NCBI RefSeq assembly: GCF_963921235.1
Contig: NC_086097.1
Coordinates: 71,798,001-71,862,000, forward strand
Reading direction: 5' to 3'
Source: Mobula hypostoma
Taxonomy: Eukaryota
DNA length: 64,000 bases
Shown: positions 1-64,000 of the stretch, piece by piece
How the letters are laid out: each line of letters begins with the position of its first letter
How positions within the stretch are numbered: the first letter of the stretch is position 1
Made by a program: the position numbers and the translations under genes
Notes under the pieces: model-generated
Database searches by the model: none
Told to the model about the DNA's origin: nothing
Seen by the model: the letters and a program-made list of their open reading frames with translations, nothing else

Positions 1-2835
1 ATAGAAGTCGGTAAATGGTACCATGGCAACTATTGAAGTTAGTTCATCTACTGATCAAGCTGCATATTACTGCACTGAGAATTCCTGAGCTGCCTTTGAA
101 TTCAAAAAGCTGTAAGGGAGACCTTCTGCAGACTGTAAACATACATTGCAGGGAATCTGTAAGGAATTCAGAAGAATTTTGTTTGCTTAATCATCTTCTG
201 TATGAAATTTAGCAGACATCTAAAATAAAGTGAGACAGTATCATTAATCAGCTTGAATGGAGATTATGACACATAGAATTTGAGGACACATTGATGACAT
301 TTAACAACCAATCAAATTTCATCACCTTCCTCCATGACAACAGATGCTGACCTTTACAGCTTCCTATTGAGCTTTCATGCGTTACCTGCAGAAATTAACA
401 TTAACTGTTCCACACTGCTATTAATGTCACCTGGGAATAGAGATTCATGAATTCATTTATTATACAGACGAGAGACCCATTTTACACTCTAAGCACAGGA
501 GGGTTGCTTCAAAGAGCTGGTATTTTTGGAAGCTGGCTGAACTACCTATGTGGTTGAGGGATGGCTGCAAGCGACAGAATTAGAAATGTCACTGGCCACA
601 TTGAAAGACAACTGAGGACATCTTCAAGGAGAAACCTTGAGGCTGAACGTTCATGATTTTCACAGGCTGCGTATAACAAAGAACCAAATGGCTGATTGAA
701 ATATTTGAAATGAGAAGCATGACGCCAAAAAAGGGTATTAATTTCCGTCTGACATTATCTGCAAAGAACCAGTATAATCTAATTCTTCTCATTATGCCTA
801 ACAAATGGATTAATATTATAATATTAAAGTCTCAAATTTCCTTGAAACCGGCAGCAAAGTAAGATTGTAAAAGTGGTGTACTGCTTATTTTCACCACAGG
901 AGGTGTAGGTAATTTTGCTGAACTTCTCTCCAGGCCAAGATTTTATCATTTTTTCTTTATATAGGATATTTTAAAATAGGATAAGGAGTAGAACATCAGA
1001 CCCCTCAAACCTGTCCCACCATCCTACTTGTTCATGGCTTAATTCAGCTGCCCTCAACTTTCCTCTTCTCTGATAAGTTCACCTTCAATCCTGCTCTCAG
1101 GGAACTCTCCATTGAAACCCTGGTCCTCCTCTTAATATAATAACTACTCCCACAGCACATAATGACAAGTGGATCTAAGACTCATGAATTCACAGCAATT
1201 CCAAATCGAACTCTCACTTTTTTGGCTCAAGTTCAACATTCTGCTTGCAGCCCAACCTCATTTTCTGTTTTCTTAAGACTGATGTTATTTTCTGGCTTCA
1301 GTACAGTTGGACAAATGCTGGCATAACCTTGTGGAAATTTTCATTTAACAGTGGTCTATGATTACACATTAATTAGAGGATTTATCATTTAGTCGCCTAT
1401 CACATTACATTAAGTCAAAGACTAGTGTGACATCTGCTAAGAATTATGGTGGCCAATATCAGATGGCACGACTAGGATTCAGGAAAGGTCATGTGTTGGC
1501 TGTGGCATGAGCTAATTTAAGCAGGGAGATGTTTATCATTGCTATAAACGCTGTCCACAATCTTTCAAATACAACAGAGGAGTAAGGAAGTAAAGAAAAT
1601 GATGCAAGGAAAGGTTTCAGATACCAAGCTGGCACCATTTGAAAGACACAACTTTGGAAGATTGCCATGAAAAACTGAATGGTCACCAGCAGGAAAATAG
1701 ATTGAGTTACAAGAACTTTAATTGGGTAGTGCCAATTTTAACTCTTTCTTCCTAAAGCAGATTCCAGTTGTGCTGATCTTAACTCCTCCAAGTCTTCCCT
1801 CTGTTGTCTGGTGCAGAAAATGAGAAGGATACTTCTTCCAGCCTCAGTACAACACGTCAGTTCCAGTTACGCTATGCATGAAGAGCTCCAGTATAATATT
1901 CCTGAGTTGCAGAGAAGTAACAGTAGACCGCTGAGTGACAAGAGGTCAATAGAAAATCTTTTGTTTAATGGATTCACCTAGAGCAAGCATATCTTGATGT
2001 GCATTGTTGGAGGGAGGGGACAGGAGACTGGGAATTGTGTATAGAAGAGTATTTTTCATTTTCTGGCAGCTCATGAAAAGGAAAAGGTTTTGACAGCTTG
2101 CTTCTGCCCAGAGGACTGCAGAACTGTTGGGAGTGAGGGAGTGGCTCCAAGGCATCTATTCTCACCTCACTTTGGACACAAGGGATGAGCCTACTGTTTT
2201 GTTTACTAAATCAACGCTTCAAGAATTGATTTAGAATTTCCATAGTTCACACAAATAACAGGAGAGCTTCATGTCTTAATAACAATATATTTATGTCTTA
2301 TATTAGTCATGGCTGTTGTTAGAGGGCAAGTTGTTCTTTTAAGAACACATACATAGTCTGTGTCCGACCACACACAGTACAGAGGAGGTTTGAGGAGCTA
2401 GACATCACACGTTAGCTCTCCCCCACAGGTCCTTTCCACAAGTCGCTCCTTGCGTTCCATACAACATGCCCTTTCTGCAGCAAGACCAAGAGCATTTGAG
2501 AGGAACAAGCACAGCTTCCACTGAGTTGACAACCTAGCAGTAATAACTAATGTCTGTCTCAGAGTGCATCCCAGAACCCTTAAGGTGTTGACAATGAACT
2601 AGGTCAGTTACCAAAACATATCTTTTCACACTTCTTTGTGCATTTCAGTGGGAGGTGGGAGATCTCTGCTGCAGATCCAAGGGCAGCACTCGGTAGTAAA
2701 GCTGGAAGGGCCATGCAGTGAAATCCCACACACCTGTACCCAGGTTGCATGCCTACATTTCAGTGAGAGGCCGGATGACTGGCTGTTTTAATTATTATAG
2801 TAGTTGCATCCAAAACCCAAATGTCCTTCCATATT

Positions 2836-3573
2836 CAATTCAATTCAAGTTTAATTGTCATTCAATCATACATGAATACTCATGAATACAGCCAAACAAG
2901 ACCGTGTTATTCTGGGGTCAAGGTGCAAAACACAGTGCCAACAGTCACACACAGCACAAAGCACACATAACATGTATAAGATAGAAAGATACAGCCACTC
3001 AGTAAAAGAGACCAAACTCAAGCTATCAAACACTACCGAAATCAGCAGACGCCCATTACAGAGCTTGTCTTCTGCCAAGCAAGCACTGGAGGGTGGGGTG
3101 TGAGGGTGCAGTACCAACACCAGCCTGGATGCCACACCACACCGCCCCAGGTGGAGCCTATTAGCTCCAACATCTCTCCACTGACGGCTGTATACAGGCC
3201 ACACGCAGCTTGGGGCCTAGTCCTTGCTATGACTGAGGCCATGCAGTTCCCCTGCCGTCTGCCCCTGCTCTCAGTCAACAAATCAATGAATCGAACTTGC
3301 GGCATTCCACAATTACAATGTCCAAAATGGTCTTGTGATCATAAGAAAAGCAATCAAAACAGTCACTTGCCATTAGGTTGTAAGCCTCCTTTGACTTCAG
3401 CAGCGCCACGTTGCATAGCTCCTTCATTTTCTCCACCAGTGAGCAACTCGCTGACTGGGTAGACCTGCAGTTCCTAGTATTCAGAAGGATCTTGTGATCA
3501 TTAAAAATACGTTTACGTACAACAGTAGCACCTTTTGGTGACCCCGCAGAAGCCGCTGCGACCGAACCTGCCG
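2836..3573 (-). mobile_element. Unclassified short non-autonomous retroposon (GC-rich head, LINE-like tail)
   Basis: On minus it begins in a GC-rich ATGGCGGCAGG.. context and ends ...GAATGACAATTAAAC(TTGAA)n. CCATATT lies at both flanks (2829-2835, 3574-3580), a possible TSD. No RT/EN motifs. Confidence 0.5.
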
Positions 3574-6344
3574 CCATATTACTGGAAATTTGTCACCACT
3601 TACTAATTTTTCACCCTTAGCAATCATGGGAACTCATCAGAGAGTGCAGTCTCCAAGCAAATGGGTAAATCTCTCCTATTATAGGTAAATATTCATCAGT
3701 ATTAGAAACACATGAGTAGCTTAGCATGAGGTTCATAAGAAGTATCACTGTCAAAAGGATTTTGTCTTCCATGCATGTTATGTGGATCTGAACTCTACTG
3801 AATTACAAACAGGAGTGGTGATTGGCTCTAAGATTACTTTAGTTTTGAAGTCAATGCTTGCACCTACCTGGGCCCGGCCAAGCAATTAGCAACCCGCTAC
3901 AGGAAGGGATGAGGTGGTTCATTTAATATTTCGTGGTATTTAGCCAATAAACTGGCAGAGAAGATCACCCAACCTTTATGGGACTATCTGATGAGTTTCA
4001 AATGTAAATTGCTTCAACAGAAGCTGCAACATTTTGTTGCACAGTGCCATGTTTGATTGTGCTATACCTTTCTAGCAATCTGCAGCTCAACCTGCTCCAT
4101 AATCAAAGAGTGACTGCTTTACTTTCTGTCAGCTTTTGAGAGCTAGTATACTTGAGACTGATGGATGAATATATCTTGTTCCCTGCTGGATCCCTGTTGG
4201 GTATACACGTTCATCTTCCTACCATCATTTATCATTACCAAAGTTTATTTCTTTGCCCCAGACTGGGCTCCCATCTGTGAAACTGACCCCCTACAAAGTC
4301 ATCATAGCAGCAACCAAATCAACACATTAATAGCAACTTGTGAGAACATGTTACATAACTGAAAGGCCTTTAATAGACTTTGGCAACCTGGTTGATAAGC
4401 GGAGAAAGCAAGATAATGTGTTTCTATCACTCAAAATAGAAAACTGATAAAATAGAAAAAAGTATGCTTGTGAATTATGAATTCATTAAGGAATTAGAAA
4501 CTTGCATTTACTTTCTCAACATGTGTACATGCAATGCAGAAAGGTACCATGTCAGTACGATAAGCAGTTAAATAGCAAGTACAATGTTGGTCTTCATGGC
4601 TTAGATACAGGAGTAGAAGAACAAGGAAGCTGTGATGCACTGGAATAGCTGAGGACATGCCCAAGCCTAGCTGCAAAAAGAAGAGGGTTGGGCATGGGTC
4701 TAGCAACCCAATCTGTGCCAATGCGGAGTGGCAGAAACGGCAACAGAAGCTCCAAAGACCTCATCTCTGGGAGAGGAAGGATCTTTGCCGAGAAGATGTA
4801 TGAAATTGTGTGGTGAATGTGGAAGCCACAAGGCTGATCAGCTTTTGGTCCGTGACTGAGGACTCTGGCAAGCTGCTGTCGGTGGCCTGTGGCCCATTAG
4901 AGGTAATAGGTTTAAGGAGAAGAAGAACAATCGGAATGTTGTGTGCAGTTACAACTTTTATTCCCAAGGAAAATTATGTTGTCATCACTAAATACATTTT
5001 TGGGATGAAGGGCTTGTCCTCATTCAGCTCTGCTGTCGCAAGGATTGTTAAAAAAAATCCTTCCTAGTAAATGCAATAAGCATATACGGCAGTTCATCTC
5101 TGTGTGACAGGAGAACACACATCATAGTACATTAGTCTCTGTTTTATTATTTCATACAGTATTATTGCACATTACTGAACATGGGTAAGTTATTACTGTG
5201 TATATTATTAAGCTGTACTTCATAATTAGTTAAGTCTGCACACTGCTAAGTGTGTTTTTAAATGTTGATGCTGTAACGAAAAAAATTCCCGCTCAGGATT
5301 AATAAAATACTTATTATTATTTTTATTATTATTAGGAATTTAAATTGAGTAGAATCATCCTGTACCCTTTGAGTTTTGAGAAATGGGATAAAAAAAATAC
5401 ATCTGCCATATTTTGGGCTCCTAGAGGCTGAACGGAGTAGATACAGAAGAAAATTCTCTTTTGGTGGATAGTTTAATGGCATGTCCTTGCGGTAACCCCA
5501 AGGGCATGTCACTAAACAGTCCGTCAAAGAGAATTTAGAACAGAGATGAGGAGTAGTTTCTCCACAAGGAAGACCAAGCACAGCCATGATCTTATTCTAT
5601 GATGGATCAATTTTGGAAGCGTAGTTAGATGTTATTCCTATTTTCCATCTTGTCATGTTCGCAGAAGAGATTTCAACATAATGCTGCATAACTCTTAAAC
5701 AATTCTTCCAAAATTGTAGACCGATATTAGAAGATTCTGCTTTCCTAAGACATGTTACCGCAAAATGCAAGGGAACGCCATGCTTTTGATAATATTGACA
5801 TGAAGATAATGCCCATTTTTGGTAATTTTGACATGAATTAGTCTTTATGTATCTTATGCTTATTCTCAACAACAAAATAATGAGGAACTCACTTTAGTAG
5901 GTATAAGAAAATAGCCATTATAATTTTCCTGTAGTTAAAGGACAAATTTAATATTTCTATCTTTTCCTCCATATTCCTGGATAACATATAACCTTGTAGT
6001 CCAAATGATGAATGCCTTTATAGCATGCACTTTGAGAGTTGTGTAGCATTGGCAATGGCAGCATTAGCTACCCTAACTACTCTTCAAAAGTTAATAGCCA
6101 ACCAATATCTTCAGATGCTGCAGTTTGTGTGGGTAAGGTGCTCCTGGGATATTGGTGGTTAGGTTTGATATTCAATGATTTTGCTCTAGTGATGTTGAAA
6201 GAATGCAATGGATATCTAAGTCAGGAGAGCACATCATTTGAAAGGAAGTGAAATTGTGTGCTGCCCTTGCTTTTTAAGATGGTAGACATGATCAATTCGA
6301 GGCAGTTTCAAAGAAATGCCAATTCATTCTGAAGTACTTATTTA

Positions 6345-6630
6345 CTTTACTTTTATTTAGGTACAATGCAAAACAGGCCCTCCCATCCCAACGAGCCTCA
6401 CCGCCCAGCACCTACTTATTTAACCCTAGCCTAGTCACAAGCAATTTACAATGACCAATTAACCTACTAGTCGATACGTCTTTGGAATGTGGGAGGAAAC
6501 TGGAGCACCCCAAGGAAACTCTTTCACTCATGGGAAGGCCGTACCAACTTCTTACAGATGTTGTTGGAATTGAACTCCAAACTCCGACGCCCCGTGCTAT
6601 AATACTATCGCACTAACCGCTGTGCTACCG
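6345..6630 (-). mobile_element. tRNA-derived SINE (V-SINE/HE1-like)
   Basis: Minus-strand head GGTAGCACAGCGGTTAG (A box) and GGAGTTCAATTCC (B box); V-SINE-like core GGGGTGCTCCAGTTTCCTCCCACATTCCAAAGACGT; A-rich 3' end. Confidence 0.75.
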
Positions 6631-8735
6631 AGGCTCCCCTATATGATAGGTAATGCCAAACCATTGCTACTGTCCAATGAATGTATAAAATGTTGAGAGT
6701 ACGTGAGTTAAGAATAATGCTTTAGCCTGAGTAGTATTTAAGGTCTTTTTTCTGTTAGTTCTGCACTCCTCCATAGAAGTCAAGATATTTCATCATGCTC
6801 CTGACTTCTGCCTCATTAAAGGGAATTCAGGAGGTGAGGTATTTACTACAGAGTTCTGGTCTTTCTTGCCAACGCTAATAATTATTTTTTTCTCTGATTT
6901 TGTCTTCAGGTTGTTAAAGTTTCTATTGTTTAAAATCATCATTGCCTGGCAAGTGTATGGCATTACCTATCAAAACATCATCCAATATTTGAATGTTTTA
7001 TAGGCTCTTCTGCATGTCAGCATGGACTGCTCATTATCTAAGAAGCTGCCAGTACAACCAAGCATTGCGCAATCATCTGCACAAGTATTTCCATTTGTTT
7101 TTTTTTTGGAATTTATTTTTTATTGAAGTTGGGCTCTCCTATGATAGTTCTAACCTCATGATGGAAAAAGGTCATTGTTGAAGCAGATGAAGGTTGTTGA
7201 GCCCAGTGCAACGACCTCAGAAATGTCTTTAGGTCTGAGGTGCTTCCCTCCAGCAACCATCAGTATCTTTCTTTCATAAAGTAAGATTTCCCATTGACTT
7301 CATCATTGCAATGATTGTCTTAATATTATGAGTGCCAACAACTTGGTTTTATTTAAGGAAACAAAGTTCTTGTGATTAAAATCACCTCCAAGTTCTCTTT
7401 GTCATGCATTCTCATGTCTTGGATTCTATTACCTTTCAAAGGACAAAACCTCAGTTATCATAATCAGAGAATGATCTTCACAGTGGCTTTACTTGTTCCC
7501 GAAGATATTGGCCAACATCTGCAACAGTTGTTGATAGCAATAAAAATACAGCCTTGCAAACATGCATTCACCTCACAGGCAAAAAAATGCCTTATCTCTA
7601 GGCATCAGATCAATGGTGTCATCTAACAAATTACCAGAAATATAATTACATCAAGGAAAAGGACAACTAGCCCTGGCAAGTTAATTCTTCCTCAAGCCTT
7701 TTTTTTCACCCTGCAACAAATCCTTCCATTCCTCCCTCTGTTGTACATTTACATAGCTCCATGTTAAATGAAACCACCCTTAAACCTTTGTATGTGACAG
7801 GAATATTAATATTTCACCAGCCTCTATATGAAGGAATGTTTACTGATTTAGGATTGGCCAATGATTTACTATGCTTAGTTTGGGATGCACTATACCATAT
7901 TGGGTCAATTCATTGGAATCTGCCTCTGAAATTCAGTGTTACAGTGTGGCTGAATTTTGAAGGTAGAGTAAAACTTGATTAATCCAGCATGCTCAGGAAA
8001 ATGATGGTGGAGCCAAACTAGCAAATTTCCTCAACTGCTGGATATTACCCCTGCACTTTTAGTTAAATATTTTTAAGATGTTATGCAGTAGGATGATACA
8101 TGTTACAGTGAAGCTAGTAAAACTAAAATGTAGACACTGGAGATGACAATGGGGCCCTGATCTGTGAAAGGCAATGTTGGAACCCAGAAACCCTGTGTGT
8201 AAAAGGGACTGTGGGAACCGTGGACCCAGTGTGTGTGTGTGTGTGGGGGGGGGGGCGGTTATTCATTTGCTTAATATGCAATGGATAGCAATTCCCTTCT
8301 CCTGACCGATAAGTGCCATTGGGAATGCAGTCTGTGGCCTAGTGCTCATTTCAGGAGTGGAGACCCAGTAAAACCAATCACCCAACACTGTGACTGAAAT
8401 GCAGAATGAAATCTGGTTCACTTAACCTGATTAAAATAGTTAAATGAAGATCTGGCTCTTGGGATAGCACTTGTGATCTATTCTCCACACTGATCTACCA
8501 AAACATGAGGTGGTTGTATTCAAAGTTGCTTGGGTGAGAGTTTGACTCCTTCTATATTTTGAATTCTAACTCAAACCCACTCATTCTAGGAAATAAAAAA
8601 TCTCCCCATTTTCTGAAAAGCTATCCTAACCTTTCATAAGTTTAAAATAAGTCTATCACAACGTTGGATTACAAACTGGAAATAAAGTTATTATCACAGT
8701 ACATATACGTCACCATATACAACCCTGAGATTTAT

Positions 8736-10425
8736 TAACACTAGAAAGTCCGCAGGTGCTGGAAATGAAAAGCAATACACGCAAAACGCTGGGGAAACTC
8801 AGCAAGTCAGGCAGCATCCATGGAAATGAATAAACAGTCAATGTTTCAGGCTGAGACCCTTCTTCAGGGCTGGAAAGGAAGGGGAAGATGCTATAACTGC
8901 ACAGGACCGAAAGAAGCTGCAGAAGGTTGAAAATCCAGTTGGCTCCATCTTGGGTACTAGCCTACAAAGTACCCAGGACATCTTCAGGGAGCGGTGTCTC
9001 AGAAAGGCAGCATCCATTATTAAGGACCTCCAGCACCCTGGGCATGCCCTTTTCTCACTGTTACCGTCAGGTAGGAGGTACAGAAGCCTGAAGGCACACA
9101 CTCAGCGATTCAGGAACAGCTTCTTCCTTCTGCCATACGATTCCTGAATGGACATTGAAGCTTTGGACACTACCTCACTTTTTTTATTAACAGTATTTCT
9201 GTTTTTGCACATTTTTAATCATCTATTCAATATACATAATTGATATACTTGTTTATTTATTATAATGTTTTATTTTGTTTATTATTATTATTTTTTCTCT
9301 CTCTCTGCTGGATTATATATTGCATTGAACTGCTGCTGCTAAGTTAACAAATTTCACGTCACATGCCGGTGATAATAAAACTGATTCTGATTCTGATTCT
9401 GAAGGTGGGGGAAGGGAAGGAGAATAGCTAGAAGGTGCTCGGTGAACCCAGGTGGGTTGGAAAGGTAAAGAGCTGGAGAAGGAAGAATCTGATAGGAGAG
9501 GAATGTGGACCATAGGAGAAAGGGAAGGAGAAGAAGATCCAAGAGGATGTGATAGGCAGATGCGAAGGTGCGGAAGAGGCCAAAGTGGAGAATAGAAGAC
9601 GAGGGGAAGGAGAGGGAATTTTTTTACCGGAGGGAGAAATTGGTATTCAGGCCATTAAGTCAGAGCATACTCAGATGGAATATAAGGTATTGCTCCTCTA
9701 CCTTGAGGGTAGCTTCATCTTGGCACAAGAGGAGGACATGGACTGACATGTCAGAACAGGGATGGGAATGGGAATTAAAATGTAGGACTAATGGAAATCT
9801 CTGCTTTTGGCGGGTAGATAGAGGTGCTCAGTGAAGCAGTCACCACCAATTGACAACTGGTCTCACCAATGTAGAGAAGGCCGCATCGGGAGCACTGGAT
9901 CTGGAAGGGCTGCCTGGGGTCCTGAATGGAGATGAGTGAGGAGGTGAATGGGGAGGTGTAGCACTTCTGCAGCATGCAGGGATAGGTGCCAGGAGGGAGA
10001 TTAGTGGGGAGAGACGAATTGACAAGGGAATCATGAAGAGAGTGATCCCTGTGGAAAGCAGAGAGAGGCCAGGTGGTAAAGATACATTTGATGGTAGGAG
10101 CCCTTTGGAGATGGCGGAAGTGTGGAGGATGATGTGTTGCACGTGGAGGCTCGTGAGGTGGAACGTGAGGACAAGAGGAACTCTGTTACTGTTGAGGCAG
10201 GAGAAGATAGAGTGAGTGTGGATATTCAAGAAATGAGAGTAGCATCTGTGGTGGAAGAAGTGAAACACCGTTCTTTGAAGAAGGGATGTGCTGGAAAGGA
10301 AAGCTGCATCCTGGGAAGAGCTGTGGTGGAGATGAAGGAACTGAGAAAAAGGATTAGCATTTTTTACAGGAGACAGGGTGGGAAGAGGTATAGTCAAGCT
10401 AGCTGCAGGAATCGGTAGGTTCACG
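8736..10425 (-). mobile_element. Penelope-like element remnant (GIY-YIG endonuclease plus terminal repeat)
   Basis: IQCSRCGLLYIGET (9775-9975) is the YIG half of a GIY-YIG motif; PLVLTFH..VQHIIL is the linker. The terminal repeat has a hammerhead-like core at ~8835-8872. Confidence 0.75.
8893..9400 (+). mobile_element. Rex1/Babar-like LINE 3' fragment inserted in the Penelope remnant
   Basis: RCLRKAASIIKDLQHPGHALFSLLPSGRRYRS..RFRNSFF C-terminus, then AATAAA and a (TTCTGA)n tail. Confidence 0.8.
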
Positions 10426-13400
10426 TTCATTTACTTGCAGGCATACCCAAAAAATCCATAACAGACTAGTGACCATAAAGAATAATTGAAAGACAGCAAC
10501 AGGTCAGGCATTCAACTAGTGTGAAAAAGACAACGAACTGTGCAAATACAAAAAGAAAGAAATAATAGTGATAAATAAATAAGCAATAAATATCAAGAAC
10601 ATCAGATGAAGAGTCATTGAAAATGGGTTCATGGTTGTGGGAACTGTTACTGAACCTGGTGGTGTGAGTAATGAGACTCCTGTACCTTCATCTTGATGAC
10701 AGAAGTGAGAAGAAAGCATGACCTGGGTGGTGGAGGTCCCTGATGATAGATGCTGCTTTCCTGCAACAACACTTCATGTCGATGAGCTCAGTGGTGGGGA
10801 GGGCTTTACCTGTGATGGACTGGGCCGTATCTACTACTTTTTGTAGGATTTTCCATTCAAGGGCATTGGTGTTTCCATAGGAGGCTGTGATCCAGCCAGT
10901 CCACTGCACATCTATAGGAGTTTGCCAAAAGTTTAGTTGCCATGCTGAATTTTCCCAAACTCCTAAGGAAGTACAGGCGCTGCCATGCTTTCTTTGTAAT
11001 TGCACTCACATGCTGGGCCCAGGACAGGTCCTCCAAAATAATAACACCGAGGAATTTAAAGTTGCTGACCCTCTCAATATCTGATCCTCTGATGAGGACT
11101 AGCTCATGGACCTCTAGTTTTCTCCTCCTGAACTCAATACTCAGCTCCTTGGTCTTGTTGACATTGAAAGGTTGTGTTTGTGACACCACTTGGCCAGATT
11201 TTCAACCTCCCTCCTACATGCTGATTCGTCACCACCTTTAATTCAGCCGACGTCGGTGCTGTCATCAGCAAACTTGAATATAGCATTGGAGCTGTGCTTA
11301 GCCTCACAATCGTTAGTGTAAACCGAGTAGAGCAGGGGGCTAAGCTCACAGCCTTGTGGTGCACCTGTGCTGATGGACATTATTGTGAATCCGAACATGA
11401 TTGGGGTCTGAAAGTAAGAGAATCGAGTATCCAATTGCACAAGGTGGTTTTGAGGCTAAGGTCTTGAAGATAATTGATTAGTTTTGAGGGGATGATGGTA
11501 TTGAATGTTGAGATATAGTTGATAAGGAGCATCCTGACATATGCATCTTTGCTATGCAGATGTTCCAGGGTAGAGAGAAGAACCAATGAGAAGGCAGCTG
11601 CTGAGGACCTTTTGCTCTTGTTGGCAAATTGAAGCAGATCCATGTCACTTCTCAGGCAGTAGTTTCATCACCAACCCCTCAAAACATTTCATCATTGTGG
11701 ATGTAAATGATACTGGATGATAGTCACTGAGGCAGGTTACCACATTCTTCTTAGGCACCGGTATAATTGAAACCTGCCTGAAGCAGGTTGGTACCTTAGA
11801 CTGCCAAAGTGAGAGGTTAAAAATCTCAGTGAATATTCCAGCCAGTTGATCAGTACAGATAAATAATACTTTACTAGGTGCCCCATCCGGGCCAGAAGCT
11901 TTTTGTGGATTCACACTCTGAAGGCTGCGCACATACGGCCCTCAGAGACTGAAGTCACAGGGTCATCAGGGGCTATGGGATTTTGTGATGATTCCACCAT
12001 ATTTTGCTGGTCAAAGTGAGCATAGAAGGCATTGAGCTCATCTGGAAGAGAAGCCTTGAATATTGAATAGGTCCCCACTCATCTCCCTCTAAGGCATTGA
12101 AAGTCTTGTGAACTTAGTAGTTTTTTCTTTGGTGGGTAATTATACTTTTAATTATCTTTACTGTTCTAATAACTTAGTCTAAGCCTGGTGCAAAGAATGT
12201 ATGTGTCTCACCCTCACTCTTTAATAGTTTAAAAATGCTGTATGTCAGGCAACTTTCTTCCAAACCCTTTCCATGCTTTGTTAAAGTTGCTCACTGTCTG
12301 TAGCTCTTTCCAGTCATGAAAGTAATTTTTTAAAGAGTTCATTTAATGAAGAAACTGAATGGTTGCTCCTTTATCAAGTGAAGTCTATAATATAACAGTC
12401 ACACAGTGGATATGATACTACTTGTTTTTTTTTTAATGAGGTGGAAAGGACCAGCCATCATTTTGCAAAAGAAGGCTTTGTCAAAAGATATTAGCTTTCA
12501 GTCGTAGACCTTCTTAAATTGATAGAGGGAGTCTAGTACCACTCAAGGCATCGAGATTACAAGTCTAATGACCCCATAATTAGCAATTTTAAAATGGAAT
12601 TTGTGACTTGGTCTTGCCTTTGAACAAGTGAATGGTTGATAATATGTTCCCAAGAGTGATTTCCGTGAAGTGTACAACATGATTTTATAAGTGAACAATT
12701 GGAGCCACAGCCTCTCACTACCTAGAAGTAGTGCAATTAACTCAAAGCCCCATCACACAATTTCTCTCCAACTAGGAAACTCTGTTCTATCGAATGGTTT
12801 ATTTATTAGGTATAATTGTGGACAACAAGATTCACAGTGGAGTTTTACAGTTTGGTGTCCATAATCAAGCTCTATTGATCAGTAGCAATGTGTCTTATGC
12901 ACAGTACTTTGCAATAAATAATGACAGCTATTAAATGTGAAATGCTATAAACAAGCTGAAGTCTTATTGAGAAAATGCCACTCTGACAAGCGAAATGGCA
13001 TTTTGATATTTTCTCATTGTTTAATGCCCGGAGTCTGTGTATCTGAGTTCGTAAGCTATGCTATGTCTCACTGAAAATATCTCTTCCAGTTTAGCAAGGA
13101 AATGAGTGAGAATTGCTCAAAGGTATATACTATTTTTCAAGCTCAGATGAAAATTCTGATTTAGAGCTTTTGCTTTAAGTCCAGTTATTCAAGTAGAACA
13201 TTTCAAATTTACTAGGTGCTCGTTTTGGATTTATATGCTGCAGCTCTGGCAATAAAACCCAGCTATTGAATAGATGGGACTGTCTACCCAACTGAAATTC
13301 CAAATAATTCTGAGAAATTTTTTATAATACAGACATACATTTCATCCTAAAGTAAAACAGAGAGACAAGGAATACCTAAAATCGATAAAAATCTCAGCAG

Positions 13401-14104
13401 GTCAGGCAACATCTGAGGAAGAGAGAAATTGAATTAGCATTTCATGTTGAAGACTTGACCTGTCGAATAATTCCAGTACTTTTCTATTTGAATAATACAT
13501 ATTTCATGTTGTATCTGTGACTGTGCTTTTATAGAATAATATGGCACAGAAGGAAACAATTAAACCCAGCGATGTCTATGCTGGTGATGGATTTGAAAGA
13601 TCTTTCTAACTGGTCCTGACGAAAGGAGCTTGACTTATTAAATCTGTTCCTGGCTCTGCCTGAATCGTTGAGTATTTTCTTGCATCCAGCCAGACCTGCT
13701 TCCCTGATTTTTTTGCACCACACAACCATTTGTTTTTTGCAAATACATAACAATTCTGGCCCTGTGGAGTCCACTGCAAAATATGCTTCCAGTCCTTTTT
13801 TCAGTGAATTCCAGTTCATTGGAGTTCACTCTTAGAAGAACGTTCTTCTAACACAACCCTGGATCCTTTACTAATTGTTCTAAACTTATGTTCTCAGATT
13901 AACAAAGTTCTTTTCAGAATAAGTAGCTCTTACCTATCTATATATATTTAAAGAAATTCACATATCAATACGTTTAATTCCCTCCCTCCACAAGTTTTCA
14001 ACAAGAGAACAATCCAACATAAACTTCTCTCCCATTAGTTCCCATCCCTCATTCTTGTTATCATTCTGACAGACCTTAGACTTCTCTGGCACTCCATGGA
14101 GACC

Positions 14105-14990
14105 TGAATAAACTACAGCACAGAAATAGACCTTTAGACCCATTTAGTCTGTGCCAGACCTTTAATCTGCCTGGTCCTATTGACCTGCATCTAGACCATA
14201 GCCTTCCATAACCCTCCCATCCATGTACCCATCCAAATTTCTCATAAGTGTTGAAATTGACCCCGCATCCTCCACTTGTGCTGGCAGCATGTTCCACGCT
14301 CTCACCACCTTCTGAGTGAAGAGGTTCCCCCTCATGTTTCTCTTAACCATTTCACCTTTCACCTTTAACCCATGACTCTAGTTGTAGTCTCACCTAACCT
14401 CAGTGGGAAAAGCCCTGATTATATTTTATATCTATATCAAATCTCACCTCAACCTTCTATGTTCCAGGGAATAAAATCCTAACCTATTTAACATTTCCCT
14501 ATAACTCAGGTTCTCAAGTCTTGGCAACACCCTTATACTAAGTTTTCCCTGCACTCTCTCAATCTTATTTACATCTTTCCTGTAGGTAAGTGACCAAAAT
14601 TGGACACAATGCTCCAATTTAGTCCTCACCAACTACTTATACAATTTCAACATAACATCCCAACTCCAATGTGCCAAAAACTTTCTTTATGCCTCTCTCT
14701 ATCTGTGACACCACTTTCAAGAGTTACGGATCTGTATTCCCAGATCCCTCTGTTATACCACAGTCCTCAGTGCTCTACCGCCCATTTTGTAAGACTTACT
14801 CTGGTTGGTCCTCCCAAAGTGCAGCATCTCACACTTGTTTGCATTAAATTCTATCGGCCATTTTTCAGCCATTTTTCCAGCTGGTGCAGATCTCACTGCA
14901 AGCTTTGACAGTCTTCCTTGCTGTCTAGTACACCCCCAATCTTGGTGTCATCCGCAAATTTGCTGATCTGGTTTGCCACATTATTATGGT
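14105..14990 (-). mobile_element. CR1 LINE 3' fragment
   Basis: VRTKLEHCVQFWS..IERVQ..LSYREML (14444-14632) and NLFTQKVVRAWNMLP (14177-14362) are CR1 ORF2 C-terminal motifs. Confidence 0.85.
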
Positions 14991-15673
14991 ATCTATCCAG
15001 CTATTATTCAATCAGTTGTCGGTAATGATTTAGTACAACTTCTTTGACTTTTTTTGCTGTCTGCATTATTTCTAGAGCCCAGAGGTTGTCTTACTACACT
15101 GATCAACTTGAGCTGCAGCTTTGCAATATTTCTATATCTGATCTTCTGAGGTCTCTCTATTCCAGCAAACCTTCAAAAGACAGTTTTATAAAGGACCACT
15201 GCCAGCTTACTTCAGCCTGATAACATCCTAAGACAGAGCAGGGCATTTGTCACAATGCATGAAAGGCCATCTGCGTGTAACCTATTAAAGTAATGAAATG
15301 GCTTTTGCAGCTCATTTCAGGATTAGTACTGAAGCATTGAAATAATCGTTAAGTCCATTTGATATCTAGGAAGGGAATCCAAGCTCCATATATTTCAATT
15401 TACTAGTACTGTAAGAATTGTCTTTTTCTCATAAGAGACATCTGGGCACAAAAAGAAACTATTCTATTTTTTTTTTGGCCTTCCTTTGCAGTATGTTTCT
15501 GCATCTTACTAAGCAATTCCACAAAGATTCCACAAAAAATACTGGGAGAGCAGTCAAACCTGGAAAAGTCATTTTTCTAATTTAGATAACAATGCAGCCA
15601 GTGTCAGTAAACTTCACATTCGTATACTTAACTATCTTATGCCAATATATCTTAAACTTCCATCAGTAATTCA

Positions 15674-16494
15674 AAGGTTTCAAAGGTTCCAAAGATACAT
15701 TTTATGTTCGGGAAATGTATACAATATATATCCTGAGATGCTTTTTCTTTGCAATCATCCGCAAAAACAGAGGAGTGTTCCAAAGTGAATGACAGTTAAA
15801 TGTTAGAACGCCAAAGTCCCCCCCCAGCTCCCCTCCCTCCCATGCATGTGGCAGCAAGCAACAATCCCTCCTCCCCCCACCAGCAAAAGAAATGCATCTG
15901 CACCCGCCACTGAGCACTCCAGCGTGAGGAAAGCAACAGCAAAGACACAGACTTGCAGTTACCCCAAAGACTGTTTGTTCACCTGGTATTCGACATACAT
16001 CAGGTTCGCTCTCTCCCTAATAAGGGAGAAAGAGATGTCTCCATTTCACAGCAAGAGGGGAGACACAACAAATAACCCACTAGTTTACGATGTTAGAAGT
16101 CGGTTGCGTCACTTTTTCTGAGTTTGTGCCCAAAGATCTCGGGTCTCTGGGCACATAGCCAGAGACCTTCTATCTCCAACGACACACCGATCTCCTGCAG
16201 AGGCACTGACCTCTGATCACCCCGTCTCCAGGGCGATGAAATCTCGGTCCTCCGAAGGCAAGTGAAGCTCTTAGGCTAAGCCCTTGGCGTGACAAAGAAC
16301 AGCCGTTCTTGAAACCTCGAGACAGTGGGTCCCGTTCCCGCAAAGAACAGTAGTCAGCGTGTAACTCCAGGTCAGGGTCTTCAAAAGAACCCTGAAAGGG
16401 AAAAATAGAGATATTAAAGATGGAAGTAGAGCTGTTTCTGAAGATGCAAGCAAAGCAGTTGTCGTTAGGCGCCTTTAATCCTAAGCTCCTCCAT
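15674..16494 (-). mobile_element. Unclassified short non-autonomous retroposon
   Basis: TAATTCA at both flanks (15667-15673, 16495-16501); minus-strand 3' end with (ACCTTTGAA)-like tail; GC-richer non-coding body. Confidence 0.5.
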
Positions 16495-16925
16495 TAATTC
16501 ACCTAAGCTCCTTGGGTTCCACGAATGGGCGTTGAGCACCTTTTGAATGTGTTCATTAGCAGTTCAAAGTTCAAAATAAATTTATTATCAAAGTATGTAT
16601 ACAAGCTATATACAAGCCTTAGATTCATTTTATTGTGGCTATTCATAGTAAATACAAAGAAACAATAGAATCAATGAGAAACCACACACAAAATGGACAA
16701 ACAACCAATGTGCAAAGTAAGCAAATAAAAAATAAAAAAAAGATAATAATAATAATAATAATAAAATAAATAATAAATATCAAGAACATGAGATGAAGAG
16801 TCCTTGAAAGTGAGTCCATAGGCTGTAGGAAAAGTTCAGTGTTGGGGTGAGTGAAGTTGAGTGAAATTATCTCCACTGGTTCAAGAGCCTGAAGGTTGAG
16901 GGGTAATAACTGTTCTTAAACCTAG

Positions 16926-18648
16926 TGATGAAATGCTTAGAGAGGTTGGTTATGGCTAGAATGAATTCTTGCTTCAGCAAGGACCTGGATCTACTGCATT
17001 TTGCCTATTGCCACAGTAGGTCTATGGCAGACACAATCACAATGGTTCTTTACATGGCCTTAGATCACCTGGACAATATAAACACATGTCTGGATACTGT
17101 TCGTTGACTATAGCTCATGTTTAACATGATCTGTACAGATCGAAAAGCTACAGAACTTGGGCCTCTGTACCTCCCTCTATAATTGGATCCACGACGTCCT
17201 AACTGGAAGACCGCAATCTGTGCAGATTGGTGATACTATCTTCTCCTCGCTGATGATCAAAACTGGCTCACCCCAGGGGAGTGTGCTTAGTCCACTGCCC
17301 TACTTGCTCTATACCCATTACTATGTGGCAAAGTATAGCTCTAATATTACCTATACATTTTCTGATGATACGACCATTGTTGGTAGAATCTCAGATGGAG
17401 ATGAGAGGGCGTACAGGAGTGAGATATACCAGCTAGTGGAGTGGTGTCGCAGCAATAACCTTGCACTCAACCTTGCAACCTTTCATAAGATGAAAGAGCT
17501 GATTGTGGACTTCAGGAGGGGTAATATGAGGGAACACGAACTAATCCTCATAGAGAGATCAGAAGTGGAGAGAGTGAGCAAATTCAAGTTCCTGGGTGTT
17601 AAGATCTCTAAGTATCTAACCTGGTCCAAACATATTGATGCAGTTATAAAGAAGGCAATACAGTGGCTATATTTCTTTAGGAGTTTGAAGAGATTTGGTT
17701 TGTCAGCTGAAACACTTGAAAACTTCTATAGATGTAACGTGGAGGGCATTCTGACAGGCTGCATCACTGTTTGGTAAAGGTGGGGGTGGGATGGTGGTCT
17801 ATTGCACAGGACCATAAGAAGCTATAGAAAGTTGTAAATTAGTCATCTCCCTCTTGGGTACGAGCCACCGTAGTATCCAACAGATCTTCAAGTAGTGGTG
17901 CCTCAGGAAGGTGATGGCCGTTATTAAGGACTCCCATCACCCAAGGCATGCTCTCATTTCATTGTTACCATCAGGAAGGAGATACAGAAGTCTAAATGCA
18001 CACTCTCACCACATTCAGAAACAGCCTTTTCCCCTCCGCCATACAATTCCTAAAGGGACATTGAACTCATGAACACCATCTCATTTTAAAAAAATATATA
18101 CATATTTCTGTTTTTGCACTGTTTTAATCTATTCAATGTACATATATATAGATAGATAGATAGATAAATACTTTATTGATCCCAAAAGAAATTACAGTGT
18201 CACGGTATCACTACAAGTGCACAGATAGACAAACATTAGAAGAGACGAAAAAATAAAAGTAAGCTGTACAAGAATTACAAGTCAATAATTAAAAAATTTA
18301 CAAGGGTTCCAAGTTCACACTGATAAGATGGTAGTGCAAGAATTATCATAATATCTTACGGTAATGGGTGCTTATTTACACCGTCCAGATAAGAAATGAT
18401 ACTAGTATTGTACAGTATTACATAGGGTGTGGTAAACAGAGCTAAACGGAGCTTAATCAGAGCTCTGGTAAACAGAGTTTAATAATGGGGGGGGGGGGGT
18501 CATAACTTCCCAGCCATAATTGATTTACTTATTTAATTATTTTCTTTATTTTGTTTTTTCTTTCTATATTTATCATGCACTACTGCTGCTAAGTTAACAA
18601 ATTTCATGACACATGCCGGTGATAATAAACCTGATTCTGATTTTGATG
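16926..18648 (+). mobile_element. Rex1/Babar-like LINE RT fragment
   Basis: [41 protein letters not shown] (17157-17777); AATAAACCTGATTCTGATT tail. Another LINE 3' end with a (GATA)n tail sits at ~18148-18520. Confidence 0.85.
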
Positions 18649-18677
18649 TGGGTCCAAAGGCCCCTTTACTTCTCCTT

Positions 18678-19048
18678 ACTTATACTTTATACTTTATACT
18701 TTATTATTGCCAAACAATTGATACCAGAACGTACAATCATCACAGTGATATTTGATTCTGCACTTCCTGCTCCTTGGATTAATATTAAATATTAAAAATA
18801 GTAAAAATTAGTAAATATTAAAAATTTAAATTATAAATAATAAATAGAAAATAGAAAAATGGAAAGTAAGGTAGTGCAAACAGTCTTATCACAGTTGGAA
18901 AGAAGCCGTTCCCAGATCTGGCCATACAAGTCTTCAAGCTCCTGAGCCTTCTCCCAGAGGGAAAAGGGACGAAAAGTGTGTTGGTTGGGTGGGTCATGTC
19001 CTTGATTATCCTGGCAGCACTGCTCCGACAGCGTGCGGTGTAAAGTGA
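18678..19048 (-). mobile_element. LINE 3' fragment (Rex-like)
   Basis: RCRSSAARIIKDMTHP..PSGRRLRS..GFFP on minus; (TATAAAG)n tail at ~18678-18703. Confidence 0.6.
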
Positions 19049-19180
19049 GATGGCAGCAGCAAGAAGGGAGCATGGCCTGGAATCCTGGATGATGGATGCT
19101 GCTTTCCTGCATCCACACTTCTTGTAGATGTACTCAATGATGGAGAGGGCTTTACCTGTGATGGACTGGACTGTACCCAT

Positions 19181-19313
19181 TGTAATGTATTGTGTGAGTA
19201 TTCGTAGTGTCAGAGTGCGTATGATGTCAGGACATTGAGAAGTAAAATGGAAGTCTGGTGAATAAACATTGATGTTCAATCTACAGCGGTGTCCGAGTCA
19301 CATCAATATTACA
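19181..19313 (+). repeat. 5' LTR of Gypsy element 1
   Basis: TGTAATG...ATTACA, AATAAA at 19261; direct repeat of 24404-24537. Confidence 0.95.
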
Positions 19314-19825
19314 TGATGTCAATAAACCGGTGATGATGTCTGTGGATGCCAGTTCGGAGAGAATAGGAACTGTTATACTGCAGGATGGGAGGCCTGTGGC
19401 GTATGGATCACGAGCACTTATGGACTGTCAACGCCAATATGCTCAAATCGAGAAGGAATTACTCGCCATAGTTTTTGGGTGTGAGAAGTTCCACGAAAAT
19501 GTATATGGCAAAGAAATCCAGGTTGAGAGTGATCACAAACCTCTTGAGAGCATCTTCAAAAAGCCACTCCATCAAGCTCCTATGAGGTTGCAAAGGATGC
19601 TTCTCAGGCTACACTCTCACGGTCACCTATAAGCCAGGAAAAGAACTGTACTTCGCTGATGCTTTGAGCCGTGCTTACCTCAAAGAGCAAAAGGAAGAGT
19701 TGCTAGGAAGAGAGCTGGACGTCAACTGGGTTACACTTCAGCTACCCATCTCTGAGGAGAAGTTGAACATGTTTAGGAAAGTGACTGCAGATGATCCTGA
19801 AATGCAAATGCTATGAGACATTACA
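19314..19825 (+). pseudogene. Gypsy RNase H domain (frameshifted)
   Basis: DVNKPV..SVDAS..G.VILQDGRPVAYGSR..YAQIEKELLAIVFGCEKFH..ESDHKPL; after a frameshift, YKPGKELYFADALSR. Confidence 0.9.
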
Positions 19826-21070
19826 ATGAATGGATGGCCAACAGAAAGAAAAATTGTTCCAAAGGAAATGCAGAAATACTGGACATTTAAAGAGGAAATC
19901 AGCTATGCATCAGCACTAATGTTCAAAATGGCAAAACACATCGTACCAAACCAAATGAGACAGGAAATGCTCAACAGAATTCATGAGTCACACCTGGGCA
20001 TAGTGAAATGTAAAGAAAGAGCAAGGGACATTCTCTATTGGCCAGGCATGTCAACTCAGATAGAAGACATTGTGTCTCAGTGTGCTGTCTGTAATGATAA
20101 CAAAAACAGCAATCCAAGAGAGCCTCTGCTTTCCCACCCACTACCAGGAAGACCATGGGAGAAGGTTGGCACAGATCTCTTTCACTACAATGGTACAGAA
20201 TATCTGCTTTGTGTGGTTTACTATTCGAAATATCCGGAGATCACCAAGTTAAGTGACATGTCCAGTCGAGGTGTCATTACTGCGATGAAGTTGACATTTG
20301 CAAGACATGGTACTCCAGATACTGTCGTCAGTGACAATGGTCCACAATATGCCAGTGGTGAGTTCAGAGAGTTCTTAGAAAGCTGGGAATTTCAACATGT
20401 TACTTCCAGTCCAGGGCACGCTCAGTCTAATGGACAAGCAGACAGAACTGTACAAACTGTCAAGAACATGCTCAAGAAGGCACAAAGCAGTGACAGTGAC
20501 CCTTACATTGCTCTGCTTGAATACCGCAACACACCGACTGAGGGTGTGGGGTTCTCTCCTGCGCAGCTGTTGATGGGACGTTGTCTGAAGTCCAAACTGC
20601 CAACATCCACAACTCTACTGACTCCTGAAGGTAATGCTCAAGTACATGACAAGCAAAAGTACAAGCAGATAAAGCAAAAGAGCTACTATGACAGACATAC
20701 AAGACAGTTGCCAGATCTGCATACAGGTGAAAATGTCAGAATACAGAGAGGAGACACTTGGCAATCAGCTGTGGTTGTGAGCAGACATCAGCAACCAAGA
20801 TCCTTCATAGTTTATATGCCGGATGGAAGAGAATGCAGGAGGAACAGGAAGCATCTGCTGAAGACAAGCGAGAGGGAGTTTCCACGTACAGATGCACAGG
20901 ACGTTTTCACATATACAGACATGGAAACAAATGACACCAAGAGTGATTCAGACCCCAAAGACACAGAGGTCACTGGAGAGACTGACACGGATGAAGGTCA
21001 AGCACAGTCACAGTTGTATCACACACGGTCTGGGAGACAAGTCAAACTTCCAGCTAGATACAGAGACTAG
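19826..21070 (+). CDS. Gypsy integrase open segment (414 aa)
   Basis: HHCC (HESHLG..CAVC), GTDLF, VSDNGPQY, SNGQADR (catalytic E reads D), YYDR, RRNR, TRSGRQVKLP C-terminus. Confidence 0.9.
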   Translation: MNGWPTERKIVPKEMQKYWTFKEEISYASALMFKMAKHIVPNQMRQEMLNRIHESHLGIVKCKERARDILYWPGMSTQIEDIVSQCAVCNDNKNSNPREPLLSHPLPGRPWEKVGTDLFHYNGTEYLLCVVYYSKYPEITKLSDMSSRGVITAMKLTFARHGTPDTVVSDNGPQYASGEFREFLESWEFQHVTSSPGHAQSNGQADRTVQTVKNMLKKAQSSDSDPYIALLEYRNTPTEGVGFSPAQLLMGRCLKSKLPTSTTLLTPEGNAQVHDKQKYKQIKQKSYYDRHTRQLPDLHTGENVRIQRGDTWQSAVVVSRHQQPRSFIVYMPDGRECRRNRKHLLKTSEREFPRTDAQDVFTYTDMETNDTKSDSDPKDTEVTGETDTDEGQAQSQLYHTRSGRQVKLPARYRD

Positions 21071-21190
21071 ACATACATACAGTCTCACACAGTTTGAGGC
21101 AAGGCTACGCATGTTATAAGTTCCAGGGTGTGAAATAAAAGGTTTATTAGTCTATGTTAGTAAAAGAAAATACACTGCTGTTAGTATTAT

Positions 21191-24100
21191 TAGTAAGCCG
21201 CCCGTTTAGTGAATAGAGCAGTGGACATCCCGGCTGAAATCTGGAGAAAAACACACAGAGCATGCACAGGGGGATCAAAAAGGCGAGGGAAGAGGACCGG
21301 GTCGAGACAACAGAGGCTTGTGGAGAAGAGAAGTTATAAGCCATGTCTCTTCTCTCTCATCATGGGAAATGTGAGGTCGCTGGGGAATAAAATGGACGAA
21401 CTGACGGCGCTTGTCAGGAGTCAGAGAACATTTCCGGAAAGCAGTGTCATGCGCTTTACTGAGATGTGGCTGCATGAGGACATACCCAATCAAAGTGTTT
21501 CCATAGAGGGCTTCCAGACCGTGCGAGCTGACCGGAATTGCACTGAGAGTGGTAAGCGTAAAGGAGGAGAGCTGGCGGTTCTGGTAAATAACAGATGATG
21601 CAATCCTGGGCATATTACGATCAAGGAACGTGTCTGTAGCCCAGATATTGAACTTTTTGCTTTTGGACTCCGGCCATATTATTTGCCAAGGGAAATCTCG
21701 CAAGCAATTGTGGTTGTTGCGTACATCCCTCCCTCTGCCAACCCGACGTTGGCATGTAACATCATTTACACCGTCATAGCCAGATTACAAACCCAGCACA
21801 CGAGTGCTCTCATTACCATCTCGGGTGACTTCAACCAGGTTACCATGGCTAGAACACTGCCCAACTTCACGCAGTATGTGAGCTGTACAACCAGAGGGGA
21901 GAGGACTCTGGATTTGATGTACACTAATGTTAAGGATGCATACAGCTCCTCTCCCCTCCCCCCACTGGGAAGGTCAGATCACAACCTGGTGCATCTAAAA
22001 CCCTGCTATGTGCCTCTGGTGAAGAGTAAACCTGCAACCTCGAGGACAGTGAGAAAATGGTCGGAGGAGGCTTATGAGGCGCTCCAAGGTTGTTTTGAGG
22101 TGACAGACTGGCAGGTACTCTGTGAGCCACATGGAGAGGATATTGATGGGCTCACAGAATGCATCACTGATTACATCAACTTCTGTGTGGACTGCAATGT
22201 TCTGACAAGAACTGTCCTTTGTTATTCAAATAACAAGCCATGGGTGACAAAGGACATTAAGGACATTCTGAATGCTAAAAAGAGGGCGTTTAGAGATGGA
22301 AATAGGGAGGAGCTGAGGGCAATACAGAGGGACCTGAAAGCCAGGATCTGGGAGGCTAAAGACAGGTACAGGAGGAAGTTTGAGTGGAAACTCCAGCAGA
22401 ACAACATGAGGTCTGGAGGGGGATGAGGACCGTCACTGGGTTCCGGCAAACTAGCAACAGAGGAGATGAAGACAGTGTGGACGGGGCCAATGAACTTAAC
22501 CTGTTCTTTAACAGATTTGACAGTGTGGCCCCTGCCCATCCCCCACATGAGCCATCTGTTGTCGGCCCCCAACCAACACATATTCCACTCTCCCCTCCTA
22601 CCCCTCCTCACAGTCCCCCACCCTGCTCTCATGACTATACCCCTTCTCCACTCGAAATCACCACAGTGGGCTTCACAGCTGAACAGGTGAGAAGCCAGCT
22701 GAAATGTCTCAACCCAAGCAAGGCTGCAGGACTAGATGGTGTCAGTACCAGGGTGCTCAAAGCCTGTGCCCCTCAGCTATGTGGAGTACTTCACCATGTA
22801 TTCAACCTGAGCCTGAGGCTCCGGAGGGTTCCTGTACTGTGGAAGATGTCCTGCCTCGTCCCTGTGCCGAAGACGCCACACCCCAGCGGCCTCAATGACT
22901 ACAGACCAGTGACATTGACCTCCCACGTCATGAAGACTCTGGAGAGACTTGTTCTGAAGCTGCTCCGGCCTATGGTCAGGCCACACTTAGACCCCCTTCA
23001 GTTCGCCCACCAGCCCCAACTAAGAGTTGAGGATGCCATCGTTTTCCTGCTGAACCATGTCCACACCCACCTGGACAAGCCAGCGAGCACTTTGAGGGTC
23101 ATGTTTTTTGACTTCTCCAGTGCGTTCAACACCAACCGCCCTGCTCTGTTGGGGGAGAAGCTGACAGCGATGCAGGTGGATGCTCCCCTGGTATCATGGA
23201 TTGTTGACTACCTGACTGGCAGACCACAGTACGTGTGCTTGCAAAACTGTGTGTCCGACAGAGTGATCAACAGCACTGGGGCTCCACAGGGGACTGTCTT
23301 GTCTCCCTTTCTCTTCACCATTTACACCTCGGACTTCAACTACTGCACAGAGACGTGTCATCTTCAGAAGTTTTCAGATGACTCTGCCATAGTTGGATGC
23401 ATCAGCAAGGGAGATGAGGCTGAGTACAGGGCTATGGTAGGAAACATTGTCACATGGTGTGAGCAGAATTATCTGCAGCTTAATGTGAAAAAGACTAAGG
23501 AGCTGGTGGTAGACCTGAGGAGAGCTAAGGTACCGGTGACCCCTGTTTCCATCCAGGGGGTCAGTGTGGACATGGTGGAGGATTACAAATACCTGGGGAT
23601 ATGAATTGGCAATGAACTGGACTGGCCAACTAACACTGAGGCTGTCTACAAGAAGGGTCAAAGCCATCTCTATTTCCTGAGGAGACTGAGGTCCTTTAAG
23701 ATCTGCCGGACAATGCGAGGATGTTCTACGAGTCTGTGGTGGCCAGTGCGATCATGTTTGCTGTTGTGTGCTGGGGCAGCAGGCTAAGGGTAGCAGACAC
23801 CAACAGAATCAACAAACTCGTTCGTAAGGCCAGTGATGTTGTGGGGATGGAACTGGACTCTCTGACGGTGGTGTCTGAAAAGAGGATGCTGTCTAAGTTG
23901 CATGCCATCTTGGTCAATGTCTCCCATCCACTACATAATGTACTGGGTGGGCGCAGGAGTACATTCAGCCAGATACTCATTCCACCGAGATGCAGCACTG
24001 AGCGTCATAGGAAGTCATTCCTGCCTGTGGCCATCAAACTTTACAACTCCTCCCTTGGGGGGGGGGGGGAGGTCAGACACCCTGAGCCGATAGGCTGGTC

Positions 24101-24247
24101 CTGGATTTATTTCATAATTTACTGGCATAATTTACATATTACTACTTAACTATTTATGGTCCTATTACTATTTATTATTTATGGTACAACTGTAACGAAA
24201 ATCAATTTCCCCCGGGATCAATAAAGTATGACTATGACTATGACTAC
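21191..24247 (+). mobile_element. Rex1/Babar-like LINE, 5'-truncated, with most of EN+RT, inserted in the Gypsy 3' UTR
   Basis: APE endonuclease motifs GNVRSL, EMWL, YIPP, GDFN, LDLMY, SDH; RT motifs DYRPVTLTS, DFSSAFNT, GAPQG, FSDD, YKYLG; AATAAA plus (TGACTA)n tail; probable TSD TATTAT (21185-21190, 24248-24253). Few stops or frameshifts. Confidence 0.95.
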
Positions 24248-24403
24248 TATTATAAGATACAATGCAGAATACAGTACAAGAAGGTAAGATTTTTTAGTTT
24301 ATGTCATGGTATGGTTGTTGCATTCTAAGAAGGGCATACCTAGAGGCATTGTTTTGGTAATTCACAGTGTTGTAAAAAGAAAAAAAAATCTTGAGAAGGG
24401 GGA

Positions 24404-24537
24404 TGTAATGTATTGTGTGAGTATTTGTAGCATCAGAGTGTGTATGATGTCAGGACGTAAAAGAAGTAAAATGGAAGTCTGGTGAATAAATGTGGTTGTT
24501 CAATCTACAGCGGTGTCCAAGTCACATCAATATCACA
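24404..24537 (+). repeat. 3' LTR of Gypsy element 1
   Basis: Preceded by the PPT and followed by TSD CCCAT. Confidence 0.95.
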
Positions 24538-24724
24538 CCCATTACCGTCTGTTGGCTTTTCTATTCAACAGCATTGATGTTTCCATACCAGCACCTGATG
24601 CAACCAGTCAGTATACAGTGCTCTCTACCACACACCTATAGAAGCTTGTCAAAGTTTTAGATGACATGCAGAATCTTTGCAAACTTCAAAGAAAGTAGAG
24701 GTGCTGCCATGCTTCTTAGTAATG

Positions 24725-24725
<1 letters not shown>

Positions 24726-24763
<38 letters not shown>
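24726..24763. repeat. (CA)n microsatellite
   Basis: Pure CA run. Confidence 0.95.
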
Positions 24764-24764
<1 letters not shown>

Positions 24765-25321
24765 TTAATTCTGGTTCTCATTCTGAACCTGAATAGAATA
24801 AAAGGAAAAGTAAATCTCCACCTCTGATTATCCGGAAATCCCAGTGGTTCTGCATGTGGCTAAACTAAAGCTGATTCCCATGCTCTCCTTCATTCACTGT
24901 TGTCCTGCCTCTGTGCACCCCTTCACTCCCTTAATTCTCACTGTATCCCATGGTCAATTGAATTTCCGCTGGTTCTGTTTCCCATGCTCTCTTTAAACCT
25001 AACTAATTCACTGGAAAATATATTATTTTACTGTGTATTTTTAAAATTCTATTAAGAGTGTGTTAGTACAAAGTACAAAGTAAATTTATTTTGTACATCT
25101 GGAAGCTTATTGCCACAGAAAATGCTCTCTTACAACCTTAGGTTAGAAATCTGTTGACCAGGTCTATTTTCCTGCTCTGCTTTTGCTGTCATTCAGTTGT
25201 AGTTGACGGGATAGTATGTATGAAAAGGGCAACTTAAGAACATTCATCAGATCATAATGTGTGAATTATACCATTTAACCTCTTCACCATTGTACTTAGC
25301 CTCCCTGTAATGACTGAAGCA

Positions 25322-25545
25322 TACACTCAATGGCCACTTATTGGATATCTCCTGTGCTTAGTAAAGTGCCCACTGAGTTTATGTTCGTGGTCTAATGCTG
25401 CTGTAGCTCATCCACTTCAGGGTTTGGCGTGTTCTGTGTTCAGCGATGCTCTTCTACACACCACTGTTGGTAATTCGAGTTACAGTATGAAGCTTTTGTA
25501 CCAGCTTGAACACTATTCTCTTCTGACCACTCTCATTAACAAAGC
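25322..25545. mobile_element. Tc1-like DNA transposon end remnant
   Basis: TA followed by CACTCAATGGCCACTT, resembling a Tc1-type TIR start, with a short inverted copy AAGTGCCCACTGAGT nearby. No second end found. Confidence 0.4.
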
Positions 25546-25999
25546 TGGTTGTCATTGGCATGAGAATTTGGAGTTGATCAAATCAAGGCTGAGAATAGAA
25601 GGAAATATTCTATTCTATTTTAAATGCTCCACTTAGCTTTTGTCAGGCAGTGACGGCCTGTTAATTTACATAATGTATGGAAGGGAAACATGTGGCAGTG
25701 TTTGGCACAAACTACAATTGCTCAAAGTATTAGGGAAATAAAACTACCCATGAGAAATCTCATTTCACTGAGCTGATTATGAGCCTGTGGCTTTTTAAAC
25801 TGAGGACATCGTTCTTAAGCTATTTGTAGGAACACCGCGGTATTTACTTTCCAACAATTTGAAATATATTTGACAAAGTAAAAAAGCACCATAAACTTTT
25901 GCAATAATAGGATTCATTCCCACTAAAACATATGTGATTTTCAATTGTTTCCTCTATGTTTGTTCTTTCAAAAACTGATGGTCAGCGGTGAAAGACTGA

Positions 26000-26880
26000 A
26001 AGATCTCAGAAGGCACTGATGAGGCATATAGGAGTGAGGTAGTTTGGATGGTTAAGTGGTGTTACAATAACAACTTTTCAATCAATGCCAGTAAGATGAA
26101 GGAATTGATTGTGGACCTCAGGAAGAGGAAAATGGGAGAACACACACCAGTCCGTATTGAGGAATCAGCAGCGGAAATGCTGAGCAATCTCAAGTTCCTG
26201 AGCATCACAATGTCTCCGAGGATCTATCCTGGGCCTAACACATTGATGAAATCACCAAGAAGGCACATCAGCAGCTATACTTCATTGTCAGTTTGAGGCG
26301 ATTCGGTATGTCACCAAAGACTGGAACATTTCTATAGGTGTACAGTAGAGAGCATTCTGATTGGTTGCATCACTGTCTTTTGAATGGAGGCTGCAATGAG
26401 CAGGATGGAAGGAGGTTGTAAAGCAGGGGATTGCCATGGACACCAATCATTCATTGAGCGGTCCGTGGACTCCAGGTTGAGAACCCCTGCTGTTGAGGGT
26501 TGTAAACATAGCCAGTTCCATCATGGTACAAGCATCTTTACCATCAAAGATATCTTCAAAAGATGGTGCCTCACGACCCTTTTAACTCCATCATTAAAGA
26601 CCCTCACCATCAGGGACATGCCAGCTTCTCATTATTACCACCAGGGAGGAGGTACAGGAGTCTGAAGACCTACACTCAATATTTTAGGACCAGCTTCTTC
26701 CCTTCTGACATCAGGTTTCTGAATGGACCAGGAGTTCATGAATACTCCCTCACTATTCCTCTTCTGCACTTTCACTTTATTTAGTGTAACTTACAGAAAT
26801 TTTGATGTCTTCCATAACACTGCTGCCACAAAACAACAAGTTTCACAGCAAAGGTGTTAATAAACTAGATTCTGATTTTG
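26000..26880 (+). mobile_element. Rex1/Babar-like LINE 3' fragment
   Basis: WCYNNNFSINASKMKELIVDLRK; SIIKDPHHQGH..GRRYRSLK..SFFP; AATAAA plus TTCTGA tail. Confidence 0.8.
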
Positions 26881-27585
26881 AAGACTGAAAGAATTAGGCC
26901 ATGAATTTTGTCAGACCTCTTGATATCCAAAATCCATCTGCTACAATATTCAGTTTGAACGAGGTTGCTTGCATTCTGCGCTGTTGTATCAATCACTCAC
27001 AATTTCTGAAGAATCTCCATCATTATTTTTTCTACTTTTTAAATTCTGTTTCTAATTCTACATCCAAATGGCTAAATCATAAACTATTTTTGACTGAAAC
27101 TCCATCTCTGTATCTAGCCTTAAAAATACATCTGTCTCTGTTTTAAGAAGTGCCTTACTAGGATGTAGCAAGTCATCCTGATATATATTTCACACACTTG
27201 TGACAAGCTGCTTTCTCTTGGTATAAAGTAAAATCAAGTGACATAGGCAGTAACAGGGCCTCAATTCCAGATGAGCTCAATGCCTTCTATGCTCACTTTG
27301 ACTATCAAAACATGGCGGAGCTGTCACAAACTCCCACAGCCCCTGATGATTCTATGATTTCACTCTCTGAGATTGATGTGCGAGCAGCCTTCAGGAGGGT
27401 GAATCCACAAAAGGCATTCGGCCCAGACAGGGTACCTGACCAAGTACAAAAGACCTGCACTGATCAACAGGCTGGAGTGTTCATCTATCTGACATACTCA
27501 CCTGCTTCAAGGCTTCAATTATATTGGTGGTTAAGAAGAACATGGTAACTTGCCTCATTGACAATCACCCAGTAGCACTTACATC

Positions 27586-27783
27586 TGTTATCTTACTTCT
27601 ATTTAATCATCCCATGGCTTAACAACAAAGAATGATATTCTGGAGAATTAGAGAACTTTTATTTACAGAAATAAACAAACACATCTTAATCCCACCACAT
27701 GCTGATATATTCTGGCAAACGCCACGTATGCTCAGTGTTGTCCAGTTAGGTACTGGCACATCATTGCATGTGATATCACCACA
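27586..27783 (-). repeat. 3' LTR of Gypsy element 2
   Basis: Direct repeat of 29839-30037; adjacent PPT at 27784-27796. Confidence 0.95.
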
Positions 27784-28254
27784 TCTCCCCTTCCTTAAAA
27801 AGAAAAAATAAAGAACAACATTAATCAAAGCAAATACATAATTCAACAAGCCTCAATCAGTCTCTCTGTGGGTTTATTTGTTATTATTTACGTTTTGTCT
27901 CGTCTGCATCAGTTAACTGAATCTCTGAAGTTGGCTCTTCGCTATCTGGGCCATGACTCTTCTTGTGCTTGTTCTTTTTCTTCTTCTTTTCTGCTTGAAT
28001 CTTTTCTTATGTATCTCAACTAGACTTTTTGGTATGCTCTCACATGTCTCCTGGTTAGAATCTGGAATTTCAGGTAAGCAGTTCATGCTATCCTCCTCAG
28101 TAATCTGCTTCCCTGCTTCTGTTTGGACTGTATCTTTCCTAATTCCTTCCACTTCCATTTATAATGAAATACGGATCTTCTTTGCTTCATCTAATTCACT
28201 CATTAACTGTGTAATCTCTTTTTCATGCTGAGACTTCATCATTTCAATAAAACT

Positions 28255-28560
28255 TCTCAATTCCGTTACTTGAGCTTTCACTTCTTCCTTATACTGTGCC
28301 CACCGTGAGCGTTCTTGCTCTAGTCGGTGATTAGACTGAATCTCATAATCTCTCAGTGTCTCTTTCATTATTGCTTGCATTGAAGCAACCTCCTCTTGCC
28401 ATTACTTTTTCATATCATCAATTGCCTCCTGTTTGGTCGTCTCAGACACTGCAGCTACTGCTTTTATATTCTCCAGGTCAGCATTTGCCTCCATGAGCTG
28501 GACCTACAGTCAAGTTACATCACCTGCTGACTGTAATGCAACATTCTGTCGCTTCAGCTC
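28255..28560 (-). pseudogene. RABEP1: Captured Rabaptin-5 (RABEP1-like) N-terminal coiled-coil fragment, in frame with the protease
   Basis: Manual translation: [99 protein letters not shown]. It aligns nearly gap-free with human RABEP1 as I recall it (DLKRQNAVLQAAQDDLGHLRTQLWEAQAEMENIKAIATVSENTKQEAIDEVKRQWREEVASLQAVMKETVRDYEHQFHLRLEQERTQWAQYRES), about 60% identity by eye. Not database-verified. Confidence 0.85.
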
Positions 28561-28968
28561 TCTGTCACTATCCAAGACAAAAATTCTTTTCACCAAACTC
28601 AGTCTTTCACAGGCAGATACACCAAGTATTGATTGTACATTTTTTGGCATGACCGAAAATGAAAGCGTGTGCACAGTATTTTTGTGTGATACTTTTGCCA
28701 CACATGTTCCTTTAACTGGAATGTCTGCACCTGAATAATCAGTCACTTTAATATTTTTCTGATGTAACTTTGGTCTTGGCTTTAAAGCTTTAAACTCAGA
28801 TTCTGCAAGAACATTTACTTGCGCTCCAGTATCAAACTTAAACAGAATATTGTTTTGATTCACTTGCAACAGAACAGTCCAGTCATTCTTACTTTGTTTA
28901 TTTTCGCAAAGCACATCTATATAAAATTCCTCTCGTTCATCTTCAAGCACAGCATTTACTTGTTTCAT
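28561..28968 (-). pseudogene. Gypsy aspartic protease
   Basis: ILFKFDTGAQVNVL active site (D at 28831-28833) and QSILGVSACERLSLVKRI C-terminal motif. Confidence 0.9.
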
Positions 28969-29734
28969 TTTATTTTCCTTCTTTCTACTTCTACAACAGC
29001 ATGAAAAATGATTAATATTACCGCAGTTACAGCAAATTTTGCCATATGCGAAACACTGATTTGGACGGTGTTCCCATGCACAGCAATCACATGACCTTTT
29101 TTTTCAAATGCCGACTTGCTCTCCGTCGGTTTTGTTGACGTATTATGATATTTCTTGATATATTCGCGGTTTTTTAAAAGCATTTACATTGTAGTTTTCA
29201 ACAAGAAGCTCTTCAGACTGTGACATTACGTTCTCAGAAGCTTTGCAGAGCGCAAAAGCTTGTTCAAAATTTAAATCTTGCTCTCTCAACAGCATTTCTC
29301 ATAGAGCATTATTCTGAATGCCACAAACTATTCTACCTTTAATCAGAGAGTCCATAAGCAATCCAAACTCGCACATTCTACTACGCTTTCTTAACTCCGT
29401 ATCATACTGATCAATTGTTTCAGCAGCCTTCTGCGCACATGTGAAGAATTTGTATCACTCATACGTTAAATTACACCTAGGTATACAAAATACTTCAAAT
29501 CTGTCCATTATTGACTTTAAATTGAAATTTTCTCCATCTTCAAAGACAAAATTATATATCTTTACTGCGTCATTTCTGATTACGTGGAGCAGGATTGCAG
29601 CTTTGGTTTTGTCCAGATTTCTATCAGCTTCGATGGCTGACAAATATATCTTAAACTGTTGCTTGAATATCCTCCAATTCTCAGTTACATTCCCAGTCAG
29701 CTACAATTTTTTGTGGGAGTTGTAAACCTTCCAT
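28969..29734 (-). pseudogene. Gypsy gag with two zinc knuckles (decayed)
   Basis: MEGLQ..LTGNVTENWRIFKQQF; NLTYE*YKFF..Q..ETIDQY.TELRK..CEFG..SLIKGRIVCGI..LLREQDLN..A..LCKASE; knuckles CDCCAWEHRPNQC and CCNCGNINHFSCCC. A few stops and homopolymer frameshifts. Confidence 0.9.
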
Positions 29735-29825
29735 ATTACCGATTACCATTCGATCTTGTTTCTTCTTTTTTTCGATTATCTTCGATTCTCGATTCTCGAC
29801 TCTCCCGTATTACTCTTCCAGAACT

Positions 29826-29838
29826 ACTTCTGACACCA
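29826..29838 (-). promoter_or_regulatory. Primer-binding site complementary to the tRNA-Leu 3' end
   Basis: TGGTGTCAGAAGT immediately after the 5' LTR is the complement of vertebrate tRNA-Leu ...ACTTCTGACACCA. Confidence 0.85.
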
Positions 29839-30037
29839 TGTTATATTACTTCTGTTTAAACATTCTGTGGTTTAACAACAAAGAATCCTACTCTGGAAAA
29901 ATTAGAGATCTTTTATTTACAGAAATAAACAAACACATCTTAACCCCGCCACATTCTGAAACATTCTGGCAAACCCCGCGCATGCTCAGTGCTGTCTAAT
30001 CAAGTACTGGCACATCATTGCACATGATATCACCACA
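29839..30037 (-). repeat. 5' LTR of Gypsy element 2
   Basis: TGTGGTG...TAACA on minus, followed by the PBS. Confidence 0.95.
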
Positions 30038-31599
30038 ACATCCACAGCGAATAAGTGTTTTAGAGGTTGGTGATGAACTCCTACCCAAGAAATGACTTGG
30101 ATCCGCTCCAGTTTGCCAACCAGAGCAACAAGTCCACAGCAGATGCCATCTCATTGGTTCTTCACTAAACTCTGCAACATTGGGACAGCAAAGATGTATA
30201 CATAAGGATGCTGTTTATCCACTGCAAGTCAGCCATCAGCCCCTCAAAACTAATCAGTACACTTCAAGACCTTGGCCCCAATACCTCCTTGTGCAGATGG
30301 ATACTGTATTTCCTCACTTGCAGATCCTAGCCAGTTTGGATTGTCAACAACATCTCGTCCACAATCTCCATCAACATAGATGCACCACAAGACTGTGTGC
30401 TTAGCCCCCTTCTCTGATTGCTTCACATTTATGACTGTGTGGCGAAGCGCAGCTCCAATGACATATTCCAGTTTGCTGATGACACCACTGCATATAGGAG
30501 GGAAATTGAAAATCTGACCAAGTAGTGCCACAAAAACAACCTCTCACTCAATGTCAGCAACACCAAGGAGCTGATTATTAACTTCAGGAGAAGGAAACAA
30601 GATGTCCACGAGCTAATCCTTATTGAAGGATCAAAGGTGGAGAGAGTCAGCAACTTTAAATTCCTCAGTGTTAGCTTTTCCTGAGCACAGGATGTAAGTG
30701 CAATTATGAAGAAAGCACAGCAGTGCTTCCGCTTCCTTAGTAGTTTGCAGAGATCCAGCATGACGTCTAAAACTTTGATAAACTTCTTTAGATGTGTAGT
30801 GCAATCAACTGGTTACATCAGAGCCTGGTATAGAAACACCAATACCCTTGAACAGAAAATCCTCCAAAAAGTAGAGTATATGGCCTAGTCATAGCCATAA
30901 AGCCATAGCCACAGGTAGAGTATACGACCCAGTCATAGCCAAATAGCCATAGCCACAGGTAAAGCCATCCCCACCACTGAGCACATCTACATGGAGGAAA
31001 AGCAGCATCCATCATCACAGACCCCCACCACCCAGACCATGCTCTCTTCTTGCTGCTGTCATCAGGGAGAAGGTACAGGAGCCTCAGGACTCACACCACC
31101 AGGTTCAAGAACAGTCATTACCCATCAGCTATCTTGCTCCATCATTGAGATGTTCCCACAGTCTATAAACTGATTTTCAAGGACTCTCCGTCACATGTTC
31201 TCAATACTTGTTGTTTACTTATTTGTTATTATTATTTATTTATTTTTGTATTTGAACAGCTCATTGTCTTTTGCACACTAGTTGAATGCCCAAGTTGCTG
31301 TAGTCTTTCATTGATTCCATTATGGTTATTATTCTATTATGGATCTATTGAGTATGCTTGCAAGAAAATGAATCTCAGGGTTGTACAAAGTTTGTATATA
31401 GTGACATCTAAGTATTTTGACAATAAATTCATTTTGAACTTTTGCTACTTCCTTAATTCACAGTCATTCTCAACCTGCGAATATCAATAGGCTTTCATAT
31501 GACCAGTTTGTCAGTAAATCTTGAAGAAGCCTGTTGAGTATACTATTTCTGGTATGTGATCACTTTAATAATTAACTGCAAAGTAACAAGCAATGAGGG

Positions 31600-32660
31600 G
31601 TTACAAAACAGGAGAGAACTGAGACTGAAAACAACAAGTCAATAAGAGAATTGAAGGCTAGGAGCAACTGGTTGGAAAAGAGTGGCAGGTGACTCCTGTT
31701 AGCTGGGTGGAGACTAGGAGGTGTCTATCTCTGCAGGCCTGAGAGGACCCGCCTCCCCCCTCCTATGCATTAGGAGCATCAGATGGCCCAGGACAACCTG
31801 AATAGGTCTGGTAGATCTCCTCAATGGGTAATGGATCCAAGATGAAATTGGACATCACTCAAGACCTCTCCACAGGGCTATACCCTTCCCAATCAACAAG
31901 GTCCTGCTCATCCCGTCCATGGAGACACGAATCCATCAGCCATCGAACCGTGCAGACTGGACCTCCTTTCACTATCCTTGGTTCCAAAGGTGCAGGTTCA
32001 TTGGAGTGATGGTCTATGGACACAGGCTTGAGGCAGGACATGTGGCTGGTGGGTGTGATCATGAGGGACAGTGGCAACTGAAGATAGTAAGTGATTGGAT
32101 TGATCCTGAAAGGACCAATGAACTGGAGGGAGAGCTTGCAGGAGTTGATGCGCAGGAACGGATCTCGGGTGGACAGTCAGACATAGGTCCCAGGCTGGAG
32201 TAATCTGGCTGGGCACTGACAGTGGTTAGGCTGGTGGTAGAAGGGACGTTTGGCAGCCCTTCATCCTCTCTTCCAAGTGTTGCACCACTGGTGAACCAGA
32301 GTCCTGGTGGACTGGGCCTCCACCGTTGGCTCCTCCATGGGGAACAACAGCAACTGGTAGCCATGAAGCACTTGAAAGGGTGACAAACTTGTGGCAGAGG
32401 AGGAGTGTAGATTGTAGGACAGCTCAGCCCAGACAGATAGATACTTCTTCCATGTGGAAGGGTAAGAGGTAGTGAGCGCAGAAACTTCTCCAGTTGCTGA
32501 TTGGCTTTTTCTGGCTGAAGGTTAGGGTTAGGGTTAGACTGAATGTTGGTCAGCGGCTGATAGCCAGAGGACAAACTCACTGAGTTGCATAGGAAGGAGC
32601 AGAAGGCTGCTCAGAAGCGGGAGATGAATTGTGGGCCCAGTCTGACACAGTGCCAGAAGC
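31600..32660 (-). mobile_element. Chromovirus (sushi-like Gypsy) integrase/chromodomain remnant with PPT
   Basis: VSD.GPQFISRF, SLSSGYQPLTN..EKANQQLEKFLR, chromodomain VRWLMDS..LVDWEGYSPVERS, G-rich PPT at ~31748-31760. Confidence 0.8.
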
Positions 32661-32829
32661 TGGCTGAAGAAGTGGGACAGAAATGGTAACATCTTCATTG
32701 ATGTTCAAGATATACCTGAGGAACGATTTTCAAATGTTGCCAATACAGGTACTCTACTTACAGTGTAATATCACAGCTTACTAAAGGCAGTCCAGATCAC
32801 TATTTGTTATAAAAGTGAAATATCAATAA

Positions 32830-33205
32830 AGTCAAGTCAAGTCAAATCGCTTTTATTGTCATTTCGACCATAAACTGCTGGTACAGTATACAGTAAAAAC
32901 CAAACAACATTCCTCCATGACCATGGTGCTACATGAAACAAAACAACACAAAACTACACTAGACTATGTGAGACAACACAAAGCTACACTAGACTAGGTA
33001 AGACAACACAAAAACTACACTAGACTACAGACCTACACAGGACTACATGAAGTGCACAAAACAGTGCAGGGCAGTACAATAAATAATAAACAAGACAATA
33101 GGCACAGTAGAGGACAAGTTACAATATAATAATAAATGATGTAGATGTCAGTCTAGACTCTGGGTATTAAGGAGTCTGATGGATTGGGGGAAGAAACTGT
33201 TGCAC
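32830..33205 (-). mobile_element. LINE 3' UTR fragment
   Basis: (TTGAC)n tail at ~32830-32845 with AATAAA; SFFP-type end at ~33190. Confidence 0.6.
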
Positions 33206-33304
33206 TGTTGCAAAGTGTCTCCATGTTCACTTCCAAAGGTTAAGTTGTACACTTCCCAGTCTCTGAACTGACCCAAGCAAACAGCAATTAATGAAGGCCA
33301 TACA

Positions 33305-33640
33305 AGCATAAGACAATAAGACACATAAGCAGAATTCAGCTATCTAGTCCCTTATGGCTAATTTATTTTCCCTTTCAACGCCATTCTCCTGCCTTCTCCC
33401 CATAACGATCGATGCTCTTACGAATCAAGAGCATATTAACCTCTACCAAATGACTTGGGCTCCACAGCTGCATGTGGCAATGAATTCCAAAGATTCAACA
33501 ACTTCTGGCTAAAGAAATTCCTCCTCATCTCTGTTCTAATGGGACATTTTTCTATTCTGAGGTTGTGCCCTCTGGCCCTAGACTCTCCCACTATTGGAAA
33601 CATCCTCGCTATGTCAACTCTATATAGGCCCTTGTTCATT
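33305..33640 (-). mobile_element. CR1 3' fragment
   Basis: MFPIVGESRARGHNLRI..RRNFFSQ..NLWNSLP. Confidence 0.85.
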
Positions 33641-34987
33641 GATCTTCGTTTTCAATAATTAAGGAAGAAATTTGGAATTCCTTTCATGTTATCAGGACAC
33701 CCTGTCACAGTCATAGGAAACAACTTGAAGGAAGTTGAGAAAGATTTTCTGGTTCTGACTCATGCAGGATGGGAACATGGATATGACACACATGAGAACA
33801 GAGGATATGCGCATGATATTTGCAAAATGGGGCTGGTTTGCATACAGAGACTGATACGCATGAGGGAATCATGCTCACAGATCAGAAGATAATTGGACAG
33901 CCAATGACCGCAATGAGTGCTTGGCATAGTATGTTGAGAGGATGAATGGAGCAATGTTTAAGGACCAGGGGTCAGGGGTGATGGTTTTGAAGAAAAAGCT
34001 CATAGATGGGGGCGTGGGAGGGGATCAGACTGGCAGCTTCAAAGTCAGCGAGCTATTGGTAAATTAGGAATCATATTGTGCATGGGTATTGGCTGTGACC
34101 AGGTTGGGTGCAGGAGTTACAATTGGTCTTGGGGTTGTGGATCCCAGGAGAGAGCTGGGTAAGAACATAACTCATAGAGCACTGACCTAAGTATTGGGTT
34201 AGGATCTGTTCTAGGAAGTCTCCTTAGGTAATGCTGTGGCAGCTTCCACAAGCTCTCTGCGGATCAGCTACTGCATGAGTACCATGCATGCATGAATATA
34301 ATTTCTGGAAGTAGTGTCCAGACATAAGCTGCCTACTGTCAAACATCATTGAGCAAGTGATAGAAAGTCTGAAATGTGACTGTATTTTACCATAGAATTT
34401 TCATTGTAATGCATGCAAACAAGGTGTTTCCTGATCTAGTTTCTAAGTAGACACCCCTAGCAGTGTATAGGGAATTCTAAATGCTGCTAGATAGTACTGT
34501 TTTTCTCAGGCTGCTTTCCATATGCATCATAATCTGATGGAAAGTTTAGAAGAAAGCATGTAATTTCTACTAAATTTCAAAATACTTGTGTTACTGGAGT
34601 CAGCTCAAAGATGTACTCAATAAAATATCATTGGGAGATTTTATTGCTCCTGCATAAACAACCTGAATATGCACATAAGTCCATTTTAGTCATAGATAAT
34701 ATGTTAATGTTTTTGCTTCATATGTATTAGAAAACAAAACAATGCTTAAGACAAGTTTCCAGCAAAGAACAATTTTGATTACTTCATCAGAACCCACTGT
34801 ATGTTCAAATCCTTCTCTGTATATTCTTCATGATATAAAAACATTGAGAAAAATAAAGGTAATTGAATAACAGAATAGTCTCATATGCTTTTCCAAGGAT
34901 ATTTAATGTCAACAACCAACCAATATTGATCAAAAATAGGATGGAATTGCTCCCTTCTGTATTGAAATGAGATAATTGTTTCTCAAG

Positions 34988-35168
34988 CAACAGGAATTCT
35001 GCAGATGCTGGAAATTCAAGCAACACACATCAAAGTTGCTGGTGAACGCAGCAGGCCAGGCAGCATCTCTAGGAAGAGGTACAGTCGACGTTTCAGGCCG
35101 AGACCCTTCGTCAGGACTAACTGCGTCTAACTGCGCCTGCTGCGTTCACCAGCAACTTTGATGTGTGT
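34988..35168 (-). mobile_element. Short Penelope-like terminal-repeat insertion with an inverted arm
   Basis: 15-bp TSD TAATTGTTTCTCAAG (34973-34987, 35169-35183); perfect 35-bp inverted repeat 35022-35056/35135-35169; same family as 8736-8890. Confidence 0.8.
35083..35118 (-). ncRNA. Minimal type I hammerhead ribozyme
   Basis: Minus strand AGTC-CTGACGA-AGGGTCTCGGCCT-GAAA-CG-TC-GACT: CUGANGA/GAAA core, stem I AGTC/GACT, stem II AGG/CCT, palindromic ACGT in place of helix III, GUC cleavage triplet. Confidence 0.75.
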
Positions 35169-36369
35169 TAATTGTTTCTCAAGACTGATTTTAGTGGCAT
35201 CCTCAACATCAAAGATCTTTTCATGTGGTGGCCAAGATTACATTGGCCAAGCATTTTGTTTGAACATAAACCTGAGTCTTTAACTTTAGAGTAGCCTAGT
35301 AGCCACTCCCAAGGACAATAGATCGTGGTTCTAAGTTAAAATGGGACAGAAAACAAAAAGATGTTGGAAAGGCTTTCCATCGAGGTGATGGTAATTTGGT
35401 CTCATGCAAGAATTTTACTAAATGTTGGAAAACCATGAGCAATTATCATATAATTTAGTTTTAATTTATTTACTGGGCTTTTTGGTTGAAATTGATAGTT
35501 TCATCAAATATTGCTTGACATGAAATTTTCAGAACTTTTAAAATCCAACCTCTTTTAGTGACAAGGTTGTACAGCAATCATCCAATGTCAGTAACCGTGG
35601 CCTTGGGGATGTATCCTGTTCTCACTCCAGCACTACTCCGCCTAATGCCCTGTAATGATCCAAGGAAATTAAATTGCAAGTTTGAGAAACTGCACCGAAC
35701 CGCCTGGTGTAAACATTGAATTAAACAGATTCAGTATCACCACTATCCTTCTGATAATAAGTACTGCTGATGAAGGATGGCTGCACTAGGCCCATTTGTT
35801 GAGCTGGGGTTGTAAGTTGGGGGATGTGGACCTCTCTGATAACAGAGATAATGAGGTGGCTCACATTAATTGTCTTCACTTATGAGTGTCTGTCCTCCTG
35901 CAAACATGATAACTTCCCTCATGTATTTCTGCAAAAGAACATTTATACCCACTATGGACTTATCAGTTTATCTAGTTGATGTCTTGTTATCATTTAATTT
36001 CACTTTGCTTTCATCAAATTCTTCATCTAATCACACCTATCCTCAACCCGATCAAAAAAAACTTTCCTTTATTCTTTCGCTGGTTCTGTAGTTCTCTAAC
36101 ATACTGAGCCATTCACTGATTTTAAGAGTGCACACAATCAATTACTCTGGATGCCAAAACTTACTTTCAATTTTGAAATTTTACTAGGTCTCTTTCTCAG
36201 CTGAATTTTGAGAACCTCTTTGAAAACATGCAAGCTAATGTCATGAATGGGAATTCACCCTGTTGATAAGATGTAATTAGTTTCAATACCATTTCAAAAA
36301 TATGAATGGAAAAAATTCCAGAGACTTTATTTGTTCTGGAGTTAATTCATGCTGCAGGTTCTTTATTGG

Positions 36370-37390
36370 TAAACGCTGGAACTTGAAACAAAAAAACCTT
36401 GGCGAACTCAGCATGTCAAACTACAACTGTGGGGACAAAAGGTGAAATTTGATGCTTTTGGTTGAGACTTTGCATCAGGACTGAGAGGAAGTTGGAATGA
36501 TTGCCAGTATATAGTATATGAGGTGGAGCAGTGAAACTAACAGGTAGATGATAGGTAGAATCAGAGCAGGAAGGTATAAGGAGCATGAGTGGACAAGTGG
36601 ACATGGAGGGAGGGAGGTGATGGGAAAGGTGAAAAAAGGGAGAAGGAATCTAAGTGTGTGTTGGAGGTGAATACTGGGACTGTGGGTAATCTGAAATTCA
36701 AAAGTCCAATGTTCAGTGCTTTGTATTGCCCTCACAATTCTACCGTTTGTAGGATACATAGTAAATTTTCTCCCCAGGCCTATTCCAGTAAATACATACC
36801 TCAACTTTTTTTTATGGAAGATTGGCTACTACATCAGTGCTGTTTCCTGCAGTCATGTGGAACACATCAATTTTATTATGCTTGTTACCAACTTCCACTG
36901 TGCCTTCAAACTCACTCAAACTATCTCTTCCTTAACTGCATCTCTCTGTCGCCATCTCAGGAGGCCAAATTGCCATGGATATCTTCTATATGTCCCCTAA
37001 CTCTTTACATGCATTGACCTCACATGCATTTCCTGTATGTCTGCTCTCAGACTGCCTTTATTCAGACAGAACAGCAATAGAATTTCCTTCCTCCTCACCT
37101 GTCACCTCATAGGCTTCCGCATCCAACATATCATCCTTCACTATTTCCATCTGCTTCAATGTGATCCTTCCAATACTTATATCTTCCCCTCTGCCAGCCT
37201 TTTTGCTTTTCACAAGGACCACTCTCTTCATGACTCCCTGTTCTGCTCGTTCCTCCCCACTCACTCCTCCCCATCTACAGGTACTTTCCTCTGCAATGCT
37301 TGTTCCCTTCACCAGCTTTCTCCATTGCTACCCAATGGGCCAAAGACAAACTGGAAGAAAAACATATTACATTCTTCCTGGATATTCCGA
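36370..37390. mobile_element. Highly decayed Penelope-like remnants in both orientations
   Basis: 36370-36720 resembles 8740-9800; 37037-37390 on plus encodes ISFLLTCHLIGFRIQHIILHYF, similar to the linker in 9840-10430. Confidence 0.55.
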
Positions 37391-37769
37391 ACATTCTGGG
37401 CAATATTTATCCCTCTTGAGATATTTTGCAATATTTTGAAAAGGATAAGAAAGATAGTTAAGTAGAAGTTAGTTCTTCTGGGGCTTGTAAACTCAAGATT
37501 GGTCCGTGTAATAAAATCATTCCCTTCATTTTCAAATAATCGTTTTAACTTTCAGTCTAACCCTCATATCGAGTATCACATCACATATAACCTCATTTAT
37601 CCTAGATGCCCATACAAATGACCACATCACTGCAGATCATATCATGCATTGCATAATATAAAATTGCCATTATATGAAGAAGCGAATTGTCCAACTTACA
37701 TTAAAGCAGTTCCGTGAAAGCCACCGGTGCATTATTAAGCATATTTTTAAGAAATGTCTAGCTCAAATT

Positions 37770-39040
37770 AATGACAGAAAGTCATAGAGTCTTACAGCAG
37801 TCATAGAGTAGTCTCACCACAACCTTGCCAACCTTTTTGCTCCTCTATGCTATCCCATTTGCTCGCATTAGGTCTCTATCCTTTAATACCATGCCAATGG
37901 AAGTGCCAGTCGAAACACCTGTTAAACATTGAGAACGTATCTGATTCCATCACCTCATTTGATAGCAAGTTCTAGATATCAAGCAGTCTCTGGGAAAATA
38001 AAACATCCCCACAAATCCTGATCAAAACTCTTTCATCTCACCTTAAAACTATGTCACCTTGGTTTTGATACCGATACTGATGGAAAAAAAAGATTCTGAT
38101 CATCTACCCTGTCTATACATATTATACTTCTATATTCATTTACTTTGGCACAGGTTAGCCTGCTTCACTCCAGGGAAAACAAACTAGGCCTATCCAATCT
38201 CTTGCCTAACAATCCAGGTAATATCCTGGTGAATCTTTTCTTCTCTTTTCAGTGCGACCACATCATTCAAAAGCATGGCAATAAGAACTGCACACCATAC
38301 TCCAAGTGCAGCAGAATGAATGTTTTGTAAAGTTGTAATATAATATTCCAAGTTCACGCCTTCTTCACTACCCTATCTACCTGTGCTGTCACTCTTAGGA
38401 AGCTATGGACTTGAACTTCAAGGTCCCTCAGTTCGTTAACATTCCTTAGCATTCAATCATTTATTATATATATCCTTCCTCTATTCACCTTCCCAAAACT
38501 TATCACCTCTCACTTGTTGAGGTTAAAATACATCTACCAATATTCTGCCCAACTTTCTATCGAATCTTTATTCTGCTGTGACCTTAAACAATTTTCCTTA
38601 CTGTCCACCATACCACCAACTTTTGTGTCATTCACAGGCTTATTAATAATACTTCCGTCATTCACATGCATATTGTGAATATATATCACAAACAATAATG
38701 ATCCCAGCACTGATTTCTGCAGCGCAAAACTAATTAAAGTAGCATGCTTCCACCTCTACCATCTGCTTCCTATCGTTGAGCCAATTTTGAATTCAATTAT
38801 CTAGCATGCTTTGGATCCCATGTGTCTTAAACTTCTGGAGCAATCTACCATGCAGGACCTTCTCAAATGCATTTCTAGACAATTTCTACTACCCTGCAAT
38901 CATCAGTTTTCTTAGCTACTTCCTAAAAGGCCTTAATCAAATTATAGAGGCAGCATTTCCCCATTAGAAATCCATACTGATCATTCCTGATCAGCCTCTG
39001 CCTTTCCAAATGCATATTAATCTTATCCTTCAGCAGTTTT
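37770..39040 (-). mobile_element. Old CR1 fragment
   Basis: Collinear similarity with the other CR1 copies (e.g. ACTGCACACCATACTCCAAGTG, TTTGTGTCATTCAC, GGACCTTCTCAAATGC). Confidence 0.7.
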
Positions 39041-39711
39041 TGTTACACAACATTCCAAAGCATTAATAATATTTCTTCTCATCGCATCATTATAATACAA
39101 ATGTGTTCAAGCAGTAATAATTACATGCTTGCATTGATGGTTGTGGTATGTATAGTTCTGACCAATCACTTCTTTGGTGCATGTTTTGAAGGTTAATATT
39201 TAGGTGCAGTCAGATTTCGCAATTCATAATCCTCCTGTTTTGCAGTGAATTTTAGTGCACATTCCTTTTAGCTTGAATGAGAAGTCAGGCAGTGATGCCA
39301 TTGCTTTATTGCCATGTTAAATCCAATTTGATGGTTCCATGGCCTGGGATTAACTATGCTGTTATATCAATCCTTTTTACAAGTCCCAGGTCTGAGCTTA
39401 GTCATGGAACAGCACCAAAAAAAAAAGCCAAAGATTTAAGAAAATAATTAAATCCTCATGTGTAGACTTTGTACTTGGTGTTTGTTCACCCACAGGTTAA
39501 TTAAAATAATTTTCTGTATAAGTAACCTAATATGGCTTATTCAAAGAATTTCTGAGTTTGTCCGGGATCAAGTAACATGCATCATTATAGAAACTTGTTG
39601 GTCAGCCTCTCTTATTTGGCACCTTTCCAAGATGTATATATGAAAGGTAACGTTCTAACTCCTCTTCAAAACATTCTTCTGAAAAGAGCAGAAAATAAAT
39701 GTCTTCACATA

Positions 39712-40014
39712 CAAGGGGTGATTGATAAGTTTGTGGCCTAAGGGGGAACGAGATGAGTTATACAGCTCTCGTTACATGAACATACAGCTCAGCTCTTTAA
39801 GTAATTATGCAGAAAGTTTGAGGTTAATAATTCATCTCCTTCTACCATAGGCCACGAACTTATCAATCACCCCTGATGAGTTATTAACTGATGAGTTATT
39901 AACCTCAAACTTTCTGCATAATCACTCAAAGATGTGAACTGCATGTGGATGTAACGAGAGCTGTATAACTCATCTCCTTCTACCTTAGGCCACGAACTTA
40001 TCAATCACCCCTCA
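39712..40014. mobile_element. Mariner/Tc1-type MITE (hairpin)
   Basis: TA on both sides; ~125-bp inverted arms starting CAAGGGGTGATTGATAAGTT and ending AACTTATCAATCACCCCTCA. Confidence 0.85.
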
Positions 40015-40392
40015 TATTTCTGAAGCACGATGTTACAAAGGTGGTCCATAATCTTCAACCGTGTCTGCTTCTAATTGAACTTAATATTTACTGTGCTAAG
40101 TAACAGCACTCAATTCCACCCTGATAATGAGTGACTGTATTGAATGACACAGAAATTAACAAATTAGATAAAAAGAAAATTAGTCATACAATGCAGTATT
40201 AGGTCCTTCAGCCCATCACATCAATACTTACCATTTTGTCCATCTACACTAATCTGATTTGCGTGCATTTGGGCAGTGTCCTTCTATGCTATACCTACTG
40301 AAGTGCCTGTCTAAATGTCTTTTTAAATGCTGTGCTTGTATCTGTCTCGACCTTGACCTCCTCCTCAAGCACCATATTCTACATATTGTATC

Positions 40393-41826
40393 TGTCATAC
40401 TCCGGTCCGTGAAGTCCATATTCCGGTTCACGGTCCAGTCCATCGACCCTTGTTCCAGGTTTTCCTATCTACCCTGTTTCTATCTTGTTGACCTAACTGA
40501 GTCAGCTGATGCTAGTTGGGGCTGGCTGCATAAATACCTCCAGAGACCCAGGCATGGCTGCTGGATTGTTCTTGCCCTTACTCCTTGTATCCCTTCCCCT
40601 GCCTTCTGTTTCCTCGCCTGAAGCCCTGCCTTGTCTTGCCGGGAACACTCGCCTCGCCTGCAGATCTGTCTCGCCTTGCTTTGCCAGAAGCCCTGCCTTG
40701 TCTTGCCAGTAACTGTTGCCTCACCTGAAGTTCTTGTCTTGCCTTGCTTTGCCAGTAGCCTTGCCTTGTCTTGCTGTCTGGTCCTGGAGCCACCCTGTAC
40801 CTAGCTCCTATCCTGTCCCTTGCCTCCGTCCAGGTAAGCCAGGCTGTCTTGCCGTTACCTGGGGTTGGTTCTGTCCTTTCCTGTGCCTTGCCTCCGCCCA
40901 GGTAAGCCAGGCTGTCTTGCTGTTACCTGTGGTTGATTCTGTCCCTTCCTGTCCCTTGCCTCTGTCGGGTGGTGATCCGCGCCCTGCCCAGGAGAAGCCA
41001 AGCCTCGCCTCAAGTCTAAAGTCTCCTGCCTCCTGCCAAGTTTCACCTCAAGTCTCCTGCCTCCAGCCTCCAGCCTCGCCTCAAGTCTCCTGCCTCCTGC
41101 CTCCAGCCTCACCTCGCCTCGTCTCCTGCCTCCAGCCTCACCTCGCCTCGTCTCAAGTCTCCTGCCTCCAGCCTCCAGCCTCGCCTCAAGTCTCCTGCCT
41201 CCAGCCTCCAGCCTCGCCTCAAGTCTCCTGCCTCCAGCCTCCAGCCTCGCCTCAAGTCTCCTGCCTCCAGCCTCGCCTCAAGTCTCCTGCCTCCAGCCTC
41301 CAGCCTCACCTCAAGTCTCCTGCCTCCAGCCTCCAGCCTCGCCTCAAGTCTCCTGCCTCCAGCCTCCAGCCTCGCCTCAAGTCTCCTGCCTCCAGCCTCC
41401 AGCCTCGCCTCAAGTCTCCTGCCTCCAGCCTCCAGCCTCACCTCAAGTCTCCTGCCTCCAGCCTCCAGCCTCACCTCGTCTCCTGCCTCCTGCCTGAAGA
41501 CTCTAGCCTCCTGCCTAGCCCTGAGCCTGAAGACTCTAGCCTCTAGCCTCTGGCCACAAGCTTCAAGCCTGTAGATTTTCGCCTTGTCTTGCCTGCCTGT
41601 CAAGCCTCGTCCTTGCCTAGTTCTGGGGTCCGAGCCAGAGGAAAGACCCAGGTACTGGGTCCTTGTCCAGTCTCTGGCTCGGAGTCCAAGCCCGGGCTCA
41701 GTCCTGTTCCAGGTTCCTGGTTTTCCTGTCCATGTCCTTGCCATCGCCCTGTATCCTAGACCTGTCCCTAGTACTTCAGTGTCTAGTCTTGCACTTGGGT
41801 CCGTTCCCAGCCGTGCCCTTATGACA
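40393..41826 (+). mobile_element. Solo LTR (1.43 kb) containing a minisatellite
   Basis: Inverted termini TGTCAT...ATGACA; 5-bp TSD GTATC (40388-40392, 41827-41831); TATA-like CATAAATA at ~40529. Confidence 0.85.
41001..41500. repeat. 33-bp minisatellite CAAGTCTCCTGCCTCCAGCCTCCAGCCTCGCCT
   Basis: About a dozen near-perfect units, built from 7-bp CCAGCCT subunits. Confidence 0.95.
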
Positions 41827-44474
41827 GTATCAGCCACCTGCTGTGTAAAAGATCTGCCCTTCAGATCCTTCCTTTCATCAGAAGCCTATGCCTTCTTGTT
41901 TTTGATACCTCTACCATGGTAAAAAGCATTTTGGCTCTCTACTCTATCTGTACATCCCATAATCTTATTTACTTCCATTATGTCACCTCTCATTCCCCAC
42001 TTTAGGAAAGAAAAACAAGCCCAGTATTTTGAATTTATAACTGACTAAAGTCCTCCAATCCAGGTAACACATTAGTGAAACTCGTCTGCAAATCTCCAAA
42101 GTAATCACGTACTTCCAATAGTAATCAGAATTGCATACATTACTCTGAGTGGCATTCTAACCAGTGTTTTTTAAGGTTGTGGCATCCAAACTCATATTTT
42201 AATTCTTTATTAAAATAGGGTGGTCTATTGATTTATGTACAGATTAAAATTGTTATTTAATTCATTGCTGTTTTTTATTGGTAGTATGAGCCTGCTTTTA
42301 AAACTCGACTGGAGGTCAGGATGAGATATTTTTTTTAAAAAAAAGGAATTAACTAGAAGCAAGAAAGCCTTTGCATCTCTCATTGAAAAGGAAATAATGA
42401 AACAACACTTCCATGGGAATAGAGCCACGCAAGGGTGTACAGGCTGAAAACTTGTACAACGTACATTTGTAAAGGCTTTGATGATCATTACGTTCACATC
42501 ATAGTTTTTATGTAACATCATAAATGATTTATAAAACTAAATGTTTGAAATTATCTCATATTTCTAATTTAGTTCTTGCTGCTATCAGTAGGTAACTAAT
42601 AGAATGATTCTCTTTTAGTGATATGCAAAGCTTAGAAGGTGTGCCTATCTGATTAATATAATTACTTATCAAACCTCTGTGCATATTTTTTCTGATTGAC
42701 TGAAAGGATAATTCACTTTTGACTTTTAAGTACAAGGACAGAGATTGTAAAATTAAGTGGGGAGAGAATTATCATGCAAATAAAGCGTCTGATAGAAACA
42801 AACATTTGTTGTATGTGCCAAAATGCTTAAAATGATGAAAAATGAAAAGCAATACAGTGGGCTGTATGGTACTTCCATTAAGACTCTGGTGCTATTTTGA
42901 GATTGTTGATCATATTTTAATACTGGTGCTTTCAATTAGTAGAGGTTGATAATCCTCAGTTTCCCAGTGACATCAGTTTAAAAAACATTATGTAAGCTCA
43001 TCAGGCAGAATAGCCTTGGCTTTCTGCCTGCCCTGCCAAGTTTTCAGCAGATCGAAGGCAGGCAGCAGTACTTGATAATGTCTTTGCTCTCCATTGTTTA
43101 GCATCTGATAAGATGGGGAGAGTGCCTGACTGCTGGACTGCTTCAGTGTCTCAGCAGAGTTGCAGAAGTGATGACATCTGCCGCCATCCAATGGGCATTA
43201 TGAATATTCAGCAGAGGTCACTGGGGTCAACCAGTCTCATGGCTGGATGAAACTTCACTAACAGAAAACTACACCAACTCAGCATGCAACACAAAGGCAT
43301 TTAGTTTAGGAGTGTCATTATAAAAGGTGCAGCTTGCAATTTTTTTTTTGCTTTTGAGTGCACACAATGCAAATTTAGCAGACTGTCTTGTTACACTGAC
43401 ATCAAATAAATGAAATTCAGAGGTATTGTATAATATGCTGACACAACTATATGGCATGCTTAGTGCAGACAATTTCTAGGCATTTGTCCAGAAATTATAC
43501 AGAACACTACCAATATTTTTAATTTATGTTGATCATTGATCAGATTCCTATAAAGAATTACACTTAGCAAAATTTACAGCTTCTAAAATGAAATGCGGTG
43601 CTTTAGAAGTTAAAGGTAGTTTAAGGGGAACATTTCTGGCAGTACCTCAAAGTCCTATCAGTTCCTTTGCCCATTACTGACATTTCTTAAGTCACACTCC
43701 ATGCTACAGTATGCATTTCATCTAATGGTTCAGTCACTATGGTGAGCAGCCCAAACATGTACAACCACACAGCCACTCACAGAAAAAGACCACAGGAAAA
43801 CAACCTATTAGCATGCAGCTTGAAACAAGCTTCTACACATCTCAATAAAACAAATGTGATATTAGGATTGATGATAATAATCATAATGTAACTTGGTTTG
43901 GGTATTGTTATTAATTGCTCTAAGGATCTCATTCATATTCCTCATATTACTTGGCTAATAATGAGTACCTCTGAGCTAGTAATGATATTCCCACCTTCAA
44001 AAATTAAATCATGACATTTCAAAGTTGATGAAATTGAAACAGTTGACATTTCCTCAGTGTAAAGTGAATATGGATCTGCCATTTAGAATTGGTAAAATAA
44101 TAGATCTAATCACCAAAACAGAAGTTTCACTGTGTTTTTGCCACCTAGAATCATCAGCTTAATCAGTAAGAATATTCTCCTCTTTTACAATATCGTGAAT
44201 ATAATATCATTTTCAAAAATACCATTTGCAACATATCCTTGAATTTGCTCTGAATCTCACAAAAACAACTATGAGTGTTTAATTTGGAAATTGATTTTGA
44301 CAGATATGGATTGTAAGTGCTTCACCTCTAAATCCCAAGATCATTAGGGGAAAGCATGTAGTTGTCTTAATTGTACCCTACTTTTCCAAATTGCTGAGTC
44401 TGGTTCTAATTATTAGTTTTACCTACTTGCTATACTAATACTGTGGTATAGATTTTTTTCACATTTCTTCCCAG

Positions 44475-44582
44475 AATTCTAAAGGAAGTGTTAATATCAC
44501 TGATATGAACAATGGAAAGAAAACTGAACCAAAATATTTGGTTGAAGTCTTTCCAGGTGAAAGGATTAACCAGAGAAATCAG
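44475..44582 (+). CDS. Candidate internal exon of an unidentified host gene (weak)
   Basis: Polypyrimidine acceptor TTTTTTTCACATTTCTTCCCAG, 108-nt open frame NSKGSVNITDMNNGKKTEPKYLVEVFPGERINQRNQ, donor CAG|GTATGA, in unique DNA. Confidence 0.3.
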
Positions 44583-46158
44583 GTATGACTTTCTGAAGTA
44601 AATTCTGATCCATTAATCTTCTCTAGAAAAATATTTGAATCTGAATGCTTTAATTGAAGCTTGTGGTTAATACCTCTGCCATTAGAGATCTTTCACCAAT
44701 GACTAATGTGTGAAAGGAAAACCCAGATAGAGAGTAGGCCAGTCAACATCTGTATGGAGAATCTTCCACAAGCTGAATTGAACACTATTAGATTTCATTA
44801 TTTAGCTTTTACAGACTTGAAAGCATTATACATGCAAGTAAACACCAGCAATATCTTGTTAGGTCATTGCATGAGATAATGTGATTGTTAGGTCACTTTT
44901 TCTTTTGTTCTATAAACAAGAGTTTTTTTTCCTCTCTAAGGAGTGCACTCTGCTGAATCATCTCAAATAGAATTGACATATAACTTGTCAAAAATTGAAG
45001 TATGTATTAACATAGGAAAGCAGGGACTTAGGAAATACACAGTAGTGTAGCACCAAGCATTATAATGATGATGCCTACATTTGAAGGGCTTTGTTTTCCA
45101 TAAATCACCATGTCCAATGTATTCATGTGTTCTGTTTATGCAATACACCACACCACCATATTCTATATGGTATGTACAATTCTATAATAGTAAAGTATAT
45201 GTTTACATTCTGGAGGTGAATATTCTGCTCTGTAGAGATGTGCTGTATTTGAAATAGCAATAAACTGTTGTTGTGATTTATTTGAGCAACCCAGCATGCA
45301 AGTTAAAGCCTTCAGTTAATTGCAGGGTATAACAGTATGAACACTAGGGGGGATATAAGCTTTACTGGATTTAACTCCTTTTTGGACTCATACATGAAAT
45401 AATGAATATACAATCAAAAGCAGATTTCTCAGGGACTCATTTGTTTGAATCTGTCAGTTTTCTGTGCAAGTACAGAACAGCAAGTGCTGAAACTAATTCC
45501 AGTTGGCAAAATTTTCATGTGTTGTTAATTTCCCAACAGAAAGTAGAAATGAAATCCCTTTTAATGTATAATGCATGATAATGCTAATAAGTAAGATTGT
45601 CATATAAACTACTCAATACACCTTGTACATTGTTAGTTGCATAAATGGTATTTTCAAAATATAAGTTCAAAGTTTGAATTTCAACGTGAATTTATTATCA
45701 AAGGAAGTGTATATTACCATATACTACAAATGTACTTTGAGTTTCATTTTCTTGCAGGCATTGGCAGTAAATAAAAACAAACACAATAGAATTAATGAAA
45801 AACTGCACACAACTAAAATGGCAAACTGCCAATGTGCAAAAGACAACAAATATTCAAATACAAAAAGAAAAAGAAAAACAAAATAATAATAATAATAATA
45901 AATAAATAATAAATATTGAGAACATGAGTTATAGAGTCTTTGAAAGTGAATCCATAGGTTGTAGAATCAGTGCAGTGTTTGGGTGAGTGAGGTTACCTGC
46001 TCTGGTTCAAGAGCCTGGTGGTTGAGAAGTAATAACTGTTCCTGAATCTGGCGGTGTGGGACCTGAGGCTCCTATACAGTGTGAAGAAGAGTGGATGCTG
46101 TTTTCCTATGACAGCACTCTTTGTAGATGTGCTCAATGACTTTATCTGTGATGGAATG

Positions 46159-46951
46159 CATTATGTTTTGTAACTCCAAAACATATAAGATAATTGAAAG
46201 GAATAATACAGAGCTGGAAATAAAGTATCTAACTTTGTTTTTACTTTAAGCGAGCCGCCCACATGTGATATGGTGGTGTGATGATGCATGCTGTTCTAGC
46301 ATGAATGAAATCACTGGAGAGTGAGTTACTGGTAGATACAAAGCAGCTTCTTTATTCGACGAAACAAGCAGGCATCATATCATACGGAGACACTTTCAGT
46401 GGAAAGGTCTGCTGCCCAACGTGGGGCTCGATATTTATTTGCTACACACACAAAGGACAATTCCATATCTACAAACTATAGACAATGTTTTCTTTTGGAG
46501 CTACATACAAACTTCACACCTCCAGATTATACCCATCCCACCGGCGCCAGCAGCATCAGGACTAGTATTCAGGAATCCATTGTTCCAAACTGAATCCACA
46601 ATGCATTTATTTGGTATTTTACATGCTTAACATGAAGGACAATCCATATTTACAAAGTATAAATAATGCTGTCTTTGAAACTGCATGCAAATCTCACACC
46701 TTCGCACTGGACAGGTATTCCGGTATTCACAGCTTTTAGGAAATGCATTATCAAGGAACAGAAAACTGGTGGCTGAAGCCATTTACTATTACTAACTGTT
46801 AATGACCTAAAGCCAAAAATTACTCTAACACATGCTATTCACACCTTTCATTCATATAACCATAATGAATTATTTAGACAACAAAGAATGTTTACTAAAC
46901 AATATATTTACAATATTACTCAAATATTACGGATATATTAAATACAGAACA
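46159..46951 (-). mobile_element. Old solo LTR (outer)
   Basis: Interrupts the LINE at GTGATGGA|..|GACTTGGGCTGTATCC; ends in ..GAACA; degenerate TSD GAATG/GACTT. Confidence 0.55.
46292..46830 (-). mobile_element. Solo LTR (inner)
   Basis: TGTT...AACA termini, perfect TSD CATGC (46287-46291, 46831-46835), AATAAA on minus at ~46351. Confidence 0.8.
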
Positions 46952-49231
46952 GACTTGGGCTGTATCCACTACTTTTTGTAGGGCTTTCTGTTCAAGGGCA
47001 TTGGCTGTCCATACCAGACCTTGATGCAAACATTCAGTACACTCTTCTACGTATCTATAGAAGGGTGTCAAAATGTTAGATGACATGATGAACTTTTGTA
47101 AACGTCTAAGAAATTAGAGGCACTGCTGTGCTTTCTTTGTAATGGCATTTACATGTTCAACCCAGGTCAGATCTTCTGAAATGACAACACTGAGGAATTT
47201 AAAGTTACTGACCCTCTGCACCCCTGTTCCACCCCTGTGTGCCTCCACCCCAATGAGGACTGGCTCATGGCCCGCCAGTTTGCTCCACCTGTAGTCAGTA
47301 AGGAGTTCTTTGGTTTTGCTGATATTGAGAGAGATGTTGTTGTGGCACCGTTCAGCCAGATTTTCAATCTTCCTTTGATTCAGCGAACACTGGTGTCGTC
47401 AGCAAACTTAAATATGGCATTGGAGCTGTATTTAACTGCATGGTCATAAGTGTAAAGGGAGTAGATGAGTGGCTAAGCACACAGTCTTTGTGGGGCACCT
47501 GTGCTGATGGTGATCGTGGAGGTGATGTTGCCAATCCAAAATGACTGGGGTCTGCAAGTGAGGAAATCAAAGATCTAGTTTCAGATGGAGGTTTTGAGGC
47601 CTTGGACTTGGAGGTTATTGATTAGTTTTGAGGGGTTGATAGTAATGAACGCTGAGGTGTAGTCAATGAAGCACACCTTGCTGTATGCATCTTCACTGTC
47701 CAGATGTCCCAGGGTTGAGTGAAGAGCCATAAGCTTTAGGTTTCTAGGGTTTTGGAAGCTTTGAGGGGTAACTGGTTAGGTTGACAGTATATTTCAAGGA
47801 CTCTGCAGATGTAGCGTGCTGAGGTCATCCCCCCTTCTGTCAGAACTACCTTGCATGTGATGTATTTACAATGTGGAAGGCCATACCTTTCCAGAGATCC
47901 TGACTGATGAGGCTCGCACTATTCTCCTTTTTGGACCATGAATTTAGATTAATAACTCCAGGCTCATATTTCTGTGGATATCTAAGATCAATCTTAGTAT
48001 CATCCAGATGGAGAAGAAATGAATAATTTATTTGTCTATCTACTTCAGCACCATTTTTAAAGGGAATTGAATAAACTTCAACATTATAATGTTAAGCCAC
48101 TTTTGAGAGATACAAATTGCATATTTTTTTCATGTCAGTAAAATAGACAAAGTCCAGACATTATTAGCTTGCCACGGCCACTAGTTGGTGGAAAAAAGAA
48201 ATGTGCAAATATTTATTACACACAGAATACCATTTATCTCTGAAGCTATTATTTTGAATGGTTTTGAGCAAACTAATCTAACATTGATTTTGAAATTAAA
48301 CTGCACAGTATGACTGCTTTACATAATCTCAGGAAACTACTTAGCTTATTAATTATTTTTGTTTGATTAAGTGACCGCCATGTTAACATAACAAAGAAAA
48401 ATCAATCTTAGGAACAAATAAAACACTTCAATACAAAGCATCATGCAGCATTGCAAAGAATTGTAACTAATTTAAGGTAGGTAAACAGAGCAGCACTTTG
48501 CCAGAATTGCATAGGCGGCAGACAAGAATTCTATTGATGTGAGTTGTTCTCAAAGTCATATTTAGGAGGTAACACCCACTGAGACAATTCAGTCAGCAGA
48601 ATGTGATGGCAGCCAATGTGCAACCTTCATTTGACTCTAGCACCGCTCTATTGGAGCTCAGTGCTCCAGCTAACAACATCTGTTGAATCTGTTTCGCCGA
48701 ATGGTTGCCAAGCAGCGGGAAGGATTACCCGGCAGCATTGCTTAAAGAGGTTATCTGCTTTCAACAGGTTGATTACTTCTGGTTGTGACTTCAGAAATGG
48801 TTGGTACTCTCAATGGATTGTTTAAGTGTACAATTAAATAGGTAGAGTGGTATTTTAGGCATTGACAGATTCTGCTGTCTTCAGACAAGGCTATATGCCA
48901 CTTGCCCTCAGGCATGTGTGCATTATTCAGCATAACACAGCGTAACAAAGAAAATGAGCAGAGATCATGTGGAGCAGGCCAAGCTTCTGTAAATGAGCAG
49001 TGAAGTAGGGGCACAAGGGTTCCCAGTACAAAACCATATTAGCCCAGAAAGCAGATGTCCTGCCTAATCTGCAGAGGAGCAACCAGTAAGAGTTATGGCC
49101 TTTGGTGATGACGTGTTCCCTGAAAACTGTAAGCAGCTGCCATAGTTCCATTCTCAGAAATGGGGAGAAATTGTATTGTCTGTCACCGGTTGCCTTTGAA
49201 GATCATGACAAATATATATTTTTTCCTCTAG

Positions 49232-49303
49232 GCTGTACCTGGAATTATTTACAACATCTCACAGTTTGCTGAAGAAACAGTTATTAAAATCCTTTCAAAA
49301 TGA
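49232..49303 (+). CDS. Candidate terminal exon (weak)
   Basis: Acceptor TTTTTTCCTCTAG, then AVPGIIYNISQFAEETVIKILSK*. Phase-compatible with 44475-44582. Confidence 0.25.
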   Translation, partial: AVPGIIYNISQFAEETVIKILSK

Positions 49304-49689
49304 AATGAAAATATATAATTCTCCATTCTGGGCCAGGTTCTCCTGGTTCCCTGGCATATTATCCCTCACACAGAAAATGAAAACCTTCGACCCACTCTCA
49401 CCATTTTGTTCTATTCCTCAGGTTTGTAGATTAACCTCAGCTGTAGAACATCAGCCACTCATGTTTCAGAGACGAACACCCCCTTTTGATGGATCCAGTC
49501 AATGAACAATGCAGAAAAGCATTCACTATAATTGACTAAAACCATTATAATTAGTCAGCATCTGACTTGCATTACACTGGATGGATGTCAGTCGTAGATG
49601 GTGGATGAATGTTAAATGCTGGCCTTGGCAGTGGCGTCCACATTTTTGGACTGAATGGAAAACATGGTTAATTACCAAACCTGTCTTGA

Positions 49690-50080
49690 GGACATAAAAC
49701 AGTACAGGACCAGGTCCTTTAACCCATGATGTTGTGCCAAATTAATTAAATTTGTGACTAAAAGCCTAATTAAAATAATCCCTCTGCATACACAGTATTC
49801 AAATCCCTCCATTCTCTGCACATTCATGTGCTTATGCAAGAGTCTCTTGAATGCTTCTATCATAGTTTCTTAACTCATCACCCTTGGCAGCACATACCAG
49901 GCATCCATCACACTCTGTGCAAAAGAACTTGCCCCACTCAGCTTAAATGCATGTCCTCTAGTATCAGACATTTCAAACCTGGGGAAAAAGATACCAGCTG
50001 TCTACTCTATCTGTGCCTCGATAATCTCATAAACTTCTATCAGGTTACCCCTCATCCTCTGCTGCTCCAGAGAAAACAAT
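49690..50080 (-). mobile_element. CR1 3' fragment
   Basis: IEAFKRLLHKHMN and similarity to the other CR1 3' ends. Confidence 0.7.
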
Positions 50081-50490
50081 TGTAATTTTTTTCCCTATTC
50101 TTCTAATGGGGCAGCTCTCCCTTAGGAATATAAAAAAAGATTGAAAATCAAGTTAACCTGAGTGTCATATTTGGATGCTGCCTGTCCTGCTGCGTTCCAC
50201 CAGCATCTTGTGTGTGTAACCTGAGTGACTCCTGGTTTATGTCATTCAGAGTCTTATTTAACTCCACATCCCTTCGTCAATATATATCTTCTTAGACTTG
50301 CTTTGTAAACAAGAATACTCAGTCCTGTATTTAATTATTTAGAAATACTGAGGCTGCGGGTAGCATCAATTGCCATGGGAGAGAGTGTTTCCAATTTGTA
50401 GTGTTCACTATTGCACTGTGGCATCATTTTCAGATTATAAACTATGCTTAAAGTATAAACTCCTGAACAACAGATTAGCAATTAGATTAA

Positions 50491-50709
50491 TACTCTCAAA
50501 ATACTGGAGGAACTCAGCAAGTCAGGCAGTGTCTATGGAAATTAATAAAAAGTCAACATGCTGCGCCAAGACCCTTCCCTGGTCCTGATGAAGGGTCTCA
50601 GCCTGAAATGCCGATTCTTTATTCCTTTCATGTAGTTCCTGCAAGAGTTCCTCCAGTATTTTGTGTGTGTTACTCTGAATTTCCAGCTTCAGCAGAATCT
50701 CTTGTGTTG
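50491..50709. mobile_element. Penelope-like inverted terminal-repeat pair with a degenerate hammerhead
   Basis: TSD GCAATTAGATTAA (50478-50490, 50710-50722); two opposed copies of the repeat; GGTC-CTGATGA-AGGGTCTCAGCCT-GAAA at 50581-50608. Confidence 0.7.
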
Positions 50710-51278
50710 GCAATTAGATTAACGATTATGTAGAAGTTTTCCTTTCCTTTCATCAATATTATCCTCAAATTAAGAATGTTATGGGCTTAACACAAACACT
50801 TCAAATATTGGAGAAGAACAGTTACATTATACACTGTTTTATTAGCTTGTGCTGTTTTATAAAAGGCTATGATAGAGAGAGAACAGAATAACCAGACTGA
50901 TTGAGTCTGGAGGGTCTATATTACAGCAAAGTTGTAAATTAGTCATCCCTTCACTAGAAAAGAGAAACTTGAAGGTTGTTAACATCTCTATTTTTATGAT
51001 TCTAAAGAGACCGATAATGAGGCGAAAATTAATATATTATCTTCTCCAGGACAGTAGGACCCAAAAATACATCTGCATTTGAAAGGATACGTCAACTTTC
51101 TGAACTCTCTGTTTCCCTCCACTGATGCTGCCTGACCTGCTGAGTTCCTCCAGCCTTTGATTTTTGAAATAAATGTAATACTGCTTACTGCTTTGTGGAA
51201 ACAAAAGCCCTGATATTTATTGGGGTTTTAGAACTGTGTTGAGAATCACTTAATGGCATGCATAGAGCTTTAATGCTA

Positions 51279-51349
51279 GTGTGTGTGTGTGTGTGTGTGC
51301 GTGACTGTGTGTGAGTGTGTGTCAGTGTATGTGAGTGTGTGTGAGTGGG

Positions 51350-51389
<40 letters not shown>

Positions 51390-51437
51390 TGACTGTGTGT
51401 GAGTGTGTGTCAGTGTATGTGAGTGTGTGTGAGTGGG

Positions 51438-51483
<46 letters not shown>

Positions 51484-51507
51484 AGTGTGTGTGTGTGTGT
51501 CAGTGTA

Positions 51508-51585
<78 letters not shown>

Positions 51586-51677
51586 AGTGGGACTGTGTGT
51601 GTGTGTGAGTGTGTGAGAGTGGGACTGTGTGTGTGTGTGTGTGTGTGTGTCAGTGTATGTGAGTGTGTGAGAGTGGG

Positions 51678-51715
<38 letters not shown>

Positions 51716-51868
51716 TGTGTGTGTGTGTGTGTGTGTGAGTGTGTGTCAGTGTATGTGAGTGTGTGAGAGTGGGACTGTGTGTGTGTGTGTGTGTGAGTGT
51801 GTGTGTGAGTGTGTGTCAGTGTATGTGAGTGTGTGAGAGTGGGACTGTGTGTGTGTGTGTGTGTGTGT

Positions 51869-51907
<39 letters not shown>

Positions 51908-51955
51908 TGTGTGTGTGTGTGTGTGTGAGTGTGTGTCAGTGTATGTGAGAGTGGG

Positions 51956-51995
<40 letters not shown>

Positions 51996-52167
51996 AGTGT
52001 GTGAGGGTGGGACTGTGTGTGTGTGAGTGTGTGTGAGTGGGACTGTGTGTGTGTGTGAGTGTGTGAGGGTGGGACTGTGTGTGTGTGAGTGTGTGTGAGT
52101 GGGACTGTGTGTGTGTGTGAGTGTGTGAGGGTGGGACTGTGTGTGTGTGAGTGTGTGTGAGTGGGAC

Positions 52168-52198
<31 letters not shown>

Positions 52199-52203
52199 GT
52201 GGG

Positions 52204-52243
<40 letters not shown>

Positions 52244-52323
52244 AGTGTGTGAGGGTGGGACTGTGTGTGTGTGTGTGTGAGTGTGTGAGGGTGGGACTGT
52301 GTGTGTGTGTGTGTGTGTGTGTG
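51279..52323. repeat. Complex (TG)n satellite with interspersed GTGGGACT / CAGTGTATGTGA motifs
   Basis: Direct reading; ~1.05 kb. Confidence 0.95.
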
Positions 52324-52577
52324 ATGTTCATGTCCTAATGACAGCGAATGCTATGACATGGACCAGGAGGAACTTTGGTTTAGTGATTCTAGCGATTGAG
52401 GTATTGTGGTGCTGCATGGAAAGGGTTAAAGTGATCACAAGGGTGACTGTAGATTTACTGGGAGTGGTTTGGAAACAACTGAGTGTGGGTTGGAGATTGT
52501 GAAGGAGGTGGGGGCGGGCTTAGGTGGGAGTTCGAGATCAATATGGAGATAGGGGTGTCAGTAATGGCGAGTCGTTA

Positions 52578-53770
52578 TCAGAATCAGGTTTAACATCCCT
52601 GGCATATGTCGTGAAATTTGTTAACTTTGCGGCAGCAGTACAATGCAATACATGATAAATAAACAGAAAAAACTGAATTACGGTAAATATACTGAATATG
52701 CGTATATTAAATAGCTAAATTAAGATAAGTAGTACAAAAAAGAGAGAAATAAAAAAAATGTAATGAGGTAGTGTTCATGAGTTCAATGTTCAGAGGGGAA
52801 GAAGCTGTTCTTGAATCACTGAGTGTGTGCCTTCAAGTTTGTACATCTCCTTCCTGATGGTAACAATGAGAAGAGGGCATATCCTGGGTGGTGGGGGTCC
52901 TTGATGATGGAAGTTGCTTTTCTGAGGCACCACTCTTTGAAAATGTCTGGACACTATGGAGGCTAGTACCCATGATGGAGCTGACTAAATTTACAACTCT
53001 CCGCAGCTCACCACAATCCCGTGCAGTAGCACCCCACTGCATTATCAGACGGTGATGCAGGCAGTCAGAATGCTTGTTGGTACAGTTGTAGAGGTTTTCG
53101 CTGTTTTAGGTGACAAACCAAATCTCCTCAAACTCCTGATGAAATATCGCCACCGTCTTGCCTTCTTTATAGCTGCGTCGATATGTTGGGACTAGGTTAA
53201 ATCCTCAGAGAAATTGAAAGCCAGGAATTTGGAATTGCTTACTCTCCGTTTCAAATCCCTCTATGAGGATTGCTTTGTGTTCCCTCGCCTTAGCCTTTCT
53301 GAAGTCCACAATCAGCTCTTTGGTGTTCCTGACACTAAGTGCAAGATTGTTTTTGTGACATCACTTATCTTGCTCTTGTACGCCCTCTCATCACCATCTG
53401 AGATTCTGCCAACAATGGTTGTATCATCAGCAAATTTATAGCTGGTACTTGAGTCATGCCTAGCCGCACAATCATGAGTATAGAGAGAGCTGAGCAGGTG
53501 GCTAAGTTCATAACCCTGAGGTGTGCCCGTGTTGATTATCAACAAAGTGGAGAAGTCATAACCAATCCGTACAGATTGTGATCTTCTGGTTAGGAAGTCA
53601 AGGATCCAGTTGCTGAGGGAGGTACAGAGGCTCAGGTTCTGCAGCTCTTCGATCAGGACAGTAGGAATAATAGTGTTAAGTGTGAGCTATAGACAATGAA
53701 TAGCATCCTGATGTAAGTATTATTTGAATATAGTTGAGGTTGGCTCTGGAGAGAACACGTTTGCATCTGC
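52578..53770 (-). mobile_element. Rex1/Babar-like LINE fragment
   Basis: [26 protein letters not shown] (53312-53545); CCTGATTCTGA tail at ~52578. Confidence 0.85.
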
Positions 53771-54028
53771 TGGTACTCCCTATGTCATGACATGGTTCTG
53801 CTCCCAAGAACCATTTGTAAGGTGGAAGTGAACAGAAACGGTGTGCGGGGCAGGACCACAGAAACCGCTGTGATGGGAGAGTGTGCGGGTGTGGGAAGAG
53901 CAACATCAGCTAGTTCAGTGATTCAGAGTGAAGAAGTGGTCTGCTCAGCACTCAGCTCAACCTAAACCCTGAGTGTTGCAGCTCTGGAACAGGAATAGAG
54001 TAGGTTGGGGAGAGAAGGCATACTTACA

Positions 54029-56017
54029 TGTCCTGTTCCAACCTGCCACAATATGTGCTGGCAATATCAGAACCCAAGAGCAGAGTAAAGACAGACTCTG
54101 ATGCGGAGCCGACATTGAGAGTTTTACTCATAATAATTCCTGAAGAATATCAGCGGCTTAACTGAGCAACACTGTGAGAAGTAACATTCTCAAAACTAGG
54201 ACCTGAGATGAGTGCTAATCAGGCATCTGCTTAAATAGTACCAGTGACACGGAATCCCTGAACCTATCAAAATAAACTTAGCAAGCTGAAGCAGAAGGCA
54301 CCAGGAGACCACATTACAAAGGGGGAATCACTCAAGAAAAAAACAAGGAATTCTAAACAATTAATGACTGTTGTTAAACAACAATGAACCAAATCAGGTG
54401 CTCTAAAAACATCGGAGCCCAACACTCTCTGTCGTCCAGCACAGGCCCAAAGAACACATTACAGGACCTCCCCCACTCCCCTATGGTGAGTATCGGACTT
54501 CCTACTTGAGATCCAAGGATGACTTGGGAGACCTGGGGAACTCACGAAGGAGACATGGAGAACTCACGAAGGAGACCTGAGGAACTCGAAAAGGAGGCAT
54601 GGAGAACTCACGAAGGAGACATGGGGAACTCACGAAGGAGACCTGAGGAACTCGAAAAGGAGGCATGGAGAACTCGAGAGGCAGGGAGACCAGGGAACCC
54701 CAAGACTGAGAGACCAGGGAATCTCAAGGGGAACTTTGAACAAGACCAGGGAAACTTGAGGGGAAACTCGAGTGAGATCAGGGAACCTTGAATGGGACCC
54801 CAAGAGGGAGGCTTAGGAGTCTTTGAGATTGGGAGAACATTGAGAAAACACTGGAAACGTTGAAAAATCCATGGGAAATCTAGAGGACCACAGGAAATCT
54901 TGAGAACCTTGCCAACCTTGAGAACCTCGAGCATATAGGCCAGGATGCTTAGACTTAGAAAAAGCCTTGCGACCCAGAAACTTCAGTCTGTGAAAACATG
55001 AAACTTAAAGCCTAGGGAAGCATCTTGCACACATTTTTCCAGAGGCAATTAGGATACAGAAGGCCGTACTCACAATTGGAGACAGCATAGACAGGCTGAG
55101 CTAACTGGTTCTCTGTAGACCTGTTTCATCTGTTACATTGAAAACTCATTTTTTTTCTGACTAGACCATGACTTTCATCAAGAGGTTAAATATAGGTTAG
55201 CTTACTCTTGACAGGGATACTTTACTTGTGTGTTTGCACAATCCACCAGGGATCAAATTTTGGAGCAGGGCTGTTCCAGAATTTACACTGGTGACTTGAA
55301 TGCGGATTTGTTGAATCCGACAGACTTTATTGATAAGCTTACTTGAAGTGCTCAATTGTTACGCAGACCTGAGTCACAGGACCCCGAAGCTGAGCCCGGG
55401 TATTTGCAACTTGAAAAGCTCGGAACGGAGACCGGAGAAACTCAGAAGGTAGTCTAGTGAAGGTCAGAACGTACACTCAGAACATAGACTTAGGACACTC
55501 AGAATGGAGTCTCAGGACATGCACTATAGAAGACACCCTCGCCTCCAGCCACTAGTGTCAAAAGTCCGCTTTTCAACCTCTACTGGGTCCATTACTTGTC
55601 AGGGTCCTTCCGTCACAATGTGTGCTAGCAATATCAGAACCCAAGTGGAGAGAAAAGACAGACTCTTATGTAGAGACAGTGACAAGAGTTTATTCATAAT
55701 AATTCCAAAAGAACATCAGTGGCTTGGCTGAGCAACATTGCGAGAAGTAGGATTCTCAAAACTAACCCTGCGACTAGCGCAAATCGGGTATCTCCTTAAA
55801 TAATACAAGTAACACAGAATCTCTGAGCCCATCAAAATAAACTCAACAAGCTTAAGCAGAAAGCACCTGGAGACCGGATTACAAAGAGCAAGTTGCTGGA
55901 GAAAAAACACAAGGAACTCTAAACAATTAATGGCTGTCGATAAACAACAATTAACCAATTCAGACATTCTAAAAACCTCGGAGCCCAATGCCCTGCACAG
56001 GCCTGAGGAACATTACA
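54029..56017 (-). mobile_element. Small non-autonomous two-LTR element (TRIM-like)
   Basis: Diverged direct repeats at 54029-54463 and 55597-56017 with TG..CA ends; G-rich PPT on minus at 54464-54481; ATGGACCCAG (MDP) just inside the 5' LTR; no pol. TSD not evident. Confidence 0.75.
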
Positions 56018-56819
56018 CAACCCGGAAGAAGATTGCTGCAGCTCTGCAGCAGTCCCTAAGTCCATGCCAATCTCTCCCGCTCCTCTCCAAAATGCTCATT
56101 CATAGGTACAGGCCATCTATAAGTCAGGCTGAGGAGTGACCTGGGAAGGATCTGTCCTGATTTAATTCAGAATTGAGCTAAAGTCTTGGGCAACAAACAG
56201 ACAAAGAGAATGCTAATAGATACAAGTCGATGCCCGTGCACTGCCAGTAGGTCATATCCTCTGTGGGATACAGGTTAGAATGCTGATCTTAAAATGAATT
56301 TGGAAAAGATATGAAACAATGTGAGGATAGCACTGATATTAAGAGGTAATATAAAATGAGCAATGGGAGCTCAACAGCCTGCAATGATTCATGAATTCCT
56401 CATTAAAGTCAATGACACAAATATTGGCAAGATGTCAACTGACTTCTGTTCGGCTCTTGCCATTTTGCACTACATTCTAACCTTGAGGATAGCTGCCACA
56501 TCTGGTTGCTCATTACTTTGAAGAGTTCATACCTACAAAAGAAACATAGAAACATAGAAAGTCTACAGCACAATACAGGCTCTATGGCCCACAAAGCTGT
56601 GCCAAGCATGTCCTTACTTTAGAAATTACTTAAGGTTACCCATAGTCCTTTATTTTTCTAAGCTCCATGTCCCAAGAGTTCATACTTCTACCTACAAAAA
56701 CCCTATCACTGGTTAGTAGATACACTCACATGTGCAATGCATCAGCTTCCTCCACAAATTCAAAAACAAACAACTTTCCTTTGTATTTTCTTAATTTGAA
56801 AACAGAAAATGAGAACACT

Positions 56820-58440
56820 AATAATAAGTGTGTAGAGTTACTATTAAAAGGAAGAAGGTGCTTAAAAAGCTGAAAGACCGAAAGGTATATAAGTCATCTG
56901 GACCAGATGAACTGCACCCTAGGGCTCTGAAAAAGGTAGTAGTAGAGATTGTGGAGGCATTAGTAATGATCTTTCAAAAAAATCATTGGACTCTGGCAAG
57001 GTGCCAGAGCACTGGAAAATTGCAAATGTCACTCTACTCTTTAAGAAAGGAGGAAGGCAGCAGGAGGGAAATTATAGACCAGTTAGCCTGACCTCAGTGG
57101 TTGGGAGGATGTTGGAATCAATTCTCAAGGATGAGGTTGTGGAGTACATGGTGACACAGGACAAAGTCAGCATGGTTTCTTAAAGGGAAAACCTTGACTG
57201 ACGAACCTGTTAGAATTCTTTGAGGAGATTACACGTAGGATGGATAAGGGGGCTGCAGTGGATGTTGTATATTTGGACTTTCAGAAAGCCTGTGACAAGG
57301 TGCCACACATAAGGCTGCTTACCAAGTTAAGGGTCCATGGCATTACTGGAAATTACTGGCATGGTTAAAACATTAGCTGATTAGCAGGAGACAGCGTGTG
57401 GAAATAAAAGGATCCTTTTCCGGTAGGCTGTCAGTGACTAGTGGTGTTCCAGAGCAGTCGGTGCTCCTTTTGATGCTGTATATCAATGATTTAGATGATG
57501 GATTAGATGACTTTGTTGCCAAGTTTGCAGAAGATACGAAAATTGATGGAGCGACAGGTAGTGGTGAGAAAACAAATAGGCTGCAAAAGGACTTAGACAG
57601 ATTAGGAGAATGGGCAAGAGAGTGGCAAATGAAATACATGTTGGAAAATGCATGGTCATGCTCTTTGGTAGTAGAAATAAATGTGCAGACTATTTTCTAA
57701 ATGGGGAGAAAATCCAAAAAAATTGTGATGCAAAAGGACTTGGGAGTCCTTGTGCAGAACATCCTAAAGGTTAACTTGCAGGTAGACTCGATGATGAAGA
57801 AGGCAAATGCAATGTTAGCATTCATTTCAAGAGCTCTAGGATACAAGAGCAGAGATATGATGCTGAGGCTTTATAAGGCACTGGTGAGGCTTCACCTTGA
57901 GTATTGTGAACAGTTTTGGGCTCCTCATCTAAGGAAAGATGTGCTGGCATTGGAGACAGTGCAGAGGAGATTCACAAGGATGATTCCAGGAATGAAAGGG
58001 TTGTCATACGAGGAACGTTTGATGTCTCTGAGGCTGTACTCGCTGGAAGTTGGAAGGATGAGGGGGGATCTCATGGAAACCTTTTGAACATTGAAAGGCC
58101 TAGACAGAGTAGATGTGGAAAGGATGTTTCCCCTGGTGGGGGAGTCTATGATAAGAGGGCACAGCCTCAGAATAGAGGGGTGTCCATTTAAAACAAAGAA
58201 GCAGAGAAATTTCTTTAGCCGGGGGTGGTGTATTTGTGGAATTTATTACCACAGGCAGCTGTGAAGGCACGATCATTGGTTGCATTTAAGGTAGAGATTG
58301 ATAGGTTCCTGATTGGTTATGGAAAGAAGGCTGGGCAGTGTGGCTGAGGACGACAAAATAGGATCAGTCAAGATTGAATGGCGGAGTAGACACGATGGGC
58401 CAAATGGCCTAATTCTGCTCCTATGTCTTATAGTCTTATA
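56820..58440 (+). mobile_element. CR1 LINE RT region, decayed
   Basis: KSSGPDELHPR, WKIANVT..KKG..NYRPVSLTS, SGVP, FAEDTK, LVRLHLEYC.QFW; (TCTTATG)-like tail. Confidence 0.9.
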
Positions 58441-59492
58441 ACAATATTAATTATGAATGCCCCAATAAATTTTCTCCTGGAGTCGCTTGCAGAAGTGTCA
58501 TGTTAATTTCCAGAAACGCTAAGAATTTCTCAAAGATTGGTAAATGAAAATTTATTTTTAAAAATATATCAAGGCTGGAAATCAGAAATTAAGAGATTGG
58601 CTTATATCCTCCAAGTATGATTGATCGTTTTTCTAATATCTAGTTTTATTTCCACTGACCTGCCTGACCTGGAAAACATTTCATAAGGACCTTAATGAGA
58701 ACAGTAATATACTTTCAAATGGAGAGTTGAGCTACTACTGATACACACCCCAAAATAGAATTTTGCTGAAGCTGTTTATTCTTGCTAGTTCAAAGTTCAA
58801 AGTTCAAAACAAATTTATTATCAAAGTATGTACTGTATATGTCACAAAACTACCCTGGTGATGTGGGACCTAAGGCTCCTGTACCTCCTTCTATCTCTGC
58901 TTATCTGAAGGAATATTATGATTCTTCAGTGGTCAATATTGCTTTCTTCAAAAAGAATACACTTGCATAGTTGATGGAGCCCCTTGTGCTTCAAACCGCG
59001 CAGAATAATGAATCTCGGAATAAGAGTCGTATGCTGTATGTATAAAGTACCAGCAATCTTCTCACACAACAAGCAGCAAACTACAAACTTAGCAGCTCTT
59101 GGAGTTACTTGCATAACTGATCCATGCAACCTTAAAATGCTGAAATTCAAATTATGGTTATAAATAAACTAATGTACCATTAATGGAATAAAATAAAATT
59201 TACATTCAACTTTGATTAAATTTTATCATTGATTGTCTCCTGCAACAGATGCTCAGAGGGGCAAAAATAAACAGAATAATAGGTATCAGAATTGAAACTA
59301 ACTTGAAAGTTACAACAGCATAACTACTTTCCACTGCAGCAATTAAGATTAATCACAAGGTCTATAATTTTGATGCTGACTGATAAGTTTTGTCAAAGTA
59401 TGTTTAAACTGGACTGTGGACCCCAACTCTGATCCACTACTGGATCTGTCATTAAGTCAAAAACTCCAGATGCTCTGAATCTGAAGCAAAAA

Positions 59493-59601
59493 TAGCTGGC
59501 ACCAGGGCAAGAATGGATTCTCAATATTCCTGGATTGCGTGCTTTAAAAGGGATAGAGAGGGGGAGAAATGGGGAGGGTGTGGCATTACTGGTCAGGGAT
59601 A
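59493..59601 (+). mobile_element. CR1 endonuclease fragment (5' part of the copy continuing at 63707 on minus)
   Basis: LAPGQEWILNIPG..FKRDRE..GVALLVRD, ending GGATA. Confidence 0.75.
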
Positions 59602-60011
59602 GAACATAGAACATAGAATAGTACAGCACAGTACAGGCCCTTCGGCCCACAATGTTGTGCCGACCCTCAAACCCTGTCTCCCATATAACCCCCACCTTAA
59701 ATTCCTCCATACACCTGTCTTGTAGTCTCTTAAATTTCACTAGTGTATCTGCCTCCACCACTGACTCAGGCAGTGCATTCCACGCACCAACCACTCCTGA
59801 GTAAAAAAACTTCCTCTAATATCCCCCTTGAACTTCCCACCATACCTTACCTTAAAGCCATGTTCTCTTGTATTGAGCAGTGGTGCCCTCGGGAAGAGGC
59901 GCTGGCTATCCACTCTATCTATTCCTCTTAATATCTTGTATACCTCTATCATGTCTCCTCTCATCCACCTTCCCTCCAAAGAGTAAAGCCCTAGCTCCAT
60001 TGATCATAATC

Positions 60012-60655
60012 TTAAAGAGAAGATGGCGACGCGACACAGCGTGCAGCGGCCACTCTGGAATGAATATCTGTTATTTGTCAAGTAGGATGCCGTGCACAAT
60101 CCTGATTTCATGGAGATGGATGTGAAAGCATGGAGGAACATCTGGTGAAACTTCTGAAATGCCTATTTCACTGCCGCTGCTACTGTGCGATCCAGAGTCT
60201 CCAGAAGGGAAGGCCCTGAATCCTCGGCTTTGCCTTATGTTTGGCGGCCAGGGCCAGAGTCAAAGTGCTCAGCAGAGATGGTGCTCAGTGTTGGAGGGTT
60301 GGTCGGAGGCTCAAAGTTTTCGGATGGACTCAGAGTCGACTGTGGTCGGATGCTGCATCGGCAAGTTTGCAGCGCTGGAGGTTCATGGCAGGGAGAGTTT
60401 TTCTTCCTTTTATCGTCTGCGTGAGATGATGGGGCCATCAGGACTTTGAGACTTTTTTTTACCTTGCCCATGGTCTGCTCTTCATCAAATTACGGTATTG
60501 CTTCGCACTGTTGTAACTATAAGTTACAATTATGTGGTTTTTGTCAGTTTTAGTCTTGGTCTGTCTTGTGTTTCTGTGATATCATATTGGAGGAACATTG
60601 TATCATTTCTTAATGCATGAATTACTAAACGTCAATAAACAAGGACTGAGTGTCC
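60012..60655 (+). mobile_element. Short non-autonomous retroposon inserted in CR1
   Basis: Starts near AAGATGGCG, has AATAAA near the 3' end, flanked by TCATAATC (60004-60011, 60656-60663). The empty site is seen in the paralogous CR1 at ~63950-63990. Confidence 0.7.
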
Positions 60656-62796
60656 TCATAATCTAATACTCTCTAAACCAGGCAGCATCCTGGTAAATCT
60701 CCTCTGTACCCTTTCCAATGCTTCCACATCCTTCCTATAGTGAGGCGACCAGAACTGGACACAGTACTCCAAGCGTGGCCTAACCAGAGTTTTATAGAGC
60801 TGCATCATTACCTCGCAACTCTTAAACTCTATCCCTCGACTCATGAAAGCTAACGGCCCATAAGCTTTCTTAACTACCCTATCTACCTGTGAGGCAACTT
60901 TCAGGGACCTGTGTACATGTACCCCCAGATCCCTCTGCTCCTCCACATTACCAAGTATCCTGCCATTTACTTTGTACTCTGCCTTGGAGTTTGTCCTTCC
61001 AAAGTGTACCACCTCACACTTCTGCAGGTTGAATTCCATCTGCCACTTCTCAGCCCACTTCTGCATCCTATCAATGTCTCTCTGCAATCTTCGACAATCC
61101 TCTACACTATTTACAACACCACCAAGCTTTGAGTCATCTGCAAACTTGCCAACCCACCCTTCTACTCCAACATCCAGGTCGTTAATAAAAATCATGAAAA
61201 GTAGAGGTCCCAGTACCAATCCGTGTGAGATACCCCTAGTCACAACTGTCGGATTCAAATGTACTCCCTCCACCATTTTCCTTCTGCAGGCAAGCCAATT
61301 CTGAATCCACCTGGCCAAACTTCCCTGGATCCCATGCCTTCTGAATTTCTGAATAAGCCTACCATGTGGAACCTTGTCAAATGCCTTACTAAAATCCATA
61401 TAGATCACATCCACTGCACTATCCTCATCTACATGCCTGGTCACCTCCTCAAAGAACTCTATCAGGCTTGTTAGACACGATCTGCCCTTCACAAAGCCAT
61501 GCTGACTGTCCCTGATCAGACCATGATTCGCTAAATGCCCAGAGATCCTATCTCTAAGAATCTTTTCCAACAGCTTTCCCACCACAGACGTAAGGCTCAC
61601 TGGTCTATACTTACCCGGACTATCCCTACTACCTTTTTTGAACAGGGGACAACATTCGCCTCCCTCCAATCCTCCGGTACCATTCCCGTGGACAATGAGG
61701 ACATTAAGATCCTAGCCAGAGGCTCAGCAATCTCCTCCCTTGCCCCATGGAGCAGCCTGAGGAATATTCCTTCAGGCCCCGGGGACTTATCCGTCCTAAT
61801 GTATTTTAACAACTCCAACACCTCCTCTCCCTTAATATCAACATACTCCAGAACATCAACCTCACTCATATTGTCCTCACCATCATCAAATTCCCTCTCA
61901 TTGGTGAATACCGAATAGAAGTATTCATTGAGGACCTCGCTCACTTCCACAGCCTCCAGGCACATCTTCCCACCTTTATCTCTAATCGGTCCTACCTTCA
62001 CTCCTGTCATCCTTTTGTTCTTCACATAATTGAAGAATGCCTTGGGGTTTTCCTTTACCCTACTTGCCAAGGCCTTCTCATGCCCCCTTCTTGATCTTCT
62101 CAGCCCCTTCTTAAGCTCCTTTCTTGCTTCCCTATATTCCTCAATAGACCCATCTGATCCTTGCTTCATAAACTTCATGTAAGCTGCCTTCTTCCACCTG
62201 ATTAGATTTTCCACCTCACTTGTCACCATGGTTCCTTTACCCCACCATTCTTTATCTTCCTCACCAGGATAAATTTATCCCTAACACCCTGCAAGAGATC
62301 TCTAAACATCGACCACATGTCCATGGTACATTTCCCTGCAAAAGCATCATCCCAATTCACACCCGCAAGTTCTAGCCTTATAGTCTCATAATCTGCCCTT
62401 CCCCAATTAAAAATTTTCCTGTCCTCTCTGATTCTATCCTTTTCCATGACAATGCTAAAGGCCAGGGAGCGGTGGTCACTGTTCCCCAGATGCTCACCCA
62501 CTGAGAGATCTGTGATCTGACCCGTTTTGTTACCTAATACTAGATCTAGTATGGCATTCCCCCTAATAGGCCTGTCAACATATTGTGACAGGAATCCGTC
62601 CTGGACACACTTAACAAACTCTGCCCCGTGTAAACTCTTGGAACTAATCAGGTGCCAATCAATATTAGGGAAGTTAAAGTCACCTATGATAACAACCCTG
62701 TTATTTTTGCACCTTTCCAAAATCTGCCTCCCAATCTGCTCCTTGGTATCTCTGCTGCTACCAAGGAGACTATAGAATACTCCACCCATACTGATT

Positions 62797-63650
62797 TGTG
62801 ACGAGAATACACATAAAATTAAGATGTTTGCTGGCCTGGGCTAGCATCAGTGGCATCAGCAGTTGGTCTGCCACCTGCCCTCAGGGGAAGGAGAGATAAG
62901 GAACAATGGAGCAGCGTCTGGAGATGTGTAATGAAGGGACGTGGGAGAGAGAGCTGTCTGGAGCGGCTCCCCCCTTTGAACCCTGAACTGTCTGAAGTGA
63001 TGGACAGGCGATACCCCAGCAGGGGGATAAAAAGGGACAGGTTCGCTAAGACGGGGACACACGCCACCCGAGGTAACGAGACCCTGGAAGCGGTGCGCCT
63101 CTCACGAGTGGGTGAGAAGTATCAGACAACGACCAGGGTGGAAAGGTACGATCAGCGGGAACCCAGTGTGTGTCCGCCCTTGCCTGGGTACCGGGTTCAC
63201 TGCAGAGGATCGACCGCATCTGGAGGAGGGGTCACAGTCGGTGACCTCAGGTGACATCACCAAGGACCCGCCCAAAAAGTTGCTTGTGAGCAATCTCGCC
63301 GGTCTGTGAGTGAAGCTGTGCTGAATGATCAGTTGTTCCTGTTCTATCTCTCTCTTCCCCCACGTTGTCCATCGCCATGGCAACGATTACTGCGAACTGA
63401 ACTGGACTGAACTTTGAGTCCTTTTGAAATTTGGTCATTTACCCCTAGACAACGATAGAGCTTGATTGATGCTGTTATCTTAATTCTGTGCACATGTGTG
63501 GTTATCATTGTTGAACTGTTGCATTTATTATCCTTTCGATTACTGTTTTGCTTGTTTCTTTAATAAAACTTTCTTAGTTCTAGTACTCCAGACTCCAACT
63601 GAGTGATCCATTTCTGCTGGTTTGGCAACCCAGTTACGGGGTACGTAACA
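62797..63650 (+). mobile_element. Solo LTR (854 bp)
   Basis: TGTGACG...CGTAACA termini, 4-bp TSD GATT (62793-62796, 63651-63654), GATAAAA TATA-like at ~63026, AATAAA at ~63562. CR1 resumes on both sides. Confidence 0.85.
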
Positions 63651-63707
63651 GATTCAAAAGAGGATCCTGCTACATTACCCACCCTTTCTGTAGCTGTAAT
63701 AGTATCC

Positions 63708-64000
63708 ACAGATCCCTGACAGTTGCCTCACAGGTGGATAGGATAGTTAAGAAAGCTTATGGGCTGTTAGCTTTCATAAGTCGAGGGATAGAGTTTAAGA
63801 GTCGCGAGGTAATGATGCAGCTCTATAAAACTCTGGTTAGGCATAACTTGGAGTACTGTGTCCAGTTCTGGTCGCCTCACTATAGGAAGGATGTGGAAGC
63901 ATTGGAAAGAGTACAGAGCAGATTTACCAGGATGCTGCCTGGTTTAGAGAGTATGGATTATGATCAGAGATTAATAGAGTTAGGGCTTTACTTTTTGGAG
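63708..64000 (+). mobile_element. CR1 3' fragment (runs off the window)
   Basis: Highly similar inverted copy of ~60660-60910. Confidence 0.9.

What the first reader, a model, noticed from the sequence alone, without database searches (positions are those of the whole stretch)
27586..30037. Gypsy LTR element whose pol is replaced by an in-frame captured Rabaptin-5 (RABEP1) coiled coil: a Gag-PR-Rab-effector chimera
Seen: a structurally complete integrated element (two LTRs, tRNA-Leu PBS, PPT, TSD ACATC). Its main frame runs from ATG 29734 through gag, two Zn knuckles and the DTG protease, then past ..VKRIFVLDSDR (28561) directly into [60 protein letters not shown], ending at 27913. There is no RT, RNase H or integrase. 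The ORF track hides this because stops split the frame. Established: this peptide matches, from my memory, the N-terminal coiled coil of Rabaptin-5, an early-endosome Rab4/Rab5 effector whose N-terminal region binds Rab4. Inference: an LTR retrotransposon transduced host RABEP1 sequence in frame, as acutely transforming retroviruses do with gag-onc fusions. Intact cis signals suggest it could be mobilised in trans. The fusion might have tethered Gag particles to endosomes, or the protease might have released a dominant-negative Rab-binding fragment. I know of no described family like this, but cannot search.
Basis: partly seen in the sequence, partly recalled or inferred. Interest (0 to 1): 0.92.

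Follow-up and report, generated by a model that had tools for sequence, protein, structure and literature searches.

The report
Ray retrotransposon carrying two host coiled coils
A jumping gene in a cartilaginous-fish genome lost its copying enzymes and instead carries, fused in frame behind its capsid and protease, spliced pieces of two host endosome-adaptor genes (RABEP1 and SH3KBP1), and it still spread to well over a hundred copies.

Summary
Window 27586-30037 (minus strand) is a complete LTR element: two LTRs, PBS, PPT and a 5-bp TSD, with an uninterrupted paralogous LINE as an empty site. It has gag, two Zn knuckles and a DTG protease, but no RT, RNase H or integrase core.

The cargo is real host sequence. 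Two RABEP1 exons are joined exactly, 94.6% and 92.0% identical to the host gene, and cover RABEP1 aa 61-151.

New points:
- The next ~50 residues are not Rabaptin. They are three joined exons of the C-terminal coiled coil of SH3KBP1/CIN85.
- Less-decayed copies read on, in frame, into the integrase C-terminal tail.
- The family is mobile. The PR|RABEP1 joint occurs 57 times and the RABEP1|SH3KBP1 joint 135 times (controls 0), with different TSDs.
- All four cargo joints show 4-8 nt of microhomology.
- A sibling family carries four SH3KBP1 exons alone.

Limits: all 30 sampled RABEP1-type copies are decayed except one 229-codon fragment. I found no purifying selection on the cargo, no RNA proof, and no exact helper element.

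Verdict: a helper-dependent Gypsy-type derivative made by template switching onto host mRNAs. It is a new variant of a known kind. This scan's earlier findings held no look-alike.

The parts
30038..30042 (.). Target-site duplication, upstream copy (ACATC on the + strand)
   Evidence: The empty-site paralogue at window 11700-11704 holds a single copy.
29839..30037 (-). 5' LTR (199 nt, TGTGG...AACA)
   Evidence: It is 86.4% identical to the 3' LTR.
29821..29838 (-). Primer-binding site TGTGTCAG-type: TGGTGTCAGAAGTAGTTC
   Evidence: The same motif sits at this place in other copies and in the sibling family. The tRNA-Leu assignment is recalled, not tested.
28562..29700 (-). gag-protease frame, broken by 4 stops in this copy. 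Zn knuckles at 29053-29091 and 28996-29034, DTG at 28825-28833, Pfam protease at 28603-28869.
   Evidence: It is 55% identical to residues 9-389 of a 1285-aa Gypsy polyprotein, and the homology ends at the junction.
28285..28561 (-). RABEP1 cargo: exon A from about its 2nd-5th base, plus the first 88 nt of exon B (RABEP1 aa 61-151)
   Evidence: 94.6% and 92.0% identical to host exons on G000:C71, with an exact exon-exon joint. AGAG microhomology with the element.
28135..28287 (-). SH3KBP1 (CIN85) cargo: the end of one exon, a whole exon and the start of the last exon (C-terminal coiled coil, aa ~620-666 of 671)
   Evidence: 95.2%, 92.5% and 96.0% identical to three host exons on G000:C18. GAAG is shared with RABEP1 at the joint.
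28116..28134 (-). Short integrase-tail remnant (DTVQTE...), inherited together with the sibling family's SH3KBP1|integrase junction
27940..28115 (-). 176-nt piece of unknown origin, found in 4 of the 30 sampled copies and itself multi-copy
   Evidence: (94 candidates, 40 scored at 91-100%, the window's own copy included). No relative found.
27843..27939 (-). Remnant of the integrase C-terminal tail down to the native pol stop (read in shifted frames in this copy)
   Evidence: compared with the autonomous relative L046 and with the end of P0122..
27784..27796 (-). Polypurine tract AAGGAAGGGGAGA
   Evidence: Shared with the autonomous relative.
27586..27783 (-). 3' LTR
27581..27585 (.). Target-site duplication, downstream copy (ACATC)

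Best explanation
This is one old, decayed copy of a non-autonomous Ty3/Gypsy-type LTR retrotransposon family. The family keeps LTRs, PBS, PPT, gag, the nucleocapsid knuckles and the protease. Nearly all of pol (RT, RNase H, integrase core) is replaced by a composite of spliced host mRNA fragments, fused in frame between the protease and the last ~45 codons of integrase.

The most likely origin is copy-choice: reverse transcriptase switched templates inside a particle between the element's RNA and co-packaged RABEP1 mRNA. It also switched onto SH3KBP1 sequence, which probably came from the RNA of a sibling element that already carried it. Every joint lies at a short microhomology.

Lacking RT and integrase, the family must have been copied and inserted by the enzymes of autonomous relatives, which this genome holds. 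That would make it a parasite of its parent lineage.

Shown here: the anatomy, the host origin and splicing of the cargo, one shared junction in all copies examined, many insertions with different TSDs, and the microhomologies.

Inferred: template switching as the mechanism, mobilisation in trans, and that keeping the reading frame open to the native pol stop mattered for spread. What the coiled coils did for the element is not known. My preferred guess is an oligomerising spacer behind the protease that stands in for the missing pol.
For: Anatomy.

Host origin of the cargo:
- RABEP1 exons are 94.6% and 92.0% identical with an exact exon-exon joint.
- SH3KBP1 exons are 95.2%, 92.5% and 96.0% identical.
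- All 12 database hits to the tail (12 of 57 candidates) fit SH3KBP1: 11 are named SH3KBP1 and 1 is unnamed with the same Pfam domains.
- All 30 of 30 copies hold both RABEP1 pieces and both SH3KBP1 pieces.

One capture followed by spread:
- The PR|RABEP1 joint is identical in 30 of 30 loci.
- The PR|RABEP1 31-mer gives 57 hits against 0 for the control.
- The RABEP1|SH3KBP1 31-mer gives 135 hits against 0.
- 10 of 15 complete copies have exact, mutually different 5-bp TSDs.
- A DNA contig from a run labelled as another organism bridges the joint (X7 record 30, window 28367-28670).

Microhomology at the four joints: AGAG, GAAG, AGTGGAA and CAAGGAGA.

Frame kept across joints:
- Translations of less-decayed copies read through from RABEP1 to the integrase tail.
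- A sibling copy reads through in a 563-codon frame.
- A protease-deleted derivative reads through in a 289-codon frame.

Possible helpers:
- Autonomous gag-PR-RT-RH-IN relatives are present.
- They share the LTR ends and PPT.
- An autonomous-type fragment with a protease 90% identical to this family's reads ...ACACAGAG|TCAGAA at the junction site.
Against: - No exact parent or helper was identified. The best full-length autonomous relative is only 74-76% identical.
- All 30 sampled copies are broken (median 4 stops and 5 frameshifting indels), apart from one clean 229-codon fragment. Activity is therefore historical.
- Pairwise dN/dS on the RABEP1 cargo is 0.74 against 0.55 and 0.60 in the two out-of-frame controls. 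On the SH3KBP1 piece it is 0.72 against 0.30 and 0.96. This gives no sign that the cargo protein was under purifying selection. Only gag-PR shows a weak signal, 0.49 against 0.65 and 0.72.
- The PR|RABEP1 joint lies within 1-5 nt of the start of a host exon. Random template switching does not predict that.
- Open frames could have been favoured for RNA stability rather than for any protein function.
Confidence: 0.87

Rival explanations
1. The cargo was selected for what it does. A Gag-protease protein ending in dimerising or oligomerising coiled coils from two endocytic adaptors clamps the protease or Gag into multimers. Or, by pairing with the cell's own Rabaptin-5 and CIN85, it takes particles to endosomal membranes, giving the defective element an edge in using the helper's enzymes. 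This is compatible with the best explanation for origin; it differs on why the element spread.
For: - Two related lineages each placed a host coiled coil at the same position, in frame, between the protease and the integrase tail.
- Every one of at least 8 joints or deletions examined keeps the frame.
- All 30 of 30 sampled RABEP1-type copies also carry the SH3KBP1 coiled coil.
- A single-sequence AlphaFold model gives one continuous helix, query residues 168-245 at pLDDT about 84-95, running across the RABEP1|SH3KBP1 joint.
- Both source proteins are endocytic or endosomal adaptors. The Rabaptin-5 N-terminal region binds Rab4 (PMC4102244, passages). [quoted passage not shown]
Against: - There is no purifying-selection signal on either cargo piece.
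- A protease-less derivative also spread.
- Frame-keeping can be explained by RNA surveillance alone.
- The AlphaFold model has low overall confidence (mean pLDDT 59.7), and its protease part is unreliable.
- Only a 91-residue fragment of RABEP1 is present, and no binding was tested.
Confidence: 0.2
2. The 5' junction arose by splicing, as in the classical oncogene-capture model. An element sat upstream of RABEP1 exon A, and a read-through transcript was spliced from a cryptic donor at the end of the protease to that exon's acceptor. Only the 3' joints then arose by template switching.
For: - The cargo begins 1-5 nt from the 5' edge of an internal host exon, and no intron sequence is present.
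- The host acceptor is a tandem ..cag|aag| site.
Against: - Two autonomous-type sequences read ...ACACAGAG|TCAGAA at this point, with no GT donor in register.
- Neither acceptor of the tandem site reproduces the observed joint from the nearest GT.
- The joint is instead explained by 4 nt of shared AGAG.
- The other three joints lie inside exons at microhomologies.
Confidence: 0.12
3. A LINE-made processed pseudogene of RABEP1 landed inside an LTR element, and the composite was then copied. Alternatively, the similarity is chance coiled-coil likeness or an assembly artefact at one locus.
For: LINE reverse-transcriptase fragments are abundant here and flank the element.
Against: - The cargo is an internal mRNA fragment with no poly-A tail and no TSD of its own.
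- Its ends are in-frame microhomology joints.
- DNA identity to the host gene is 92-95% with an exact exon joint.
- The joints occur 57 and 135 times on many contigs against 0 for the controls.
- A contig from another organism's run also bridges the PR|RABEP1 joint.
Confidence: 0.02

Closest known systems
Bs1 LTR retrotransposon of maize
   Same: An LTR retroelement that lacks its own replication enzymes and carries transduced segments of several host genes, fused into a hybrid reading frame with element sequence (PMC13317346, passages read).
   Different: - Bs1 is a plant element. From recall, it has very low copy number and its chimeric ORF has become a host-expressed gene.
- Here the host is a vertebrate and the element is Gypsy-type.
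- The cargo is two coiled-coil fragments of endocytic adaptors placed exactly between the protease and the integrase tail.
- There are at least 135 copies plus sibling and derivative families.
- There is no evidence of domestication.
Acutely transforming retroviruses with gag-onc fusions (recalled; no paper read here)
   Same: Spliced host cDNA replaces replicative genes and is fused in frame to gag. The result is replication-defective and helper-dependent. The joints are formed by read-through or splicing and by RT template switching.
   Different: - Those are exogenous Retroviridae carrying growth-control genes, selected in tumours.
- They are not germline families amplified to >100 fixed copies.
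- The cargo here is a pair of coiled-coil fragments with no catalytic or signalling domain.
Host-mRNA capture by crocodilian endogenous retroviruses (KIT-ligand; nectin3 replacing env)
   Same: A vertebrate germline retroelement that took up host mRNA at the expense of a viral gene and then multiplied by retrotransposition (PMC4299795, abstract and passages read).
   Different: - Those are ERVs carrying whole host ORFs, with six insertions for nectin3 and evidence of purifying selection.
- Here the element is Gypsy-type and carries fragments of two genes fused to Gag-PR.
- There are far more copies and no selection signal.
Non-autonomous LTR elements mobilised in trans (mouse ETn by MusD, plant LARD/TRIM/BARE-2; recalled, BARE-2 named in PMC13317346)
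   Same: The element keeps the LTRs, PBS and PPT of an autonomous partner, has its coding region replaced, and is copied by the partner's enzymes.
   Different: In those elements the replaced interior is non-coding or of unknown origin, or only gag is affected. Here the interior is an identifiable, in-frame composite of host exons, and gag and protease are kept.

Membership tests
LTR retrotransposon of Ty3/Gypsy type (non-autonomous derivative) | Two LTRs in direct orientation with TG..CA ends, flanked by a short target-site duplication | tested here: met
   Empty-site paralogue. Other copies have different 5-bp TSDs (10 of 15).
LTR retrotransposon of Ty3/Gypsy type (non-autonomous derivative) | PBS next to the 5' LTR and a polypurine tract next to the 3' LTR | tested here: met
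   motifs are at the expected places and conserved among copies, the sibling family and (for the PPT) the autonomous relative. Which tRNA primes was not tested; Leu is recalled, and the window holds no tRNA gene.
LTR retrotransposon of Ty3/Gypsy type (non-autonomous derivative) | Gag with CCHC knuckles and a retropepsin with D-T/S-G | tested here: met
LTR retrotransposon of Ty3/Gypsy type (non-autonomous derivative) | Pol order PR-RT-RNase H-integrase | tested here: not met
   The element itself has no RT, RNase H or integrase core, so it is a derivative and not an autonomous member. Its closest full polyprotein (P0122) has the order PR, RVT_1, RT_RNaseH, Integrase_H2C2, rve. An RT phylogeny to separate Gypsy from BEL/Pao was not done.
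Rabaptin / RABEP1-derived sequence | Significant match to Pfam PF03528 and to RABEP1 proteins | tested here: met
   E 1.2e-38, 133.6 bits against a cut-off of 26.7. 778 hits, with ray RABEP1 among the best. The Pfam match (residues 376-535) overruns the true RABEP1 part (381-472) into the SH3KBP1 coil.
Rabaptin / RABEP1-derived sequence | Derivation from this genome's RABEP1 mRNA: nucleotide identity and an intron-less exon joint | tested here: met
   94.6% over 203 nt and 92.0% over 88 nt, with the joint exactly at the exon borders.
Rabaptin / RABEP1-derived sequence | A working Rab effector: Rab5-binding domain (PF09311), Rabex-5-binding C2-1, a complete Rab4-binding N-terminus | tested here: not met
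   Only aa 61-151 are present. PF09311 is found only in the host gene on C71. Rab4 binding by the fragment is not testable with these tools.
SH3KBP1 (CIN85)-derived sequence | Identity to the host gene's last exons, joined without introns | tested here: met
   Three exon pieces at 95.2%, 92.5% and 96.0% in the window copy. Four exons at 95-98% in the sibling copy L047. Protein hits fit SH3KBP1 only.
Transduced, helper-dependent retroelement | Multiple insertions sharing one capture junction (mobilised after capture) | tested here: met
Transduced, helper-dependent retroelement | A matching autonomous helper in the same genome | tested here: inconclusive
   Autonomous relatives exist with the same LTR ends and PPT. 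The closest full-length one is 74-76% identical, and no exact partner was found.

The most novel reading that the evidence does not exclude
One Gypsy lineage of rays repeatedly swapped its polymerase for host coiled coils taken from endosomal adaptors (CIN85, then Rabaptin-5 plus CIN85) because the resulting Gag-protease-coiled-coil protein works. It multimerises, or docks onto the cell's own Rabaptin-5/CIN85 scaffolds on endosomes, and so out-competes its helper for particles. That would be a retroelement that evolved a host-derived targeting or assembly module in place of pol.
Probability: 0.18. Interest if true: 0.85.

Novelty: new variant of a known kind. Interest (0 to 1): 0.68.

Why it matters
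Capture of host mRNA by retroelements is best known from tumour retroviruses, a handful of ERVs and maize Bs1. In each case it involves one or a few copies. Here a vertebrate Gypsy-type element shows the whole process fixed in a genome:

- an exact splice joint;
- four microhomology joints;
- a composite of two host genes kept in frame with Gag-protease and the integrase tail;
- spread to >100 copies;
- sibling, recombinant and protease-less derivatives that document repeated recombination between co-packaged RNAs.

It gives a natural data set for two questions. How do defective LTR elements parasitise their parents? Does an open frame, or a coiled coil behind the protease, help them do so?

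There is also a practical point. Such copies can be mistaken for RABEP1 or SH3KBP1 paralogues or pseudogenes in annotation.

Tried and rejected
RNA evidence. No listed holder is on record as RNA. I laid contigs of three runs guessed to be RNA and one DNA run. No listed piece from the RNA-guess runs bridges the PR|RABEP1 joint with 31 or more letters on both sides; X15 record 5 has about 22 on one side. One RNA-guess contig (X17 record 10) matches exactly the RABEP1 part, 28279-28561, and then runs on unlike the window, as the host mRNA would. This says nothing on expression.

Selection. Pairwise NG86 dN/dS with out-of-frame controls gave no signal on the cargo. The test is weak because most differences are decay after insertion.

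Exact parent. The P0122-guided search and one fetched full-length relative gave only a 74-76% relative.

Splice-donor model for the 5' joint: not supported by two autonomous-type sequences.

Origin of the 176-nt piece (27940-28115):
- the genome search shows it is multi-copy;
- phmmer against 1.84 billion representatives gave one weak, irrelevant algal hit;
- the protein atlas gave nothing usable.

tRNA for the PBS: ARAGORN finds no tRNA gene in the window, so the Leu assignment stays a recollection.

Heptad register. A crude a/d scan across the joints was uninformative.

Complex prediction (two copies of the protease-coiled-coil part of the sibling frame) never ran.

Single-sequence AlphaFold of the window's protease-cargo read-through: the protease part was unreliable and only the cargo helices were confident. 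I did not run a fold search on it.

Earlier findings of this scan: no look-alike by sequence, and none mentioning Rabaptin or SH3KBP1.

Full report
**What is in the window**

On the minus strand, 30037 to 27586, lies a 2452-bp LTR element.
- Its two ~199-nt LTRs are 86.4% identical (171/198) and run from TGTGG to AACA.
- A primer-binding site (TGGTGTCAGAAGTAGTTC) abuts the 5' LTR and a purine tract abuts the 3' LTR.
- The same five bases (ACATC on the + strand) flank both ends.
- The element sits inside a LINE reverse-transcriptase fragment. Another copy of that LINE, at window 11517-11926, aligns to the upstream flank as far as 11704 and to the downstream flank from 11700. It therefore has a single copy of the 5-mer and no element. 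This is as close to an empty site as one genome can give.

**The reading frame**

The frame starting at 29700 can be read to 27913 through eight internal stops.
- Its first 381 residues are 55% identical to residues 9-389 of a 1285-aa polyprotein. That protein has the order protease, RT, RNase H, integrase zinc domain, integrase core.
- Both CCHC knuckles and the DTG of the protease are in place.
- Pfam finds the protease and a strong Rabaptin match (E 1.2e-38), but no RT, RNase H or integrase.

**The cargo is host RABEP1 mRNA**

The genome that holds the window (3.48 Gb) is a cartilaginous fish, most likely a ray, judging by the best protein hits. It has one Rabaptin gene with Rab5-binding exons, on contig C71.
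- Window 28561-28362 is 94.6% identical over 203 nt to one exon of that gene.
- Window 28363-28276 is 92.0% identical over 88 nt to the next exon, about 9 kb away.
- In the element the two meet exactly at the exon borders.
- At protein level this is RABEP1 residues 61-151, part of the N-terminal coiled-coil region.
- According to the passages I read in PMC4102244, the N-terminal region of Rabaptin-5 mediates Rab4 binding. The residue limits of that site are known to me only from memory.

**The next coiled coil is SH3KBP1, not Rabaptin**

Similarity to RABEP1 stops inside the second exon.
- A search with the tail found only SH3KBP1 (CIN85): 12 hits among 57 candidates, 11 so named, 1 unnamed with the same domains.
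- The stretch EEVKAQV...MEVEGIRK aligns to residues ~619-666 of a 671-aa ray SH3KBP1.
- The host gene lies on contig C18. The window piece matches the end of one exon (95.2%), the whole next exon (92.5%) and the start of the last exon (96.0%), again without introns.
- The Pfam Rabaptin match therefore overruns the real RABEP1 part by about 60 residues of unrelated coiled coil.

**What follows, and what other copies show**

In 25 of 30 fetched copies the SH3KBP1 piece ends at ...MEVE. RABEP1 then resumes exactly where it had been interrupted (RELTDLRRRLSEGQG, the next 50 nt of the same exon). It runs into GDKVRIQDKRNTW...RSYMVQTEEGAVLR, which is the C-terminal tail of the integrase as seen in P0122 and in an autonomous relative from this genome.

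The family plan is therefore: LTR, gag, knuckles, protease | RABEP1 | SH3KBP1 | RABEP1 | integrase tail, stop, PPT, LTR, all in one frame.

The window copy belongs to a minority type (4 of 30).
- In this type the SH3KBP1 piece runs a little further, to ...EGIRK.
- It then joins the integrase tail at the same point as in the sibling family described below, with a 33-nt deletion.
- It also has an extra 176 nt of unknown origin (27940-28115).
- A related copy shows that this piece too is read in frame into the integrase tail. The window's last ~30 residues are a frameshifted reading in an A-run.

**Joints**

All four cargo joints of the common type lie at short stretches shared by both partners:
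- AGAG: protease end | RABEP1
- GAAG: RABEP1 | SH3KBP1
- AGTGGAA: SH3KBP1 | RABEP1
- CAAGGAGA: RABEP1 | integrase tail

This is the signature expected of reverse transcriptase switching templates.

The first joint is odd in lying 1-5 nt from the start of a host exon that has a tandem cag|aag acceptor. However, two autonomous-type sequences read ...ACACAGAG|TCAGAA there, with no usable GT. I therefore rate a splice origin for that joint as possible but less likely.

**It is a mobile family**

- A 601-nt query across the joint gave 722 first-look candidates. The 40 that were scored all matched at 88-100% (the 100% row being the window itself), on many contigs.
- All 30 fetched loci have the same PR|RABEP1 joint, and all 30 hold both RABEP1 and both SH3KBP1 pieces.
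- Exact-pattern counts with up to three mismatches: 57 for the PR|RABEP1 31-mer and 135 for the RABEP1|SH3KBP1 31-mer, each against 0 for the reversed control.
- The excess of the second count fits derivatives that lost the protease. One of these was looked at, and its 190-nt marker has at least 40 copies, the window's own included.
- Of the 15 loci where both LTRs fell inside the fetched 3.5 kb, 10 have exact and mutually different 5-bp TSDs. Three others differ by one or two bases, one shows no match, and one shares an LTR with a neighbouring element.
- LTR pairs are 86.4-95.0% identical (median 92.0%), and the window copy is the most diverged. I have no rate for this lineage, so I say only that the copies are old.
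- A DNA contig from a public run labelled as a different organism covers window 28367-28670 and so bridges the joint.

**State of the copies and selection**

- The 30 copies have a median of 4 in-frame stops and 5 frameshifting indels. The only clean one is a 229-codon fragment. The 139-codon cargo is free of stops in 9 of 30.
- Pairwise dN/dS: gag-PR 0.49 (out-of-frame controls 0.65, 0.72), RABEP1 0.74 (0.55, 0.60), SH3KBP1 0.72 (0.30, 0.96).
- This is a weak sign of constraint on gag-PR and none on the cargo.
- The test is blunt, because most differences arose after insertion.

**Relatives in the same genome**

- Autonomous gag-PR-RT-RH-IN elements are plentiful.
- One full-length relative is 74-76% identical to the window element from LTR to protease and again at the 3' end. 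The similarity stops at the joint.
- Next to one RABEP1-type copy lies an autonomous-type fragment whose protease is 90% identical.
- A sibling non-autonomous family carries SH3KBP1 alone. One copy has a 563-codon stop-free frame that lacks the first ~36 gag codons. It runs from gag through the protease, a 34-nt RT remnant, four joined SH3KBP1 exons (95-98% identical to the host gene) and the integrase tail to the native stop.
- Another sibling copy has a different 5' joint but the same 3' joint.
- The sibling's 5' joint 34-mer occurs 53 times against 0.
- A search with whole SH3KBP1 returned 67 matches, all to the C-terminal ~150 residues and 41 without a stop. These were the best-scoring of 7414 first-look candidates, so they are a biased sample.
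- Because the window type shares the sibling's SH3KBP1|integrase joint, the SH3KBP1 piece most likely reached the RABEP1 family from sibling RNA rather than from the gene itself.

**How it most likely works**

Shown:
- The element cannot copy itself.
- It kept every cis signal and its own Gag and protease.
- It multiplied after a single capture.

Inferred:
- Its RNA was packaged and then reverse-transcribed and integrated by enzymes of autonomous relatives.
- The chimeras arose by copy-choice between co-packaged RNAs.
- Only in-frame products spread. At least eight joints or deletions, seen in copies of three types, all keep the frame, which would be (1/3)^8 by chance.
- The reason could be a protein role for the coiled coils. 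They sit right behind the protease, where a parallel coiled coil could hold two chains together. Both come from proteins that self-associate on endosomal membranes.
- The reason could instead be merely that a frame open to the native stop protects the RNA. The data do not decide. The only structural hint is a confident continuous helix across the RABEP1|SH3KBP1 joint in a low-confidence single-sequence model.

**Comparison with what is known**

- Maize Bs1 is the closest analogue: an LTR element with segments of three host genes in a hybrid frame (PMC13317346, passages).
- Crocodilian ERVs captured KIT-ligand and nectin3 mRNAs (PMC4299795, abstract and passages).
- Gag-onc retroviruses and ETn/MusD are recalled parallels.
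- Searches combining LTR retrotransposon or gene capture with Rabaptin, SH3KBP1 with retrotransposon and gag, non-autonomous LTR terms, and elasmobranch LTR terms found nothing describing this family. Those searches cover only the held open-access library.
- I therefore class it as a new variant of a known kind.

**Left out**

Both are listed as referred steps.

Noticed in passing
L047 (G000:C21:167526400-167531400), 998-3314; also L050 (G000:C9:59592300-59595500): A sibling non-autonomous Gypsy-type family in which pol is replaced by four joined exons of SH3KBP1/CIN85 (aa ~521/540-667), in frame between the protease and the integrase tail. Its junction 34-mer occurs 53 times against 0 for the control. 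Two subtypes differ at the 5' joint and share the 3' joint.
   Followed up: partly
L051 (G000:C59:6828900-6832100), about 667-2794: A derivative of the window's subtype that lost about 413 nt (the protease and the start of the RABEP1 piece) yet keeps a 289-codon open frame. The frame runs from the knuckles through RABEP1, SH3KBP1 and the unknown piece into the integrase tail. Its 190-nt marker has at least 40 copies, counting the window's own.
   Followed up: partly
window 27940-28115 (minus strand): A 176-nt in-frame piece of unknown origin. Contigs of two runs guessed to be RNA, one of them 1123 nt long, cover 28007-28119 at high depth (312 and 721) and then run on into unrelated sequence. 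It may be a third host transcript fragment.
   Followed up: partly
window 27204-27585 and 30038-30550; window 11517-11926: The element is nested in a LINE reverse-transcriptase fragment (CR1/L2-like by eye; not classified with a tool). A second copy of that LINE lies 16 kb away in the same window.
   Followed up: partly
L025 (G000:C2:106284767-106288317), sense coordinates about 2293-3200: A RABEP1-type copy shares its 3' LTR with a following, internally deleted autonomous-type element. That element has a PBS, leader and protease and then the start of RT. The arrangement is a tandem or recombinant one.
   Followed up: partly
protein P0010: A database protein named RABEP1 isoform X9 from an electric ray carries a Pfam RVT_1 domain besides the Rabaptin domains. 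It is probably a gene model that swallowed a retroelement.
   Followed up: no
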